Below are positions 1 through 64,000 of a stretch of DNA of 64,000 nucleotides, piece after piece. The position numbers and the translations under genes were made by a program. The notes below the pieces were generated by a model. The model was not told where the DNA came from. It made no database searches and saw nothing but the letters and a program-made list of their open reading frames with translations. Positions within the stretch are counted from its first letter, which is position 1, and each line of letters opens with the position of its first letter. The DNA lies in the NCBI GenBank assembly GCA_005223125.1, contig NJBH01000017.1:1-64000 (forward strand). The letters run 5' to 3'. The stretch is from Promethearchaeota archaeon Loki_b32 (GTDB taxonomy: Archaea; Asgardarchaeota; Lokiarchaeia; Sigyniarchaeales; SOKP01).

Positions 1-2
1 TT

Positions 3-392
3 GGATATCGTTTTTATAAAAAACAAGAAAAAGAATCTCGAGTAGTAAATATACCTCTTGAATCCAAACTTATAAATCTTAAAATTCTTAAAGATTCAGG
101 AAGATTAGAGGAATCTATATCATATTTATTTAATGCAATTTATATGGATTTAATTAATGCTAAGTATGGTAGAGTTAGGAAAGAAAATGAAACAATTCGG
201 GATTTTGCTATAATCTCTGTTAAAGAATTAAGATTAACTCCTGCGGCGGTATACCCATTTATCCAAAGAGTTGAGGCAATAATCTATGCAAAGCCTTTTA
301 AAATAACAGAAAATGATTTCTATAACACATGTGAATTATTTTCACCAATATATTTCCAATTAACAGGATTTAATTTTGCATTGAATTTTTAA
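3..392 (+). CDS. 5'-truncated protein with a C-terminal DUF4129-like domain (MoxR/DUF58 cluster)
   Basis: The frame of ORF 144..392 is open back to position 3 (GYRFYKKQEKESRVVNIPLESKL...), so the gene starts before the window. ETIRDFAI / VYPFIQRVEAIIY is paralogous to the next ORF. Confidence 0.65.
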   Translation, partial: GYRFYKKQEKESRVVNIPLESKLINLKILKDSGRLEESISYLFNAIYMDLINAKYGRVRKENETIRDFAIISVKELRLTPAAVYPFIQRVEAIIYAKPFKITENDFYNTCELFSPIYFQLTGFNFALNF

Positions 393-522
393 TTAAGTTT
401 TACATAAAAATACTAAAAAATAATAAATATTAAATAAAAAAAGTTGTACAAAAAAATTATAAATTTGAAAAAAATTATTAAATAAATTATTTAAAAAAGT
501 ACAGAAATAGGTAAGAAAAAAA

Positions 523-900
523 ATGGCTAAAAAGAAAAAAAAACAAGTAGAACCAGAAATAGATATTAAACAGAGACTTGCTAATGTAAAAATTTTAGTT
601 GAAACTAATAGAGCTAAGGAGGCAATTGCGTATATTTATCTTATATATGACGATATTATCAATACTAAATTCAAAAAACCAAGATTAGCTTATCAGACTA
701 TTCGTGAATATGCAATTGAATGTGTAAATGAATTAGAAAAGAAGCTTAAGCCAGAATCGGTATATCCCTTCATAAAAAAAATTGAAGACATTATTTATGG
801 TGGTGTAGACCCAACAAATAAAGAATTGAATTTCGCAATTGATTTGTTTTCCAATTTATACAATGAAATTACGGGAAAAACGTTCAATTTCAAGTTATAG
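523..900 (+). CDS. DUF4129-like small helical protein
   Basis: QTIREYA...VYPFIKKIEDIIYG pattern; paralogue of the upstream C-terminal domain; MoxR cluster context. Confidence 0.6.
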   Translation: MAKKKKKQVEPEIDIKQRLANVKILVETNRAKEAIAYIYLIYDDIINTKFKKPRLAYQTIREYAIECVNELEKKLKPESVYPFIKKIEDIIYGGVDPTNKELNFAIDLFSNLYNEITGKTFNFKL

Positions 901-971
901 AGAGATAATTTATAAAATTTTAAGGAAATTATTTCAAATAGTATAAAAAATAAAAAAAAATCAAAATCAAA

Positions 972-2750
972 ATGGTAAAACCGGGAAAAGCATCTAAAAA
1001 AAGTATTAATATCTCAAAAGGGATTATATTTACATTTTTTACAATATATTTCATAGTTTTTGGATTAATTATTAGTGAGTTTACAGACTCATTAAAAAAA
1101 GATAATCCAACAAGTTTTCCTGTTTTTATGACTTATATACCTCTTTTATGTTATGTTGGCGCCTTATTCTGTGGAATTAGTTTTATTATATTTATTAGAA
1201 ATGCTACTTCCCAAAAAGTGCGACAAACACAGTCCCGAAAAAAAATCAAAACAGGTTCAATATATAAGCAAGCATTATTTTTGATAATTTTTATTTTTGT
1301 ATTTATTCCTTTATTTTCCCCAATGATTGACCAGGGAAAAAATGATCAAAATTTCTCAATATATAATTATAGATGGAATGGAGCTTCTGATTTTAAACAA
1401 ATGATAGATGAAGAAGAAGATTATGACGTAATGGCAGTACAATCAAGTTTAAGTGCCACTGAACGGCTAGATAAAAAAATTCTATTAGTTTTATTAGGAC
1501 CAAACCAATTTTATGACCCAATTTTCGAAATACCCTATTTTATAAATTTCTTTCAAGCTGGAAATTCGCTATTATTATGTCATGACCATGGTTCCACAAG
1601 CACCTTGTTATGGGAAATTTTTATTGCCAATCTACTTGGTATGTTTAGTCAAAATGTGACGGAAATGTTTCCGGTTACATTATTTCCTAATGGAATTTTA
1701 CATGATAATGAATCTTATGATCCAACACCTCAATTTCCTGTAATTCGAGATTTCAATTCTCATCCTACAACAGAAGGGATAGAGGAAGTTATTCTCTCAG
1801 TTGCCTCTTGTGCTGCTGGAGGTCCGCTTGTAGAATTTTTTGGATGGGATATTATAGGTTCTGCTAGTGATACATATAGTTTTGTGGATAAAAATGGCAA
1901 TGGTAAAGTGGATCCTGATATTGATGTCCTTGATATAGGATTCATAGGTGAAGCACTTTTTGACCAGGGATTTCCTGCTGACGCATTGAAAATTCCTTTG
2001 TACCATCCTCTAACACCCCATGTTTTTTTGGCTAAAGAATTGGGAAATTCTCGTATATTTGTATCAGCAGATGCAAGTTTGTTTAATAATGAATTAATAA
2101 ATGAACCCGGCTATGATAATCGTAAATTTGGTAAAAATATAATTGATTGGCTTACTTATAATGATAATGGAGCGGGAGGAAACAAAGATGATTGGGTTGT
2201 AGTCTTCGATGAAGCGCATATACGTCCAGAATATTCGAGAGATCTGAGTTCTGCGGGGATTTATGGCTTCATTATGCAATATATAGTACATTTATCTACA
2301 AATCCTATAACAGCATGGATTTATCCCGTACTTGCATTATATACATTAAGGAAATACCTACCAAAAAAAGATAAAAAGAAAGAAGAAGAAAAAATTGCTA
2401 AAGAGGAGGAAAAGAAAGAAGAAATGGCCAGGTTTCGAACTTCTTCATTTTTTGCCCAAAAAATTGAAGAATATAAAGATAAGATGAAATATGGAGAAGC
2501 GTTAAAATTACTTTACAGAAGGTTAGAAAGAAAATTAAATACTCAATTAAGAGGTAAAAAAATATCTACTAAAAATGTAATAGATTTGGTCATTGGTAAA
2601 GATCCTTCAACAACAAAATTAAAAATCAAAAGATTAAGTAAATTTATGGATAGGATTTTATCAATTAAAGAAGGAAAATATAAAATAAAAACTGAACAAG
2701 ATTTCGAAGAATTATTTTTCGAGATGGGTTGGGCAGTTAATAATATTTAA
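972..2750 (+). CDS. membrane protein with a DUF4350-like extracytoplasmic domain
   Basis: Three N-terminal TM segments, FSIYNYRWNGASDF, SADASLFNNELI, VVFDEAH, a C-terminal TM and a helical tail; directly upstream of MoxR. Confidence 0.6.
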   Translation: MVKPGKASKKSINISKGIIFTFFTIYFIVFGLIISEFTDSLKKDNPTSFPVFMTYIPLLCYVGALFCGISFIIFIRNATSQKVRQTQSRKKIKTGSIYKQALFLIIFIFVFIPLFSPMIDQGKNDQNFSIYNYRWNGASDFKQMIDEEEDYDVMAVQSSLSATERLDKKILLVLLGPNQFYDPIFEIPYFINFFQAGNSLLLCHDHGSTSTLLWEIFIANLLGMFSQNVTEMFPVTLFPNGILHDNESYDPTPQFPVIRDFNSHPTTEGIEEVILSVASCAAGGPLVEFFGWDIIGSASDTYSFVDKNGNGKVDPDIDVLDIGFIGEALFDQGFPADALKIPLYHPLTPHVFLAKELGNSRIFVSADASLFNNELINEPGYDNRKFGKNIIDWLTYNDNGAGGNKDDWVVVFDEAHIRPEYSRDLSSAGIYGFIMQYIVHLSTNPITAWIYPVLALYTLRKYLPKKDKKKEEEKIAKEEEKKEEMARFRTSSFFAQKIEEYKDKMKYGEALKLLYRRLERKLNTQLRGKKISTKNVIDLVIGKDPSTTKLKIKRLSKFMDRILSIKEGKYKIKTEQDFEELFFEMGWAVNNI

Positions 2751-2818
2751 TCAAATTTAAAATATAAAATAAGAAAATTAAAGAAAAAAAGGAAAATAAT
2801 TAAAGAGGTTGTTAAAAT

Positions 2819-3799
2819 ATGGAAACTCCAGATAAAGCAAAGTATTATGACCACGAAGAAATTGATGTAACACCCATAAGAGAGATTGCACAAGAAGTAC
2901 TAAGTGAAGTGTCTAGAGTGATAGTAGGTTATGGAGAAATTCTCCAACAACTTTTTATCGCGCTCTTAGTAAATGGACATGTTCTATTGGAAGGAGTTCC
3001 AGGTCTCGGAAAAACTGTTATGGCAAAAACATATGCTCGTACTCTTGGTATATCTTTTCGTAGAGTTCAATTTACACCAGATTTACTCCCAGCAGATATT
3101 ACTGGTACAAAGATTTTTGATCAAAATGAAGGTGCATTTATTCTCCAAAAGGGACCTATATTTGCAAATGTAGTTCTTGCCGATGAAATTAACAGAGCCG
3201 CTCCTAAAACTCAAGCAGCTCTTCTAGAGGCTATGGCCGAGCGACAAGTAACTATTGAAGGCCAAACACTAGTACTTGAAAAGCCCTTTATTGTTGTTGC
3301 TACTGAGAACCCTGTAGAAATGGAAGGAACATATCCCTTGCCCGAGGCACAAATTGATCGATTTTTGTTCAAACTCTGGCTTGATTATCCAGAACAAGAT
3401 GAAGAGGTAGAAATTATGAGAAGACAGATTTCAGGTGAGTCTCCTTCAATAGAAGCTATAACTAATGGGGAAGAGATTCTTGCAGCTCAAAAGATCATGA
3501 ATCTAGTTTATATTGATGATCGTATCTTAAAATATATCAGAGACCTTATATTAAAGACTCGAAATCATCCTCAGATTGCTCTTGGATGTGGACCTAGAGC
3601 TTCACTCACCTTAATGAAAAGTGCTAAAGCAAGAGCTGCCATACTTGGCCGTATCTATGTTACTCCTGATGATGTACGAGCTTTAATAGTTCCTGCATTA
3701 AATCATCGACTTCTCTTAAAACCAGAAACAGAACTCGAAGGTCTTGATACAAAAGCAGTGTTAAAATCAATTATCGAAGAAATTCCTATCCCAATTTAA
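2819..3799 (+). CDS. moxR: MoxR family AAA+ ATPase
   Basis: GHVLLEGVPGLGKT, RVQFTPDLLPADITG, LADEINRAAPKTQAALLEAM, GTYPLPEAQIDRF. Confidence 0.95.
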   Translation: METPDKAKYYDHEEIDVTPIREIAQEVLSEVSRVIVGYGEILQQLFIALLVNGHVLLEGVPGLGKTVMAKTYARTLGISFRRVQFTPDLLPADITGTKIFDQNEGAFILQKGPIFANVVLADEINRAAPKTQAALLEAMAERQVTIEGQTLVLEKPFIVVATENPVEMEGTYPLPEAQIDRFLFKLWLDYPEQDEEVEIMRRQISGESPSIEAITNGEEILAAQKIMNLVYIDDRILKYIRDLILKTRNHPQIALGCGPRASLTLMKSAKARAAILGRIYVTPDDVRALIVPALNHRLLLKPETELEGLDTKAVLKSIIEEIPIPI

Positions 3800-4029
3800 A
3801 AAATTCAATTTTTTTTTAAATTGGTGTTGAATTTAAATCATAAAATAAAATAAAAAAGGTAAAAACACAGCGGTGGAAAAACATTTTAGGAGGAAAAGGA
3901 AGAAGTTTAATTCTATTTGCTGTATTTTTTCTTACAGCCGGATTTGCATTTGAAAATTATTTCTTAATCTACTTCGCAATTTTATTATTATTTAGTACAA
4001 TTATTAGTTTACCTGTTTTCTACTATAAG

Positions 4030-5211
4030 ATGAATGTAGAAGAATTACGAGTACATAGAGAACTCGAAAAGGAAAAAGTGTTCAAAGACGATTTCGTTCA
4101 TGTAAAAGTGGTTATTGAAAATATAGGTCGAAATAGCTTTGATTTTATTGAAATAAGAGATAACTACAACCCACAGCTTTTTAGATTAATTTTAGGTGAA
4201 AATTTTATATCTACAAGAATTGGTCCTAAAGCAGTCATTAAATTCTCTTACGTTCTTGAACCAAAAGTAAGAGGTGAATATGCACTTGGACCTTTATCAA
4301 TTATAGTTAAGGACAGATTAGGTTTTAATTCATTAGAGAGAATTGTTCCAGATAGTGTTACTGATATACTAATATATCCTCCTTATGAAGATATTAAAAG
4401 AATTGAAATACTAGGTTCTAAAAGATCATTACAACTTAACTATGGTATCCAAAGATCGAAACAAAAAGGGCTTGGTTCAGAATTTTATGGTATGAGAAAG
4501 TACGTTTTTGGAGATCAATTTAGGTTAATAAATTGGAAAGCAAGTGCCCGCTATCAAAAATTAATTGTTAAGGAATATGAAAGTGAAAGAGATGTAACTG
4601 TTATGATTTTAGTAGATTCTTCAGATACAATGGCAGGAGGGGCTATTGAAAATACAAAATTTGAATATGCAATAAGAGCATGTATGCTTTTAACAAAAGT
4701 AGCACTAACCCGAAGGGATAATGTAGGTGTATTTACTTTTTCAGATAAAAAGAATCTTAATTTCCTGAAACCGAATAGTGGAGAAGAACATTTCTATAAA
4801 GTTCTAGATTTTGTTGCAAGGGTGAAACCACAAGGAAAATGTAAAATGATTGAAGCAATGGATCATTTTACTAGACGTTTTCAAAAGCGAAGTTTAATTT
4901 TCATTATTTCTGATTTGGAGGCAAATCCTAAAGATATTACACAGGCTATTAAAAAATTAGTACCTTTTAATCATTCTATCATTGTTATTAATCCATTCAG
5001 TCCATGGTTTGAGATTCATGAAATAGATTTGTCTTCAACAGATAAAGCTTTAGCAGAAGCAATTAGTGAAGAAATGATGGAACATATTTTAAGTACTAGA
5101 CAAGTTCTTCGAAATCTGGGTATTAATATAATAACATGTGGGCCTGATGATATGATGAATCAAGTTTTAAGTAACTATATGGAAGCAAAGAAAAAGGGGA
5201 AGGCGTATTAA
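4030..5211 (+). CDS. DUF58 / vWA-domain protein (true start probably upstream, near 3883)
   Basis: EFYGMRKYVFGDQFRLINWKASAR, LIVKEYESE, MIDAS-like DSSDTM, IISDL; follows moxR. Confidence 0.9.
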   Translation: MNVEELRVHRELEKEKVFKDDFVHVKVVIENIGRNSFDFIEIRDNYNPQLFRLILGENFISTRIGPKAVIKFSYVLEPKVRGEYALGPLSIIVKDRLGFNSLERIVPDSVTDILIYPPYEDIKRIEILGSKRSLQLNYGIQRSKQKGLGSEFYGMRKYVFGDQFRLINWKASARYQKLIVKEYESERDVTVMILVDSSDTMAGGAIENTKFEYAIRACMLLTKVALTRRDNVGVFTFSDKKNLNFLKPNSGEEHFYKVLDFVARVKPQGKCKMIEAMDHFTRRFQKRSLIFIISDLEANPKDITQAIKKLVPFNHSIIVINPFSPWFEIHEIDLSSTDKALAEAISEEMMEHILSTRQVLRNLGINIITCGPDDMMNQVLSNYMEAKKKGKAY

Positions 5212-5214
5212 AAA

Positions 5215-6651
5215 ATGGCTCGTGGGTATTTGTTAACATTAAAAATTATCAATCTAGCAGTATTCTCCTTCATTATTACTGTTTTTCTAATATCTATTTT
5301 TGATTTTGATACTGTAATAGTCACAGCTGACGATGAATTTGTAATATTAGCCTTTTTTGGAGCAGTAAAAAATGTATTTTCATACATAATTTATGGAGTC
5401 AGTTTACTTATTGCCTATGGTTGTACGTTTGTAATTGCGAGTATATCTCAAAGTAATTTTATGTTTGATTTTGTTCATGGATTTTTCGAAGGCTATCTAA
5501 GTAAATGGTTTTCAGTACCCCAACCTGAGATACAAAATATCCCATCGTTAATTTTTGATGAATTGGGTGTGTTATTTAATGATCTTTATTTGTTTATTTT
5601 TCAAATTTTATTCGTAATAGCAGTTATTTATGCAATTAGAGGTTTTTTCAAAAGCGATCCTAAACATTCATTTGTTTCAATTGGTTCAATAATTTTAATG
5701 ATTATTGTCACTCTAATGGTGGCCGGATTAAGAGATATGTTGAATTTATTCAATGTTCATTTTACTTATTTGGATGAGATGGCTAACCCTCTTGACTCAA
5801 TATTATTCGAGATCCCAATTGATAATTTTTTTGCTTTTATAGCAAGTCCGGTTATTTTATTCAGTATTATCTCTTACATTTATTTAGAACTTGCATTCCA
5901 GATCAATTATGCTGATACGGTCACAAAACCCTCCTTAGAGAGAAGTGATAGATTAGAAGCTCAATTGAATATTCTTGCAAGAGAATCACATTTTGTAACA
6001 GCTAATATTGATAAAATAAAAGAGGAAGCAAAAGAGAAGATGAGACAAATTGAATTAGAGCAAAAAGAGGGATTAGCTATTGGAAAATTCTTCGCCAAAA
6101 CAGGCAAACGATTCTCATACGTAAAAGAAATGATAGAAAGGAAAAAGTTAGAGGAAGAGGAGAAAAAATTAGTAACTGCGGCCTCTAAGACAAGAAGACT
6201 CGGGAGATATATAGAACGTCTTTTCCAGGAGGACACTGAAGCCAGAGAAACATTAACTGCAAAATCATCAGCACCACGGGCTCGAAATCTAGCAACATCA
6301 ACATTATTAAACTTCATATATCGTGTAGGTTTACTTTTAATCATAAGTTATATTATAATACACCCACATTGGTTTTTAGACACAGTAATACAATTACCCG
6401 ATGCGATTACTGAGAGTGTTGCAATGTTCTCTCCAGAAGTTATCATAATTCTATTAGCCCCAATCATGCTAATTTTTCCAGTAATTTCTAAATTAATTTC
6501 ATTTATTAAACATAGAAATTTAATTATTAGATTGCAACAAGAAGGCCGGATAAAGGAACTTCTAATTTCAGTTGGAGATTATGTTAAAAAAGAAGAAGTT
6601 GAAGTGGCATTGGAAGATGAAGCTGAAGAAGTAGCAACTGAATCTGCATAA
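5215..6651 (+). CDS. multi-pass membrane protein with a cytoplasmic coiled-coil
   Basis: Several hydrophobic segments around a charged helical region; 3 nt after the DUF58 stop. Confidence 0.7.
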   Translation: MARGYLLTLKIINLAVFSFIITVFLISIFDFDTVIVTADDEFVILAFFGAVKNVFSYIIYGVSLLIAYGCTFVIASISQSNFMFDFVHGFFEGYLSKWFSVPQPEIQNIPSLIFDELGVLFNDLYLFIFQILFVIAVIYAIRGFFKSDPKHSFVSIGSIILMIIVTLMVAGLRDMLNLFNVHFTYLDEMANPLDSILFEIPIDNFFAFIASPVILFSIISYIYLELAFQINYADTVTKPSLERSDRLEAQLNILARESHFVTANIDKIKEEAKEKMRQIELEQKEGLAIGKFFAKTGKRFSYVKEMIERKKLEEEEKKLVTAASKTRRLGRYIERLFQEDTEARETLTAKSSAPRARNLATSTLLNFIYRVGLLLIISYIIIHPHWFLDTVIQLPDAITESVAMFSPEVIIILLAPIMLIFPVISKLISFIKHRNLIIRLQQEGRIKELLISVGDYVKKEEVEVALEDEAEEVATESA

Positions 6652-6668
6652 CTATAATTTTTTATAAA

Positions 6669-7598
6669 TTATAGATTTATTACATATTGAGCCAATTCTA
6701 TCTTTTTTCTTAAATCTACCATCAAAGTATCAAAACAATAAGTATTTATTCCTAATTCTTCAACTTTGGGTTTAAAAAAGCAATCTTTAATATCAATAAT
6801 AAAATTTCCTAAGAATTCCTTATAAAAATTTGCAACACCTAAGCATGAGATCTCTAAACCGATGCAATTCATCAATTTATCTGCTGGACCTTTAACGGTG
6901 GCTCCTTCTATAATTGGACTTATTCCAAAAACTCTATCCTTAACATTAGAAAGTGCTTCTTTTATTCCTTTCACTTGAAGGATAGTTCCTATTGATACAA
7001 TAGGATTTGATGGACATATTATTATTTTTTTAGCTTTTTTTATATAATTTAATACATTATTAACAGGTGTTGCTTTTTCAATCCCTCTAAATTCAATCTT
7101 TAGAACCTTTGGTTTACACTGGTGTTTAATGAAATACTCTTCGAAATGCATAGATTTTGAAGGTGTATAAATATATGTCTCAACTGATTCATTTGTCATA
7201 GGAATAAGATGAGATTTCACTCCTAAATTGTGACATATCAATTTTGTTATCTCTGCTTTACTAAAACCTTGTTTAAATAAATCAGTACGATAGATATGAG
7301 TAGCTAAATCTTTATCACCAATGTTAAACCATCCAGAATCATAGTATTTCTTTAAGATGGTTAAACAATTAAATGATTCATCAATAAATCCCCATCCTTT
7401 TTCTTTATCAACTAAATTTGCTAATGTATAAGTAATTATATCCAAATCGGGACATATTTTAAGTCCAAACAATTCGATATCATCACCAGTATTTATAATG
7501 ATTTTCAATAATTCTGGTTTAATTACATGAGCCAATCCTTCAATTAATTTTGCTGCTCCAACACCCCCTGCTAAAATTACATAATAGTCTTCTTTCAT
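6669..7598 (-). CDS. cofD: 2-phospho-L-lactate (LPPG/EPPG:FO) transferase
   Basis: LAGGVGAAK, NTGDD, CPDLD, GDKDLATH, PSNPIVSIG, KGPADKLM. Start placed at the ATG of MKEDYY. Confidence 0.93.
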   Translation of the reverse strand: MKEDYYVILAGGVGAAKLIEGLAHVIKPELLKIIINTGDDIELFGLKICPDLDIITYTLANLVDKEKGWGFIDESFNCLTILKKYYDSGWFNIGDKDLATHIYRTDLFKQGFSKAEITKLICHNLGVKSHLIPMTNESVETYIYTPSKSMHFEEYFIKHQCKPKVLKIEFRGIEKATPVNNVLNYIKKAKKIIICPSNPIVSIGTILQVKGIKEALSNVKDRVFGISPIIEGATVKGPADKLMNCIGLEISCLGVANFYKEFLGNFIIDIKDCFFKPKVEELGINTYCFDTLMVDLRKKIELAQYVINL

Positions 7599-7608
7599 TT
7601 TTCTTCTT

Positions 7609-9021
7609 TTAAATGATAGGTTCAAATAATATATCTTTCAATTCTTTACGATTTGGTGCTTTTACAGCTTTAAGAGGATATCCAACTGTAAAAAATGCCA
7701 TTGGGATATATGTATCAGGAAGTTGTAAACTTTCTTTTATAATATCTTTCGCAAAGATAGGTGCACAATACCAGCATGCTGCTAATTTTTTCATTTCAAA
7801 AGCTAGGAGAAGATATGTTGCCGAACTACTAATACTTTGGATACCTAAAATAAATTCATTTTGTGTTCTCTCAGGATCGGGATATTTTTCTAAATCTAAT
7901 GAATCTAAACATAATATTATTAAAATTGGGGCTTTAACGAAATTGTTTCTTGTTCCTTCTATTTTAAGTTTAATGAATTCTTTTGATTTACCATTTTTCT
8001 GTAAATCATTTCGTAATTTTTCATTCATTTTATCTATCAAATTTACACGTGTTTTATCTCTTTCCAATATTGTATATCTCCAAAATTGTCCATTATGAGC
8101 ACTCGGAGCCCAGCGCGCAAGCTCAATACATTCTTCAATAATTTTTTTATCAACAATTCTAGGTGCAAATGGCAATTTATAGCTCCTACGATTTTTAAGC
8201 AATTTATTTATCATGTTTACTTCATTATCCCGGAAAATATCAATCTCCTTCTTTCTTAATATAGATTTAATTGATGTTTTCTCATTAAATTCAAAATTAT
8301 ATCCTCTTATTAACACAATTGGAATTCCCTCATCCGATTCACCCATAACTAATTGTGCTGCAGCAGCAATACTATCAACTTGACCAATTATAGTTGTCTG
8401 GAGTTCATATCCAAATAAATCCTTTTTACCTCGTACATCCAAAATTGGATTTATACCTGATACTCCGATAGCGGTTCCGATAGCTCCCAATCTAAAAGGT
8501 CTCCCAAAAGAATCCGATATTATTATAGCAATTTCCTTTTTGGTTTTGTTCTTCAATGTTATTCTTATTTTTTCAGCTTCATTATCTGGGTTTTTAGGTA
8601 AAAGGGTCACTATTCCTTCACCTTCAACATTAGACTTATCTATTCCAGCATCTGCACAAATGAATCCATGATTAGTTTCAGTTATTAATACATGTTGACT
8701 TTTTATAATTTGCTCAGATTCATCTAAAATAGCTTGTATTAATTGCGGCTTTTTTTCTGGTAATCCATGCAGTTTTGTCTTTGGCATAATAGATTTGTAA
8801 ATTTCAAGAGCTTTCTCACTGGGTACGATTTCATTTAAATTCCTCGTTCTTCCACTGCTTTTAGAAATGATTGTTTGAGCAATAACAATAATATCTCCAT
8901 CTTGTAAGGGTAATCCATTTCTATCTAAAGCCTTTATTATAATATCAGAGATATTATCCCCCTTTTTAATTAATGGAATTTCTTTTAACCCAATAATTTT
9001 TATTTTATCTTTAAAACTCAT
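7609..9021 (-). CDS. cofE: F420-0:gamma-glutamyl ligase fused to a C-terminal nitroreductase domain (FbiB-like)
   Basis: N-terminal ADAGIDKSN, SDSFGRPFRLG, LVMGESDEGIP; C-terminal RRSYK, ARWAPSAHNGQFW, VGYP. Confidence 0.9.
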   Translation of the reverse strand: MSFKDKIKIIGLKEIPLIKKGDNISDIIIKALDRNGLPLQDGDIIVIAQTIISKSSGRTRNLNEIVPSEKALEIYKSIMPKTKLHGLPEKKPQLIQAILDESEQIIKSQHVLITETNHGFICADAGIDKSNVEGEGIVTLLPKNPDNEAEKIRITLKNKTKKEIAIIISDSFGRPFRLGAIGTAIGVSGINPILDVRGKKDLFGYELQTTIIGQVDSIAAAAQLVMGESDEGIPIVLIRGYNFEFNEKTSIKSILRKKEIDIFRDNEVNMINKLLKNRRSYKLPFAPRIVDKKIIEECIELARWAPSAHNGQFWRYTILERDKTRVNLIDKMNEKLRNDLQKNGKSKEFIKLKIEGTRNNFVKAPILIILCLDSLDLEKYPDPERTQNEFILGIQSISSSATYLLLAFEMKKLAACWYCAPIFAKDIIKESLQLPDTYIPMAFFTVGYPLKAVKAPNRKELKDILFEPII

Positions 9022-9033
9022 GATACGACAATT

Positions 9034-10089
9034 TTAGATATTAAAATATCTTTTTATATCTGATTTTTTACTTTCAGCTAACTTTTCAAATTTATTAGGG
9101 ATTGCACAACATGCAGAAAAATACTTAAATTGGATTTTAGAATTGTAGTTTTTTAGCCATTTTAAAGTGTCTTTAGATGGAATTTCAATTCTTGTTATAC
9201 CCGCTTTAATTGCAACTTTTTCAATCTCATTCTTAATTTTTCCGCGTGGTCTCATACACCCTAATGAAATTTCTGTTTTAGGAAAAACCAATCTTAAGAC
9301 AGCTATAACTTTCGCTATTTCTTCTGGTTTTGGTGACTCGAATTTGATCTTGGAATCTTTAGGAGGAATTAAAATAATAATAACGATTAAAGACGGGTTA
9401 ATTTCAGTTTCCTTAATAAATTTAATAGATTCTAATTCTTTATTGAGTCTTCCATAATATAAGCCAATACAAATATGAGGTACAATATTTAAATCATATT
9501 CTTTTAACAACTTTATTGCCGTTTTGTATTCACTTAATTCAATATCTAAATGATAAATATTCCGTACAACTTCTTCATCCATATTTATATCAAAAGATAC
9601 TATATCAACATCAGCATCTGCAAGTCTCCTTGCAGTTTCTTCATTTAGTAGGCCGGTATGAGTATTAATAATTAAATTTGTTTCTCTCTTCACTCTTTTG
9701 ATAGTATCTATAAAATCTAATAAAGGAACAGAACCATCAGAGCTGCTACCACCAGAAATTAAAGCTCCTACCCCATTATTTTTCGAAAGTTTTATTAAAA
9801 AATCCTCTAAATCCTTTTTCTCTAATATCTGTTCCATTCCGTGCAAATATTTTTTATTACAATGCTCGCACTCTAAGGCACATTCAGTCCCTGTAATACT
9901 TATAGCAGGAAATCTCTTTGTAGGATTATATATTTTTAAAATATTACCAAAATTTTTACGAGTAATCTTCTGAGCTAGTGTGAATACGGGTTCTAAATCA
10001 TTTGAATCTAAGTTTAAAAGCATTGTAAAATCTAACCATGATCCTAATCCAGATTCGACCTTATCCAATAATAATTGAGTTTTATTCAT
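9034..10089 (-). CDS. lipS1: radical SAM lipoyl synthase subunit, LipS1-type
   Basis: CALECEHC (CX3CX2C), SLGCMRP and C-terminal ACC motifs; adjacent to a lipoate ligase. Confidence 0.8.
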   Translation of the reverse strand: MNKTQLLLDKVESGLGSWLDFTMLLNLDSNDLEPVFTLAQKITRKNFGNILKIYNPTKRFPAISITGTECALECEHCNKKYLHGMEQILEKKDLEDFLIKLSKNNGVGALISGGSSSDGSVPLLDFIDTIKRVKRETNLIINTHTGLLNEETARRLADADVDIVSFDINMDEEVVRNIYHLDIELSEYKTAIKLLKEYDLNIVPHICIGLYYGRLNKELESIKFIKETEINPSLIVIIILIPPKDSKIKFESPKPEEIAKVIAVLRLVFPKTEISLGCMRPRGKIKNEIEKVAIKAGITRIEIPSKDTLKWLKNYNSKIQFKYFSACCAIPNKFEKLAESKKSDIKRYFNI

Positions 10090-10861
10090 ATTTTTGTAAC
10101 CATTTTAAATTAGAATATTTCTCTTTTACTAAAATATCGGCTAATTCTTTCTCCTCTGCTGAAAAAGAGCCATTTATTAATTCAATTCTTAGTGTTTTTT
10201 CAAATCCGCGTTTTAGTGAAAATATTAACTTATTTTCATCATAATTTTTTATATAATTTTTAATTCCTATACACTTAGCACGAACAGATCTGACCATTCT
10301 AGATTTCTCGACATTATCAGGTGTTTTTAATACAGAATACATTAATTCAGGGTCTATATCCAATAAAATAGTGCCATGTTGGAGAATATGTCCTTTCCGT
10401 CTAACTTGAGCATTCCCCGAGAATTTTTTTCCATCTAGTAGAATAGCAGGACAGTGAATAACATCCTTCTCTGGTTTTAATCCAAAAATCATTAATCCAC
10501 AAATAATTCCTTGAGTAATGATTTCAAACTGTTCTAATACTTTTACAGCTCTTAATTTCTCTAAAAATTTGATGGGGCATACAATTGAATATGTAATTTC
10601 TCTGAATTCATCATGAAAGACGGCACCTCCTCCAGTAATTCGTCTTATAACATTAAACCCATTATTTTGAGCAAATTTGATATCAATCTCATTAATTAAG
10701 CTCTGATTTCTTCCTATACTTATGGTTGAAGGTTTCCATTTATAAAATCTTAAAGTGTTCGGTGATTTTTTCTCTATAACCATCTTTAAAATAGCCTCAT
10801 CTAAAGCCATATTCCAGAATCCATCCCTAGCCTCTAGCGATAAAAATCTCCAAACGCTCAT
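10082..10861 (-). CDS. lipoate-protein ligase / octanoyltransferase catalytic domain (LplA/LipM-like)
   Basis: NMALDEA, RRITGGGAVFHD, GKKFSGNAQ, LQHGTIL; no C-terminal LplB domain. Confidence 0.9.
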   Translation of the reverse strand: MSVWRFLSLEARDGFWNMALDEAILKMVIEKKSPNTLRFYKWKPSTISIGRNQSLINEIDIKFAQNNGFNVIRRITGGGAVFHDEFREITYSIVCPIKFLEKLRAVKVLEQFEIITQGIICGLMIFGLKPEKDVIHCPAILLDGKKFSGNAQVRRKGHILQHGTILLDIDPELMYSVLKTPDNVEKSRMVRSVRAKCIGIKNYIKNYDENKLIFSLKRGFEKTLRIELINGSFSAEEKELADILVKEKYSNLKWLQKYE

Positions 10862-10872
10862 TTTATTAGATC

Positions 10873-11883
10873 TTAATTCATAAATTTATATAATAGATCA
10901 TAAATTTCAATCTTTTCATTTTCTTTTAATTTCCGTGGATAGTTATAAATAAGACCAGATGGTTTAGAAGTATAAAAGGGACGATTACATCCAGGACATC
11001 CAGAAGTAAAAAAAGCATCTGAGTCCATAATAATCGTATTTAACTCTTTTTTACTAATATTAATATTTATAATTACTCCTTTACTATTAAACGTAAAATC
11101 CTCTAGACTCTTTTTGTTATTAATAATAAGATTTCTTCCTAGTTGTATTTTTCTAAAACTTAAGAGTGCTGGCGGTGTTATATTTTCAAATTTAGTACCT
11201 TTTATGGGTGTAAATGCAAATAAGGAAACAAGAATATCTAATTTATGAAGTTCTTCTATTCGTTCGATAACTTCTTTTTCTGTTTCTCCTAATCCAATTA
11301 TTATATGTGTACTTACTAAACCTGGTGAAAAAACCTCTAGTGCTTCCTTTAATTTCAGAAAATGTTCCTCCCATCTATAAGGACCTTCAACAATCCTCCC
11401 TTTAATCTTATCAAAAATTTCTGGTGTTGTACCATCCAAAGCAATACCAACTCTTTGAACCCCTCTAATTTTTAATTCTCTCAATTTTTCTTTTGACATA
11501 GGTGGTATTGCAACAGAAATTGGAGTATTCGCATGAATCTTAATTTGATTTATAATTTCTATCAAATCTCTAAAGTTATCGGGATAATTGAGAGTTTGTA
11601 TACAAATCCTTTTAAATCGTTTTGAAAAAGGTAAGTACTTTAATTTTGTTAGGAAATCTTTAAATGAATAAATTGGCCATGTAACTCGAGAAAGTTTTTC
11701 TATCGAACTTTTCGATGATCGCGCTTGAGGACAAAAACCACAATTCGCTAAACAATGACCTTCCGTAAATGTCATAATGTAACAGGTGGTTGGGGGGTTT
11801 TTGAATGAGGGTAATGAGCCTAACCCTAAAACAGAAGCGCTTCCAACGGATATCCTTATTTTTTTTATTGTCACAAATTTCAC
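10873..11883 (-). CDS. lipS2: radical SAM lipoyl synthase subunit, LipS2-type
   Basis: CLANCGFC, LSRVTWP, TSGCPGCNRP motif. Confidence 0.8.
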   Translation of the reverse strand: MKFVTIKKIRISVGSASVLGLGSLPSFKNPPTTCYIMTFTEGHCLANCGFCPQARSSKSSIEKLSRVTWPIYSFKDFLTKLKYLPFSKRFKRICIQTLNYPDNFRDLIEIINQIKIHANTPISVAIPPMSKEKLRELKIRGVQRVGIALDGTTPEIFDKIKGRIVEGPYRWEEHFLKLKEALEVFSPGLVSTHIIIGLGETEKEVIERIEELHKLDILVSLFAFTPIKGTKFENITPPALLSFRKIQLGRNLIINNKKSLEDFTFNSKGVIININISKKELNTIIMDSDAFFTSGCPGCNRPFYTSKPSGLIYNYPRKLKENEKIEIYDLLYKFMN

Positions 11884-12071
11884 TAGTAAATAAGTAAAAT
11901 TAAGTTTTATGGCTTCAGTTTATTATTTTTATACTCATTATGCATAGTATATTTTTGATGTAAATCAAGATTTACCATGGATAAATAACTACATAAAAAA
12001 TTTATTGAATCGATTACTAAACTATTAAATATTGTGAATATCCCCTAATTTTTGAAAAGTGTTATAAATTT

Positions 12072-14861
12072 ATGGTTGAGTATGAAGCACAAAAAATAGA
12101 AAAGAAATGGCAAAAAAAGTGGGAGCAAGACAAAATTTTTGAAGTCAAAGTGGATCCAAAGAAGCAAAAATATTATGTGTTAGAAATGTATCCATATCCT
12201 TCAGGTAAACTCCATATGGGACACCTTAGGAATTATACAATTGGAGATAGCTATGCCCGATTTAAGAGAATGAATGGATTCAATGTTCTTTACCCTATGG
12301 GTTATGATTCGTTTGGAATGCCAGCAGAAAATGCAGCAATAGATCATGGTGCTAATCCAGAAGAATGGACTAATAAAAACATAAATACAATGAAAAATCA
12401 GCAAAAAAGGATAGGCTTTTCATATGATTGGACAAGAGAGATATATAGCCATAATCCTAATTTTTATAAATGGGACCAATGGTTTTTCTTGCAGATGTTA
12501 GAAAAGGGCTTAGCTTATAAACAAGAAAGCTACGTTAATTGGTGTCCTAAATGTGCTACTGTCCTAGCAAACGAACAAGCTCAAGGAGGAAAATGCTGGA
12601 GATGCAACTCAATTGTTGATCAAAAATTTTTAACACAATGGTTCCTTAAAATTAGTGATTACGCAGAAGAGTTACTCGAAGGGTTAAATCTAGTCGATTG
12701 GCCTGATAAAGTTAAGATAATGCAACGAAATTGGATTGGAAGATCAGAGGGTACAATCATAAAATTCCCAATTGTTGAAGATGATAGAACTATAGATATA
12801 TTTACTACAAGACCGGATACACTTTATGGGGTTATGTTTATGGTCTTTGCTCCAGAACATCCTTGGGTTAGAGACTGGGTGAAAGGGACTCAATATGAAA
12901 AAGAATTTGAAAGATTCTATCAAGAAGTAATGCATCAAAATATATTTGAGAGAACTGATATCGATATTGAAAAAAAGGGAATGTTTATTGGAAAATATTG
13001 CGTCAATCCAATAACCAAAGAGGAAATACCTGTTTACATTTCAAATTTCGTCATTTATAAGTATGGTGCCGGAGCTGTAATGGCAGTACCTGCGCATGAT
13101 CAGAGAGATTTTGAATTTGCAAAAAAATATGATATTCCTATTAAAATAGTAATTCAACCACATGACTACGAATTGAACGTAGCTAAAATAACTCGCGCCT
13201 ATGAGAGTGATGGAGTTCTAGTAAACTCTGAAGAATTTAATGGTATGGAGAATCGATCCGCTGTTAAGAAAATAACTGAAAAATTAGATGAACTTGATAA
13301 AGGATATGCAACTATAAATTATAAGTTAAGAGATTGGGGAATTTCACGTCAACGTTATTGGGGCTGCCCAATTCCAATAATATATTGCGAGGAATGTGGT
13401 ACGATTCCAGTACCATATGAAGATTTACCTGTTTATTTGCCAAAAGATGTTACTTTTTCGGGTGTAGGGAATCCATTAGAAACAAGCAAAAGTTTTATTA
13501 CAACACAATGTCCGAAATGTGGTTATAAAGCAAAACGTGAGACTAATACAATGGATACTTTTGTTGATAGTTCTTGGTATTTCTTTGCTTACTGTGATCC
13601 TCCATCTATTGAATCAGATATACCCTATACTAAAACTAATGTAAATTATTGGGGTAATGTCGATTTCTATGTGGGAGGTATCGAGCATGCGATACTCCAT
13701 TTGATATATGCACGATTTTTCACAAAAGTAGCTCGCGATCTAGGACTTCACAAATTTGATGAGCCTTTCCAAAGGTTGTTGACTCAAGGAATGATTAATA
13801 AAGCTCAACCATTCTGTACTAACTGTAATGCCTTCCTTATGAAAGCTGATTTAGAGCAAATGAAGTGTAGAAAATGCGGAAGCAAAGATCTCATTCAAAA
13901 GTCTGTAAAAATGAGTAAAAGCTATGGAAATACAGTAAATCCAGAGGAAATTATTGAAAAATATGGAGCAGATGCGGCAAGATTATTTATATTATTTGGA
14001 GCTAGTCCTGAATCAGGATTAGAGTGGAGTGATGAGGGAGTCAATTTTGCTTATAAATTTGTGAGAAATTTCTTTCATTTGTTAACTACTCCAATTCAAG
14101 ATAAAGGGAATAAAAGATCTATTAGAGATGAGTTAATTATATATAAATTGAATAAAACTATTAAATTGGTTACTGAAAGTATTAACAGAATTGCGATTCG
14201 AGGAGCCATTAATTATATTATACAATTTGTTTCGGAGTTAGCAAAATATAAAGAAGAAGGAATTATGAAGAAAATCTATGATGAATGTAGAGAAAAATTG
14301 TTAATGCTTTTCCATCCATTTGTTCCACATGTTACAGAAGAAATCTGGGAATTCATTGGACACAATAAATTTCTAAGCTTAATTTCTTGGCCAACTTATA
14401 ATAGTGCTCTACTCAATATGGAAAATGATTACAAATGGAATTTATTAAACAATATTATAGAGGACATCAAAAAGATTAAGTTTGCAGCAAACATAAACGA
14501 GATTAAAAAAGCAATAATTATCACAGCTAGCGAATGGAAGTATAAATTCTATTCATTATTAATGATATTAATTGAAAAGACAAAGGACCAAGGAGAGATT
14601 ATGAAAGAATTGATGAAAAATGAACATTTAAAAATTCATGGTAAATTCATCAGTCAAATAACAACTAAGATTCTCAAAAATATTGGAAAGTATTCCAAAC
14701 CATATATTGATGCATCAGAAGAATTTCAATTTTTCAATGAAATAAAATTAATAATTGAAAAAAGGTTTAATTGTGAAGTAGATATAGTGGTAGAGAAAGA
14801 TTCAAATTTAAGAAAATCCTCTCAAGCCCTACCAGGACGCCCTGCTATTGTTATAATTTAA
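12072..14861 (+). CDS. leuS: leucine--tRNA ligase (bacterial-type core, archaeal-type C-terminal domain)
   Basis: YPYPSGKLHMGH (HIGH), FTTRPDT and GAVMAVPAHDQRDF (CP1 editing), DWGISRQRYWG, GGIEHAILHL, KMSKS, C-terminal ALPGRPAI. Confidence 0.97.
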   Translation: MVEYEAQKIEKKWQKKWEQDKIFEVKVDPKKQKYYVLEMYPYPSGKLHMGHLRNYTIGDSYARFKRMNGFNVLYPMGYDSFGMPAENAAIDHGANPEEWTNKNINTMKNQQKRIGFSYDWTREIYSHNPNFYKWDQWFFLQMLEKGLAYKQESYVNWCPKCATVLANEQAQGGKCWRCNSIVDQKFLTQWFLKISDYAEELLEGLNLVDWPDKVKIMQRNWIGRSEGTIIKFPIVEDDRTIDIFTTRPDTLYGVMFMVFAPEHPWVRDWVKGTQYEKEFERFYQEVMHQNIFERTDIDIEKKGMFIGKYCVNPITKEEIPVYISNFVIYKYGAGAVMAVPAHDQRDFEFAKKYDIPIKIVIQPHDYELNVAKITRAYESDGVLVNSEEFNGMENRSAVKKITEKLDELDKGYATINYKLRDWGISRQRYWGCPIPIIYCEECGTIPVPYEDLPVYLPKDVTFSGVGNPLETSKSFITTQCPKCGYKAKRETNTMDTFVDSSWYFFAYCDPPSIESDIPYTKTNVNYWGNVDFYVGGIEHAILHLIYARFFTKVARDLGLHKFDEPFQRLLTQGMINKAQPFCTNCNAFLMKADLEQMKCRKCGSKDLIQKSVKMSKSYGNTVNPEEIIEKYGADAARLFILFGASPESGLEWSDEGVNFAYKFVRNFFHLLTTPIQDKGNKRSIRDELIIYKLNKTIKLVTESINRIAIRGAINYIIQFVSELAKYKEEGIMKKIYDECREKLLMLFHPFVPHVTEEIWEFIGHNKFLSLISWPTYNSALLNMENDYKWNLLNNIIEDIKKIKFAANINEIKKAIIITASEWKYKFYSLLMILIEKTKDQGEIMKELMKNEHLKIHGKFISQITTKILKNIGKYSKPYIDASEEFQFFNEIKLIIEKRFNCEVDIVVEKDSNLRKSSQALPGRPAIVII

Positions 14862-15149
14862 AAAACCAATTTTATCTGAACTTTATAATTAAATAACTGA
14901 AAGTATGGAGTTTTATAATAAATTAATCAAATTTAATAAAAAACTATTTAGAGTCTTGATAATTTGATTTCAGCAAGACTAATACTAAAATCTTTTTTTT
15001 CTGCAAGAAGTTTTATAGTTATTGTTATTACCTTCAAATCAGCTGTGAACTCATTTGAAGACATTTTTGAGAAAGTTTAATTATATTTTTATCATGAAGG
15101 GGGGGTTTCAAGAAATATTAAAGAGGGTAGTAAATATAATATAAAAATC

Positions 15150-18100
15150 TTATAAATCAGCCTTGGTTCGCATTATACCGTCCTTCTGTTTTAAAAACAA
15201 TTCAGGATATAAATATTCAAAATTCTTACTAAACAATTTATGGTTCATCCACTTTTCAGTTTTTGTATCCCAAATTAAATTTTGTAAGGGATTATACTTT
15301 TCAAGAAAATTATTATTTCCATAGACCGATTTGATAATAGAGTCACCTTTTACCAAATCTGTTAATATCAAATATTTCTCAACCTTTAAGTATTGAAATA
15401 TATATTCAAAAATTCTTAAGAATTCAGCAAGTTCGCAATCTGGAAGATATAATTTGATCATTAAACCACTATAAATCTTTTTCTTCTTGTTAAATCCATG
15501 AATATAATATTCTCCTTCAATTTCGTAAATAAAACCTAGATTAAAATATTGGAATATATATTTAAGAATATCAACTGTATCTTTTTTTAGATTTAACAAA
15601 AGAAAATGGATAGTTTCATTCAATCCTAAATTCTTGGGAGTAATAAAGGGAAAGATTATTTTTTTCTGAATTAAAGCTTGAATCTCATCGAAGATAGATT
15701 GGTTAATTATATTAAGATTTTTCTTAATATCAATAGAATGCCAATTATATATATGCAATAATGCATTAAAATAGGAAGAATCAGGTTTATAATGATCTGA
15801 ATTTATTAAATCACCAATTTCAAAATGCTTCACTTCTGAAGTTTGAATTCTATAATTTGGATTGAAAAGAATATTTTGTATATAAGTATTAAAATTATTA
15901 GAGTCTAAATACCATCCATTTGAACTTAAATTATAATTGAAATGGAAAATTTGAGATATAGATTTAATAGTAAATAGACAATATTCTCTGATTTTGTTTT
16001 TACTTCTCAACCAGTTAAGGTATGAAGAGTTGGGCTTGTTATAAGGAAATATATAATTAATAAACATGGATTTTGAACTATCAATTGAGGCGATGTGCTT
16101 AATTTTTTGAAATGTATTTGTGAATAATAATTTTAAATCTATATCATCTACATCAAAAGGAGTAATATATAAAGAATATTCTCCTAATCCAAAATTTTGC
16201 CAAGCAGGAAGGAGTTTTATTGATTTTATATATTGTCTAAAGAAATTTTCTTTTTTTATTATTTGAAATTCTTCTATATTCATTAAATGTTTTTCAAGAT
16301 TTAAGTGAAAATGAATTAATTTTTGAATATCTATTGGTTTAAAACTGATACTTTCAGATCTAATTCTTTTGTTGATTTTCTTAATAAGATTTGCTATATT
16401 TTCTTTTATAGGCCAATATTTAACCGTATTACCAGATTTTTCTTTTACATTTTTTAATTCTTCGCCACAAATACTTTTAGCGTAAAGAAAGAATTGCCCA
16501 AAAAGATCTTTTGTATAGAAAAACTCTTTCTTATTGAAATCATAAAAATCTTTTCTTGAAAAAGTATGTAAAAAACCGTCCCATGAATAGCGTTTAAATG
16601 ATATAATGTTTTCTTTAAAAATTTTAAATATTATTGAAATTAATGATATCTTTTCGTTATTATTCAAATATGGAATAAAAAGTTGTAAAAAGATAAATTC
16701 TTGGCTACTGAATAAATCTATTGTTTCATAGAAATAACTTTTAGGAAAATAATTTTTTATTTTGTATATTGTCGCTCTTACTTCAGGGGAATTTTTTAGT
16801 ATTATTTGAGGAAAATAGCTTGCGACTGAATTTGTCCATATAGTAGCTATTAAGTAGGGTTTAATTATCTTGGGATCTTTATTTATAAATTCATCTATCT
16901 TAAGATTAATTGTCTTACTTGATATATCATAAGTTTTATTATTCTTTTTTAAACTTCTTAAACAAGATTTTTTTGTTTTAGTAATATTAATTAAGAGATT
17001 TGGATCGTTAATTAATTTCTTAATTGATTTGATACTAAAAATTTTTAAATTAGAACATAACTTTAAAAATTCGCAAAAAATTCGGAGCTTTTCAACATCT
17101 TTTGTATATTTGTCACTAGAATTCAAATAATTCAGGAAGAGATTTTTAAAAGCAAAGGAATTTGAATCTATATGGTCAAATATATTACTTTCTTCAATTG
17201 ATTGTATTATGTTTTCTTTCTCAATAAATTCTTTAAATTCAATAAAATTATTCATTCTGTTTGTATCTTTTGATTCTTTTTCAATTATTTTGAAATAATT
17301 TACCCATTTTTCTAACTCATCTTTAATATAAAAAAATCCGAAATTTTGATTTCTTTCTAAAAAATTTAGGAATTCCTTTCGGAGTTCCGGAGAATCAATT
17401 AATATTTTCAAAGTATTCTCCAATTCTTCAATTAAACTATTTTCCCCGATAAAAAAATTAGAATGATCAGATTTTATTATGTTTGAAATTTCCCTTTTTC
17501 TTGAAAAGTTTATTCCAACATAAGAAAAAAATCTTATTCTCTCTAAAATTAAAAAATCCAAAAGTGTTAGATTTGGTTTATTAAAGTCTTTATTATAATT
17601 TTGTATAAATTCAAGTTCAAAGTCTTCTAAGTATCTTTTTTTTTTAAAATCTATTATCTGCCCATTTTTATAAGATTCTCTAAAATAATTTAAATTCAAC
17701 GAAAAAACATACTTCTTTGCTAAAGAACAATGCTTTTTTATTATGTATCCAAATCTCTCCATTTCTTCCAACATATCAACTAAATCTTTAATATAAATCC
17801 TTGGAATTACAAAATATGCTGATAATTCTACTGTAAAATTAGTTATCGAAAGTTTTGGCATAATTAGAAATGGCATTTGGTTAATGATCTTGTCAATTTT
17901 AGCTTTTTCTAGAAGTGGATTGAATTTCAGATGGCATGTAATAATAGCCATATTAATTGCTTTCCAATCATAATAGTATGATGGGGTTATATAGCTATAT
18001 TTATTTATCCATCGAAGGTTTTTTCTAAAACTCCGTGAACTTAAATCAGTTTGGATGATTTTCTGTTTTTTAAAATTATTAAAGTAATTATGAAATCCTT

Positions 18101-18815
18101 CCAATGTATCACAGTTTTTTATTTTGTAGAAAATTTTAGTTAAAATTCTAAGAGTTTCTGTAATCTCATTACTCTGTAAATTTTTTGAAGATTTAAACAT
18201 AAAATCTTCATACATTTTATTAAAGTAAAATTGTAGATTCTCATCGAAATCTAGGTTTGAATTTCGTCTGATATATTCAAAAAAGAATTGTTTTGGACTT
18301 TCGGAATCTTTTATTTCTTTTAATTCAAGGAATTTGTCAAAACGGAATTTATCTGATTGATTCGATAGAAATTTGTAATTCAAAAATCTTTCTCTTATGA
18401 AAAGGCCCCATTCTATAACCGAGGTGAATTCTTGTAAATCAATTTCTACAAATTGGTTAATAGCAAAATTAATGAGATTTTTTTCTTTTAGATTATTCGG
18501 GATAAAAGTAAGATAAGCACTTTGAAGTAATAGAAAAGGAAAGAACTTTCTATAATTTTTAAAAAGTTTAATATGATATATATCATCTCTTATGGATCTA
18601 TTCACTCCGTAACTATGTAATCTTGTATCTGAATCTCTGTTCTCATTTACTTCATCAACGACATGTATTTTTACTTTTTTGTTGATTACATCTAAATTTA
18701 AATAAGCTTTTAACTCATTCATTAGATAAATGAAAATCTGATTTATCTTAATAGGATCTTCCATATTAGATAATTCTTTCAACTTATCTAAATTAAGAGA
18801 GTTAACCAAATTCAT
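15150..18815 (-). CDS. large hypothetical protein with internally repeated, possibly Lrp/AsnC-like modules
   Basis: 1221-aa open frame; recurring segments ITPSYYYDWKAINM, IKLLPAWQNFGLGE, IFPFITPKNLGLNE. Confidence 0.7.
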   Translation of the reverse strand: MNLVNSLNLDKLKELSNMEDPIKINQIFIYLMNELKAYLNLDVINKKVKIHVVDEVNENRDSDTRLHSYGVNRSIRDDIYHIKLFKNYRKFFPFLLLQSAYLTFIPNNLKEKNLINFAINQFVEIDLQEFTSVIEWGLFIRERFLNYKFLSNQSDKFRFDKFLELKEIKDSESPKQFFFEYIRRNSNLDFDENLQFYFNKMYEDFMFKSSKNLQSNEITETLRILTKIFYKIKNCDTLEGFHNYFNNFKKQKIIQTDLSSRSFRKNLRWINKYSYITPSYYYDWKAINMAIITCHLKFNPLLEKAKIDKIINQMPFLIMPKLSITNFTVELSAYFVIPRIYIKDLVDMLEEMERFGYIIKKHCSLAKKYVFSLNLNYFRESYKNGQIIDFKKKRYLEDFELEFIQNYNKDFNKPNLTLLDFLILERIRFFSYVGINFSRKREISNIIKSDHSNFFIGENSLIEELENTLKILIDSPELRKEFLNFLERNQNFGFFYIKDELEKWVNYFKIIEKESKDTNRMNNFIEFKEFIEKENIIQSIEESNIFDHIDSNSFAFKNLFLNYLNSSDKYTKDVEKLRIFCEFLKLCSNLKIFSIKSIKKLINDPNLLINITKTKKSCLRSLKKNNKTYDISSKTINLKIDEFINKDPKIIKPYLIATIWTNSVASYFPQIILKNSPEVRATIYKIKNYFPKSYFYETIDLFSSQEFIFLQLFIPYLNNNEKISLISIIFKIFKENIISFKRYSWDGFLHTFSRKDFYDFNKKEFFYTKDLFGQFFLYAKSICGEELKNVKEKSGNTVKYWPIKENIANLIKKINKRIRSESISFKPIDIQKLIHFHLNLEKHLMNIEEFQIIKKENFFRQYIKSIKLLPAWQNFGLGEYSLYITPFDVDDIDLKLLFTNTFQKIKHIASIDSSKSMFINYIFPYNKPNSSYLNWLRSKNKIREYCLFTIKSISQIFHFNYNLSSNGWYLDSNNFNTYIQNILFNPNYRIQTSEVKHFEIGDLINSDHYKPDSSYFNALLHIYNWHSIDIKKNLNIINQSIFDEIQALIQKKIIFPFITPKNLGLNETIHFLLLNLKKDTVDILKYIFQYFNLGFIYEIEGEYYIHGFNKKKKIYSGLMIKLYLPDCELAEFLRIFEYIFQYLKVEKYLILTDLVKGDSIIKSVYGNNNFLEKYNPLQNLIWDTKTEKWMNHKLFSKNFEYLYPELFLKQKDGIMRTKADL

Positions 18816-19093
18816 CAGTCTATAATGTAATTTTTGTCTTTAATCTAATATACTGCAATTTACTTTTTAAACTTATTCATTGGAACTCTTTTTGTATCAA
18901 ATAAATTATTCCTTTATAAAGAAAAAATTAAAATAAAAATAATCCTACATAAAAATTCTGTAAATATTCTTGATTCACTTTAAGTGCAGTTTAACCTAAT
19001 TTTTATCTAAATTTAGAAAATTCTTTCTGTTTAAATAGAAGAATATAGAAGAAATGATATCAATTCAGTTAATTTAATAAAAAGGTAATTAAT

Positions 19094-19207
19094 TTGAAAT
19101 TATTTAAAGTATATAGAGTTCTTTTATTTGTATTAATCGGCATTGCTTCCTTTTTGCCTATGATTAGCATTGTATTAGGTTGGAAAGGAGATGGTGGAGG
19201 ACCATAA
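19094..19207 (+). CDS. putative 37-aa signal-peptide-like or membrane peptide
   Basis: TTG...TAA reading MKLFKVYRVLLFVLIGIASFLPMISIVLGWKGDGGGP; AAAGGT upstream; below the ORF-track cutoff. Confidence 0.45.
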   Translation: MKLFKVYRVLLFVLIGIASFLPMISIVLGWKGDGGGP

Positions 19208-19529
19208 TACAAAAAGCCCATTAATCAAATAAAGAATATTTCAAATTTTTTTTACATTTATTCCTCTGATTACTGCGTCTTTCAAATTAAAATGCATGAA
19301 ATTGAAGCTACTTTATTGAATTTTGGATGACATGTTATTCTTTCATATATATTAGTATAGGTATTTTAGAAATATATTAAAGATCAATAAATACTATTGT
19401 TTTTCTATAAAGTATTTATCTTCGTTAGTTTATACTTGTATAAGGTAAAAATTAGTTGGCAATTTATCTCTAAAATTATTTAAAGTTGAAGTTTTATTTG
19501 TGTATTAACTAAACTCTTTCTTAGACGTT

Positions 19530-20812
19530 ATGTTGGAATATAAAATCAACAATTATATTACTCTAAAATTAGAGGACGAAACAACACAAATTTATGTCAA
19601 TGATGAGAATTTAGGAATTTTCTGCAAAAAACTTTTCATAAACGTTATGCACTTAATATATGCTAGATTTTTCACAAAAGTAGCTCGTGATCTCGGTTTA
19701 CACAAATTTGATGAACCTTTTCAAACTTTACTTACTCAAGGAATGATTAATAAAACTCACCCTTTCTGTACTAACTGCAATGCCTTTCTAATGAAAGCTG
19801 ATTTAGAGCAAATGATATGTAGAAAATGTGGAAATACAGATCTTATTCAAAAGTCTGTAAAAATGAGCAAGAGTTATGGAAATACTGTAAATCCTGGAGA
19901 AATAATTGAAAGATATGGAGCAGATGCAGCAAGATTCTTTATTTTATTTGGAGCAAGTCCATCATCAGGTTTAGAATGGTCTGAAGAGGGTGTAGATTAT
20001 GCTTATAAGTTTATTAAAAATACATTTATTTTGTTATCTGAACCTCCTAAAATTATACATAAGAATTTATCGATAAGAGATACATTAATCCAATATTATT
20101 TAAATAAGACAATTAAAGAATTTACAGATAATATGAAGAAACTCGCAATTAGAAATGCTGTAAATAATTTGATACAATTTACGTCAGAATTTGGAAAATA
20201 CAAAAATGAAGGGATAATCGAAGAGGTTTTTGAAGATTGTAAGGAAAAATTAATCCTATTATTTCATCCTATAACCCTCATATGACAGAAGAAATCTGGG
20301 AAATGATTGGTAAAAAAGGTTATGTGAGTTTAACATCATGGCCTTCTTACGATAATGAATTACTTACACAAGAATCTGATTACAAATGGAATCTGATGAA
20401 TAATATCATTGATGATATTAATAAGATAAAGCTTGCTCTGAAAAAAGATTCTTTAGAAAAGATCTCCATAATTATAGCAGATCAGTGGAAATTAAGGTTT
20501 TATTCTAAATTCATGTCATTATTAGAAGAAACTAAGAATCAAGGAGAAATAATAAAAATTTTAATGCAAGATAATGAATTAAAAATGTATGGGAAATTCA
20601 TAAGTCAAAATGTTGGTAAAATACTGAAAAATGTAGGAAAATACCCAAAATTTACACTCCCCTCGAAAGAAGAATTTCTATTTTTTAATGAAATAAAACC
20701 TGTAATAGAGAAAAAATTCCGCTCTGAAGTACAAATCAAATTTGAAAAAGATTCAAATGAACAAAAAGCAGCCCAAGCACTCCCTGGTAAACCAGCGATC
20801 GTTATTTTTTAA
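19530..20812 (+). pseudogene. leuS: chimeric, frameshifted duplicate of the leuS 3' half
   Basis: From 19650 (HLIYARFFTKVARDLG) it matches leuS 13698..14861. It is preceded by about 40 unrelated codons. A 1-nt loss at about 20275-20277 splits FHPIT(P)HMTEEIW into ORFs 19530..20285 and 20282..20812. Confidence 0.85.
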
Positions 20813-20976
20813 AAATTTTTATTGAAAGAATGAAATCAAATTATGTAATAGGTTAAATTTCTATACGATTTTATTAACTTAAGATTAAAGAAATTATTAT
20901 AAATTTAAATATATTAAATTTTGTAAAAAAAACAGTGAATTAATTAAAAAATATAAGAATATTATTTCAAAAATAA

Positions 20977-21846
20977 ATGACTATATATGAACTTAGTATT
21001 ATTTCTACTACTGGATTTCCTTACTTCAATACATTAATTAAACCTATCCCGGAAGGTGTAAAAATATTTCTTAGATTTTTTGATTTTTCTAAAGAAATGT
21101 CTATAGTTCAAGATCAACTAGATATGAACTCAAAATTCGACCTTACTGCGGGCTTAATATCGGCCCTTTTTGAATTTGCTAGAAATATTGATAAAAAAAT
21201 AGAAGTACTTGAATTTAAGCCTAAAAAAGAAAAAGAAATACATAAAGATTTCAAAAAAAAAGGGAAGTATCAAGGAGATGTATTAATCACCACACAGACA
21301 GAATCATTTCTATTACATAAATCAGTTAGAGAAAAAACCAAACTAATCTATACTAATTTTATAAATTCTAAAATTCCACTTGATTCTGCTGAAGTGATTT
21401 ATGAAAATGAAGAAAATAAAATAATTGACATTTTAACAGATTCCAAAGCAAGAAAAAAAATATCAAAACATCGAAATGATATTAAGCGTATCGCAAATGA
21501 TTTCTTGAGTGAAATGAAAGATTATGGTTTATGGGGTATTTGTATCACTTCTTTTGATCTTTCTCCATTAGTCACTTTTGGGAGAAAATATTCATTAGAA
21601 AATGTATATGAAATTTTAAGACATATTGGATATATTCCTGAAATAGTTCCTTTGGAATGGATATATAGACAATCTTTTTTTTCTGATGAACAAATTCAAG
21701 TTTGCATTGTTAAATCAAATGTTGGCCCTACAATTGAAAATATTTTGTTTGAACCATACTTTTATTTGCTGTTTGCAGATCCTCAGAGTTATTTTGGTGA
21801 GTTTCCAGCAAAACTTACTTCTTCTTTTAGTACAATTCTAGGATAG
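20977..21846 (+). CDS. hypothetical protein with an N-terminal longin/roadblock-like domain
   Basis: IYELSIISTTGFPYF...LTAGLISALFEFAR resembles the beta-beta-alpha start of longin-type domains. Confidence 0.5.
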   Translation: MTIYELSIISTTGFPYFNTLIKPIPEGVKIFLRFFDFSKEMSIVQDQLDMNSKFDLTAGLISALFEFARNIDKKIEVLEFKPKKEKEIHKDFKKKGKYQGDVLITTQTESFLLHKSVREKTKLIYTNFINSKIPLDSAEVIYENEENKIIDILTDSKARKKISKHRNDIKRIANDFLSEMKDYGLWGICITSFDLSPLVTFGRKYSLENVYEILRHIGYIPEIVPLEWIYRQSFFSDEQIQVCIVKSNVGPTIENILFEPYFYLLFADPQSYFGEFPAKLTSSFSTILG

Positions 21847-21920
21847 TAAAATATATTTACAAAGATACTATGAAAAGCTCTAATAAAATAAGATAAAAAA
21901 ATATAAAATTTAAAAAGTTT

Positions 21921-22691
21921 TTATCTAATTGATTTGTCAGCAGCTTCTATTATCTGAAAAAATGAATTTGCTTGTAGTGAAGCCCCTCCAACTAGGCCTC
22001 CGTCGATATTATTTTTATTAAACAAATCTTCTGCATTATCTGGTTTAATTGAGCCCCCATATTGTATTCTGATGGAGTCGGCAGTCTCTTTATCAAATTT
22101 TAGACTCAAAAGATCTCGAATGAACATATGAATTTCTTCTGCTTGTTCTGGAGTAGCAGTTTTTCCAGTACCTATCGCCCAGATTGGCTCATATGCTATA
22201 ACAGTTTTTATCATCTCTTCTTTTGAAAGATCTTTAAATGTTTCATTAATCTGATACTGTATAATATCTTTTGCTTTTCCCGTCTCTCTCTCTTCTAGAT
22301 GTTCCCCTATACATACAATGGTTTTTAAATTCATAGATAAAGCTTTTTTGAGTTTTTTATTAATTAAAGCATCTGATTCTTTAAAGATGTCTCTTCTTTC
22401 ACTATGGCCAAGAATGACAAATTCTACTCCAATTTCTTTTAAAAATTGTGGTGAAATTTCACCAGTATAAGCTCCTTTATCTTTATAATACATGTTTTGT
22501 GCTCCTAACTTGATGTCTGTATTCTTTAAAACCTTATAAGCACTAGTTAAAACTGTGAAAGGTGTTGCTATTACTATATCGACAGAATCAATTCCTTCTA
22601 CCTGTGGAATTAAACTTTCTAACATTTCTACTGTTTCATTGGGGGTTCCTCTATTCATTTTCCAATTTCCCCCAACTATAGGTTTTCTCAT
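21921..22691 (-). CDS. tpiA: triosephosphate isomerase (bacterial/eukaryotic type)
   Basis: GGNWKMN, ILGHSERR, AYEPIWAIGTG, YGGS, LVGGASL. Confidence 0.97.
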   Translation of the reverse strand: MRKPIVGGNWKMNRGTPNETVEMLESLIPQVEGIDSVDIVIATPFTVLTSAYKVLKNTDIKLGAQNMYYKDKGAYTGEISPQFLKEIGVEFVILGHSERRDIFKESDALINKKLKKALSMNLKTIVCIGEHLEERETGKAKDIIQYQINETFKDLSKEEMIKTVIAYEPIWAIGTGKTATPEQAEEIHMFIRDLLSLKFDKETADSIRIQYGGSIKPDNAEDLFNKNNIDGGLVGGASLQANSFFQIIEAADKSIR

Positions 22692-22817
22692 CTTTTTTCC
22701 TCTGAAATTTTATTAATTCTGCATTAATTTCACGGTATAATTCAATTATAGAATTAGTCTATAAAATTCTAACGAATCTTTAAATAAAATTTTCCAGCAA
22801 AAAGAAATAAGAAAAAA

Positions 22818-23321
22818 TTATTCTGTTTTAGGAAGTTTTTCACTTAATTTTGTTGCTTCTAATAATTTTTTTACTTCACTCACATCGGGATTCATGATTG
22901 CGGGTAATCCCAATTGAGTACGTCGCCTTTCAATAGCGGGTTGCATAGGAATGGCTTTGCCATGTTCCAAAACAGTTGAAGCTTGGCCAGTATAATGAGT
23001 GGGGGCTTCCCCTCGCTCCACGCTCATGTTTTTTAGAATTGTGAAAATTTCTGTAAGCTCAACTTTCTGAGGACATACTTCATCACAAGTATCACATACA
23101 GTACAACCCCAAATGCTAAATGAATTTTCTGAACCAAATATTTTTTCCTTAAGTCCTAATAAAGCATCTAAAATTAAACGTCTTGGGTTATATCTGCCTT
23201 CAGTTACTTGTGCTACAGGACACGCACCACTACAAGTAGCGCATTGATAACAATATGCGAGAGTATTACCAATATCATTACCAAGAATTTGATTTCTGAA
23301 ATTAAAATCTATAGTTGCCAT
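22818..23321 (-). CDS. hdrC: heterodisulfide reductase subunit C-like 2x[4Fe-4S] protein
   Basis: CYQCATCSGACP and CTVCDTCDEVCPQ. Confidence 0.85.
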   Translation of the reverse strand: MATIDFNFRNQILGNDIGNTLAYCYQCATCSGACPVAQVTEGRYNPRRLILDALLGLKEKIFGSENSFSIWGCTVCDTCDEVCPQKVELTEIFTILKNMSVERGEAPTHYTGQASTVLEHGKAIPMQPAIERRRTQLGLPAIMNPDVSEVKKLLEATKLSEKLPKTE

Positions 23322-23549
23322 TTGAGATGATCAGTTTGTAATAATATTATATAATATAACTTATTGTTGATTTTAAAATTAATTCTTTTAAAATCGCGTT
23401 TTTAAATTGGAATTAGTCTTTTCTTTTATTTATTTTTGGAGAAATGATTTTTTATTGTAAATGAAATTAATAAAAGTAATTAAATATTTATTCTCTCAAT
23501 AATATTTTAAAACAAACTTAATAGGAAATTATTTAAAAATTGAGATGAT

Positions 23550-23906
23550 ATGACAAATATAGAAGAACTAAAAGAATTTGGATTCGAAATTACGGAGGAA
23601 ATGAAACAAGGGAAGGTCATTATAGATGTCTATACCACATGGTGCGGACCCTGTCGTTTTTTAAGCCCAATTTTAGAAAAATTGGATGAAGAAGGATTAA
23701 TAAAGCTATTGAAAGAAGATCTTGATCAAAATAAACCTCTTGGAGAGAAATTTGGAATTACAGCAATACCTACACTCCTCCTCTTCAACAATGGTGAACT
23801 CTTGAATCATCCTATAGAAGTTCAAGGGCAATTACTTGTAAGAAATGGAATTATGGTTGGTTCAGCTGGAGAACAAGTTCTTAGAGAAGTAATTGAAAAA
23901 ATGTAG
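23550..23906 (+). CDS. trxA: thioredoxin
   Basis: WCGPC and AIPTLLLF. Confidence 0.9.
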   Translation: MTNIEELKEFGFEITEEMKQGKVIIDVYTTWCGPCRFLSPILEKLDEEGLIKLLKEDLDQNKPLGEKFGITAIPTLLLFNNGELLNHPIEVQGQLLVRNGIMVGSAGEQVLREVIEKM

Positions 23907-24170
23907 GCAATAACCTCAATTTAAAATTAATTTAAAAATTTCCAATTCCTTTTTAAAAAGAGATTATGGATCTCCTATATCAATGATAGATTTTCTGATT
24001 TTTTTGATGAAAATATTTAATAGATAATGGGATTAATTAATGGAAATTATCCTTAATTAATTAAAGAAACATAGTTTTAATAGAATTTAGACCTAATTTA
24101 GAAATCATACAAATAATCTATTAATCAGATTAAAAATTTTTTATTTAATGTAAGATTTCATAATAGAACT

Positions 24171-24683
24171 ATGAATTATTCAAGGAAAGATTTAGTACAA
24201 ACTGATGCCACTATGAATCAAATGCGTAACAGCATTTACATTCTAGAGCGCTTCATGGAAAAAAACGGAGTTCTTGATTTGAAAGAAAGATTAAGAAAAA
24301 TGGGACTAAATATAGCTAAAACTTATATTCGATACTGGAAACCAACAAATGTTGTCACAAGTTCGAATTTAAAAGATGTTATTACAACTATTTATCAAAA
24401 AGTACTTAACAGTTCTACTTCAATTGAAATAGATGATACGGAGAATTTAATTAGAGTTCAAGACTATAGATGTGCATTATGTAAATATCATTATGATGAT
24501 ATTGAAATTGCTGGATGTGAAATTACTTTAGGAATGGTATCTGGAATCATTTCTCTTATTAGTAAAGAATCTAGCGATCCTTCTTCTATATTTTTAGAAC
24601 CATATGAAGTAAAAGAATCTCGAGCATTAGGAAACAAAACATGTATTCAATTATATAAATACGAAATAGGGAGGAAACTCTAA
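24171..24683 (+). CDS. V4R / TRAPP Bet3-like protein
   Basis: LRKMGLNIA helix, CALC, GCEITLGMVSG, ESRALGNKTC. Confidence 0.65.
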   Translation: MNYSRKDLVQTDATMNQMRNSIYILERFMEKNGVLDLKERLRKMGLNIAKTYIRYWKPTNVVTSSNLKDVITTIYQKVLNSSTSIEIDDTENLIRVQDYRCALCKYHYDDIEIAGCEITLGMVSGIISLISKESSDPSSIFLEPYEVKESRALGNKTCIQLYKYEIGRKL

Positions 24684-24685
24684 AA

Positions 24686-26158
24686 ATGGGAGCATTTCAG
24701 TGGCTAATGAAGAAGATAACAAAAACTTTTGGGCGTTCTACTAACGCTTTATATTATACATTACTTTATAGAGAGGTTCTTAAGGAGATCAATGAGATTA
24801 CTAAAAATGAAGAAGATAGCTTAATTATCCTTAGAGAAATCGGAAAGAGAGCTGCTTATGAATCTTGTGAACGGCATTCAAGTATTTTTAAATTTATGCC
24901 AGGATCTCCTAAAAAAGTTTTGGATTATTTCGAGATTCTCTGGGTTGTAGTATTTGGGAGAGAACTAGAAGATTATACCTATGAAGAGATACTTAAAGAG
25001 GGTTCAAAATATAATGATTATGTTTTAAAAATCAAAAATTGTCCGATCTGCGCAGATTATGGCCAAGATAATGAAGATATCTTTACTTTTGAAAAGTTAA
25101 AGGATAGAAATACAGAAGGATTGGCTTGTGGACTTTGCGGAATGTTAGAAACTGTAGCTAACTTTATATTAAAAATAAAAAGGAATAATTATAGGATTCA
25201 AATTGTGGAACAAGCATGTATTGCTAAAGGAGGAGATTCCCTACAATTTATCTGTAAAATACACGATCTAAAAGAATGGAATGACCTTATGGATTCAAAA
25301 ATTCAAGAGAAAAGTATATTAAGAAAATATTTTGGAGAAACTATTAAAGAAGAAGAAATTGTTCAAGAAACTAAACTTGATATTATCGATAAACTACAAG
25401 ATATTATTTCAATTGACAAATTAGAGGAATATCTTGATGAACCATTAGAAGGTATTAAGGAGAGACTTTCAGATATCATTAAAGATAAATTGAATATGGA
25501 ACCCGAGCACTTTTTTGATTATTTTAGGAATTATGAGGATGACATGATTCGGATTATTGGGTACCTCGGAACTCATCTCTTAAATGAATATGGTGGATTA
25601 TTGGAAAAATCTCTCCAGAACGAATGGTTTGCAAAAATTCTTGGATATGTTTTTAAACAATTAAAAGAAATGACTTTATTATTCATTCCTCTTGATGTAA
25701 TACGAGATTATAATTTATTACTTGTAAGTTTTCTAGAGGGTTTAGCACCACAAGAAATGGTTGATAATGTGAAGCTCTTTACTGCCAAAGATACAATTAA
25801 CTATCTTTTTGATGGTGCCCAAATGGCTCTAGAAAATTTGGGTATTAATTTTTCTGAATTAAAAGAAAATATTTGGGAAGAATTAAAAGAAGAACGCGAG
25901 AACGGATTAATCTCGTCAGAAACATCTACTATTGATAGATCTCGTGAGAAAGTGCCTCAAATCATCAATATTATTCAAGAATTCTTGATGGTACTCAATG
26001 ATATACTAACTTTACCAATAAGAGTCTTAATATCAGAAAGCCATTATGGATTAAAAACAGCGATTAATTCAGTTGTATCTGAAGAAGAAGGTTTATATGG
26101 TTCAATTAGAGAACGTTTTGATAATATTTTTGATCAGATTCAAGAAGTAAGGAAGTAA
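24686..26158 (+). CDS. V4R / Bet3-like domain protein with a long helical C-terminal extension
   Basis: YTLLYREV...LREIGKRA, NCPIC, CGLCGMLE, EQACIAKGGDSLQF; 2 nt after the previous gene. Confidence 0.65.
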   Translation: MGAFQWLMKKITKTFGRSTNALYYTLLYREVLKEINEITKNEEDSLIILREIGKRAAYESCERHSSIFKFMPGSPKKVLDYFEILWVVVFGRELEDYTYEEILKEGSKYNDYVLKIKNCPICADYGQDNEDIFTFEKLKDRNTEGLACGLCGMLETVANFILKIKRNNYRIQIVEQACIAKGGDSLQFICKIHDLKEWNDLMDSKIQEKSILRKYFGETIKEEEIVQETKLDIIDKLQDIISIDKLEEYLDEPLEGIKERLSDIIKDKLNMEPEHFFDYFRNYEDDMIRIIGYLGTHLLNEYGGLLEKSLQNEWFAKILGYVFKQLKEMTLLFIPLDVIRDYNLLLVSFLEGLAPQEMVDNVKLFTAKDTINYLFDGAQMALENLGINFSELKENIWEELKEERENGLISSETSTIDRSREKVPQIINIIQEFLMVLNDILTLPIRVLISESHYGLKTAINSVVSEEEGLYGSIRERFDNIFDQIQEVRK

Positions 26159-26160
26159 TA

Positions 26161-27636
26161 TTACTGTTTTTTATCATTTCTTTCATATTTATTTACATTA
26201 TTTTTGTTTTCATTCTTTAATTTTTCAGTCTCATAAATTTCATAAAACCAATTTGTTATATATTGAAAGAAAAATCTTTCCCTTAAAATGTCATAATGGG
26301 ATTTTTCTTTTAGACTTGTCAATTTTGCAATATCTTCTGATTTTAATAGTCCTCTTGCAACTAAATCCATTCGAGCTTTATATTGATCCATCATTTTTAT
26401 TGGTCTCAAAATTGCATGAATTGCATTTGTAATTTTATTTTCAACTCTTTTGAGATTATTCTCTGAAAACTTTTGATATTCACCATCCTCTAATAGAAAA
26501 TTTTTAATATTTCTTAAAACGGACTCTTTTTCAAAATAACTGATTAATTCTTTTTTATCCAATGCATCGATAAGGTAGTTTACAACTTTTTCGATAGTAA
26601 TTTCTTTTATGTGTAAGTTTGTCATTTCTTTTCCCAATTTTTCAATAAATTGTGTTTTCAAGAATTTTTTAAACTTGATTATAATAGCTTTATTTTGTCT
26701 TGTATCTGAGCATATTTCAATTACTTCTCCTTTAGGAGTAGAATATGTAAAACCTAGACCCTGTGGTCCTAAACCTCCATGAAGAACCATGGATAAGTTA
26801 TAAAATTTATAGTTATTCTTTTTTAAAACTTTACTTAAATTTTTGATAATATTATTTGGAGATACAAGATGTTTCTTAATCTCTTGATTTTCATGTTCTT
26901 CTTCCGTATCATAATAAAATGTTCGATATCTATATAATACCTCAAATTCTAATAATTCTTTAACTTTATTGGTTAATTCTTCCTCATGTTTTTTAAATTG
27001 GCTTTCATTAAATGGATAATTCTCCTTAAAAACTTTAATAAAATTGTCAATTGGGCTTATATTTCTAACGCTAAGCCCATAAATAGAATATTGGTTAAAA
27101 AAAATATTCTTGATATAATGCATTAGTCCATCACGATCAGGAATAAAAGAAATTGGACTTTTTATAAAAAACTCGTAAAGTTCTTGAGGCATTACTTTAT
27201 AAACATATAAAATAAATGAATTCGACACTTTGCCAAATAAATCATTTAAATTTGCTAAAAACAAGGTATCTTTCTTAAGATTCCTTAGACTATATTTTTC
27301 TAAATTGCTTATATCTCTTTCTAAAAAATTATATTCATTACAAAATCTTAAAGTATCAAGGATTTCTCCTAATGCTGAAGTTTGATATCCAGTGGATATT
27401 TTATCAATGCTATTTAAAAGTAATTTTGAAATAATATCAAATCTGTTGGGAATTTTTTTAATATCAATAAAAAGATTGAAATCAACAGACGCATTGAATA
27501 ACAATTCGAAAGCTTTAAATTTCCTAGCTTTAAGACATTTGGTAAGTTTTTCGTAATAAACTCTTTCAAGTTTATTTTTATCTTTTATCTTTAATAATTC
27601 TGTTTTAAACTCGATAAAAAGTTGATTTGATATCAT
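26161..27636 (-). CDS. hypothetical protein
   Basis: 491-aa open frame with a Gly-rich motif HGGLGPQGLGFTYSTP; no family recognised. Confidence 0.7.
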   Translation of the reverse strand: MISNQLFIEFKTELLKIKDKNKLERVYYEKLTKCLKARKFKAFELLFNASVDFNLFIDIKKIPNRFDIISKLLLNSIDKISTGYQTSALGEILDTLRFCNEYNFLERDISNLEKYSLRNLKKDTLFLANLNDLFGKVSNSFILYVYKVMPQELYEFFIKSPISFIPDRDGLMHYIKNIFFNQYSIYGLSVRNISPIDNFIKVFKENYPFNESQFKKHEEELTNKVKELLEFEVLYRYRTFYYDTEEEHENQEIKKHLVSPNNIIKNLSKVLKKNNYKFYNLSMVLHGGLGPQGLGFTYSTPKGEVIEICSDTRQNKAIIIKFKKFLKTQFIEKLGKEMTNLHIKEITIEKVVNYLIDALDKKELISYFEKESVLRNIKNFLLEDGEYQKFSENNLKRVENKITNAIHAILRPIKMMDQYKARMDLVARGLLKSEDIAKLTSLKEKSHYDILRERFFFQYITNWFYEIYETEKLKNENKNNVNKYERNDKKQ

Positions 27637-27707
27637 AGCATTGCTATCAAGTCATAGGAAACCTATGAAAATAAAATTTTGTATAAAAAAATATTAATGA
27701 ATAATAA

Positions 27708-28079
27708 CTAATCTAATAATTCCGCGATTTTCCTAGAAACATTCTCAATATTTAAGAAAACCATCCCAAGCGAAGCATCATTTTTTGTAAGAGTACATAA
27801 TATAGCGTTTTCTCCTGCTTTTGATAAAATAATTTTGCCATCAACACCTTCTATAAGAATTCTCTTTAGATCTCCTCGAGCAAGTTCTTCTACGGCGCGT
27901 TCTGAAACACTTAAAATAGCAGCACTCATTGCACTTACAATCCCGTCATTAACATCTCTAGCAAGAACAGAACAGATGGGTAAACCTTGAACGCTAACGA
28001 TAGCGCTGCCTTGAATATCGGAGTTGACTGCTTCCATTCGCCTCAAAAGGTCAATGAGTTCGCTGATATTTTCACTCAA
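27708..28079 (-). CDS. Roadblock/LC7 (MglB-like) domain protein
   Basis: SAIVSVQGLPICS, VSAMSAAILSVSERAVEEL, ILIEGVDG, LGMVFL. Confidence 0.92.
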   Translation of the reverse strand: MSENISELIDLLRRMEAVNSDIQGSAIVSVQGLPICSVLARDVNDGIVSAMSAAILSVSERAVEELARGDLKRILIEGVDGKIILSKAGENAILCTLTKNDASLGMVFLNIENVSRKIAELLD

Positions 28080-28244
28080 AGATTTATCAACTTGAACAAA
28101 TAGTAGGTTATTGATCTAATAATATAATAATATTATAATATTATTTTTATTTTTAATTTTAATCTAATTTTAATAAAAACTTTATTAATAAAGTTAATAC
28201 TTATTTAAAAAATATTTTTATCAAAATCCACATTAGTTATTATA

Positions 28245-29222
28245 ATGACTGAGAATGAAAAAATAAAAAGCGAAACTCAAGAAGAAAAAAGTAAGGAAGA
28301 ATTGGATAAAGAAAAAGAAGAAAAATTAAAAATAGAATCACTTCAAAAAGCCGGGAAAATTGCACAAAAAGTTAAAGAGTATATCAAGCCTAAAATTAAA
28401 GTTGGGGCGAAAGTGTTTGATTTAATATCTGATACCGAAGCAAAAATCGAAGAATTAGACGGATTATGCGCTTTCCCTGTAAATTTAAGTATAAATAATA
28501 TTGCAGCACATTATACCTCTCCTATAAAAGACGATGGCTTAGAAATAACCGAAGAAGATTTAGTTAAGATTGATTTAGGAGTGCATATAAAGGGATATAT
28601 TGTAGATACTGCTTATTCTGTAAATTTTAATGAAGATGAATCACTTGAAAATATAATTCAAGCAACTGAAGTAGCTCTTAATGCTGCAAAGATGATGGTT
28701 AAGCCAAAAACAAATACCCAAGATATAGGTAAAAAAATTGAAGATATTGTTAAAGGTTTTAAATATAACCCAATTAGAGAACTTGGTGGTCATCAAATTG
28801 AAAGATGGACTGTTCATGGTAAAAAACAGTTACCCGAATTAGGATCTCAAGGTGGTGATATAATGGAAGAAGGTGAGGTTTTTTCTATTGAAATATTCGC
28901 TAGTACTGGTGAGGGCTCAGTTCATAACACCCAATATTCATACATTTATGAAATTAACCCTTATGCTGGGAGAGTACCATTACGCAGAAAGACGTCTAAA
29001 CAACTTCTTGGCTTTATTAATAAAAATTATAAAACTCTTCCATTTGCAGAGAGATGGTTAGCAAAAGAATTTAGGTTGGGGGTAGCTTTTGGACTTCAAG
29101 AATTAATACAACAAGGGAAATTACAAGCTCATTACGTACTATCAGAAAAAAAAGGTGCTTATGTAGCTCAATCAGAAGAAACAATCTTAGTAACTGAAGA
29201 TGGGTATGAACAATTAACTTGA
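28245..29222 (+). CDS. map: type II methionine aminopeptidase
   Basis: AFPVNLSINNIAAHYT, KIDLGVHIKGYIVDTA, LGGHQI, EIFASTG, AQSEET. Confidence 0.95.
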   Translation: MTENEKIKSETQEEKSKEELDKEKEEKLKIESLQKAGKIAQKVKEYIKPKIKVGAKVFDLISDTEAKIEELDGLCAFPVNLSINNIAAHYTSPIKDDGLEITEEDLVKIDLGVHIKGYIVDTAYSVNFNEDESLENIIQATEVALNAAKMMVKPKTNTQDIGKKIEDIVKGFKYNPIRELGGHQIERWTVHGKKQLPELGSQGGDIMEEGEVFSIEIFASTGEGSVHNTQYSYIYEINPYAGRVPLRRKTSKQLLGFINKNYKTLPFAERWLAKEFRLGVAFGLQELIQQGKLQAHYVLSEKKGAYVAQSEETILVTEDGYEQLT

Positions 29223-29263
29223 ATTAATCATTATTGATACTCACAAGACCTTTCTAATTCAAA

Positions 29264-30376
29264 ATGGATAAATTAAATATATGTTTCGTTTCTTTAACAT
29301 TTGCTCCTGATGCTCAAGACGGAGCAGCTAAATTTTTCACTGGGATTTATAATTATTTTAAAAATCAAGGTCATAATGTTAAAGTTATTACGGGGAAATG
29401 GAATAAAGAAATTTTAGATCCAGATATTTTACAAATTGAGATAATTAGAAGACGATTTTTTTGGTTTCCACAATTTAATTTACACACTATAAAATATCTA
29501 ATGAAAAATGAATTCGATATCATTCATGGAAACAGTCCTAAAGGAGTTTTGCCTATAATCTTAGCTAATAAGAAGCAATTCATATCTACGATTCATGATT
29601 TAGGCCCATTCGAGACGACCTTTACGAGAATTCCAATTGAAAAATTGTTGATTAAATACGCAGTTAACAAATCGACTTATATTACAACGTGTTCTGAATT
29701 TATAAGAAGAGAGATCAAGTATTACATACCAAAAGTTGCTATTAATAAAATCTTCAATCTCTATTCTGCGATTGAAGATAAATATAAACCTCTTCCTAAA
29801 GAAGCTCAAAAATTAAAAGAAGAATTAAATATAAGAGGCCCAATTCTTTTATATATAGGGCGTATAGCTAAATATAAAGGAGTAAGTGATATTATTAAAG
29901 CTTATCAAATAGCAAAAAAGGAAATACCTGAGCTTAATTTAGTCATGGGAGGTAAACCTGACTTTTACATGGAAAATACATACCAAGAATGGAAACAGAA
30001 ATACAAAGATATCTATTTTGCTGGTTTTATTTCTGAAAAAGAGATTCCTGCATATTATTCGATGGGAGATATATTTGTGACATATTCATATGCTTCTGAA
30101 GGGTTTGGTTTAACACCAGTCGAAGCGATAGCATGCGGAACTCCTGTTATTTGCTCATCAATGGTTGCTTATAGAGAGGTTTTAAAAGATAATGCCATTT
30201 TAGTGCCTCCTAGAAAACCTAAACAATTAGCAGAAGAAATTATTAATTTGTTGAAAAATGATTCTAAAAGACAAATGTTAATTGAAAAAGCTCAGGAATT
30301 TGTAAAAAGATATACATGGGATGAGGTTGGTAAAAGACTTGAAGTTCTTTATCAAAAATTTATCAATAATAAATAA
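29264..30376 (+). CDS. GT4 family glycosyltransferase
   Basis: YIGRIAKYKG, EGFGLTPVEAIACGTPVI. Confidence 0.92.
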   Translation: MDKLNICFVSLTFAPDAQDGAAKFFTGIYNYFKNQGHNVKVITGKWNKEILDPDILQIEIIRRRFFWFPQFNLHTIKYLMKNEFDIIHGNSPKGVLPIILANKKQFISTIHDLGPFETTFTRIPIEKLLIKYAVNKSTYITTCSEFIRREIKYYIPKVAINKIFNLYSAIEDKYKPLPKEAQKLKEELNIRGPILLYIGRIAKYKGVSDIIKAYQIAKKEIPELNLVMGGKPDFYMENTYQEWKQKYKDIYFAGFISEKEIPAYYSMGDIFVTYSYASEGFGLTPVEAIACGTPVICSSMVAYREVLKDNAILVPPRKPKQLAEEIINLLKNDSKRQMLIEKAQEFVKRYTWDEVGKRLEVLYQKFINNK

Positions 30377-30394
30377 AATTTAACTTGAAGTAGT

Positions 30395-31513
30395 TTATTT
30401 AGCTATAAGTCTGTTCTTTACATGTTGAAAGCAAATTACATTAGGATTATCAAATTGGTTAATTTTTTCTTTAAACGAACTTATCTTAAATCTATCTGGA
30501 GTAGGATTTTGATTAAGAATATCAATAGCTCTTCTACCTATTTGATTTGAATCTCGCAAATGTTCTAAAGGAAACCCATTATTTATTAAAAATTTATCCT
30601 GTGGAGCTGACTCTCCTGGAAAAAACTCTATACTAGGCACATTCAATAAACTAGATTCTCTCACAATTGTTCCTCCTCCGCTTATTACTAACGCTCCATA
30701 GAAGCATAAATCCAATAGATTTGGCAAATATTGGGTTATAATAACATTTCTTTCTTTACTAAGACTTTTAAGCCCTTTAGAAAGAAACATTTCTTGTTTT
30801 TTTGAACGAACCAAAAGGAAGTATTTATAATTAGGGAATTTTTTGAATATGGGGGGAAAAAACTTTTTTATCTGAGTTTCTTCCGGTTTAATTTTATGAA
30901 TTAGATATGAAGCATGAGTGGGTTCAGTTCTTATTATAACATATTTTCCTTTTTCTACATTAATATTTTTAAGAATATCTGGATTGGGAGTGTATTCTGA
31001 AATCCATGCAATCTCATCAAGACCATTATACCTGATAATTTTCTTTGGATCAGCATAAAGTTTTATATACAAATCTTTAGGTATGCATTCGGGAGTGATA
31101 ATATTTTCAATATAAGGGTGTATTAATTTACATACAGGTTCATTTCGCGGTTCATCATTAAATCCTATCGAAGGAATTTGTAATCCATATGCGATCCTTG
31201 TACCTTCTACAGAAAGAAAAGTAACAAAATAATCGGGTGAAAATTTCTTAATTACAGGAAAAAGTTGATTCAAACGGTTTATATAGGTATTTAACTTTTC
31301 TTCTAGTTTTTCACCACCATGTTTTCCAATTTTTTTGTATTTTACTCCAAAATCATCTAGAATTTGGTATGTAGAATCATAATCTCGGGCTGTGATTAAA
31401 AGCTCTGGATCTTCTTTTTCAAACAATTTAAATAGTGAATTAAACATTATGGCAGTTTTAGGTTGTTCAACGTCAATCCATATTCTTTTTCCAGAAAGAC
31501 TCATAGTAAGCAC
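30395..31513 (-). CDS. DUF354 family GT-B fold protein
   Basis: IWIDV, ITARDY, IGKHGG, GGGTIVRESSLLNVPSI. Confidence 0.8.
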   Translation of the reverse strand: MLTMSLSGKRIWIDVEQPKTAIMFNSLFKLFEKEDPELLITARDYDSTYQILDDFGVKYKKIGKHGGEKLEEKLNTYINRLNQLFPVIKKFSPDYFVTFLSVEGTRIAYGLQIPSIGFNDEPRNEPVCKLIHPYIENIITPECIPKDLYIKLYADPKKIIRYNGLDEIAWISEYTPNPDILKNINVEKGKYVIIRTEPTHASYLIHKIKPEETQIKKFFPPIFKKFPNYKYFLLVRSKKQEMFLSKGLKSLSKERNVIITQYLPNLLDLCFYGALVISGGGTIVRESSLLNVPSIEFFPGESAPQDKFLINNGFPLEHLRDSNQIGRRAIDILNQNPTPDRFKISSFKEKINQFDNPNVICFQHVKNRLIAK

Positions 31514-31629
31514 TAAAATGATGATAAAATTTTAATATTTTTTGTAAATGTTTCAATATTTATTAGAAAATTTGACACTATATTGAAACTTTGATTAATA
31601 TCAATTTAAATCTTATATTGAAAAAAAAG

Positions 31630-31923
31630 TTATTTCTCACAAGCACATGGTTTTGCTTTGCATTTAATACATATACCAGGATATTTTTTTGAAACTGCAG
31701 ATTCAAGATCGATTTCTAATAAATTTGCTAGGGAATTTGTCCAGGCAATTATATCGGCTAATTCTTCTGAAGCATTTTTTTCATCAATTGCTTTATTTCT
31801 TAAAATATGAGCGAATTCACCAATTTCTTCTATTAACCAAATAAAAGTACCATTAATTCCTCTATTTAGATCTCTTTTTATGTAAATATCTTTAATTAAC
31901 TTTTGAAATTCTGAAATTTTCAT
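31630..31923 (-). CDS. MazG-like nucleotide pyrophosphohydrolase
   Basis: WLIEEIGE, EELADIIAW, C-terminal CxxC...CxC. Confidence 0.88.
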   Translation of the reverse strand: MKISEFQKLIKDIYIKRDLNRGINGTFIWLIEEIGEFAHILRNKAIDEKNASEELADIIAWTNSLANLLEIDLESAVSKKYPGICIKCKAKPCACEK

Positions 31924-31957
31924 TCATTTTCAACAATAAACAGTTATTTATCATAAA

Positions 31958-32179
31958 TTATCCCCCACCAGGTGTGAATAACCAATTAAACACACCTATG
32001 TGTGCTAATATCACAATCAGTATTAGTGTTATCGATAATATAACTGTACTTATAGGTCCTATTTTAATCCCAACTGAGCTATCCTGAAAAAATCTCATCA
32101 AACCTGCTCCCCCCATTGGCATCGGGGCACTACCACTTCTTCTTTTTTTACGTCTTGACTGAGTTCCACGAGATGACAT
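31958..32179 (-). CDS. secG: preprotein translocase subunit Sec61beta
   Basis: Basic N-terminus, GAGLMRFF, IKIGP, then a single C-terminal TM. Confidence 0.9.
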   Translation of the reverse strand: MSSRGTQSRRKKRRSGSAPMPMGGAGLMRFFQDSSVGIKIGPISTVILSITLILIVILAHIGVFNWLFTPGGG

Positions 32180-32338
32180 AATTAAAAATAGTACTAAAAT
32201 TTGTAATAACTTTGTTTTAAAATAATTGCCAAAACCATATAAAATTTTATCTTGAAATTAAAAAAAAAAAATTGGTAAATTTTTATATCTTGTTTTAATT
32301 ATTTTTAGATAATTTAAGGAATAAAAGGTTGTCATTTA

Positions 32339-34186
32339 TTGAAAAGAAAAGATTTTTTATTAATTTTAATGGGTTTACTGTTAATTATAGTAACATTCTC
32401 ATTTGTGTTTGATAATTCAGAAATAGAGTTAACAGATTATAATAATAATAATAAGAATCCACAATTTTCTGCCGACTTGGATGGAATCGAAAATATTATA
32501 ATAACAAAATTATATAGGAACGCTAACATAACTACATATGGGTTATTATATATAGAAGATACTATAACATTTAAAAATTTAAATAATCACCCTATAACTT
32601 CAATATTTTTGGGGATTCCTATAGATGTAACTGAAGATCTAATCTTTTTTAAAGCCACTGGAACTAGTGATAATACTCTACTATCTGACTGTTCATCGAT
32701 GATAATGAATGGAAATCAGATGGTAGTAATTTATTTTGATTCTCCTTTGTTACCATATCAAATTAGGGATGTTAAATTTACACATACATATAAGAATATT
32801 ATTTCATACTCCTTATTAGAAGATGATCAACACGTAGTTTTTTATCCAATAGTTTATCCATTGGCACCATATAATATAGAAGGTGAAGCTTCTGCGATCT
32901 TCAATTATCCTGTAGTGGCAACATCAGTAGATGGAGGATGGGGTTTTGTAAATCCTGCACTTTCTCGTATTTCATATGATTTTGATTCGATTAAAGATGA
33001 ATTAGAGATTGATTTTATATCCCCATTTTTAGAAAATTTGGGTGAAAAAAAGGAAGCCCTCATACATTTCATTGATAATGATAATTCAAAATTAGAGATG
33101 GAAGAAGTTAATCGTGAAATTTTTATCTCTCCATGGGGGATTATTAAAGTAAAAGAGAAGTTCTCATTAGTAAACTTCGGATATAAAGATATTAATGTAT
33201 TCACAATAAAAATTCCTAAAGCTGCAACAAATCTTTATGTTTTTGATGATTTAGGTGAAATCCAAGGTACAGAGATAATTGATCAAGGTGAATCAAATTA
33301 TAAAACTGTACAATTTCTCTTATATATTAATCGAGTAATTCTTAAACCAAATACAAATTTTGAATTTACTGTTGAGTATAACTTACCATTTGAAAATTAC
33401 GTTTCTTTAAATTGGTTTGAACAATCAATTCAAATTGATTTATTAACAACAACTTATGACTTTCTTGGCAAAAACCAGATTATCAACGTTATTATAGATG
33501 CCTGTAGCAGTATTAATTTAATTACCGAATCTCCTACAGCTATTACGCGGTCTAAGGGTGCTACAACTCTTTCATTCCTATCTGAAACGGTTTGCCCTTT
33601 GGAAAGAAAAATAATACAATTTACATTTACTATTGATGTGTTCGATATATTATTGAGACCTATTACATTCATATTAATAATATCACTGATTGCTTCAACA
33701 TATGTATTACTAATTAAAACAATAAAGAAAGCCGATACTACAATTTTATCAACAAAATATATACCGGTTAATGAAATTAGGGAGTTCTGTTCTTTATATG
33801 AAGAAAAAAATGCTTTAACCTTAGAAATTAGACTAGCAAAAGATGATGCTAAAAGAAAAAAGATAGCAAAAAAAAAGTATAAAAATATTTTAACTAAAAA
33901 TGTTTCAAAAATTGATGAAATTCAAAAAGAAGTAACTCCTTTTAAGAAAGTATTAATGGAAACAAGTGAGATCTTTGAAACTATTGTAAAGCGATTAGAT
34001 ATTTTAGAAGCAGAGAGAATAAGTGTTAAGGACAGTTTAGCTCTGTTAGAATCCAGGTATAGAAGAGGAAGATTACCATCCAGAGCGGCATATCTAAAAT
34101 TATCAGATGATTTTATAAAAAGAAGGAAAAAGATTGATAAAACAATTGACAAATTAATTCAGCAAATGAGGAGCTATCTATTATAA
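32339..34186 (+). CDS. ribophorin I (OST1)-like oligosaccharyltransferase subunit
   Basis: Signal/TM, two beta-rich luminal repeats (RNANITTYGLLYIEDTITFKN; REIFISPWGIIKVKEKFSLVN), a TM, and a cytoplasmic helical bundle. Confidence 0.75.
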   Translation: MKRKDFLLILMGLLLIIVTFSFVFDNSEIELTDYNNNNKNPQFSADLDGIENIIITKLYRNANITTYGLLYIEDTITFKNLNNHPITSIFLGIPIDVTEDLIFFKATGTSDNTLLSDCSSMIMNGNQMVVIYFDSPLLPYQIRDVKFTHTYKNIISYSLLEDDQHVVFYPIVYPLAPYNIEGEASAIFNYPVVATSVDGGWGFVNPALSRISYDFDSIKDELEIDFISPFLENLGEKKEALIHFIDNDNSKLEMEEVNREIFISPWGIIKVKEKFSLVNFGYKDINVFTIKIPKAATNLYVFDDLGEIQGTEIIDQGESNYKTVQFLLYINRVILKPNTNFEFTVEYNLPFENYVSLNWFEQSIQIDLLTTTYDFLGKNQIINVIIDACSSINLITESPTAITRSKGATTLSFLSETVCPLERKIIQFTFTIDVFDILLRPITFILIISLIASTYVLLIKTIKKADTTILSTKYIPVNEIREFCSLYEEKNALTLEIRLAKDDAKRKKIAKKKYKNILTKNVSKIDEIQKEVTPFKKVLMETSEIFETIVKRLDILEAERISVKDSLALLESRYRRGRLPSRAAYLKLSDDFIKRRKKIDKTIDKLIQQMRSYLL

Positions 34187-34210
34187 GAGCATTTGAATGT
34201 GAATGAATTT

Positions 34211-34834
34211 ATGAAACCATGGTTATTTGACATATTAGCATGTCCTATTGATAAACAATTTCCATTAAAATTATATATTTTTTCTTTTGAAAATAAACCA
34301 GAAGAATTTCAATCTATTATTGATATTTATAAAAACAGAGATATCAACATTATTAAAAAAGAAAAAATAATTGAGGTTTTTCAAGAAAATGACGAATATT
34401 TCTTAAGGGATAACATAGTCATTGAAAAAACCAAACTTAAATCCTATCTTGAGTTAATAATTTCGAGTATAAATGAATTTGAAAATGTCTTTAATAATTC
34501 TACAAACCAATTGAGTAAAAAAAGTTTTCAAATCATAAATTCTGAAGTTAAATCTAAAATTTTAGAACTTTTTAAAGATTTAAAATTCCATCATATTGAA
34601 GATATATTTCCTGAGTTATATTTTATAAATAAAGTAAAATTAGACATTGAAATTGAATCAGGTATATTATTTTGCAGCAAATGTAACCGTTGGTATCCTA
34701 TTATAGATACAATTCCACAGATGCTCCCTGATAAGTATCGTGATGAAAGAAAAGAAATTGAATTCCTTGAAAGCAATAAAAATTTATTAGATGAAAAATT
34801 TTTTAATCAAGATCTTAAACCATTTAATATTTAA
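34211..34834 (+). CDS. trm112: Trm112-like methyltransferase activator with a long central insertion
   Basis: MKPWLFDILACPIDK ... IESGILFCSKCNRWYPIIDTIPQML. Confidence 0.8.
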   Translation: MKPWLFDILACPIDKQFPLKLYIFSFENKPEEFQSIIDIYKNRDINIIKKEKIIEVFQENDEYFLRDNIVIEKTKLKSYLELIISSINEFENVFNNSTNQLSKKSFQIINSEVKSKILELFKDLKFHHIEDIFPELYFINKVKLDIEIESGILFCSKCNRWYPIIDTIPQMLPDKYRDERKEIEFLESNKNLLDEKFFNQDLKPFNI

Positions 34835-34881
34835 GAATTAAATAACATAAAATCTATGAACTGTTTCAAATACAAACTCTT

Positions 34882-35013
34882 AGCCCGGTGGTGTAGATTA
34901 ATACATATATTATGTATTGAGTAAATTGGCCAAGCATTTGGGGCTTTGAACCCCGCGACCACGGTTCGAATATTAAAAAGGTTTCTGATTAATCGAAATT
35001 CCGTGCCGGGCTA
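34882..35013 (+). tRNA. tRNA-Gln(UUG) with two non-canonical introns (34897..34926 at 15/16; 34971..34999 at 59/60)
   Basis: Acceptor stem AGCCCGG/CCGGGCT plus discriminator A; anticodon arm TGGGG-CTTTGAA-CCCCG; T arm CACGG-TTCGAAT-CCGTG. Removing the 30-nt and 29-nt inserts gives a 73-nt cloverleaf. CCA is not encoded. Confidence 0.9.
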
Positions 35014-35367
35014 TTATTTTTAATAATACTACTTAAAAAAATTTTTCAATTGCCGGTATTTTTAATTTTTTCTTTTTGACTAAAAATTAAAAGTCATCAA
35101 TTCAAGACTGATAATAATCTTGGTTATATCAATCTTTTTTATTTCGGAAGAGATAAAAATATAATTTTTGTTTAAAAAACGCTATTTTGTCACTGTTTGA
35201 TTATTTAAAAATTTTAAAATTAACTCAATTCTTAATTTGTATTTATCATTTGATTATAAAAAATTTTAAATAAATCAAAAAAACCGAAATTTATCTATAA
35301 TAAGAAGAAAGATTTATTTGTCTTGTAAGTAAAATACTATTTAATTAAAATTAAAGAAAAGATTACA

Positions 35368-35679
35368 ATGCTTAACTTCAGTTGGGTAAGAAAAATAGGA
35401 AATAAAAGATTATTTATACTATGTCTTTCAATTGCAGTGATTACTACTTTATCTCTTGTTATTTTTATTGCATTTTCAAATACAACTGTTAGCCTTAATG
35501 ATTCTTCTGATGATTCTTCTGATGATGGGGGAGACGATGATGATTGTTTTTGACATAGAATTTATGGGAGTAATCTAATGGAAGATAGTGTTCTATACAA
35601 AAAAAATTCAGTCGATAATCATAATTTTGATATAGATCTCAAAAATATTAAATCCTATTTGTATGATCCTTATAAATAA
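35368..35679 (+). CDS. small membrane-anchored acidic protein; 61 aa if TGA 35551-35553 is a stop, 103 aa if it is read as Sec
   Basis: Basic N-terminus, TM, DSSDDSSDDGGDDDDCF, in-frame TGA, then 41 sense codons to TAA at 35677-35679. Confidence 0.5.
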
Positions 35680-35721
35680 ATAGTAGTTATAAGAGGACAA
35701 CCACGCAATGGTGTTGGATTT
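35649..35721 (+). promoter_or_regulatory. candidate eukaryote-type SECIS-like hairpin
   Basis: AUGA (35663-66), a roughly 12-position helix with CUUAUAA/UUAUAAG, an AAUAG loop, GA (35696-97); flanking UUG/CAA and UAAAUCC/GGAUUUA pairings; T-tract from about 35731. Confidence 0.35.
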
Positions 35722-35769
35722 AAAAAGAAATTTTTTTTTCTTAATTTTTTTATTTGAGGAAATATTCGG

Positions 35770-36395
35770 CTATTGAAATATAAAGTAATTGTATAAGTAA
35801 GTTTTTTGAGAATATTTAATATTTTTTGAATAGAATTTTAGTTTAAGTTCTAGAAAATCAACAGATAAATTGCTAACAAAATTAAGATTGTACCATTTAT
35901 TATCCTTAAATGAGTTCGATATTTCAATTGAAATTCTTTGATATTTGATGATTTTATACCTAAACAAATCAAAATTAACACATCTACGATAAGGTTAATC
36001 ATTCTTATCAAATACACAGTAATAAAAACCATTATTAATGGATTATTTCTAAAAGAGATTTTAATAAAGCTAAACAGATAGGGCTAAAATGTTAGATTAT
36101 AATCAAAACATAGCTAATTTATACTAAAAAACTATAGAATGCCGAATTTTTTTCTAAAAAGTCTTTTACAAGGTTTTTTATTTTTTCTGGGATGTTATAC
36201 TTTTACTTTATTCTTTATTACATTCTATTTCTGTTATACACCAATAAAAATTAATAGTTCTGCAAATGTATATGAAAAAAAAAGGAGAAATTTATTACTA
36301 ATTATAAAAAATTGATACATAATATAGAAAAAAAAAGATAACTTAAAATTATTCCAGAAAGTAATCCAATAAAGATTTCCCAAAACTTTCTTCAT
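35770..36395 (-). pseudogene. decayed multi-pass membrane protein remnant
   Basis: Hydrophobic fragments in shifting frames (MKKVLG/IFIGLLSGIILSYLFF..., ...NGTILILLAIYLLIF), broken by stops and frameshifts. Confidence 0.35.
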
Positions 36396-36664
36396 TCTTC
36401 ATTTAATATTAGTGATATGCCAAAAACACTTAACATTAACATTTACTTTATGAATTTACATGGTGATATCCCTTTTATAAACACAGATACAAAAGCTATA
36501 ACAATCTTAACATCAGTCATATTCAATAATTTAATTATTCATACATTCCATTTTACATAACGTAAAAAATCGCAAAATATAATATTAAGCCAAATATTTT
36601 TTTTTTCAACCTCAAAGTTCAAAATATTAACATTTTCAAAATAGCTTTTAAATTTGTAAAAATT

Positions 36665-38035
36665 ATGATTCCATTATCTGGTTTGAAATGGGGATTTTTA
36701 GAAATATTTTATTTAATTATTATTTTTATTGTAGGCTTTCTAATTACTTACTTAACCCTCCCATACATAATCAAATTGATGAAAAAAAAGAATTTTGTTG
36801 GATATGACATCCATAAGAATGCTCAACCAGAAATTGCCGAGTCTGGAGGTATTAGTATAGTTATTGGTTTTTCTATTACTTCAATATTCGTAATTATATT
36901 TTTTCCTAATTTCATAAATGAAACCATTGTCTTTTTATTAACTGTTTTGATAGCAGGAGCTATTGGATTTATCGATGATAGAAAAAAACTCAGATCACGT
37001 TACAAAATAATATTATCAATTTTTTCTGGTACAACTATTTTTTTTGCTAATTTAATTGGTTTTATTACAATAACCTCACCAACTATTCCCTTCCTCGATC
37101 AAACTCGAATGACAATTATTTATCCTTTCTTAGTTCCCATTATTGTAGCTGTTTTTACCAATACAGTAAATATGCTAGAAGGTTACAATGGCGAGGGTTC
37201 AGGAACGTGTTTAATCGCGGTCTGTTTTCTTTTTATATGTAGTTTAATATGGAATTCTACTGAGGGAGTGATTTTTACAATTCCAGTCATAGCAGTACTA
37301 ATTCCTTTTTTCATATATAATAAATTTCCAGCAAAAATATTTCCTGGAGATATAGGTACATTAAGTATGGGTGCAATGATTGCATGCATTATGTTATTTG
37401 GGTCATTGGAAGTTGCCACTTTTTGTGCTCTTTTAATTCATATATTCAACAGTTTTTATTATATTTATTCTGTACGTGGGTTTTTTGAGAGCAGTGATAT
37501 TAAAGGCAGTAAAGAAGATATAATCTTACTCGAAGATGATCGAATTAAAGCTTCAGATCAAAAAGATGCAGCATTAACATTGCCTAGATTAATATTAGCA
37601 AAAGGGCCATTAACAGAACCAGAATTAATAAAAAACTTTTATGCTATTTCAATAATATGTGGTTTTTTTTCCATTCTCTCTATCTTACTCATGCAATACA
37701 GTTTAGGGAACCTAAATATCTACATCTTAATTATTACTTTAATCGTTCTTTTAGCTCCAACTATTTTCATATTATATAAATTCCCCAGAATTCAAGGAAT
37801 AATTTTTCTGATGATGGTCCTATTAATTTCTATTTTGTCATTCCTAATATTTATTGAAGCTGTAATTATGCCACTTCCTTTTGAAGATGTAAACCTAGGG
37901 ATAATAAGTATTCCAATTCATCTATTAATTTCCTTTATACTAATGATTCCTATATTGTTATTATGGTATCTAATTACAATAAAGTATTTCTGGATTGAAA
38001 TTGATAAGATGAATAAAATCGAAACCCAAAATTAA
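36665..38035 (+). CDS. UDP-GlcNAc:dolichyl-phosphate GlcNAc-1-phosphate transferase (AglH/Alg7-like, MraY superfamily)
   Basis: GYDIHK, AESGG, GFIDD, NTVNMLEGYNG, PAKIFPGDIGT; extra C-terminal TMs. Confidence 0.88.
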   Translation: MIPLSGLKWGFLEIFYLIIIFIVGFLITYLTLPYIIKLMKKKNFVGYDIHKNAQPEIAESGGISIVIGFSITSIFVIIFFPNFINETIVFLLTVLIAGAIGFIDDRKKLRSRYKIILSIFSGTTIFFANLIGFITITSPTIPFLDQTRMTIIYPFLVPIIVAVFTNTVNMLEGYNGEGSGTCLIAVCFLFICSLIWNSTEGVIFTIPVIAVLIPFFIYNKFPAKIFPGDIGTLSMGAMIACIMLFGSLEVATFCALLIHIFNSFYYIYSVRGFFESSDIKGSKEDIILLEDDRIKASDQKDAALTLPRLILAKGPLTEPELIKNFYAISIICGFFSILSILLMQYSLGNLNIYILIITLIVLLAPTIFILYKFPRIQGIIFLMMVLLISILSFLIFIEAVIMPLPFEDVNLGIISIPIHLLISFILMIPILLLWYLITIKYFWIEIDKMNKIETQN

Positions 38036-38074
38036 ATAAAGTAATCTATTAATTGACAAATTAATTAAAAAAAC

Positions 38075-40636
38075 TTGTTAAATGTTAAGGTATTTTCTTT
38101 GAAAAAAAAAATTAGATATTTACTTTTATTTTCTTATCCCTTTTATTCAATTGGAATTTTTTTAATAGTAAATTCATTTATATTAAAGTTTAATTTATTA
38201 ACACTTCTAACTGATTGGACATTTTTAATAACTTTTGTTCTCTATTTATTAACTATTGAAGAATTTCTGCAATGGGCTAAAAATGGTAAAAGAAGTGAAA
38301 TGAGTGATATTGTCGCAATATTTTTTTTCTTTTTTCTCATTTTTTTCTTTTCAAAAGATTTTCTAACGTCAATAATGGGCGCATTCTCAATATATTTATG
38401 GATAGGGATATTTGAATTAAAGGATTATCCTATAATTAATAAAATTTTAATAATCTCTCTAATAACTTATAATGTTATTTTTGTTGCTGGTCTTTTTTCT
38501 TACTATTTAGGAGATCCAGTTTATATTAATACTAGTTTTGCGTTTTCTTTCTGGATAATCCTTATTCTAGGATTTTTGTTATTTGGAAGAAAATACATAA
38601 TTGTCTGGCGATTTATGAGCCCTGCATATTTAACCTTATTTCTTTATATTATAGCATGGCTAGCTGTTGTATTTATTAACCAATATACTCCACTAACTTT
38701 TATTGTAGATAGACCTATTGGTTCTAGTGAATTCAAGATTACTGACCTCTTTTTTAATGTCTATTTTATATTAATTGCAGTTAATTGGGGAATTTATTTC
38801 GTATCAGGATTCATTTTGGATAAATTACTCGGAATTCATAAAGTAAGAGATGAAAATCTATTGAAGATCATAAATAAATTAAAAGTTGATATTGGAATTA
38901 AAGGAAAAGTTAAAGTGGGTTTTGGAAAATATCCCATATTAAATGCTATGGCTTACGGCTCTGTATTTGATAAACGAATTGCTATTATAGCTGATGATAT
39001 AAATCAAATTCCTGAAGATGAATTGAAAGGCATTGTGGCTCATGAATTAGCCCACACAAAAGGAAAACATACTCTTATTTTAACTTTAATTACTTCTGTT
39101 GATCTTTTTGTAAGAATGTTTCTTGGTATTCCTGCTACATACTATGATTATACTTTTGGAAATCCCCAGCTTCCAATGATATACTTTATCATTTTAAATT
39201 TAGCGATATATATAATTCTTTTTATATTTGTAAGAATTTTAGAAGGAAAGGCAGATTTAAAAGCAAAGAAAGCTGGATATGCAAATGAGCTTGCCAAAGC
39301 TCTTTATACCTTAGAAAGTTTTTATTCATCTGGTCGAGAAATTGGATTGAACACTATGCTTTTAAGTGAAGAAAAAATCACAAAAGATAACCAACTATTG
39401 GATTATATGAGTACAGCAATTTATTTAAATCGTTCAATGATAAAACCGTCAAGAGGATCACTTTTGGCTAATTTAATTAATTCTCATCCTCCTAGTTATT
39501 ATAGGATTGCAGCAATTTTAGGTAATGAATTAAAACCTATTAAGGAAGCAATTCTTCCATTTATATGTCTAAAAAAATCTAAGCAAAAAAAATATGCAAA
39601 AAAATTTGAAGAAGCAAGAGTAAAATTTAAAATCTTAGCAAATAATAAATTTAAGGTTTTTTTTAAAATTGATGATATTTCTTTCTTAATGGAGTCACTT
39701 AAAGGAAAAGAATTATATAAATTTAAAATTCAAAAGGACTTCATCTTTAGAAATCTAATTACAGATGAAATCATTGTTGGTAAATTAATTGATGTCCAAT
39801 CTATTGATAATATTACAGATCCTATCCAATTTGTTATTCACAATTTAAAAACAATTCAAAATATTATCTTAAGTCCATCTTTATATTCACACAATCAATA
39901 TGATTTGAATGGAGAGTACTTCTTGAAAAAAAATGCACCTTTTGAATTAATTGATATTAAATTGAATGAAAATAATAAAGATGGATATTATCTTTTCTTG
40001 GACAATAATAATAATAAGATCCAAAAACCTCTTGTTAAAACGAAATTACCAAATTCTCACTTTTTTTTTAAGAATTTTAAAGATCATGAAGTTTTTCTTA
40101 AAATTAAAGGAGAATTAAAAGTTTTTAAATGTATAAATATAAGTACAGCAATAAAATTAGGTGACTTTAAATTAACAATTATAGATAATGATAATCAAGA
40201 TGCGAAACTGGTTAATTATTCTCTTAGTGAATTAATAATTCGCCCGAAAAAAATTTACTTAGCTATTAGCAAAAGCTCTATTTCTCGAAAATCTGAAGTA
40301 AATGTAATGAAGTGGTTATCAAAAAAAAAGTTACAAACATTTATATATCTTAAAAAACCTGTTAATAATTTAGAAATTGGTAATATTCAGAAGATAGACT
40401 TTCATTCTCAGGATTTCAAGAAAGGTACTCTTAAGAGCATGAAGAAAAGAGAAGATGAAATATCAATCAATAACGTTTTTGGGAAGAACATAAAGATACC
40501 TTATAATAAATTAGAATTGATAAGTTTTGAATATAATACAGCAATGATACAACTAAAATCATCAACAAGCTTTTCGAGTCGTTTAGGGTATAGAATATTG
40601 AAGAAATTCAAACCAGATAGAATAATCATGACTTAA
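38075..40636 (+). CDS. M48/HtpX-family membrane zinc protease with N- and C-terminal extensions
   Basis: LNAMAYG, GIVAHELAH (HExxH), EGKAD, SHPP...RI. Confidence 0.85.
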   Translation: MLNVKVFSLKKKIRYLLLFSYPFYSIGIFLIVNSFILKFNLLTLLTDWTFLITFVLYLLTIEEFLQWAKNGKRSEMSDIVAIFFFFFLIFFFSKDFLTSIMGAFSIYLWIGIFELKDYPIINKILIISLITYNVIFVAGLFSYYLGDPVYINTSFAFSFWIILILGFLLFGRKYIIVWRFMSPAYLTLFLYIIAWLAVVFINQYTPLTFIVDRPIGSSEFKITDLFFNVYFILIAVNWGIYFVSGFILDKLLGIHKVRDENLLKIINKLKVDIGIKGKVKVGFGKYPILNAMAYGSVFDKRIAIIADDINQIPEDELKGIVAHELAHTKGKHTLILTLITSVDLFVRMFLGIPATYYDYTFGNPQLPMIYFIILNLAIYIILFIFVRILEGKADLKAKKAGYANELAKALYTLESFYSSGREIGLNTMLLSEEKITKDNQLLDYMSTAIYLNRSMIKPSRGSLLANLINSHPPSYYRIAAILGNELKPIKEAILPFICLKKSKQKKYAKKFEEARVKFKILANNKFKVFFKIDDISFLMESLKGKELYKFKIQKDFIFRNLITDEIIVGKLIDVQSIDNITDPIQFVIHNLKTIQNIILSPSLYSHNQYDLNGEYFLKKNAPFELIDIKLNENNKDGYYLFLDNNNNKIQKPLVKTKLPNSHFFFKNFKDHEVFLKIKGELKVFKCINISTAIKLGDFKLTIIDNDNQDAKLVNYSLSELIIRPKKIYLAISKSSISRKSEVNVMKWLSKKKLQTFIYLKKPVNNLEIGNIQKIDFHSQDFKKGTLKSMKKREDEISINNVFGKNIKIPYNKLELISFEYNTAMIQLKSSTSFSSRLGYRILKKFKPDRIIMT

Positions 40637-40665
40637 AAAAATTTAATATAAATGTCTCTTTCAAA

Positions 40666-41607
40666 ATGCTTATAATGGTTAGCAAGATAAAAAGTATCTT
40701 CCATCTTTTAAGGATTCGGCAATATTATAAAAATGTACTGGTTTTTGTTGGATTTTTTTTTAGTAAACAATTGTTTGAAATAAAGCTTTATTTTCCTTTA
40801 ATACTCGGATTTGTACTATTATGTTGTGCCTCATCACTTAATTATATAATTAATGATATCAGAGATATTAAAAAAGATAGATCACATCCAGAAAAGATGA
40901 AAAAAAAACCCCTTGCTTCTGGTGAGATCTCTGTTTATTTTGCTCTAATTATAATACTCTTACTATCTGCTATAATTATTTTCTTTTTGATTTTTGTAAT
41001 CCCAAATTTGGGTTTTATCACGATGATTGTCTTTTTAATCATTTCAGGTCAACTTTATAATCATCTTTTTAAAAGGTATGCTTTTATTGACATAATTATT
41101 TTATCTACTGGATACTTATGGAGAGCATTAGCCGGTTGTATGATAATTGAGGAATTTGTTTCTGCTTGGTTATTTTTAGCCATATTTGAAGTAGCTATGT
41201 TTTTAAGTATAGCCAAACGAAAAAGTGATTTAGAGTTTCTCGGAAAGGATAAAGCTATTGAACATAAAAAAATATATGATCAATATTCTGGTAGATTATT
41301 AGATCAATTTCATATTTTAATAGCAGGTTCATTGTTTATGACTTATTCACTTTATCTAATTCTAATTTTTAATTTAGATGAACCTGGAATTGCCACAGTT
41401 TATGAATATATCTCAATTTTTACAATACCAATTTCACTTTATATAATCATGAGATATATGTATTTAACGTCAGCTAAACCTAAAATTGCTCGTAACCCTG
41501 AAAAAGCTTTTTTCGACAAAGGAATCATAATAGCTGGATTTACACTATTTATAATTCTATTTTTTTCTTTTTACTTTGATAAAATTGTCGAAATGTTAAA
41601 TTTATAA
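40666..41607 (+). CDS. UbiA family prenyltransferase (decaprenyl-phosphate phosphoribosyltransferase-like)
   Basis: LLRIRQYYKN, YIINDIRDIKKDRSHPEK, PLASG, KRKSDL. Confidence 0.85.
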   Translation: MLIMVSKIKSIFHLLRIRQYYKNVLVFVGFFFSKQLFEIKLYFPLILGFVLLCCASSLNYIINDIRDIKKDRSHPEKMKKKPLASGEISVYFALIIILLLSAIIIFFLIFVIPNLGFITMIVFLIISGQLYNHLFKRYAFIDIIILSTGYLWRALAGCMIIEEFVSAWLFLAIFEVAMFLSIAKRKSDLEFLGKDKAIEHKKIYDQYSGRLLDQFHILIAGSLFMTYSLYLILIFNLDEPGIATVYEYISIFTIPISLYIIMRYMYLTSAKPKIARNPEKAFFDKGIIIAGFTLFIILFFSFYFDKIVEMLNL

Positions 41608-41923
41608 CAAATTCCTTCCTTTTCTTCCCATCATTTCACTTTTATTAATTTTTAATTAAAATTTTAATAAAGACTACAAGTTAGAATTTCTACTAAAATG
41701 ATGGATTTAATTCGATATTAGGTTTTATTTAGGCAAAACATTAAAAAATAGAAAATTTTGAAATTTTCACGTTTGAAAAGCAACTTATCAATCTAATGTG
41801 ATTTCAAAAAACAATAGAAAAAAAAAGATAAAACTTATAAGTTTACAAAATCAAAAACATATTTAACAACACATCTAATAAAAATTAAAAAAAAAAACAC
41901 ATAAAATATTAAGTGATTTTAAT

Positions 41924-43747
41924 ATGGAAATGGAAAAGAAAAATTTAGCCATAATTGTTTTAGCTATTGCTCTTGCTGCTTCAGGAGTTGGTAATATTAT
42001 CCTTGGAATAATGACTGGTGCGATTCAAGTAGAAGCTGAGAAAAAATTAACATTAGTTTATGGATGGGCATCAAACCCAGCGGCTCTTGATCCTGTTGAT
42101 ACGTGGGACGTACCTTCCCATATTATGCAACATCAAAGTACACAATCTCTTGTTGAATACAACCTATCAACTCATCCTGATTATGAAATAATGAATGTGC
42201 TTTGTACAGACTATGTTTGGGAAAGTGATACTAGAATCAGCTTCGCAATAAGAACTGGTGTACTATTCCATGATGGAACATTAATGACTGCCGAAGATGT
42301 TAAATGGAATTTTGAAAGAGTTAATTATTTCGCTAACGTGACAGGGACTCTTCCAGCTAGTGACACATCTTGGACAGGATTTTGTGCCTCATTATTCTAC
42401 CATACTGATGGAACTCCTATCTTTGCCAGTTTTGAAGCAAATGATGCTGTAGATGCCTACAATTTCACAATAGTTTTAAGTAAACCTTTCGGAGCTTTAT
42501 TAGATTTACTCTGTTTTGGTGCAACTAATATTTTGTCACCTGAGTCTACTCCTAGATATACGTATTTATCTTTAGCTGAAGATGATATAGTTGGTACTGG
42601 TGCTTATGATTATCAACACTTTTGGAGAGATCTGGAAGCAAGATTTGATAGGTTTGATGACTACTGGGGTCCTGCACCTTATTTTGAAGAGGTAGTAATG
42701 AGAATCATTGAAGATGATACAGGTAGAATGAATGCGGGTTTAACTAAAATATTTGATTATGTTGGAGGGGTCACAAAAATATATATCGATAGATATAAAG
42801 CTGAAGCAGACTTTCATGTAGAAGATGTTGGTGAAGATCTCTGTTACTTCTATTTAGAAATTTACTGTGGTCCAAGAGATATTCTTGGTAATATGACAAT
42901 TCCGGGCAATTATCAATACCAGAAAAATCCTGCATACTTAAGACGAGCTCTAGCATTAGCGATTAACTATACATATATTTATGAAGAAATTCTAGCTGGA
43001 TATGCTGTTGAAGGAACTACAGCAGTTCCTCGACAAATGCCTGGACATAATGCATCAGTTGTACAAGCCAGTGACTCTAGCTTCACATGGGTAGCCAATG
43101 TCGTAAAAGCAAGAGAAATTCTGATAGCTAACGCCGCTGATATAGAAGATCGTGGTGGCATGCCTGCAGTTGACATTGAGGCACTTGATCCCAATAATGA
43201 TGCTCAATGGATTGATTTAACAAATATCCTTGGAAGAAAACTTGAAATAAACAGACATTTTGGAAGTACCACCAACAAACGAGTAAATCAATTAATGACT
43301 GACAACTTTGATCTGCTTGGAATTGAAATGGATGAATCTATAAGAGAGTGGGGTGTCTATTTAGACGTAGGTGAAAACACACCTTGGATAATGGATATTG
43401 GATATATAGGATGGTGCCCAGATTATTTAAATCCATTCAATATGATTGATCCATTATTCAATTTAGCTTCTGGCTCATGCTTTTCACGGATTAACGATAC
43501 TAGTCCTGGTGGATTAACTGACTTGATGAATACGGCCGCAGCTGAAGGTGATTATAACATACAACTTGGATATTATATGGATATCCAATCATTAATTTAT
43601 GACATAAACCGCCCAATAAATCCAGCAAGCCACTGTCATATCTCAGGTTGGGTGTACTTAGTACAACAAACCCATTTAAAAACCTTAAAGGGAGTCCAAT
43701 ACAACGTTATGACAATGGTTGAATTTGCTCACTGGTACAGGGAATAA
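41924..43747 (+). CDS. dppA: peptide/nickel ABC transporter substrate-binding protein (family 5)
   Basis: LDPVD, FHDGT...AEDVKWNFER, GTGAY, LRRALALAIN, GWCPDY; N-terminal anchor. Confidence 0.9.
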   Translation: MEMEKKNLAIIVLAIALAASGVGNIILGIMTGAIQVEAEKKLTLVYGWASNPAALDPVDTWDVPSHIMQHQSTQSLVEYNLSTHPDYEIMNVLCTDYVWESDTRISFAIRTGVLFHDGTLMTAEDVKWNFERVNYFANVTGTLPASDTSWTGFCASLFYHTDGTPIFASFEANDAVDAYNFTIVLSKPFGALLDLLCFGATNILSPESTPRYTYLSLAEDDIVGTGAYDYQHFWRDLEARFDRFDDYWGPAPYFEEVVMRIIEDDTGRMNAGLTKIFDYVGGVTKIYIDRYKAEADFHVEDVGEDLCYFYLEIYCGPRDILGNMTIPGNYQYQKNPAYLRRALALAINYTYIYEEILAGYAVEGTTAVPRQMPGHNASVVQASDSSFTWVANVVKAREILIANAADIEDRGGMPAVDIEALDPNNDAQWIDLTNILGRKLEINRHFGSTTNKRVNQLMTDNFDLLGIEMDESIREWGVYLDVGENTPWIMDIGYIGWCPDYLNPFNMIDPLFNLASGSCFSRINDTSPGGLTDLMNTAAAEGDYNIQLGYYMDIQSLIYDINRPINPASHCHISGWVYLVQQTHLKTLKGVQYNVMTMVEFAHWYRE

Positions 43748-43825
43748 AACTAAATGGCTATAAAAGCAAATATATTTAAATGTTATTATAAAAATTTAAT
43801 TAACATTTTTTTTTTTTACTTTATT

Positions 43826-45299
43826 CAGTATCTAAGTATTTATTTTTTTTCTTTTTATTTTTTATGGTCGGTACACCGACATTATTTGGAATTTATCCGA
43901 TCACCCCCTGTGATTTTTTCTCCAATGAAAAGGCTAATTGTGTTAACAAATCATTGTTTCGATTTAAGGTCCAACCTTTAGTGCTCGATGGTTTTTTTCC
44001 TAAGTTTTTAAGCAATTTTTTGTTAATTTTCCACGAGTTGTAAAGGAGCATCCTAACCAACATGTCTAAATATCTCACATTATCGTGGTTTGATTTCCAT
44101 CGACGATTTATTCGATTTAAGTCGGAAAATCCCGTCTCAATATTCCATCGTTTACGATAAAATCGAGAAGTGCGGGATGCCCAAGAGCTTTGTTTTCCTT
44201 TAGGCTTCCGCGTGGTCATAATAACGAAGATTTTTTTCCGAGCATCTTCAATGGTAAGTTCGCCTTTCCTGACGGCCCTTTTGAGTCCCAATAAAGAATA
44301 TCCTCTTTTTGCGTTAAATATTAGGTAGACCTCCTGTACACATTTATGTCTCCCCCCCGGAGTAGTAGAGAATTTATAAGCGCGGGTTCTACCACTTCTA
44401 CCGCTTAAATATTCTTCGACCATCTTTTTTATTTTTTTGTACATCTTAGCAGGGATTAAACTATCACCTCCCATCGATTTTACCTCATCTATAAGCTCGG
44501 CACGATAAAATTCGCGATCCATCATGACGAAGTCAAACTCAAAACCAATATCAAACAAATGAAACAAGAAATCATTGATGAGGGGTATTTTAGACTGCCC
44601 TTTTGCTACATGCTCTAATCCTGCAAAGAGTTGGGTGTTTCGAGAAAAAATCGAAAATCCAAGATAATGACGCATTTTCTTCGTGCCCTTCTGCCGATTT
44701 GTACCTTTTATCATATTATCTTCCCTTTTCCCGTAATATGGATGCTCTGTAAAGTCAATTAAAACACTTACTTTCTGGGAGATGATTTTCTTATCAATAG
44801 CTTCTTTTAATTGAAAGTCCAGGCACTTACGTAAGATTGTGCGTGCTTTAGTCAGTCCAATTCTGCGTAGATATTTGTTTACTTCGGTTTGATGCGGTAT
44901 CATGCGTTTTCTCCTGCCATCCGCAAAAATTCTTCGCCTTCCTCTTTTACGGCTTAATTGATACTCGTTGAGCATTTCACTGGTGTCACGAATTGATCTA
45001 CCAATAATTTCTGAGAAAAAGAACACCTTAAGAAAGTCTAAATCCTCATATCTCAAGTTTCTAGCCTTTTTGGTTCGCCACATGCGAGATATAATTTCAT
45101 CACAAAACTTTTTAAAAAATGCGAGAATACTATCATTAGAGAGAAGTGATTTAATTCCTAATCCACGAAGTGGAGGCGGAAATATTTCTTGTAGTAGCAT
45201 ACATAAATATTATCGCTTCTTTCTAATAAACTTTGTGGTTTATAACCGAAATTATTAAATATAATAATAGAATATTTAATAATAAAAAATTGGATACAG
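43826..45299 (-). mobile_element. ISH3-like (IS4 superfamily) insertion sequence
   Basis: Imperfect terminal inverted repeats CAGTATCTAAGTATTTATT (43826) and AATAAAAAATTGGATACAG (ending 45299) enclose an intact transposase; visibly higher GC. No clear target duplication. Confidence 0.75.
43893..45200 (-). CDS. DDE transposase, ISH3-like
   Basis: LIDFTEHPYYG, MMDREFY, YRKRWNIETGF. Confidence 0.9.
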   Translation of the reverse strand: MLLQEIFPPPLRGLGIKSLLSNDSILAFFKKFCDEIISRMWRTKKARNLRYEDLDFLKVFFFSEIIGRSIRDTSEMLNEYQLSRKRGRRRIFADGRRKRMIPHQTEVNKYLRRIGLTKARTILRKCLDFQLKEAIDKKIISQKVSVLIDFTEHPYYGKREDNMIKGTNRQKGTKKMRHYLGFSIFSRNTQLFAGLEHVAKGQSKIPLINDFLFHLFDIGFEFDFVMMDREFYRAELIDEVKSMGGDSLIPAKMYKKIKKMVEEYLSGRSGRTRAYKFSTTPGGRHKCVQEVYLIFNAKRGYSLLGLKRAVRKGELTIEDARKKIFVIMTTRKPKGKQSSWASRTSRFYRKRWNIETGFSDLNRINRRWKSNHDNVRYLDMLVRMLLYNSWKINKKLLKNLGKKPSSTKGWTLNRNNDLLTQLAFSLEKKSQGVIG

Positions 45300-45366
45300 A
45301 ATTGAATGGGACAAACTGTAGTTCAAAAGATTTTAGAGTTTAAAATCCTTTGCTACTGTTTATTGT

Positions 45367-45411
45367 TATTTGTAATATTATTTTGTCAGTATTTGTAATA
45401 TTATTTTGTCA
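45367..45411 (+). repeat. 22-bp direct repeat x2 (TATTTGTAATATTATTTTGTCA)
   Basis: Exact copies at 45367-45388 and 45390-45411; a degenerate third copy near 45438-45457. Confidence 0.85.
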
Positions 45412-45485
45412 CTCTTCGACTAATTTTATTTGTTGTATATTGTACATATTATTTTGATTAAAATAAAAAAAAAGAGATTTTAGCA

Positions 45486-46818
45486 TCAAATCTTAAAGGT
45501 TAATGTCTTTAAAAGCACGCCGTTCAGGTAGACTAAAAGGTTCTTGCCTTCGTTTATTTCTTGAACCTCCACGGTCTTACCTGCCAACTTATAATCGATG
45601 GAATAAGGTTTTCCCTGATATATGATATTATCATTACTGGTGATTTTCTGCATTTTTTGCTTCAATAATATCGGTACATTGTAAGGATGGGTGATAAGCA
45701 AACCTTCCCTATAGTATATTTCTATTTTATCCTCATATTCAATTACTTCAACTTTTGTCCCTGAATAGCCAGGAGGTACATGAAATTTCTGCGATTTATA
45801 ATGGATTTCATTATACTTATTGACTTTTCTAAATTCAATTTCATGAAGCCAACGGTCCCAATTCACTTTTGCTTTCAGAGGGCGAAAGATGCGTCCCTCC
45901 GTTTCAAGAAATCGTTTCACAGGGGAGCTATTTCCTGGTAAGCTATGGTAAGGTTTTTCAGCATTGTATCAATTCACCCAGTTTTTAAACATCTGATTGA
46001 AATTGGTCAACGTGGAGTTAGGATTGCTTTTCACTTTTAATCGAGCTTCTCCGAGAAACATTTGTTTTACCGTTCCAAACCAGCATTCGAGTTTATGTTT
46101 AGTTTCTGGATGCCTAGGTTTAGAAAAAATGGGTTTTATATCCAAGTTCTCTGAAAGTTTGGTATATTTCGTTCCTAATTCTCCAACAAGGTTCTTGAAT
46201 TGTGTACCATTATCAGCTAAGATTTGATTCAGCCTTCCACATGCCATGACTCCATCACGTATGATTTTAATGATGTTTGTGCCTTTCTGGTTTTTGAAGT
46301 ATTCTGCAGCCACGATAAATCTTGAAAAATCATCGAGTAAGGCAATTAAATAGATTTTTTCCAAGTGTCCAGCAGTTTGAACTCCTGCGATATCAATCTG
46401 CCATAAATCATTTGGTTGTTTCCTCTCAAATTTAACATAGCCTCGTTTTGGATCTTTATTCTTATAAGTAAGGCCTTTGTCTCTGATGTACTTGCGTATA
46501 TAGATAGGGAGGGCATGTTGTTAGAAAACTCTTTTTGGAGTAATTTCCATATTACCGGAACACTTATCCCGGATAATTCTTTTTTGAGGCTAAGTATTCG
46601 ATTAAAAATTTCGGAGGATATTTTCGAGCCCGCTTGTACTTCTTTTTAATTTTCTGTTGATCGGGTGATTTCTCTTGATAATTATTGTTTAGCCATCTAT
46701 ATATTGTTCTTTTGGCGATACCATAACGAGATGCAAGTTCTTCAATCGTAAGACCCTTATTATGATATAATTCGCGTGTTTCTTCTTTTATGATAGATTC
46801 TGGATAGATCTAATACAT
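45486..46818 (-). pseudogene. IS481-like (rve integrase core) transposase remnant
   Basis: HTH (IEELASRYGIAKRTIYRWL), PNDLWQID, LDDFSRF, ADNGTQF, KLECWF, C-terminal beta repeats; early TAG, frameshifts around 46500-46620, TGA at 45969. Confidence 0.88.
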
Positions 46819-47538
46819 TCAAAAGCACTCTTATAGGCAAAATACGATTTAGGTCATACAATAACCTATAAATTCCTTCATCGTTTGTTACAACTCACTT
46901 CAAAGATGTTACTTTTAGTACTGATGACAATACATCAGCTGTCAAAAATGACCTGATAAAAAGCTTTGAAAAAATGAAGAATTTTGTGACATTTTTTAAT
47001 TACTGATCACAACTTTATTATACCGATTTAATTAACTATTATTTATTTCCCCTTTTGTAATATTATAAAATTTAAAAATGATATTTTGAATTATAATAGT
47101 TCTAAATAATAAGTTTTTTGATCACTTAAACAGCTAAAAATTTATTAGATATCTTCTAAAATTCCTAAAATCTAATAATATTTATTGATATAAATCAATA
47201 TTTCTTTTAGAATTTAAAATAGAAAGATAGGGTGATTCCAGCTAAGTAAGGGCAGATTAAGAGCCATATCACCCCTAAAATTATGAATTATTGGGACAAT
47301 TTGAAAGTTATAGTTTTAAATAAAATTAACTAAAGTCCCAAAAACCTAGTGTCTATTAAAATTTTTTGCCACCATTTAGATATGAAGTATTAAAATATAA
47401 GGCTGTACTTGTCAAGATACCTTAATGATTTCTCAAATTGACCCAATATTTAATAAAGGATCAAATATAAATTATTTATAATTTTCAATTTACATAATAA
47501 TGTATAAAGTAACTTACAAATTAGCTTGAGAATAAACG

Positions 47539-48036
47539 ATGAAATTTTCGAAAATTCAACTCGGTCGGCAAGGAAATTTTATTTTAGGAATATTATTGCT
47601 TTATTTTGTATTATTTGGATATATATGTAATGAATATCCAAGATATTACGATGTATCACTAAAAACAACACTTCAATCACCGGTTGGGCAAAGTTTAATC
47701 TTTTTATATCAAGTATTATTTAACCCTAGTACATTCTTGTCATTTATAATTCTTTTTGCTATTATGTTTGTTGTGGCACTTAGAGAATCATTTTACGAGT
47801 ACGCAATTAGAAATAGTATTTGGTATATTCCAGTAATAATAATAATATCATGGATTTGGTACTGGATACTCTATGGCTTTGACGCTTCTGTGTTCTATAT
47901 CTATTTTATCAGAGTTGAAGGTTATATTACAATAGCGACTTTATTATGTACTAATCTATTAGCCGCAATATTAGCTTCTGTAACAAATGAGAAGCGAAAA
48001 TTGAAGCGAGAGAAAGAAATGGAATTAAAAATTTAA
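47539..48036 (+). CDS. hypothetical 4-TM membrane protein
   Basis: Four hydrophobic segments; 12 nt upstream of dppB. Confidence 0.7.
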   Translation: MKFSKIQLGRQGNFILGILLLYFVLFGYICNEYPRYYDVSLKTTLQSPVGQSLIFLYQVLFNPSTFLSFIILFAIMFVVALRESFYEYAIRNSIWYIPVIIIISWIWYWILYGFDASVFYIYFIRVEGYITIATLLCTNLLAAILASVTNEKRKLKREKEMELKI

Positions 48037-48048
48037 TGAGGTATAAAT

Positions 48049-49080
48049 ATGAGTTTAATAAAATTTATAATTAGAAGAATTATAGTAATGATTCCTGTAT
48101 TATTCGGAGTATTAACCATAACATTCATACTTTCTCGAATGATGCCTGGTGACCCTATTACAGCTCGATTGGCGGCTGCTGGTCTACATAACCCATCAGT
48201 AGATCAACTCAACCAGTTGAAACGCCAGCTTGGACTCTTGGATCCTATAATAGTACAATATTTTCGATATTTGGGTGATCTATTTACGGGGAATTGGGGT
48301 GTATCTGTATCAATTGTAAGAAATCAACCTGTTTGGGATCTTGTTATGACAAGATTTCCTATTACAATAGATCTTACAGTATTTTCTATAATAATCGCTT
48401 CCTATCTAGGAACTAAAGCAGGAGTTGTCTCAGCAGTCCATAGGAATAAAACACCTGATACTATTGTTAGAGGTCTTGCCTTAATAGGTGTAGCACTTCC
48501 CGTATTTTTTCTAGGAATGATACTTCAATATACACTAGGTTATCAATTAGGATGGTTTGAACCAGTTGGTTTTTTAAGTGCTGAATATGAAATGCCTGAA
48601 AGGATTACTGGTTTTATCATATTTGATTCACTTATATCAGGAGAATGGTATTTAATTGGAGATTATATTTGGCATATGTTTCTCCCTGTATTTTGTTTAT
48701 CATTTTTAATGTTGGCATCGATAACAAGACAAACACGTTCCAGCATGCTGGAAGTAATGGAACAAGATTTTGTAAGAACAGCTAGAGCAAAAGGTTGCAA
48801 GGAAAAAACAGTTATACATTCACACACGTTAAGAAATGCCTTAATTCCTACTGTAACTGTTATTGGTCTGAGTATTGCTGGTTTATTAGGCGGCGCTGTA
48901 CTAACTGAAACCACCTTTGCTATAAATGGAATGGGAAGTTTATTTATTGATGCTATTTTGCAAACTGATTATTGGGTTATAGACGCCCTAGTATTTTTGA
49001 TAACAATTATTTTTATAACTGCAAATTTAATAACAGACGTTATCTATGCAATGCTGGACCCAAGAATAAGATATACATAA
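48049..49080 (+). CDS. dppB: peptide ABC transporter permease
   Basis: MPGDP, TRSSMLEVMEQDFVRTARAKG (EAA loop), LDPRI. Confidence 0.93.
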   Translation: MSLIKFIIRRIIVMIPVLFGVLTITFILSRMMPGDPITARLAAAGLHNPSVDQLNQLKRQLGLLDPIIVQYFRYLGDLFTGNWGVSVSIVRNQPVWDLVMTRFPITIDLTVFSIIIASYLGTKAGVVSAVHRNKTPDTIVRGLALIGVALPVFFLGMILQYTLGYQLGWFEPVGFLSAEYEMPERITGFIIFDSLISGEWYLIGDYIWHMFLPVFCLSFLMLASITRQTRSSMLEVMEQDFVRTARAKGCKEKTVIHSHTLRNALIPTVTVIGLSIAGLLGGAVLTETTFAINGMGSLFIDAILQTDYWVIDALVFLITIIFITANLITDVIYAMLDPRIRYT

Positions 49081-49104
49081 AAATAAAAAAGAAGTGAAAA
49101 AAAA

Positions 49105-50112
49105 ATGGAAAAACCTTATTTAGTAGTAGAAGAGGAATTAGAAGAAGCGGAAGAGAAAGAAAAGATTACAAAAAACATCATATCTTGGATTTTTAAGAAT
49201 ATTAAATTTCTCATCCTTCCAGGTTCTCGAATAGAAGAATTATCAGCTCGCCAATTTGAATACGAAAAAACTATCAGTAAAAGAAGTCTGATACGAAGAT
49301 TAAAAAATCCATTGACTATTTTAGGTTTTATTGTAATATTTTTGATTATAACTTTAGCCGTATACGCTCCATGGCTCTCTCCTGAAAGTTATAGAGATGC
49401 AATGCTCGTTCATGCTGGTTCATGGAATCCTCCATCTCCAGAATTTCCTTTAGGAAAAACGGCTATGGGGGGTGATGTATTATCACGATTAATATGGGGT
49501 GCTAGGACTTCTATAACAATCTCTTTACCATCGATTACACTTAGTGTAACTGGTGGTGTTTTATTTGGTGTTGTTGCGGCATACTATGGAGGATGGGTTG
49601 ATTCTTTAATAATGAGAATCTGTGATATCATGCTTGCCTTTCCTTCATTAATACTCTCTTTAGTCCTTATTTTTATTTATGGAGGATCTATTGAAATCAT
49701 TTTGCTGGTCTGGGGATTTTTAGGAATTCCTATTTATGCAAGACTGATTAGAGGTAATGTTTTACAAGCGCGTCAACTCCCCTATATAGAGGCGGCAAGA
49801 GTTGCTGGTGCAGGAAACTTGAGAATAATGTTTCGCCACATACTACCAAATGTAATACAGCCAATTATTGTGTTTTTTACTTTTGATATTGGTGCTTATA
49901 TCTTAGGATTAGCAGGGCTTTCATTTTTGGGTGTGAATCAATCTATAATGATTGAATGGGGAAATGATATTAATGTGGCAAGGGAGAATCCCTTTGATGC
50001 ACCATGGGCAGGATTGTGGCCTGGATTTATGATCTTCCTAACTGTATTAGGATTTATGTTAGTTGGTGATGGTATAAGAGATGCTTTAGATCCAAGATTG
50101 AAAAACTTATAA
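49105..50112 (+). CDS. dppC: peptide ABC transporter permease
   Basis: PLGKTAMGGDVLSRLIWGARTS, YIEAARVAGA, GDGIRDALDP. Confidence 0.93.
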   Translation: MEKPYLVVEEELEEAEEKEKITKNIISWIFKNIKFLILPGSRIEELSARQFEYEKTISKRSLIRRLKNPLTILGFIVIFLIITLAVYAPWLSPESYRDAMLVHAGSWNPPSPEFPLGKTAMGGDVLSRLIWGARTSITISLPSITLSVTGGVLFGVVAAYYGGWVDSLIMRICDIMLAFPSLILSLVLIFIYGGSIEIILLVWGFLGIPIYARLIRGNVLQARQLPYIEAARVAGAGNLRIMFRHILPNVIQPIIVFFTFDIGAYILGLAGLSFLGVNQSIMIEWGNDINVARENPFDAPWAGLWPGFMIFLTVLGFMLVGDGIRDALDPRLKNL

Positions 50113-50169
50113 TTAAATCTTGCATTTTTTTTATTAATTTAAACTTAAAATATAGGAAAAAATGGAATA

Positions 50170-51438
50170 ATGGAAATAGCAGAAAATGAGAAAAAACCGG
50201 TAGTTCTTGCTGAAACTGAATCAAAACCTCCTAAAAAATTACTCGAAGTTAAGAATTTAAAAACATATTTTTATACTGAAGAGGGTATAGTTAAAGCTGT
50301 TGATGGTGTATCTTTTGACATTTATGAAGATGAAGTTCTCGGTCTTGTTGGTGAAACAGGATGTGGTAAATCTGTTACAGCACTTTCAATTTTACGACTT
50401 GTAAGAGCACCAGGCAAGATTATTGATGGAGAAATTACCTTTAAAGGAAGGCAACTTTTAGAATTAAATGAAACTGAGATGCGAGAGCGTCGTGGCAAAG
50501 ATATTACAATGATCTTTCAAGATCCTTTAAATTCTCTCAATCCTGTCTTTAATGTTGGTAAACAAGTATCAGAAGTCTTTATGTTACATCAAAAAACAGA
50601 GCTTAAACAAGAACTTGATAATCGTTTACTAGAAAGAAAAAAAAAGATAGAAGAAAGAAAAAATTTAGAAAAATCATTAAAGGATGAAGAAACTAGCAGC
50701 AGATTATCAGAAGAAGAAAAGAGTAACATTAAAGCAAAAATTAAAGAACTTAAAAAAGAGGTATCTCATATCACAAGATTAAATGATATAACACTTGAGT
50801 GGACTGAAAAAATAATAACTGAAGTTGGGATTCCAGATGCAAAAGGAATACTAAAACGATATCCTTATGAATTAAGTGGTGGTATGAGACAACGTGTAAT
50901 GATTGCTATGGGACTTTCATGTAATCCAGCACTTCTGATTGCTGATGAACCAACTACCGCCTTAGATGTAACTATCCAAGCTCAAATTCTTGATTTAATG
51001 AAAGATCTGAAAAATAGATTTAAAACTTCAATTTTTATTATAACCCACGACTTGGGAATTATAGCTGAATTGTGTGACAGAGTGGCTGTAATGTATAGTG
51101 GCAATATCGTTGAATATGCAACAGCAGAACGTTTATTCAAAAATCCACGTCACCCATATACAAAAGGATTGATTGGAGCGATTCCAAGTATAGAAAAAAA
51201 GGATCAAAAATTACAAACTATTCGAGGAATGGTCCCAAATCTCATTTATCCCCCATCTGGTTGTAGATTCCATCCCAGATGTGATAATAGACTTGAAATT
51301 TGTGATAAAGTCAAGCCACCATTAAATGAAATCGCTGAACGATATTTTGTGGCATGCCATCTTTTTGATACAAAATATAAAGATTCACCTAAATTTGATT
51401 GGATCGAAAAAGAAGGAGAAATTACTTCTAAGGTATAG
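50170..51438 (+). CDS. dppD: peptide ABC transporter ATPase with a coiled-coil insertion
   Basis: [34 protein letters not shown]. Confidence 0.93.
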
Positions 51439-51478
51439 AATTTAATTAAATTAAAATATTTAAAATAAAGTGTAAAAA

Positions 51479-52888
51479 ATGACTGTTCCAGATTTAAAAA
51501 CTATAGATATTAAATTGGAGAAACCAGAAAATTCAAAAGGGGAAAAACAAGTAATTATCAGAGTAAAGGATCTTAAAACATATTTTCCTATATATGGTGG
51601 TTTATTCAAACGTAAAATTGGTGAAGTCAAAGCTGTCGATGGGGTTACTTTTAATTTTTATAAAAATGAGACTTTAGGATTGGTAGGAGAGAGTGGGTGT
51701 GGCAAAACAACAATTGGAAATACCATTTTAAATTTAGTTCATAATAATGATGGAGAGATCTATTATGAAGACAGAAGGATTGATCATGAAAGAATGCAAG
51801 GAATATGGGAAAGAATAGCTCAAAAATTCAGCGATATGTATATCAGGGCTTTACCAATCATTTCTGGGAAATATAAAGGAAAAATCAATTCATGGATGAC
51901 TAAAATACCATCTACTAAAACTTCTTCGTTTTTAATCAGTTTAGTTTTTGTTTTTTTGACAAGTTTTGGTGTGGTTTTTAGTGCAGGCTATTTCGGAGTA
52001 ACAGCAGCTTTCATAATTGGTCTAGGTCTTTTATCTATTCTAGTTATGGTTCTAGCTATCTTATCGACTAATTTTTCTTATACCAAAGTAAAATCCAGGG
52101 TTAAACAAATTCAAAAGGATTTACTGGTTGACAAATTTATTCGAAAAAGAATTCAAATGGTATTTCAAGATCCAGATGCTTCTTTAAACCCACGCTGGAA
52201 AGTGGTAAATATAATAGGTGAACCGCTAAAAATCTTAGAAGGTATAACAAAAAGAAGATTGATTAGAAAAAGAGTTCTAGAACTACTAGAAATAGTTTCA
52301 ATGAAAAGAGAACACTTAGATCGATATCCACATGAGTTTTCTGGGGGTCAAAAACAAAGAATCGTGATTGCTAGGGCATTAGCATGTAATCCTAAAGTAA
52401 TCGTTTTAGATGAACCTACATCAGCCCTCGATGTTTCAGTACAAGCTCAAATTTTAAATTTATTAAAAGACCTTCAAACACAATTCGACTTATCATTTCT
52501 ATTCATAACTCATGATCTTAGTGTAGTACAACATATAGCTGATAGAATTCTCGTAATGTATCTTGGTAAATTTGTCGAGACAGGAACTATTGAGGAAGTA
52601 TTTTACAATCCTACACATCCATACACTATAGCTTTATTATCAGCAAGACCCACATTCGATCCTAGTTCAAAAAGTAATAGAATTATATTAGAAGGTGATG
52701 TTCCTAGCCCTATAAATCCACCTACAGGCTGTGCATTTCACCCTAGATGTCCCGAAAAAGATAAGCATATAGGTTGTGGTGTAGAAAACCCTAGAAAAAT
52801 TCATATAGGTGGAGACCATTATATAATGTGTTTACCCTTTAAGAAAGAAAGTAAATCCTATGAAGGAATGCAATATATTTCTGATTAA
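51479..52888 (+). CDS. dppF: peptide ABC transporter ATPase with a hydrophobic (TM-like) insertion
   Basis: GESGCGKT, FSGGQKQR, LDEPTSALD, GCAFHPRC. Confidence 0.93.
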   Translation: MTVPDLKTIDIKLEKPENSKGEKQVIIRVKDLKTYFPIYGGLFKRKIGEVKAVDGVTFNFYKNETLGLVGESGCGKTTIGNTILNLVHNNDGEIYYEDRRIDHERMQGIWERIAQKFSDMYIRALPIISGKYKGKINSWMTKIPSTKTSSFLISLVFVFLTSFGVVFSAGYFGVTAAFIIGLGLLSILVMVLAILSTNFSYTKVKSRVKQIQKDLLVDKFIRKRIQMVFQDPDASLNPRWKVVNIIGEPLKILEGITKRRLIRKRVLELLEIVSMKREHLDRYPHEFSGGQKQRIVIARALACNPKVIVLDEPTSALDVSVQAQILNLLKDLQTQFDLSFLFITHDLSVVQHIADRILVMYLGKFVETGTIEEVFYNPTHPYTIALLSARPTFDPSSKSNRIILEGDVPSPINPPTGCAFHPRCPEKDKHIGCGVENPRKIHIGGDHYIMCLPFKKESKSYEGMQYISD

Positions 52889-53024
52889 TTTTTATATTTC
52901 TATTCAACTTAATATTTTTTATATTATTATTTTTACTTTATTTTTCAATTATTCTTCATAATTTAAGTTATATTTTGATTAAAATTTAGAAATAAAGTTA
53001 AATGATTCTTTTTTTTTTCACCTA

Positions 53025-54197
53025 ATGAACCCAAAAAAATCTCAAGTATTTATTGTTAAAACTTCGCCTAAAACAGTCTTGGATGATTATAAAAATTTAA
53101 TGCAACTTACGAATTATGAAAAATTATATAATAAAGATGAAAACATAATAATAAAATTAAATTTAAGTTGGTCTAAATTCTTTCCCGCATGTTCTAGCCC
53201 ACCATGGCAAGTAGAAGGAGTATTGAAAACAATGGTTGAAGATGGGTACAATCCAAAGAAAATATTCTCCGCTGAAAATAAAACTGTAGTAACAAATATA
53301 GAAAAAGGATTAAAGGGCAATAAGTGGGGCCCAATTTTCGATAAATACGGGGTGTGGTTTGTTCCTTTAACTCGAATCCCATTTGTACCTTACGAATCTC
53401 TAAGATCCAAATTTCTTACACTAAAAAATAAAAGGTTACATGCTTTAGATTCAAAAATTTTTCCCGAAGGTTTTCTTATTCCGAAGTTTTATGTTGGCAA
53501 ACCGATAATACATCTCCCAACTATGAAAACTCATGGTCATACTGGAGCTATTGGTGGGTCTTTAAAAAAGACAAGTGGAAAAATGAAGCATGGTGGTATA
53601 ACATGCGCCATGAAAAATGCTTTTGGAGGTCTTTTGACAAAAAGAAGGCATTTTTCACATCAATATATGTCTGAAGTATTAGTAGACTTACTTATCATTC
53701 AAAAACAAATTCACCCAAACATATTAGCAATCGTAGATGGAACTGTATGTGGTGATGGAGCAGGACCAAGAACAATGATTCCCCATATTAAAAACTTTAT
53801 TATTGCTGGTTATGATCAAGTTGCAGTTGATACGGTTGTAGCCAAAATGATGGGGTTTGAACCTTTAGAATTACCAGCAATAAGAATGGCTCACGAAGAA
53901 GGTTTGGGATGTGGAGATTTCAACCAAGTTGAAATTATTGGAGATGATGTATCGAATATAAACTGGAATTTTAAAGTAAAACGCAGTATAGTTATTTGGG
54001 GAGACCAAATGGTACGTAAAGGACGATTACAATTTCTTTATCCTCTTTTTAAAAACAAACTCTTCTTTTTAGGACCTACTTATGCTTCCATGATATATCA
54101 TGACATGTTCTGGTATCCTACTATTGGTAAACGAAGAATTAAGAAATTTTTTCAAACTGAATGGGGTAAAATCTTCTGTAATTATCCTAAAAAATAA
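53025..54197 (+). CDS. DUF362 family (putative Fe-S) protein
   Basis: IKLNLSW, LPTMKTH, AMKNAFG, IVDGTVCGDGAGP, DQVAVD. Confidence 0.8.
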   Translation: MNPKKSQVFIVKTSPKTVLDDYKNLMQLTNYEKLYNKDENIIIKLNLSWSKFFPACSSPPWQVEGVLKTMVEDGYNPKKIFSAENKTVVTNIEKGLKGNKWGPIFDKYGVWFVPLTRIPFVPYESLRSKFLTLKNKRLHALDSKIFPEGFLIPKFYVGKPIIHLPTMKTHGHTGAIGGSLKKTSGKMKHGGITCAMKNAFGGLLTKRRHFSHQYMSEVLVDLLIIQKQIHPNILAIVDGTVCGDGAGPRTMIPHIKNFIIAGYDQVAVDTVVAKMMGFEPLELPAIRMAHEEGLGCGDFNQVEIIGDDVSNINWNFKVKRSIVIWGDQMVRKGRLQFLYPLFKNKLFFLGPTYASMIYHDMFWYPTIGKRRIKKFFQTEWGKIFCNYPKK

Positions 54198-54243
54198 AGT
54201 GATTTCTAAGGATAAATTTATTTTCAATATAACATAAAAACAA

Positions 54244-55026
54244 TTATTTTACAATATCCTTTATCATTTTAATGAAATTTAAACTTGCAGTATGTTTTTT
54301 CAATTTCAAATGAATAAGAAATTCTAATGAACCCTCTTTACCTAATATTGGCGATTTTATGATTCCTAATGTGAAAATTTGATTTTCTCTATTCCATTGA
54401 ATTAGATTTTTGAGAATTTCAAAAAGTTGATTAGGATCTTGTATAACATCAAACTTATCTTTTTTATGAAATTCTGTTTCAAATATTGGTTTTACTAATG
54501 CAATAATATCTCCGTCCTCTTTGAGGACTCGCTTTACATTTGGCAAAATTGTTCTTAATGAGGCAAAAGTAACATCTATCGTACAGATATCAAGTTTTTC
54601 TTTAATGGGTATTAAGTTACGAGCATCTAGGCCAGATATAGGTATAATTTTATCTTTAATCTTTTCTTTCTTTAGTGATGGGTGAAGCAAATCGATGGCA
54701 GTATCGATTGCATATACTCTAGATGCACCATGTTTTAATAAACAATCTGTAAAGCCACCTACAGACGAGCCAATATCAGCACATGTCTTTCCTTTTGGTG
54801 AAATTGAAAATATATTTAATGCTGCTTCTAATTTTATACCACCACGACTAACATATGGGAAATTCTTCTTTAATTGAATTTCTTGATTAATATCTACTAA
54901 TTTTCCAGGTTTTATTACTTTTTTTCCATTAATAAAGACATAACCATTTTTTATTAACCATTGCACTTTAGTTCTACTTTCCACTAAATTTTTTTCTACT
55001 AATATGAAATCAATTCGCTTTTTCAT
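54244..55026 (-). CDS. tlyA: TlyA family rRNA 2'-O-methyltransferase (S4 + FtsJ domains)
   Basis: RIDFILVEKNLVESR, YVSRGGIKL, DIGSSVGGFTDCLL, LVKPIFE. Confidence 0.9.
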   Translation of the reverse strand: MKKRIDFILVEKNLVESRTKVQWLIKNGYVFINGKKVIKPGKLVDINQEIQLKKNFPYVSRGGIKLEAALNIFSISPKGKTCADIGSSVGGFTDCLLKHGASRVYAIDTAIDLLHPSLKKEKIKDKIIPISGLDARNLIPIKEKLDICTIDVTFASLRTILPNVKRVLKEDGDIIALVKPIFETEFHKKDKFDVIQDPNQLFEILKNLIQWNRENQIFTLGIIKSPILGKEGSLEFLIHLKLKKHTASLNFIKMIKDIVK

Positions 55027-55692
55027 TGTATATTCATCTTATTATGTCTTTTGTGTAATCTTTCTTCAACTTTCAACGCATAACCTAAGCTTAATTTTCC
55101 AATCTGCACCTTTATTGATGCCTTCCCTTCCCATGTTTTAAATATAATCCTTAATAAAATTCCCATAAATATAAATGCTCCTGCTATGAAAAACCAAATA
55201 TTAATAACGTTCAATTGTTGGAAAAACAAGAAATACAAGAAATTATGTGCTAAATAAATTGTTAGAGAGTAGTATGAATAATAAAATAAGAATTTATAAC
55301 TTTTGTGAGGTCTAATTATCTCAAAAACTTCAAAAATTAAAAATATAGAAATTAGAACCACATCAATTCCTATTGAATAAATTGCCCACGAAAAACTTCT
55401 TCTCATCAAAAACCTAGGAAAATTTAACAAAATACCAAAAGCTATTAAAAAGATTCCACATAATATGGAGGGAATCAAAAAGTTATGTCCAAAAGCTCTC
55501 TTTTTGTCTTCTTCACTTTGATTTACAAATAATGTATGAAAAAGAGTATCTCCAATTACGGTTCCAAATAGGAAAGAAGGGAAGAAAGTGAGTATTGGAT
55601 CTTGGTTAATATTATGATATAAGATATGAAAAAATAAGCCAAATAAATTGGAATCACCTTCATATGGTAATAATATTGATAGTATAATTACA
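55023..55692 (-). pseudogene. 5'-truncated paralogue of the adjacent membrane acyltransferase-like gene
   Basis: DPILTFFP..GTVIGD and KSYKFLFYYSYYSLTIYLAHN match only the C-terminal part of 55693..56796; homology starts at the upstream gene's stop codon. Confidence 0.7.
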
Positions 55693-56796
55693 TTAATCTC
55701 TATTTTTCCTTTTCTCCAGTTCCTTAGATAAACCCAATGCCAATTTACCAATTTGAATTTTTAGTGAGAAAGAAGAGCCATACTTTTTATATAAAAACTT
55801 TAGTAATATTACATACAGAATAATTGCGACTGTTACAAAAAGCCAAAAATGACCCTCACTCATTTGACCATAAAAAAGAAAATATAAAACATTATGGCTT
55901 AAATAAACGGTCAAAGAAAAGTATGAATAATAAAACAAGAATTTATAACTTTTACTCGTGCTAAATATTCCATACGCTTCCAGTGTTAACAAAACTGACA
56001 TAAAAATTAAGCATACTCCCAATGAAAAATAAATCCAATAAAAGTTTTTACCTTGAAAAAATTCAGGAAATATAAATATAATAGTAAAAACAATTAAACC
56101 AATTCCTATTATCAATGAAGGGAATAATATTTTTTTCTTAACAGCTTGCTTTTTTTCTTTTTGATCTTCCATATTAAAGATCTCTAAAATAAGATCTCCT
56201 ATCACTGTACCGATTAGGAAAAAAGGAAAAGCGGCTAAAATTGGATCTAATTCTATGGTATTGTATAAAACAAAATATAATATTCCATAAAAATTTGGCT
56301 TATTTTTGTACTGAGCTAATAACCAAAATATAAAATCGTTTAGAAAGAAAATTATTATAGCCAATATAATCCTTAATGATTTTGATTTTTTCAATAACGG
56401 CCATGCCATAAAAAGGGAAACTGCTATTGATAATAACATGAACCATGTCCATATTATTAAAGGATTCATTACTCTAATTGCTACAAAAATGTTATAAACT
56501 AAAGCTATTGCCAAGATTAACAGGGCTCTAAAAAGATATTCATTTCTTAACATTTGTAAAGTATAAGTCTCTGATATTTTCTTAATTCTATTATCATATG
56601 AAATGAAAGTGCTAATACCAGAAATGAACATGAACATACCACCTGAAGAACGATCTATAAAGGAACTTGTAATGATATTTAAAGTTGAATTTGGGCCATT
56701 TATTATCCACCAATCCCTTAAATGTACCCACACCATTATGGCCAAGTTTAAACCACGAAAAATATCAATGGCTTTTAATCTCTTCATCGTTAACAC
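55693..56796 (-). CDS. DUF1624 / heparan-alpha-glucosaminide N-acetyltransferase-like membrane protein
   Basis: RLKAIDIFRG...MVWVH, FMFISGIS, SLTVYLSH. Confidence 0.75.
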   Translation of the reverse strand: MLTMKRLKAIDIFRGLNLAIMVWVHLRDWWIINGPNSTLNIITSSFIDRSSGGMFMFISGISTFISYDNRIKKISETYTLQMLRNEYLFRALLILAIALVYNIFVAIRVMNPLIIWTWFMLLSIAVSLFMAWPLLKKSKSLRIILAIIIFFLNDFIFWLLAQYKNKPNFYGILYFVLYNTIELDPILAAFPFFLIGTVIGDLILEIFNMEDQKEKKQAVKKKILFPSLIIGIGLIVFTIIFIFPEFFQGKNFYWIYFSLGVCLIFMSVLLTLEAYGIFSTSKSYKFLFYYSYFSLTVYLSHNVLYFLFYGQMSEGHFWLFVTVAIILYVILLKFLYKKYGSSFSLKIQIGKLALGLSKELEKRKNRD

Positions 56797-56813
56797 ATTT
56801 TTTTCTCTTGTTA

Positions 56814-57689
56814 TTAAATATAATTAAATTGGTTATAATTACTGTTTTTTGCCATTTTTATTAATTTTATAGATTTACTTAATGATAAATTGCCCAATAA
56901 GACATTTTCAGCAATCTCAATTAGTCTTTGGTCAATTTCCTCATTATCATCCACGGAATTCTCATGAAATTCTTCAGTTTTCATCTTATTATGGCTTTTT
57001 TGTTTTATAATCGTTTGATAATTCTGAGATGTAATTTCAAAACCGTCTCTGAGTGAGATAATCAAGGCAGCTGCTTCATCTTTTGGAATTTTTTTTTTAG
57101 ATTCATCTCGAATTTTATATTTGGAAGTTTTTGATTCATCGATTAATAATACTCTCAACCATTCTTTATTAAAATTTTTAAATATTTCCTCAATTAGTTT
57201 TTGAGTTATAGGCATAATACCTCTTCCAAATTTAAATATTAATTTTAAGGGATTTGGATTGCCTTCTTGAAGTGCAAAAAAATATGTCTGGATTATATTA
57301 ATTAATTTATCATAATCATAAATCGTATGAGAATTTAAATAATAATCATCTAGAAAAATAACTAACCCTAAATGTTTCGTGCCAGGGTCAATTGAAAAAA
57401 TTAATTCTGAATAATTTTTTTTCCCTATTTTTTTTCCCGCTAAAACTTTTACAATATATTGCTCAAAATTGTCTTCTTTCGCATAAGGGAGGATCTTACT
57501 TTTTATCTTATCTACATTTTTAAAATTATTCATTTCTTTTAAAGTTGAAAGAATAATAGAGTTTGGAATATTTGGGATTTTGTTTCCTATATTTAACACT
57601 TCAAATTTAACTTGTAGACGTTCTAACTCCTTATTTAATCGATAGAAAAAATTTAAATCCTCCGTTAACACAAATATATTAGTTCTCAA
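56814..57689 (-). CDS. hypothetical protein with an RNase H-like (YqgF/RuvC-like) domain
   Basis: FSIDPGTKHLGLVI, LIDESKTS, DEAAALII. Confidence 0.6.
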   Translation of the reverse strand: MRTNIFVLTEDLNFFYRLNKELERLQVKFEVLNIGNKIPNIPNSIILSTLKEMNNFKNVDKIKSKILPYAKEDNFEQYIVKVLAGKKIGKKNYSELIFSIDPGTKHLGLVIFLDDYYLNSHTIYDYDKLINIIQTYFFALQEGNPNPLKLIFKFGRGIMPITQKLIEEIFKNFNKEWLRVLLIDESKTSKYKIRDESKKKIPKDEAAALIISLRDGFEITSQNYQTIIKQKSHNKMKTEEFHENSVDDNEEIDQRLIEIAENVLLGNLSLSKSIKLIKMAKNSNYNQFNYI

Positions 57690-57733
57690 ATTATAATTAT
57701 AAATATTAGATAAAATTAATAATTTCTAATTAC

Positions 57734-58423
57734 ATGAAATTTCCCACTTTAGAGTTAAATAAATGGATTAATTCCATAAAAATTTTGAAAGGAATTTTTT
57801 CAGTATTTGGGGATTTTGGTGTTGGAAAAACTACATTTGCGCTCCAAACTGCAATAAATACAGCTAAAATTGGAAAAAATGTTATATATGTCTATACTAA
57901 ACCCAATTTCCCCTCGGAAAAAATCCAATTGATTAAGAAAGACTCTAAAGAAATTTTAGATAACATAATATTTGTTCATATAACAAATTTTGATGAATTA
58001 TATCGTGTTATTTTTAATTTCGAATTTTTAGTATTAAACTTCTTGAATGAGAAAATGAACAAATTGAACTTTATTATAATAGATTCAATAACGAATTTGT
58101 ATAATTTAGAATTAAATAAAGATAATAAAAAAAAGAATTATAACCGAAATTATCAACTAAATCAAATTTTGGCTAACTTAACTTATCTAAATGAAAGTTA
58201 TGGCATTGAAATATTGATAGTTAATGAGATAAGCAGAAAAATTAGAGAGAATCAAATAATCGAGGTTCAAAGTGGAGGAAAAGTTATGGAATTCTGGGTA
58301 AAATATAATTTAAAAATAAATAAGACCAACAAATTAAATGAGAGAAAATTCATTTTCAACAATATTCCAGAAAAGCAATCAATTGTATTCAATTCAAATT
58401 TGAGAGAAAAAGGATTTGAATAA
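57734..58423 (+). CDS. RadB-like RecA-superfamily ATPase
   Basis: GDFGVGKT, IIIDSIT, ILIVNE, SGGKVMEFW. Confidence 0.75.
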   Translation: MKFPTLELNKWINSIKILKGIFSVFGDFGVGKTTFALQTAINTAKIGKNVIYVYTKPNFPSEKIQLIKKDSKEILDNIIFVHITNFDELYRVIFNFEFLVLNFLNEKMNKLNFIIIDSITNLYNLELNKDNKKKNYNRNYQLNQILANLTYLNESYGIEILIVNEISRKIRENQIIEVQSGGKVMEFWVKYNLKINKTNKLNERKFIFNNIPEKQSIVFNSNLREKGFE

Positions 58424-58475
58424 TATTAATAAGTCAATTTCGGTTGTTTTCAAATAATTTATTAAATAGTGAACT

Positions 58476-59705
58476 ATGTTAAAAAAAGATCTTATTTTAA
58501 TTAAAGAAGGTTTAACAGAATTTTACATCCATAATATTGATCAAGAAGCAGTCCCCTCAAAGTCAATGAATGTCTTTTATAATAAGCGAATGGAGATTAA
58601 CCGTGATATTTCAATTTTGGCCATTAATGCGTATAATGAATTATATCACCAAAAAAATCTTATCATTATTGATTCTATGGCAGCATCAGGGATTAGCTCA
58701 ATTAGGATGATAAATGAATGCAAGAATATTAAAAAGATTTTTATTAATGATATTAACCCTGAAGCTGTTAAACTAATAAAGAAAAACATTAAATTAAACA
58801 ATCTTGAAAAAATCCCAATTCAAATAGAAATCAGCCAAAAAGATGCAAATCTCCTTTTTTCTGAAATTGCCACTAATAAAGGTAAACATTCAAGTGAAAC
58901 AGAAAAAAAACCAAATGTAATTTCAATTGATCCTTTTGGTACTCCAAATCTTTATACTGACTCTGCTTTCAAGGCATTACAAAATATAAATGGTTTAATG
59001 TGTATTACCGCTACAGATACAGCGGTTTTATTTGGAGTACGCCCCAATGTATGTTTTAGGAAATATTTGGCTAAACCGCTTTATACAGAATATTCTAAGG
59101 AAATTGGAGGACGAATTTTATTATATTTCATTTCTCGAATAGCTAATATTAATAAGATGGGAATAATACCCTTATTAACCTTCTACTCTGGTCATTTTAT
59201 CAGAGTATTTTGTTTAACATTTAAAAATAAAAAGCAAATTTCAAAATCTTTTGAAAATTTTGGGTATATTATTCACTGTAAAAATTGTGGATATCGATCC
59301 TCTATTAATAATAGTATTTTAAAAATACCCAAAGAATGTCCTGGATGCAGGAATAGAGAAAATCTTGATTATGCTGGCCCTTTATGGATAGGTAGAATTC
59401 ATGAAATTAATTTTATTAATAAAATGCTTAAATTAAATGAAATTTCTAAAATAAATTATAAAAAAAGGATAGAAAAACTCTTAACATTCGCTATTGAAGA
59501 AAATAATAAGCCCCTTTCTTATTTCAACCTTCATAAACTCAGTCAAATTTTAAAACTTACTTCTGTTCCAAAAATTAAAAATGTCATCAATATAATTAAA
59601 CAAAAGGGTTACCAAGCTTCGAGGACTCATTTTGATTTATTGTCAATAAAAAGTGACTTGGATATATCCTTATTAAAAAAAATTCTAATCGATACACAAA
59701 AGTGA
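58476..59705 (+). CDS. trm1: tRNA (guanine-26,N2)-dimethyltransferase
   Basis: VFYNKRMEINRDIS, NDIN, IDPFGTP, ITATD, CxxC..CxxC, AGPLWIG, SRTHF. Confidence 0.95.
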   Translation: MLKKDLILIKEGLTEFYIHNIDQEAVPSKSMNVFYNKRMEINRDISILAINAYNELYHQKNLIIIDSMAASGISSIRMINECKNIKKIFINDINPEAVKLIKKNIKLNNLEKIPIQIEISQKDANLLFSEIATNKGKHSSETEKKPNVISIDPFGTPNLYTDSAFKALQNINGLMCITATDTAVLFGVRPNVCFRKYLAKPLYTEYSKEIGGRILLYFISRIANINKMGIIPLLTFYSGHFIRVFCLTFKNKKQISKSFENFGYIIHCKNCGYRSSINNSILKIPKECPGCRNRENLDYAGPLWIGRIHEINFINKMLKLNEISKINYKKRIEKLLTFAIEENNKPLSYFNLHKLSQILKLTSVPKIKNVINIIKQKGYQASRTHFDLLSIKSDLDISLLKKILIDTQK

Positions 59706-59719
59706 TTATGTAGTATAAA

Positions 59720-60358
59720 ATGGCAAATCATAAAGATTTTCATAAAAAAGAAACCTATTACAAACAAGCCAAAGTAGATGGCTATCGCGCAAGATCTGCC
59801 TATAAATTATTTGATATTCAAAAAAGGTTCAACATTTTTAGAAGAGCATTTTATATATTAGATATAGGATGCGCTCCGGGTTCATGGTTACAAGTAGCAA
59901 AAAAGTATGCCGAAGAGAATCTAGTTAGATACAGCGATCAACACTATCATCGAGATCATTATAAGATAATGGGTGTTGATATTAAGAAAACATCACCTAT
60001 TGAAAATGTTAATATTGTAAAAGCAGATATTACGAAACTAGAAATCCAAACAAAATTTAATCTATTCTTTCAAAGTAAATTAGATTTAATCTTATCAGAT
60101 GCTTCAATAAAGAAGACTGGAAATAAATTCACTGACCATTTAAAACAATTAGATCTTTGTTATAAAATAATGGAAATTGTAAGAAATAATTTAAAATTTA
60201 AAGGTAATCTAATACTTAAGGCTTTCCAAGGTTCCGATTTTGTTAAATTTACCAAAGAAGTGAAACCATTATTTAAAATTTTAAAATCATATAAACCTAT
60301 GTCTTCCAAAAAAAAAAGTAATGAGATTTTTATTATTGGTTTACAAAAAAAAAATTAA
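59720..60358 (+). CDS. rlmE: 23S rRNA 2'-O-methyltransferase RlmE/FtsJ
   Basis: YRARSAYKL, DIGCAPGSWLQ, LSD, KAFQG, SNE. Confidence 0.92.
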   Translation: MANHKDFHKKETYYKQAKVDGYRARSAYKLFDIQKRFNIFRRAFYILDIGCAPGSWLQVAKKYAEENLVRYSDQHYHRDHYKIMGVDIKKTSPIENVNIVKADITKLEIQTKFNLFFQSKLDLILSDASIKKTGNKFTDHLKQLDLCYKIMEIVRNNLKFKGNLILKAFQGSDFVKFTKEVKPLFKILKSYKPMSSKKKSNEIFIIGLQKKN

Positions 60359-60966
60359 ATATCTTGCAATCTAGCCTCAATTTCATCAAAATTTATGCTA
60401 TAGTCTTCTCCATTTGAAGCTAATTCAATCCATTCAGTTAACCAAGGGCAATGTTGTGGATTAAATTGATCAAGATTAGTGTCGTTACATTTATCTCGAA
60501 AGGGACATATGAAACAAGGCTGTCTAGAAAACATAATCCAAATAAAATCCTTTTCATTTTTATTAATTTTCAGATTTTTAATTTTTACATCAATTTCCTC
60601 AAGTGCATAGATATGTTTTGTCCATGAGGCATCAACTAATTCTCGGATCATTTTAATTTTTGATTGTAATAATAATAATTCTAAGATAGTTTCTAAATCG
60701 TTACGTTTTTTATTACTTAATTCCATTAACCTGTTAAATAGTATATCTTTTTCGCGATTTATTATATTTAGAACTGTTTTTTCATCTTTTCTTAATGTTC
60801 GGTTGAATTTTTTCTTTTTTTCTTCAATTCTTTCTATTCTTCTCTCAACGTCCGATTTTTCTTCTAAAGGGCCTTCAACACGTTCTTTTATTTTACATTT
60901 ATGACGTGATAAATAAGCAAACCCTTTACCACAATAAGGGCAAATTTCTCTTTTTTTTTTTGCCAT
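60355..60966 (-). CDS. TFE-beta / RNA polymerase III C34-like Fe-S protein with an N-terminal zinc finger
   Basis: C-terminal PCFICPFRDKC-x12-CPWLTEW, a central winged-helix-like segment, N-terminal CPYC...HKC. Confidence 0.65.
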   Translation of the reverse strand: MAKKKREICPYCGKGFAYLSRHKCKIKERVEGPLEEKSDVERRIERIEEKKKKFNRTLRKDEKTVLNIINREKDILFNRLMELSNKKRNDLETILELLLLQSKIKMIRELVDASWTKHIYALEEIDVKIKNLKINKNEKDFIWIMFSRQPCFICPFRDKCNDTNLDQFNPQHCPWLTEWIELASNGEDYSINFDEIEARLQDI

Positions 60967-61154
60967 TGTAATGATTTGAGTTATTTTGATAAGTTTAAAT
61001 TAAAATCATAAAAATATAAGGACTATGATATAATCTTTATGAATATTTTAAAATTAATTTTACGATTTTTTAAGATTTAACATATATTTATGGCTAATTT
61101 TATATTAGTAATTTTAAATTGTATTTAAACTAGAGAGTTCATTAATAAATAACA

Positions 61155-61982
61155 ATGATGATCAATCAAATATTAGGAATCGATAAGCATCAAGTAATTA
61201 AACTACAAAATATACATGATACTCTCGAAATTAATAGAAATAAAATATATATTTTAGCTTCAGGAGCAAAAAATTTTGATGATACTATTGGAGGTGGTTT
61301 TTACAAAGGTAATAAATATTTGATTTTTGGAGCTAATAAAACAGGTAAAACCCAGTTATGTCATCAACTATGTGTTCAAGCTTTTATACAATTCTCTAAA
61401 ATTGTTAATAACTCTAAAATTAAGAATAAGCAATTTGTATTTTATTTTGATACGGAAAATACATTCAGACCTGAAAGAATAAAGGAGCTAATATTAAAGT
61501 ATAATGTCAATTACGATAAAATACTTAAAAATATTTTAGTTTCTAAAATTATGAGTAATTCTGCCTTCTTACTTTCATTAAAAGAACTCGAAAAATTCTT
61601 AGAAAAAAATACCATTACCATACTTATAATTGATTCAATAAATAACTACTATAATTCTGATTTAGCCAATAAAAGCATTTCCGTTAATAAAGCTAAAGAG
61701 ATTTTTTTGAGAATCTTAGCTTTAATAAATAAACTCACTTTAGAATATAGTTTAATTACCATAACTACAGCTCAAGTAACTTTAAATTTAAATAAAGATT
61801 CCCCCTTAAGAGTGCTTCCTGTCGGTAACTCCATTTTAAACCACTTTTTTTCAGAATATGTATATTTGGATTATAAAGAACAAGATAAAAGATATGTTCA
61901 ATTAGTAAATTCTATTAATCTTCCTGAAAAAAGACTACTTTACAAAATAACTTCTTCTGGAATTCAAGATTATAAAATTTAA
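61155..61982 (+). CDS. RadA/Rad51 paralogue lacking the N-terminal HhH domain
   Basis: DDTIGGG, GANKTGKTQLCHQL, DTENTFRPERI, LIIDSI. Confidence 0.85.
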   Translation: MMINQILGIDKHQVIKLQNIHDTLEINRNKIYILASGAKNFDDTIGGGFYKGNKYLIFGANKTGKTQLCHQLCVQAFIQFSKIVNNSKIKNKQFVFYFDTENTFRPERIKELILKYNVNYDKILKNILVSKIMSNSAFLLSLKELEKFLEKNTITILIIDSINNYYNSDLANKSISVNKAKEIFLRILALINKLTLEYSLITITTAQVTLNLNKDSPLRVLPVGNSILNHFFSEYVYLDYKEQDKRYVQLVNSINLPEKRLLYKITSSGIQDYKI

Positions 61983-61992
61983 TTTTTTAGTA

Positions 61993-62820
61993 TCAGAAAT
62001 TCAAAAATTCTTCTATTGAAAGATGAACAAAATCACTTATTCTATTCTCAGAATTAACAAAATATATAGGATTTATTATCATTTTTTTCAACCATTTTAT
62101 TAGTTTTAATGCATAAGAGAGTTTTTTTAGTTTGGTGGGACTTGCTTCTTGATTTATTTTCATGTCTAACTTGGAATACTTCCCTATGATATTTCCAAAA
62201 TCCATCCCTATTAGAAATAATCTATGAAATGAAGATAATAAAGTTCGTAAAAAAAAAAGTATTCTATCTCCATCAGTAAACCCTCCTGGATTTATAATGT
62301 TTTGTATTGGGTCTACTTGTGTAGTTCCTATAATATTTTTAAATTTTATTATATTTTCTTCAAAAAACCATAATTTCCTAATGTTGTCACCATGGGCATG
62401 GACTATGTTGAATCTTGCATATTCAAGTTCATTTTTTGTAATCCCATCTAAATCTGAAAAAATAGCATCAATATGAATACCTTTTTTCTTTAGTAAGATT
62501 GAGGCACCATCTGCTGCTAAAATGATATAATCTTTAAAAAAATTTGCCCCTTTTTTTCCCCCAATAATATCAATAGTTTTTTCTAATGATGGACCGCATC
62601 CAAATATTAGAAGTGATGATTTTGTTAAAAGCCTTTCTTTAAACAACTTTAAAACATTATTTATTTCCCAATTTTTATTTTTCTTTGAGAGGATTAGCGA
62701 TAAATAATCACGAGCCTCACAATCCTTTTGATAGTCAAATTTGAAATCATTTTTTATCTGATTATACCAATCTTTGAATTCGGTATAAAAATTTAGTTGA
62801 TCCTTTAGATTAAAATCCAT
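61993..62820 (-). CDS. mptE: 6-hydroxymethyl-7,8-dihydropterin pyrophosphokinase (DUF115)
   Basis: GCGPSL, AADGA, SDLDG, VHAHGDN, GGFTDGDR, GMDFG. Confidence 0.88.
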   Translation of the reverse strand: MDFNLKDQLNFYTEFKDWYNQIKNDFKFDYQKDCEARDYLSLILSKKNKNWEINNVLKLFKERLLTKSSLLIFGCGPSLEKTIDIIGGKKGANFFKDYIILAADGASILLKKKGIHIDAIFSDLDGITKNELEYARFNIVHAHGDNIRKLWFFEENIIKFKNIIGTTQVDPIQNIINPGGFTDGDRILFFLRTLLSSFHRLFLIGMDFGNIIGKYSKLDMKINQEASPTKLKKLSYALKLIKWLKKMIINPIYFVNSENRISDFVHLSIEEFLNF

Positions 62821-62949
62821 ACTTCCTAAATTATATCTTTGAAAAAAGCAATCATAAAATTTTAAATTATTACCTTAATTAATAAAAACATACTATTTAA
62901 TACAATATTATTATAATTCATAAATTTAATAAAAAAGAGTTAGGTAAAA

Positions 62950-63342
62950 ATGGCTAAATGGTTTACTAAAACACATCAATGGTTTGATGATGCTACAAAA
63001 ATGGTTGGACTTACACCCTACGCAGCAGAACAACTTGGAGAAATCAGTTTTGTTGATGTGGAAGGTCTTGAAGGTGCTACACTTGAACAAGTAAAATTAG
63101 ATGGAGATGAACCATCAAGCGATCCAATTGATTGCACAGTTGAATCAAGTAAAGCTGTTGGCGATATTTATTCGCCTGTAAGTGGTAATGTTATTGAAGT
63201 TAATTCTGACTTGATGGATGAACCAGAAAAAATTAATGAAGATGCTTTTGCAGCTTGGCTATTTAAAATCGAGCCATCAAATTGGGATGCTGAAAAGGGA
63301 AACTTATTAGACGAAGGAGTATATAACGCTTTTATTGGGTAA
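62950..63342 (+). CDS. gcvH: glycine cleavage H protein (lipoyl carrier)
   Basis: THQW, GLTPYAAEQLGEI, VESSKAVGDIYSPVSG (lipoyl Lys), PEKINED...WLFKI. Confidence 0.9.
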   Translation: MAKWFTKTHQWFDDATKMVGLTPYAAEQLGEISFVDVEGLEGATLEQVKLDGDEPSSDPIDCTVESSKAVGDIYSPVSGNVIEVNSDLMDEPEKINEDAFAAWLFKIEPSNWDAEKGNLLDEGVYNAFIG

Positions 63343-63508
63343 TATAAATAATATTTTTTATTTAATTTCTCTAAATAACTTTTTCTTTTTTTTAATTTTT
63401 ATCAAAACCTCCAGAAAAATTTAATAAATTCATTTTAGTCTTAATAATGGATCCAAAATGAATTTTAAACATAATTTGATAGAAAATTATTATGAATCTA
63501 TAATTTAA

Positions 63509-64000
63509 TTACATTTTTACATCTAACATATATTGCAATAGGATAAATGATATAATTATCATCATTAACCCAATTACTAAAATCGAAACTGCCATCTTTT
63601 TATCATATACATATTTAGATGCTTGAAACAATGCTATAAATCCTATTGAACAAAAAAGAATCAAAATAGAAGCTACAATACCTTCAATAATAAAACTTTC
63701 ATGAATACTATTATAAATAAATATAGGATCTCCAGCGCTATTAGCCCCTAACGCAGGAGGGCCTCTAACTAGGAAATATACTGCTCCAGTTTGAAGAACA
63801 AATAAAATTATAAAAATAATTATTAAGCTTAAAGATCGGGAGGGCATTGGAAAAGATATTCTAGGAAGTTTTAATCTAGGATAACTAATTTTTGGCTTTC
63901 TTAATGAATTTCCAAAAATCCAAGGAGTTCTGCTTTTAATTTTTTCAAAAACAGTTTCAGAACCAATGATTTCCTCTTTTTTAGATGTTTCTTTTTGCAT
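63509..64000 (-). CDS. OSTC/DC2 (OST3/OST6 family)-like oligosaccharyltransferase subunit
   Basis: Three TMs; PRLKL...MPS, GAVY...PPALG, FIIEGIVASIL, GFIAL and a terminal MLDVKM parallel eukaryotic OSTC. The ATG lies at the window edge, so the true start may differ. Confidence 0.75.
   Translation of the reverse strand: MQKETSKKEEIIGSETVFEKIKSRTPWIFGNSLRKPKISYPRLKLPRISFPMPSRSLSLIIIFIILFVLQTGAVYFLVRGPPALGANSAGDPIFIYNSIHESFIIEGIVASILILFCSIGFIALFQASKYVYDKKMAVSILVIGLMMIIISFILLQYMLDVKM

Follow-up and report, generated by a model that had tools for sequence, protein, structure and literature searches.

The 132 nucleotides at positions 34882-35013 of the window, by which we mean the whole 64,000-nucleotide stretch of Promethearchaeota archaeon Loki_b32 DNA that we analysed, very probably constitute, as judged from sequence comparison, a functional tRNA-Gln(UUG) gene with two non-canonical introns, one at 15/16 in the D-loop and the other at 59/60 in the T-loop. 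A single gene here combines a strict bulge-helix-bulge (BHB) motif in the T-loop with a relaxed motif in the D-loop. We could validate both by comparison with related species, and link them to genes for a splicing endonuclease (EndA) that has a Lys/Arg loop.

Gene anatomy and detection

The gene lies on the forward strand in an intergenic gap, the preceding open reading frame ending at 34834. Exon 1 (34882-34896, 15 nucleotides, tRNA positions 1-15) supplies the 5' strand of the acceptor stem, U8, G9, the 5' strand of the D-stem (GUGU), A14 and G15. It is followed by intron 1 (34897-34926, 30 nucleotides), which interrupts the D-loop at 15/16 and presents a relaxed HBh'-type motif. Exon 2 (34927-34970, 44 nucleotides, positions 16-59) comprises the remaining D-arm, the anticodon arm with its loop CUUUGAA and anticodon UUG, a variable loop of four nucleotides, the 5' strand of the T-stem and the T-loop bases UUCGAA. 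After intron 2 (34971-34999, 29 nucleotides, at 59/60), associated with a strict hBHBh' motif, exon 3 (35000-35013, 14 nucleotides, positions 60-73) completes the molecule with U60, the 3' strands of the T-stem and acceptor stem, and the discriminator A73. CCA is not encoded. A T-rich tract, TTATTTTT (35014-35021, forward strand), abuts the discriminator and is a probable transcription stop.

When both introns are taken out and the three exons joined, ARAGORN recognises a 73-nucleotide tRNA-Gln(ttg) with a regular cloverleaf, a 7-bp acceptor stem, a 7-nucleotide anticodon loop and the T-loop UUCGAAU. The G+C content of this spliced tRNA is 63%, against 29.9% for the genome. Removing intron 1 alone yielded no tRNA with ARAGORN, and removing either single intron yielded none with ARAGORN in compact mode without intron search. 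On the unspliced DNA, ARAGORN found no tRNA in the 64-kb window and Rfam none at its gathering score; even at E<=10, the region 34780-35120 gave Rfam no tRNA signal, just chance snoRNA-like matches. The original prediction, made from the letters alone, had placed here a tRNA-Gln gene with this anticodon and these two intron positions, and had expected a normal 73-nucleotide tRNA once both introns were cut out. The sequence is as quoted there, and the ARAGORN call on the spliced product confirms these points. It had also supposed that standard scans might overlook the gene, which proved true of this locus and extends to orthologues with a single intron, missed by both ARAGORN and Rfam.

Splicing motifs

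Both introns were scored with our own BHB scanner, which reads on the 5' strand an outer helix h, a central helix H of four nucleotides, a bulge NN^N and an inner helix h', and on the 3' strand h', H, a bulge NN^N and h. Intron 2 scores H 4/4, h 5 and h' 5. Its outer helix is the T-stem itself (CACGG/CCGUG), its central helix joins the T-loop bases UUCG to CGAA in the intron, its bulges are AA^U and AU^U, and the intron hairpin begins with its inner helix, AUUAA/UUAAU. This is the textbook bulge-helix-bulge that had been claimed; it is present in the minimum-energy fold of the precursor, and 12 distinct relatives retain the strict hBHBh' motif. Motifs that qualify as strict (H=4, h>=4, h'>=4, with G+C-rich flanks and lengths of 11 to 200 nucleotides) number 311 genome-wide among about 1.6 billion position-length combinations. 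Given this rarity, a perfect motif exactly at the boundary that restores a tRNA is not due to chance.

The canonical archaeal intron at 37/38 was reportedly described by Marck and Grosjean in 2003 as residing in an hBHBh' motif. Intron 2 has the same geometry, with a 5-bp stem, the first four loop bases paired to the intron, two 3-nucleotide bulges cut after their second base, and a hairpin. It differs in being built on the T-arm (positions 49-65) instead of the anticodon arm, and in being cut at 59/60.

Intron 1 scores H 3/4, h 0 and h' at least 6. Its hairpin comprises 10 bp (34898-34907 with 34911-34920), and GUAA at 34921-34924 lies opposite the D-stem GUGU (34891-34894). Three of the four central positions pair (U11-A, G12.U and U13.G, two of them G.U), and G10 faces an A as a mismatch. 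The bulges are AG^A and AU^U. We looked for an outer helix in the BHB register and found none. With no outer helix and one mismatch, intron 1 falls outside the strict hBHBh' definition; its H of 3/4, h of 0, 10-bp h' and constant spacing place it in the relaxed HBh'/BHL class. A relaxed BHB with a 10-bp hairpin and a weak central helix is what the original prediction had drawn, and both our scan and the covariation described below uphold it.

The pre-tRNA folds better than 200 of 200 shuffled sequences (z = -2.7). In the minimum-energy fold, the weak central helix of intron 1 is omitted and bases 8-11 pair instead with the start of exon 2. This alternative pairing, of UGGU (precursor bases 8-11) with GCCA, puts intron 1 inside a 5x8 internal loop and is a competitor of the weak central helix that the relaxed motif relies on. 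The helix 8-11/48-51 of this fold was considered as an outer helix for intron 1 and rejected, as it clashes with the central helix.

Orthologous genes and their introns

Our DNA search covered 40 relatives and found the tRNA-Gln(UUG) locus throughout the genus, in about 25 species. We fetched 19 loci (L004-L022) with 1.5-kb flanks and, with short flanks only, the intron-less locus of one species (G018). The window and all 19 loci share a common upstream flank, which establishes that they are orthologous. Across the genus, the gene carries from zero to three introns, in six arrangements. There is no intron in G018, a D-loop intron alone in three species (G012, G006 and G009), and a T-loop intron alone in four (G002, G024, G019 and G004). 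The D and T introns occur together in the window, in G005, in G013 and in a second copy in G004. In 11 species, the D intron is accompanied by a 30-nucleotide intron at the border of the variable loop and the T-stem (hereafter V). All three introns are found in G001 (L022, on contig C259), where the gene spans 161 nucleotides. The 19 loci fetched cover the T, D, D+T, D+V and D+V+T states. Intron 1 is absent at the orthologous locus from the four T-only species and G018, and intron 2 is absent from the three D-only species, the D+V species and G018.

Where an intron is missing, the gene reads GTGTAG|TGGCC at the first site and TTCGAA|TCCGTG at the second (the bar marks the junction). The two splice junctions foreseen by the original prediction therefore match what is read in relatives from which one or both introns are missing. 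At intron 1, GTGTAG|TGGCC cannot be obtained by moving the two cuts together. For intron 2, a shift of one nucleotide would give an identical product, and it is the BHB rule that sets the cut at 59/60. Intron-less homologues in G018, of the same genus, and in G031 and G036 score 56-61 bits with the Rfam tRNA model (cut-off 29) and are identified as tRNA-Gln(ttg) by ARAGORN; they differ from the spliced 73-mer at roughly 9-17 of its 73 positions.

Exons and introns evolve very differently, the former being nearly invariant across relatives and the latter diverging. Among the UUG genes of the genus, exon 1 differs in 2 of 19 rows, and two rows from CUG genes also differ at position 6; exon 3 is nearly invariant. 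In the hairpin of intron 1, nine of the ten pairs show compensatory changes on both sides. Pairing is found in 84.6% of alignment cells, against 26-55% when the partners are slid, and none of 500 shuffles reaches the observed score. In the central helix of intron 1, 20-21 of 21 sequences retain the three inner pairs by way of one-sided changes, and 17 of 21 leave the outermost pair open. Invariably, 6 nucleotides separate the end of the hairpin from the 3' cut, as a measuring endonuclease requires. For intron 2, pairing in h and H is intact in 98-100% of cells, and compensatory changes occur at five pairs of h'.

Is intron 1 actually removed at 15/16? Its central helix has three of four pairs and no outer helix, and the minimum-energy fold uses a different pairing, so that the motif might be thought too weak. 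Intron 1 of an otherwise real gene could then be cut at other bonds, removed without EndA, or kept as an enlarged D-loop. Goswami et al. indeed point out that some D-arm insertions have no canonical motif and may not all be introns (2026, bioRxiv 10.64898/2026.10.13.758758). We nevertheless regard such a fate as unlikely, given that orthologues without the insert show exactly the junction that shifted cuts cannot produce, and that both the hairpin and its fixed 6-nucleotide distance to the 3' site are conserved. A 30-nucleotide insert ahead of G18/G19 is also expected to disturb the contact between D-loop and T-loop, which counts against a retained insert. Moreover, the EndA of A. pernix, which has the same loop as the enzyme encoded here, cuts both D-loop BHB introns and relaxed BHL introns (PMC3241643). 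Excision at 15/16 is thus the reading that we retain for intron 1.

A tree built from 1.4 kb of flanking DNA nests the window and G005, both with D and T introns, in the D+V clade, adjoining the three-intron G001. Taken tentatively, as it comes from one short flank, this nesting implies that the lineage lost the V intron and retained or regained the T intron. It is conceivable, although we lean somewhat against it, that endonuclease-type introns of about 30 nucleotides are gained and lost at species-level timescales, perhaps as a mobile class. Were this true, the arrival and departure of such introns could be followed at this locus as in a compact natural series.

The tRNA gene set of the genome

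The assembly is a metagenome-assembled genome (MAG) of 71 contigs, 95.5% complete and with an estimated contamination of 4.6%. A UUG anticodon arm in a tRNA-like context occurs once in this 95.5%-complete assembly, at 34882-35013. The original prediction had called for a check on whether another tRNA-Gln(UUG) gene exists in the genome; our tRNA scan, DNA search and anticodon-arm search of the same assembly found no second copy. The sole relative of the gene in this genome is a tRNA-Gln(CUG) on contig C22, which has an intron in the anticodon loop and another at 59/60. CAA represents 81% of Gln codons in 963 long open frames.

The Rfam tRNA model passes 21 genes in the genome, and ARAGORN in intron mode makes 23 calls, several of them doubtful. 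With so few genes passing Rfam and a tRNA-Gln(UUG) that is invisible to it, it follows that annotation badly underestimates the tRNA sets of Loki-type Asgard MAGs if non-canonical introns are not looked for. In the present case, the tRNA for 81% of Gln codons escapes both Rfam and ARAGORN, and ARAGORN misses most of the tRNA set. Our own tRNA scan, which combines an acceptor stem with a BHB motif, is blind to acceptor-stem introns, introns longer than 200 nucleotides and split genes, and its list is accordingly incomplete. It retrieved about ten tRNA genes with introns of 29-30 nucleotides at 59/60 (Gln-CUG, Pro-GGG, Pro-UGG, Arg-CCU, Ser-GCU, Ser-UGA, Ser-GGA, Lys-CUU, Asn-GUU and Gln-UUG itself). 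Several genes have D-arm introns, including Val-GAC at 15/16.

A decaying pseudogene would provide another explanation for the interrupted locus: the insertions would never be removed, and CAA would be read by another tRNA-Gln(UUG) missing from the assembly. A 71-contig MAG at 95.5% completeness leaves some room for such a gene, as do the many tRNAs still unaccounted for after our scan. However, this explanation is very improbable in view of the exons that stay almost invariant in about 25 species while the introns diverge, and of the intron helices that evolve through compensatory change. In each relative, the interrupted gene is the only UUG copy found, and a pseudogene would not be expected to keep a perfect BHB. 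We consider the locus to be a working gene on these grounds. The idea that G+C-rich fragments assemble into a cloverleaf by chance, prompted by a tRNA that appears only after hand editing of the sequence, has a negligible probability: it is refuted by the orthologue junctions and by intron-less orthologues that are bona fide tRNAs, and also conflicts with the conservation of the locus across the genus and the great rarity of strict BHB motifs.

Several other features of the tRNA set emerged from these scans. There are 26 strict BHB motifs of 25-35 nucleotides in the genome, most of them outside the tRNA genes found by our scan. A search for tRNAs in G+C islands returned 8427 islands and was dropped as too unspecific. 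Many tRNA-Gln genes of the genus and order have C instead of U at position 33 (L004, L007, L012, L018, L019, L078, L084, and C22:33806-33935(-) in this genome), the loop being CCUUGAA in the tRNA-Gln(UUG) of several species and CCCUGAA in the tRNA-Gln(CUG) of this genome. U33 is near-universal in tRNAs. Base 33 is the only difference between the exons of G005 and those of the window.

The two highest-scoring uninterrupted tRNAs of the assembly are an intron-less tRNA-Ile(GAU) and tRNA-Ala(UGC), 3 nucleotides apart at C68:23146-23294(-). Adjacent tRNA-Ile and tRNA-Ala genes are typical of the bacterial rRNA spacer, and the pair is possibly a contamination. Finally, a class II-like tRNA at C48:118160-118320(-) has an insert of 78-80 nucleotides at the anticodon loop and, according to the splice register, UUA or UUU as its anticodon.

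Splicing enzymes and a proposed pathway

The genome encodes two EndA paralogues of about 200 amino acids at separate loci, one catalytic and one structural. The alpha paralogue (contig C18, 202 amino acids) is nearest to the catalytic alpha subunit of A. pernix (3p1z_B, E 2.4e-35) and keeps the catalytic His, in GLEHS. Its insert has conserved Lys and Arg residues: SKPR aligns to EKPR of 3p1z_B, the Lys and Arg matching K44 and R46 of the Crenarchaea-specific loop (CSL/L1). The beta paralogue (contig C2, 205 amino acids) has neither the loop insert nor a His at the catalytic site. These features point to an (alpha-beta)2 architecture, and we infer that the two subunits would assemble as such a heterotetramer. 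In A. pernix, the (alpha-beta)2 EndA was shown biochemically to cut non-canonical and relaxed introns, an ability over D-loop BHB and relaxed BHL introns that is conferred by K44 and the loop (PMC3241643). Asgard archaea were already described as having an (alpha-beta)2 EndA with the L1 insert (Kaneta et al. 2018, PMC5829648). The original prediction had proposed to look into the subunit architecture and supposed that the EndA of this organism accepts relaxed substrates; judging by homology, a broad-specificity enzyme of this kind fits the subunits encoded here. The genome also encodes RtcB.

The following pathway may be proposed, which builds on the anatomy of the sequence, on a mature form deduced from intron-less orthologues, on an intron evolution that preserves structure and on the presence of the enzymes. 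The single-copy gene would be transcribed as a 132-nucleotide precursor body with two endonuclease-type introns. In the T-arm, a perfect bulge-helix-bulge would be made up of the T-stem, a helix in which the T-loop pairs with the intron through its first four bases, and the intron hairpin. In the D-arm, two cut sites would be presented in a relaxed motif by the intron hairpin together with a weak helix of 3 bp, in which D-stem bases 11-13 pair with the intron. The heterotetrameric (alpha-beta)2 endonuclease, with its L1/CSL loop, would cut two nucleotides into each 3-nucleotide bulge; RtcB would then join the three exons into the 73-nucleotide tRNA, and CCA would be added after ligation. What we presume from the genes and motifs at hand is transcription, cleavage at exactly these bonds, ligation, the order of both splicing events and the processing of this precursor by EndA and RtcB.

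Comparison with known systems

Multi-intron tRNA genes with introns at non-canonical positions are already known from Asgard archaea (Valentin-Alvarado et al. 2024, PMC11291895). Goswami et al. (2026, bioRxiv 10.64898/2026.10.13.758758) reported that annotators miss D-arm introns, that T-arm introns are mostly canonical BHBs, that introns were gained repeatedly and that genomes commonly have two EndA paralogues. The present gene resembles these published tRNAs in having several short BHB-type introns at non-canonical positions in a genome with a two-paralogue EndA, with T-arm motifs that are mostly strong and D-arm motifs that are often weak and missed by annotators, and with introns gained and lost between close relatives. 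Because such genes had already been published (PMC11291895; bioRxiv 10.64898/2026.10.13.758758), the feature is less unusual than the original prediction judged, and the known working of such introns is unchanged by this locus. Published Asgard studies centre on Atabeyarchaeia, Freyrarchaeaceae and Jordiarchaeaceae, whereas we describe a Promethearchaeota genus with six states at one locus; neither Lokiarchaeia nor Promethearchaeia is named in the text of the preprint (bioRxiv 10.64898/2026.10.13.758758). What is new here is the extension to a Promethearchaeota (Lokiarchaeia-type) genus and a series of six intron states at one orthologous gene, where intron turnover appears to be rapid.

Non-canonical tRNA introns in Thermoproteales and other Crenarchaeota are the subject, reportedly, of work by Sugahara et al. 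in 2008. As in these organisms, for instance in the D-loop intron of A. pernix tRNA-Thr(UGU), the introns described here occur in the D- and T-arms with BHB or relaxed motifs (Hirata et al. 2011, PMC3241643). The enzyme that cuts Crenarchaeota introns is an (alpha-beta)2 EndA, which owes its broad specificity to the CSL Lys, and the EndA genes found here are comparable. Unlike the crenarchaeal cases, ours belongs to a different phylum and differs in lifestyle and base composition, the genome being mesophilic-looking with 30% G+C.

In Thermoproteales, moreover, many introns belong to sequence families that extend over several tRNA types, whereas we found one such pair here. Among the other tRNA introns of the genome, the two Gln(UUG) introns have no close copies, and we rejected the idea that they derive from such introns, as their best identities (0.67-0.70) stay below the shuffled maximum of 0.77. 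The pair that stands out consists of the 30-nucleotide introns at 59/60 of two adjacent genes on the reverse strand, tRNA-Ser(UGA) (C4:18432-18562) and tRNA-Lys(CUU) (C4:18289-18391), which are 83% identical against a shuffled maximum of 77%. This cross-isotype likeness between sequences suggests copying or conversion between adjacent tRNA genes.

Follow-up and report, generated by a model that had tools for sequence, protein, structure and literature searches.

The HdrA-VhuD, VhuU and PrxL selenoprotein genes of Lokiarchaea carry, at the end of their coding sequences, a recoding signal composed of AUGA, a 9-bp stem, an 11-nt A-rich loop ending in AG, and GA (Mariotti et al., 2016, PMC4989117; Huang et al., 2024, PMC11227280). 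This element, the lokiSECIS, has also been named the Asgard type I eSECIS-like element (PMC4989117; PMC11227280), and is missed by the tools designed for the known archaeal, bacterial and eukaryotic SECIS types (Mariotti et al., PMC4989117). Published surveys up to 2026 list seven Asgard selenoprotein families, all of them found by homology to known families (PMC11227280; PMC13188914).

The gene analyzed here, which lies in a window of 64,000 nucleotides (the whole stretch of DNA under study) from the Lokiarchaeia genome Loki_b32, bears the same recoding signal. It differs from the genes above in that its product has no Pfam family and no thioredoxin or enzyme fold, that no Cys homologs were found, and that the stop codon is in all cases located within or beyond the SECIS. 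The family is outside the seven listed in these surveys (PMC11227280; PMC13188914), in line with an earlier reading made from the DNA sequence only (hereafter the sequence-only reading), which had described the protein as unlike the known archaeal selenoprotein families. We consider it very probable that the gene is a true selenoprotein gene, transcribed on its own, in which the UGA at 35551-35553 is read as selenocysteine (Sec).

Gene model and conservation of the in-frame TGA

The open reading frame of 61 codons ends at a TGA, the position at which gene callers also end this gene. Past this codon, the frame continues for 41 sense codons to a TAA, giving 103 residues if the TGA is read. This gene model was already described by the sequence-only reading, and its coordinates are confirmed here (Table 1). 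Judging from its sequence, the BRE/TATA block upstream of the ATG would act as the promoter; it is kept in the alignment of close relatives, where the promoter and 5'UTR are 24% variable vs 54% farther upstream. At the other end of the gene, the T9 and T7 tracts are likely to be the transcription terminator, a region that is T-rich and contains indels in the relatives.

Table 1. Coordinates of the selenoprotein gene, its SECIS element and the convergent neighbor within the window.
Feature	Coordinates	Strand	Remarks
Putative archaeal BRE/TATA, CCGAAA-TTTATCTA	35284..35297	+	Read from sequence; ~70 nt 5' of ATG
ORF up to the in-frame TGA	35368..35553	+	ATG at 35368; 61 codons, ending ...DDGGDDDD-C-F; TGA 35551-35553
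Full CDS with in-frame UGA	35368..35679	+	103 residues + TAA (35677-35679); same-architecture orthologs in 13/54 genus genomes + metagenome contigs
Predicted single transmembrane helix	35401..35478	+	Residues 12-37; basic N-terminus before helix (R8, K9, K13, R14)
Acidic Asp/Ser/Gly-rich linker	35479..35544	+	Length varies (family alignments); in-frame indels in close relatives
Cys60-Phe61-UGA62 motif (UGA as probable Sec)	35545..35553	+	Unchanged across five close genomes
Post-Sec tail, 41 codons	35554..35676	+	Hydrophilic, predicted disordered; frame 0 open in all members
SECIS lower stem, 5' strand UUAAAUCC	35648..35655	+	Pairs with 35716-35723; seen in MFE fold
lokiSECIS core: AUGA, 9-position stem, 11-nt loop ending AG, 9-position stem, GA	35663..35697	+	Model R1 match + family pairing
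Core AUGA	35663..35666	+	
Core stem	35667..35675 / 35687..35695	+	
Core apical loop	35676..35686	+	
Core GA	35696..35697	+	
Small side hairpin ("third arm") ACCA-CGCAA-UGGU	35700..35712	+	3' of core
SECIS lower stem, 3' strand GGAUUUAA	35716..35723	+	Pairs with 35648-35655
T9 + T7 tracts, putative archaeal terminator	35731..35739, 35745..35751	+	Read from sequence
Decayed CcdA/DsbD_TM-like pseudogene, convergent	35850..36520	-	Intact-neighbor profile matches in two frames, 17 stop codons; tblastn

The family was found only in one genus, in 13 of its 54 genomes, with more members in metagenome contigs. Both the TGA column and the Cys column are invariant in the family alignments, where the TGA is written as C or W. 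From the TGA up to the SECIS, no stop interrupts frame 0 in any of the 12 TGA-bearing members or in 5 metagenome members. Since this in-phase opening is seen again in every relative, against 1-8 stops in the other two frames, the open run of 41 codons is beyond chance. The resulting tail is hydrophilic, measures 26-48 residues and runs into the SECIS, the stop codon being always located inside or after this element. The tail dN/dS is 0.14-0.29 in the G004 group and 0.7-0.85 in the G025 group. Therefore, the conservation after the TGA on which the sequence-only reading depended is found, both in the open frame of all TGA members and in the low ratios of the G004 group, and none of the homologs ends at C-F with a TAA or TAG.

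No Cys-containing homolog at the position of the UGA was found among 16 matches in 1.84 billion representative proteins. Therefore, the classical Sec/Cys alignment test is inapplicable, and the alignment of the TGA with Cys that the sequence-only reading had sought was not obtained. The single member without a TGA, G068 (C-N-C), was considered as a Cys form and rejected, as its TGA region has been replaced by a duplicated segment in a rearranged copy.

These observations bear on the simplest alternative, in which the TGA is an ordinary stop, the product has 61 residues, and the conserved RNA downstream belongs to a 3' UTR or terminator and has no part in decoding. The end assigned by the gene callers, the lack of a Cys homolog and the unremarkable thermodynamic fold of the isolated RNA would agree with it. 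Nevertheless, the in-phase frame is stop-free up to the RNA element in every TGA member, and the site is never TAA (nor TAG) although TAA makes up 72% of the long-ORF stops in this genome and TGA 13.9%. In addition, a model whose training elements come from other genes recognizes the element as a SECIS, and synonymous changes are in excess in the tail of one group. We regard this alternative as very improbable.

The SECIS element

The RNA element was scored with a covariance model, R1, built from the six SECIS elements of the PrxL, HdrA and VhuD genes of this genome only. The model matches positions 35655-35700 with 36.1 bits (E 3.8e-6 in 115 kb; E 1.4e-4 in the whole genome), which is the sole strong match in the window and provides, with a Loki-trained model, the covariance scoring that the sequence-only reading had called for. 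A second match at 31858-31900 on the minus strand is weak, lacks the AUGA core and falls at the start of another ORF, and was set aside as a chance match. In the whole genome, R1 retrieves nine matches, six of them the training elements and three located after other TGA-containing ORFs, and it matches every orthologous locus of the family, with 27.8-49.7 bits.

Seven of the nine positions of the core stem are Watson-Crick pairs, the remaining two being a G-U pair and a C.A mismatch; Huang et al. accept up to two mismatches (PMC11227280). The apical loop, AUAAAUAGUAG, is 11 nt long, has A at four of its first five positions and ends with AG; it opens with AUAAA in the clade of the window vs AAAAA in most relatives. 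The TAA of the selenoprotein gene sits inside this loop. The type calls for AUGA directly 5' of the stem, GA or AA directly 3' of it, and a G, mostly with an A before it, as the last base of the loop. From its sequence, with AUGA and GA, a 9-bp stem, an 11-nt loop with an A-rich start and a G end, and a match to the trained model, the hairpin is a canonical lokiSECIS. The AUGA/GA core, the lower stem and the T-tracts proposed by the sequence-only reading all stand, but its helix of 12 positions with a 5-nt loop must be replaced by the 9-position stem and 11-nt loop, which fits the published geometry. That reading had also raised the overlap of the hairpin with the coding end as a caveat; the overlap is real but normal here, one VhuD gene even ending on the UGA of its own AUGA core.

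When the RNA is folded in isolation, the SECIS stem is absent from the MFE structure (z -1.3), and we therefore relied on comparative evidence. In the family alignment, 90.8% of the cells are paired, vs 31-59% when the partners are slid, and the pair 18-36 is GC in six cases and AU in four. These compensatory changes support the SECIS pairing, and the hairpin of the sequence-only reading is in this way kept across the family. The closing helix has a different sequence in other lineages, with eight contiguous Watson-Crick pairs in 6 of 8 lineages vs 7 of 56 non-cognate combinations; this count of contiguous helices, cognate vs non-cognate, replaced duplex energies, which were too noisy in the AU-rich flanks. 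The pairs of the side hairpin are also maintained in the alignment (helix 2), and in this genome the SECIS elements of PrxL, HdrA and VhuD have the same ACC...GGU hairpin on their 3' side. Searches with Rfam retrieved no SECIS family, either in the window at the gathering threshold or in 35300-35900 at an E-value threshold. The family provides further independent and co-varying cases of a SECIS that resembles the eukaryotic one, complete with lower stem and side arm, which should be of use in defining what the archaeal SECIS-recognition factor reads.

Selenocysteine machinery of the genome

The genome encodes SepSecS (370 bits), SelB, a PSTK-like protein and two SelD, each of the two selD genes containing an in-frame TGA. 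A local E-value scan near SepSecS and SelB revealed a candidate tRNA-Sec with a UCA anticodon, a T-loop insertion and an intron, which adjoins SepSecS and lies 5 kb from SelB. Its match is sub-threshold (23.9 bits) because of the T-loop insertion. A Loki tRNA-Sec with the UCA anticodon, the T-loop insertion and the same gene vicinity has already been published (PMC4989117). ARAGORN found no tRNA-Sec, and the whole-genome Rfam tRNA-Sec matches were discarded as ordinary sub-threshold matches. The Sec machinery that the sequence-only reading had proposed to look for is, with a candidate in the case of the tRNA, found in the genome.

Decoding of the UGA by a near-cognate tRNA (Trp, Cys or Arg) instead of Sec-tRNA(Sec) would also account for a tail that is clearly kept open, as this openness is silent on which residue is inserted. 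However, a canonical lokiSECIS is located 80-121 nt from the UGA in every member (112 nt in this gene), the full Sec pathway is present in the genome, and a Cys or Trp codon would be simpler, yet none was found. We find this explanation hardly credible. In the preferred reading, the ribosome would decode the UGA as selenocysteine, the SECIS presumably recruiting the archaeal SelB/Sec-tRNA(Sec) complex, as can be extrapolated from the known action of such elements.

The predicted protein

The AlphaFold2 model, based on an alignment of 15 sequences, has pLDDT values of 75-91 for the helix formed by residues 12-37 and below 50 for the remainder, suggesting that the protein consists of one transmembrane helix and is otherwise disordered. 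A Pfam search with the selenoprotein retrieved no family at E 0.01 or better. The charge distribution points to an N-in/C-out topology, in which the basic N-terminus of the 103-residue product would be in the cytoplasm, followed by the transmembrane helix and a disordered, strongly acidic segment outside the cell. This outside segment would bear Cys60-x-Sec62 and then the hydrophilic tail of 41 residues. We infer that the Cys-Sec pair cycles between the selenenylsulfide and the thiol/selenol.

The linker preceding the pair is the most variable coding segment among the five close genomes (46%), and the spacing between Cys and Sec varies from 1 to 5 residues across the family. Therefore, the Cys-Sec pair proposed by the sequence-only reading holds, while the fixed one-residue spacing of its CxU motif does not. 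More generally, the TGA, the frame, the SECIS and the machinery support its proposal of a 103-residue membrane-tethered protein of this type, whose redox or metal-binding role is putative.

A CcdA/DsbD-like neighbor and the possible role of the protein

A convergent gene encoding a CcdA/DsbD-like membrane protein adjoins the selenoprotein gene in 8 other genomes, where it is intact, and in 6 of the 15 informative metagenome loci. Its product, of 221 aa, has six helices and two conserved Pro-Cys (PC) motifs, in TM1 and TM4. It matches Pfam DsbD_TM (PF02683) over its full length with E 3e-4 and 20.6 bits, below the cut-off of 27.1 bits, three of eight members match NCBIfam DsbD (best E 2.8e-5), and the top Foldseek match is CcdA 5VKV (probability 0.89, TM-score 0.46, E 0.24). 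A sequence-profile search of the PDB with the neighbor found nothing. Members of the CcdA/DsbD_TM family are six-helix membrane proteins with two pseudo-symmetric halves, each holding one conserved Cys. The CcdA assignment comes from three weak but mutually agreeing matches. In this genus, a paralog of the neighbor shares an operon with a classical CcdA and a membrane-anchored thioredoxin-like protein bearing CPGC. The link with the selenoprotein is one of gene proximity within a single conserved block of synteny, and it can be missing, the carrier gene being present in G075, where the selenoprotein gene is absent.

From this context we tentatively propose, with somewhat less than even confidence, that the protein is a membrane-tethered extracytoplasmic redox pendant exchanging electrons with a CcdA-type transmembrane thiol-disulfide carrier, in which case it would fill the place usually taken by membrane-anchored thioredoxin-like proteins. 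In the present genome, the neighboring carrier gene is dead (Table 1), and the protein would therefore need another partner.

A different role can be envisaged for a real selenoprotein, namely the capture or transfer of a soft metal or metalloid instead of disulfide redox chemistry. The acidic linker would draw cations, with the Cys-Sec pair as the chelator of Hg, Cu, Cd or As-like species and the neighbor, with its two Cys, as the conduit, as in the MerP/MerT relay. The variable spacing of 1-5 residues, in a disordered segment next to poly-Asp, suits chelation better than a fixed catalytic geometry, and the neighbor is indeed a six-helix protein with two intramembrane PC motifs. In contrast, no metal-resistance genes adjoin the locus, whose other flanking genes are Trm112-like, ribophorin I-like and AglH, and the best matches of the neighbor are CcdA and DsbD, with its paralog in the thioredoxin-like operon described above. 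We consider a metal role unlikely, although it is the strongest of the alternatives weighed here.

The decay of the neighbor raises the idea of a relic, that is, of a real family in which the copy of the window and those of its four closest relatives are decaying, intact by chance after the loss of the CcdA-like partner and giving no useful selenoprotein. Indeed, the neighboring gene has decayed to a pseudogene in this genome, and the four relatives (G031, G027, G005 and G064) have lost about 590 bp of it. The SECIS scores of this clade are the lowest in the family (43.6 bits in G027 and 33-36 in its other genomes, most other members having 37-50), with the C.A mismatch and with GUGA in place of AUGA in two genomes. 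Its dN/dS, which is uninformative inside the clade, takes values near or above 1 for the head and of 0.4-0.95 for the tail. Nevertheless, the SECIS varies least of all segments among the five genomes (10% vs 24-54% in flanking non-coding DNA), and all five keep C-F-TGA unchanged. Their 103 codons contain no frameshift or stop, the indels of the linker being all in frame, and near-identical copies of this gene exist in metagenomes. Furthermore, the C.A mismatch is mended to U-A in G027, GUGA is an accepted Asgard core variant (PMC11227280), and another gene, of the DsbD_2 type, is found elsewhere in this genome. We therefore judge decay to be improbable and retain the reading of a functional selenoprotein gene.

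Comparison with known systems

The closest relatives of the present family could be the small membrane U-x-C selenoproteins of Lokiarchaeia, one copy of which is also carried by this genome. They share the basic N-terminus, the single transmembrane helix, a Gly/Asp-rich linker, a Sec near a Cys and their own lokiSECIS. When used as a query, the present family's profile also matches U-x-C members, with E-values from 1e-4 to 1e-9, and the member of G035 combines GGGGG-U-P-C with a long tail running through the SECIS. However, the order of the two residues is inverted, the Cys of the present family being located 1-5 residues before the Sec and not two after it, and the linker is acidic, not glycine-rich. 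In addition, the three measured U-x-C members stop 15-38 nt before the SECIS, while the present gene stops inside it, and only the Cys-x-Sec type adjoins the CcdA-like gene. The profile cross-matches suggest only a distant kinship between the two families.

The eukaryotic SELENOK and SELENOS have a similar layout, being small single-pass membrane proteins with the Sec in a disordered region and a SECIS of the kink-turn type. In contrast to them, the present protein has no Pfam match, its region is acidic instead of Gly/Pro/Arg-rich, and 41 residues, vs 2-3, separate the Sec (position 62 of 103) from the C-terminus. The Sec would also be outside the cell, as deduced from the charges, vs in the cytosol. 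The resemblance is limited to this layout.

With respect to the proposed function, close counterparts are the CcdA-dependent extracytoplasmic thiol-disulfide oxidoreductases of the ResA/TlpA/CcmG type, which, like the present protein in its predicted topology, are anchored in the membrane and present a redox pair outside it, and which are likewise encoded beside a carrier of the CcdA/DsbD type. Instead of a thioredoxin fold and CxxC, the present family has Cys and Sec 1-5 residues apart (Cys-x(1-5)-Sec) in a peptide that is disordered; as the selenoprotein and carrier genes are convergent, they are not co-transcribed. The family is unusual in three respects: no Cys version was found, the redox pair is in a predicted disordered ectodomain with variable spacing, and there is a genomic tie to a CcdA-type carrier. 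As this gene shows, searching for the SECIS first brings to light additional selenoproteins that are lineage-specific and that every gene caller cuts short. As a more doubtful extension, the whole family could be a thioredoxin-fold-free device, for redox or metal relay, in which a membrane-tethered, disordered Cys-x(1-5)-Sec selenopeptide is the extracytoplasmic partner of a CcdA-type carrier, and the translation into the SECIS may also be functional, for example by coupling the unfolding of the SECIS to the efficiency of Sec insertion. Such a protein would be a minimal, Sec-based replacement of ResA/TlpA-type proteins in Asgard archaea, and the tie to the CcdA-type carrier provides a biochemical hypothesis that is concrete and can be tested.

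Gene and SECIS element

The sequence-only reading had proposed a small membrane selenoprotein in which a 61-residue ORF ending in Cys-Phe is followed by TGA and 41 further sense codons to a TAA, and the coordinates confirm this frame, with a 103-residue read-through product (35368-35679, forward strand). The G+C content of the window is about 24-30%, and the two off-frames of the 112-nt spacer hold 2 and 7 stops. Given the BRE/TATA-like block shared by the close relatives, the gene would appear to be monocistronic and to span about 430 nt. Overall, what had been observed is confirmed and its interpretation is supported.

Features of the selenoprotein locus and of the related CcdA-like genes
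Feature	Position	Strand	Remarks
BRE/TATA-like block	35284-35297		conserved among close relatives
ORF up to TGA	start ATG 35368	+	61 codons, ending ...DDGGDDDD-Cys-Phe
In-frame TGA	35551-35553	+	directly after Cys-Phe
Post-TGA open frame	stop TAA 35677-35679	+	41 sense codons, same frame as the 61-codon ORF
SECIS closing lower stem	35648-35655 with 35716-35723		UUAAAUCC/GGAUUUAA
SECIS core AUGA	35663-35666
SECIS stem	35667-35675 with 35687-35695		9 positions
SECIS apical loop	between the stem strands		11 nt, AUAAAUAGUAG, AG at end
SECIS core GA	35696-35697
Side hairpin	35700-35712		ACCA-CGCAA-UGGU
T9 and T7 tracts	35731-35751
CcdA/DsbD_TM-like pseudogene	35850-36520	-	17 stops across two frames
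Operon of CPGC thioredoxin-like protein, CcdA and CcdA-like paralogue	L099:7-2144 (G076); L100:7-2138 (G004); L101:44-2025 (G067)

The recoding signal of this gene is a regular Lokiarchaeal eukaryote-like SECIS (lokiSECIS). The hairpin previously quoted is present, but in another register than the one proposed, as the published lokiSECIS geometry fits this RNA best (PMC4989117). A Lokiarchaeal covariance model (R1), trained only on the six classical-family elements of the genome holding the window (G000; three PrxL, one HdrA, two VhuD), bears out its SECIS character with a single strong match in the 64-kb window (35655-35700, forward strand; 36.1 bits, E 3.8e-6). Genome-wide, R1 gave nine matches among the 150 of 5493 first-look candidates that were scored, namely the six training elements and three others including the present gene, and each orthologous locus likewise gives an R1 match at the equivalent site (27.8-49.7 bits). 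The overlap of the coding end with the hairpin had been regarded as a caveat, which is removed since the coding end of a bona fide VhuD gene of G000 likewise overlaps its SECIS.

The element is conserved with compensatory changes. In a ten-sequence alignment, 90.8% of stem cells are paired, versus 31-59% with slid partners; six sequences have G-C at pair 18-36 and the other four, from the window's own clade, have A-U, pair 13-41 alternates between U-G and A-U, the side hairpin co-varies too, and the C.A mismatch of the window is U-A in the close relative G027. Each lineage has its own lower-stem sequence, yet an uninterrupted run of 8 Watson-Crick pairs forms in 6 of 8 lineages, versus 7 of 56 non-cognate pairings. 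A comparison of the five closest genomes shows no change in Cys-Phe-TGA and the least variation in the SECIS (10%), with 54% of the columns variable in the upstream spacer and 46% in the linker.

Selenocysteine decoding in the genome

G000 (4.13 Mb, 95.5% complete) decodes Sec, as had been supposed: SepSecS (370 bits), SelB, a PSTK-like gene, two selD genes that both contain an in-frame TGA, and a candidate tRNA-Sec were found. The latter was missed by Rfam's tRNA-Sec model and by ARAGORN, and was recovered by a local scan near SepSecS (C57:28519-28623, reverse strand; L096:10520-10624). It presents a CUUCAAA anticodon loop (UCA anticodon), a long variable arm and a 21-nt T-loop insertion, which explains its score under Rfam's cut-off. 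It lies directly beside SepSecS, with SelB 5 kb off on the other strand, in agreement with the published Loki tRNA-Sec, which has an intron in the T-loop and is located about 6 kb from EFsec (PMC4989117).

With no more than one mismatch allowed, a simple descriptor scan of G000 retrieved about ten lokiSECIS elements, all but one 3' of in-frame-TGA ORFs (three PrxL, one HdrA, two VhuD, two twin-UGA genes, a small U-x-C membrane ORF and the present gene); a looser threshold gave 20 matches, versus 2-7 in shuffled genomes. The twin-UGA genes are tandem ORFs of about 160 residues each (C24:226485-227703; L122:632-1114 and 1331-1804, reverse strand); in both, two in-frame TGA codons stand side by side (SGC-UU-EK and HAD-UU-AD), each ORF has a lokiSECIS of its own, and neither matched a Pfam family. 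The U-x-C ORF, upstream of an element at C70:14682-14716 (L123; 36.3 bits with R1), is a second small membrane selenoprotein candidate of the TM-NEGG-U-A-C type. An ACC...GGU mini-hairpin 2-5 nt past the 3' GA recurs in the type I elements of G000 (contigs C3, C31, C36, C70 and C11), the exceptions being both C24 elements and the VhuD one on C50, which have 3' hairpins of different sequence.

Evidence for translation through the TGA

When relatives were searched, first with the read-through protein as query and later with a profile, 13 of 54 genomes of the genus proved to carry the gene, and the rest of the class gave only a related U-x-C type. The members have a basic N-terminus, then a single TM helix, an Asp/Gly-rich linker that varies greatly in length, and a Cys followed after 1-5 residues by TGA, then usually Lys/His and Arg/Lys. 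The tail is mostly hydrophilic, with 26-48 codons (93 in G018), and the distance from the TGA to the downstream SECIS is 80-115 nt. Up to the SECIS, frame 0 has no stop in any of the 12 genomic members with TGA or in five metagenome members, versus 1-8 stops in each of frames 1 and 2. No family member has TAA or TAG at the TGA site, where homologues ending in this way would have spoken against read-through; in long ORFs here, TAA makes up 72% of stops and TGA 13.9%. Codon-level conservation after the TGA was recovered in the G004 group (tail dN/dS 0.14-0.29, dS 0.3-0.9); in the G025 group (0.7-0.85) and the window's clade (0.4-0.95), the tail evolves nearly freely. Together, the open frame, the missing TAA/TAG and the low dN/dS of the G004 group argue for translation through the TGA. 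The stop codon is located inside or beyond the SECIS in every member (AUGA+1 to AUGA+167) and the frame relative to the element varies by lineage; therefore, the element is conserved as RNA and not as coding sequence.

The expected alignment of the TGA with Cys was not observed: 1.84 billion representative proteins, searched with a profile, gave 16 hits, of which none has Cys there; all either end at the TGA or show W, presumably a TGA that was translated as Trp with a different code. Therefore, the classical Sec/Cys pair is absent. One genome, G068, lacks the TGA, reads C-N-C and keeps the SECIS, but was not accepted as a Cys form, since a direct duplication of about 30 nt (VELDLNNGYD encoded twice; L065, G068:C136, ~1570-1680) replaces the Cys-x-Sec region, which reflects either a rearrangement or possibly a MAG assembly artefact. 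The family is very probably a genuine selenoprotein family, and the present gene probably belongs to it as a genuine selenoprotein gene, allowing for possible decay of the copy in the window's clade.

Topology, CcdA-like neighbour and possible function

The protein matched no Pfam family; in its AlphaFold2 model, a TM helix (residues 12-37) is predicted with confidence and the remainder is disordered. Four Lys/Arg precede the helix and only acidic residues follow it, suggesting an N-in/C-out orientation that would place the Cys-Sec pair outside the cell.

In each of the eight gene-carrying genomes that fall outside the window's clade, a convergent gene just downstream encodes a six-helix protein of 219-223 residues (236 in G004) with an invariant TPC in TM1 (APC in G009) and PC in TM4. 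Its full length aligns with Pfam DsbD_TM (E 3e-4), three of the eight members match NCBIfam DsbD, and the top PDB match of its model is the CcdA electron transporter 5VKV (probability 0.89, TM-score 0.46). In G076, G004 and G067, a paralogue shares its operon with genes for a classical CcdA and for a CPGC thioredoxin-like protein anchored in the membrane; the last gene of the G067 operon contains 3 TAA codons. Fifteen metagenome loci had sufficient flanking sequence, and in six of them the convergent selenoprotein gene with a SECIS is present; five of these six show, at least in part, the order AglH - CcdA-like - selenoprotein - Trm112-like, the sixth contig being too short. The CcdA-like gene is intact in eight congeners, has lost about 590 bp in the four closest relatives, and is a pseudogene in the window; together with G075, where it occurs without the selenoprotein gene, this shows that the link is not obligatory. 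G000 retains one DsbD_2 gene elsewhere, and its classical CcdA is reduced to a 24-residue remnant (C32:53573-53644). The surroundings (32339-34834 and 36665-38035) form a conserved block of ribophorin I-like (PF04597), Trm112-like (PF03966) and GT4 AglH/Alg7-like (PF00953) genes; G006 has this order too, and five metagenome contigs show it at least partly.

CcdA-linked redox is a tentative reading, somewhat short of an even chance, in which the protein would most economically act as a tethered selenenylsulfide/selenol redox pendant with a CcdA-type carrier as partner. The main alternative, that the Cys-Sec protein captures or handles soft metals, appears rather unlikely.

Comparison with known selenoproteins

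In agreement with the proposal that it is unlike known archaeal selenoprotein families, the protein does not appear in the published lists (Mariotti 2016, PMC4989117; Sun 2021; Huang 2024, PMC11227280; a 2026 review, PMC13188914), and further literature searching found no description of it. Among the genomes searched, the C-x(1-5)-U type is confined to one genus. It is a branch distinct from the sister Gly-rich-U-x-C small membrane type, from which it differs in its inverted motif, its acidic linker, a tail running into the SECIS and the CcdA-like neighbour. With eukaryotic SELENOK and SELENOS it has only the layout in common.
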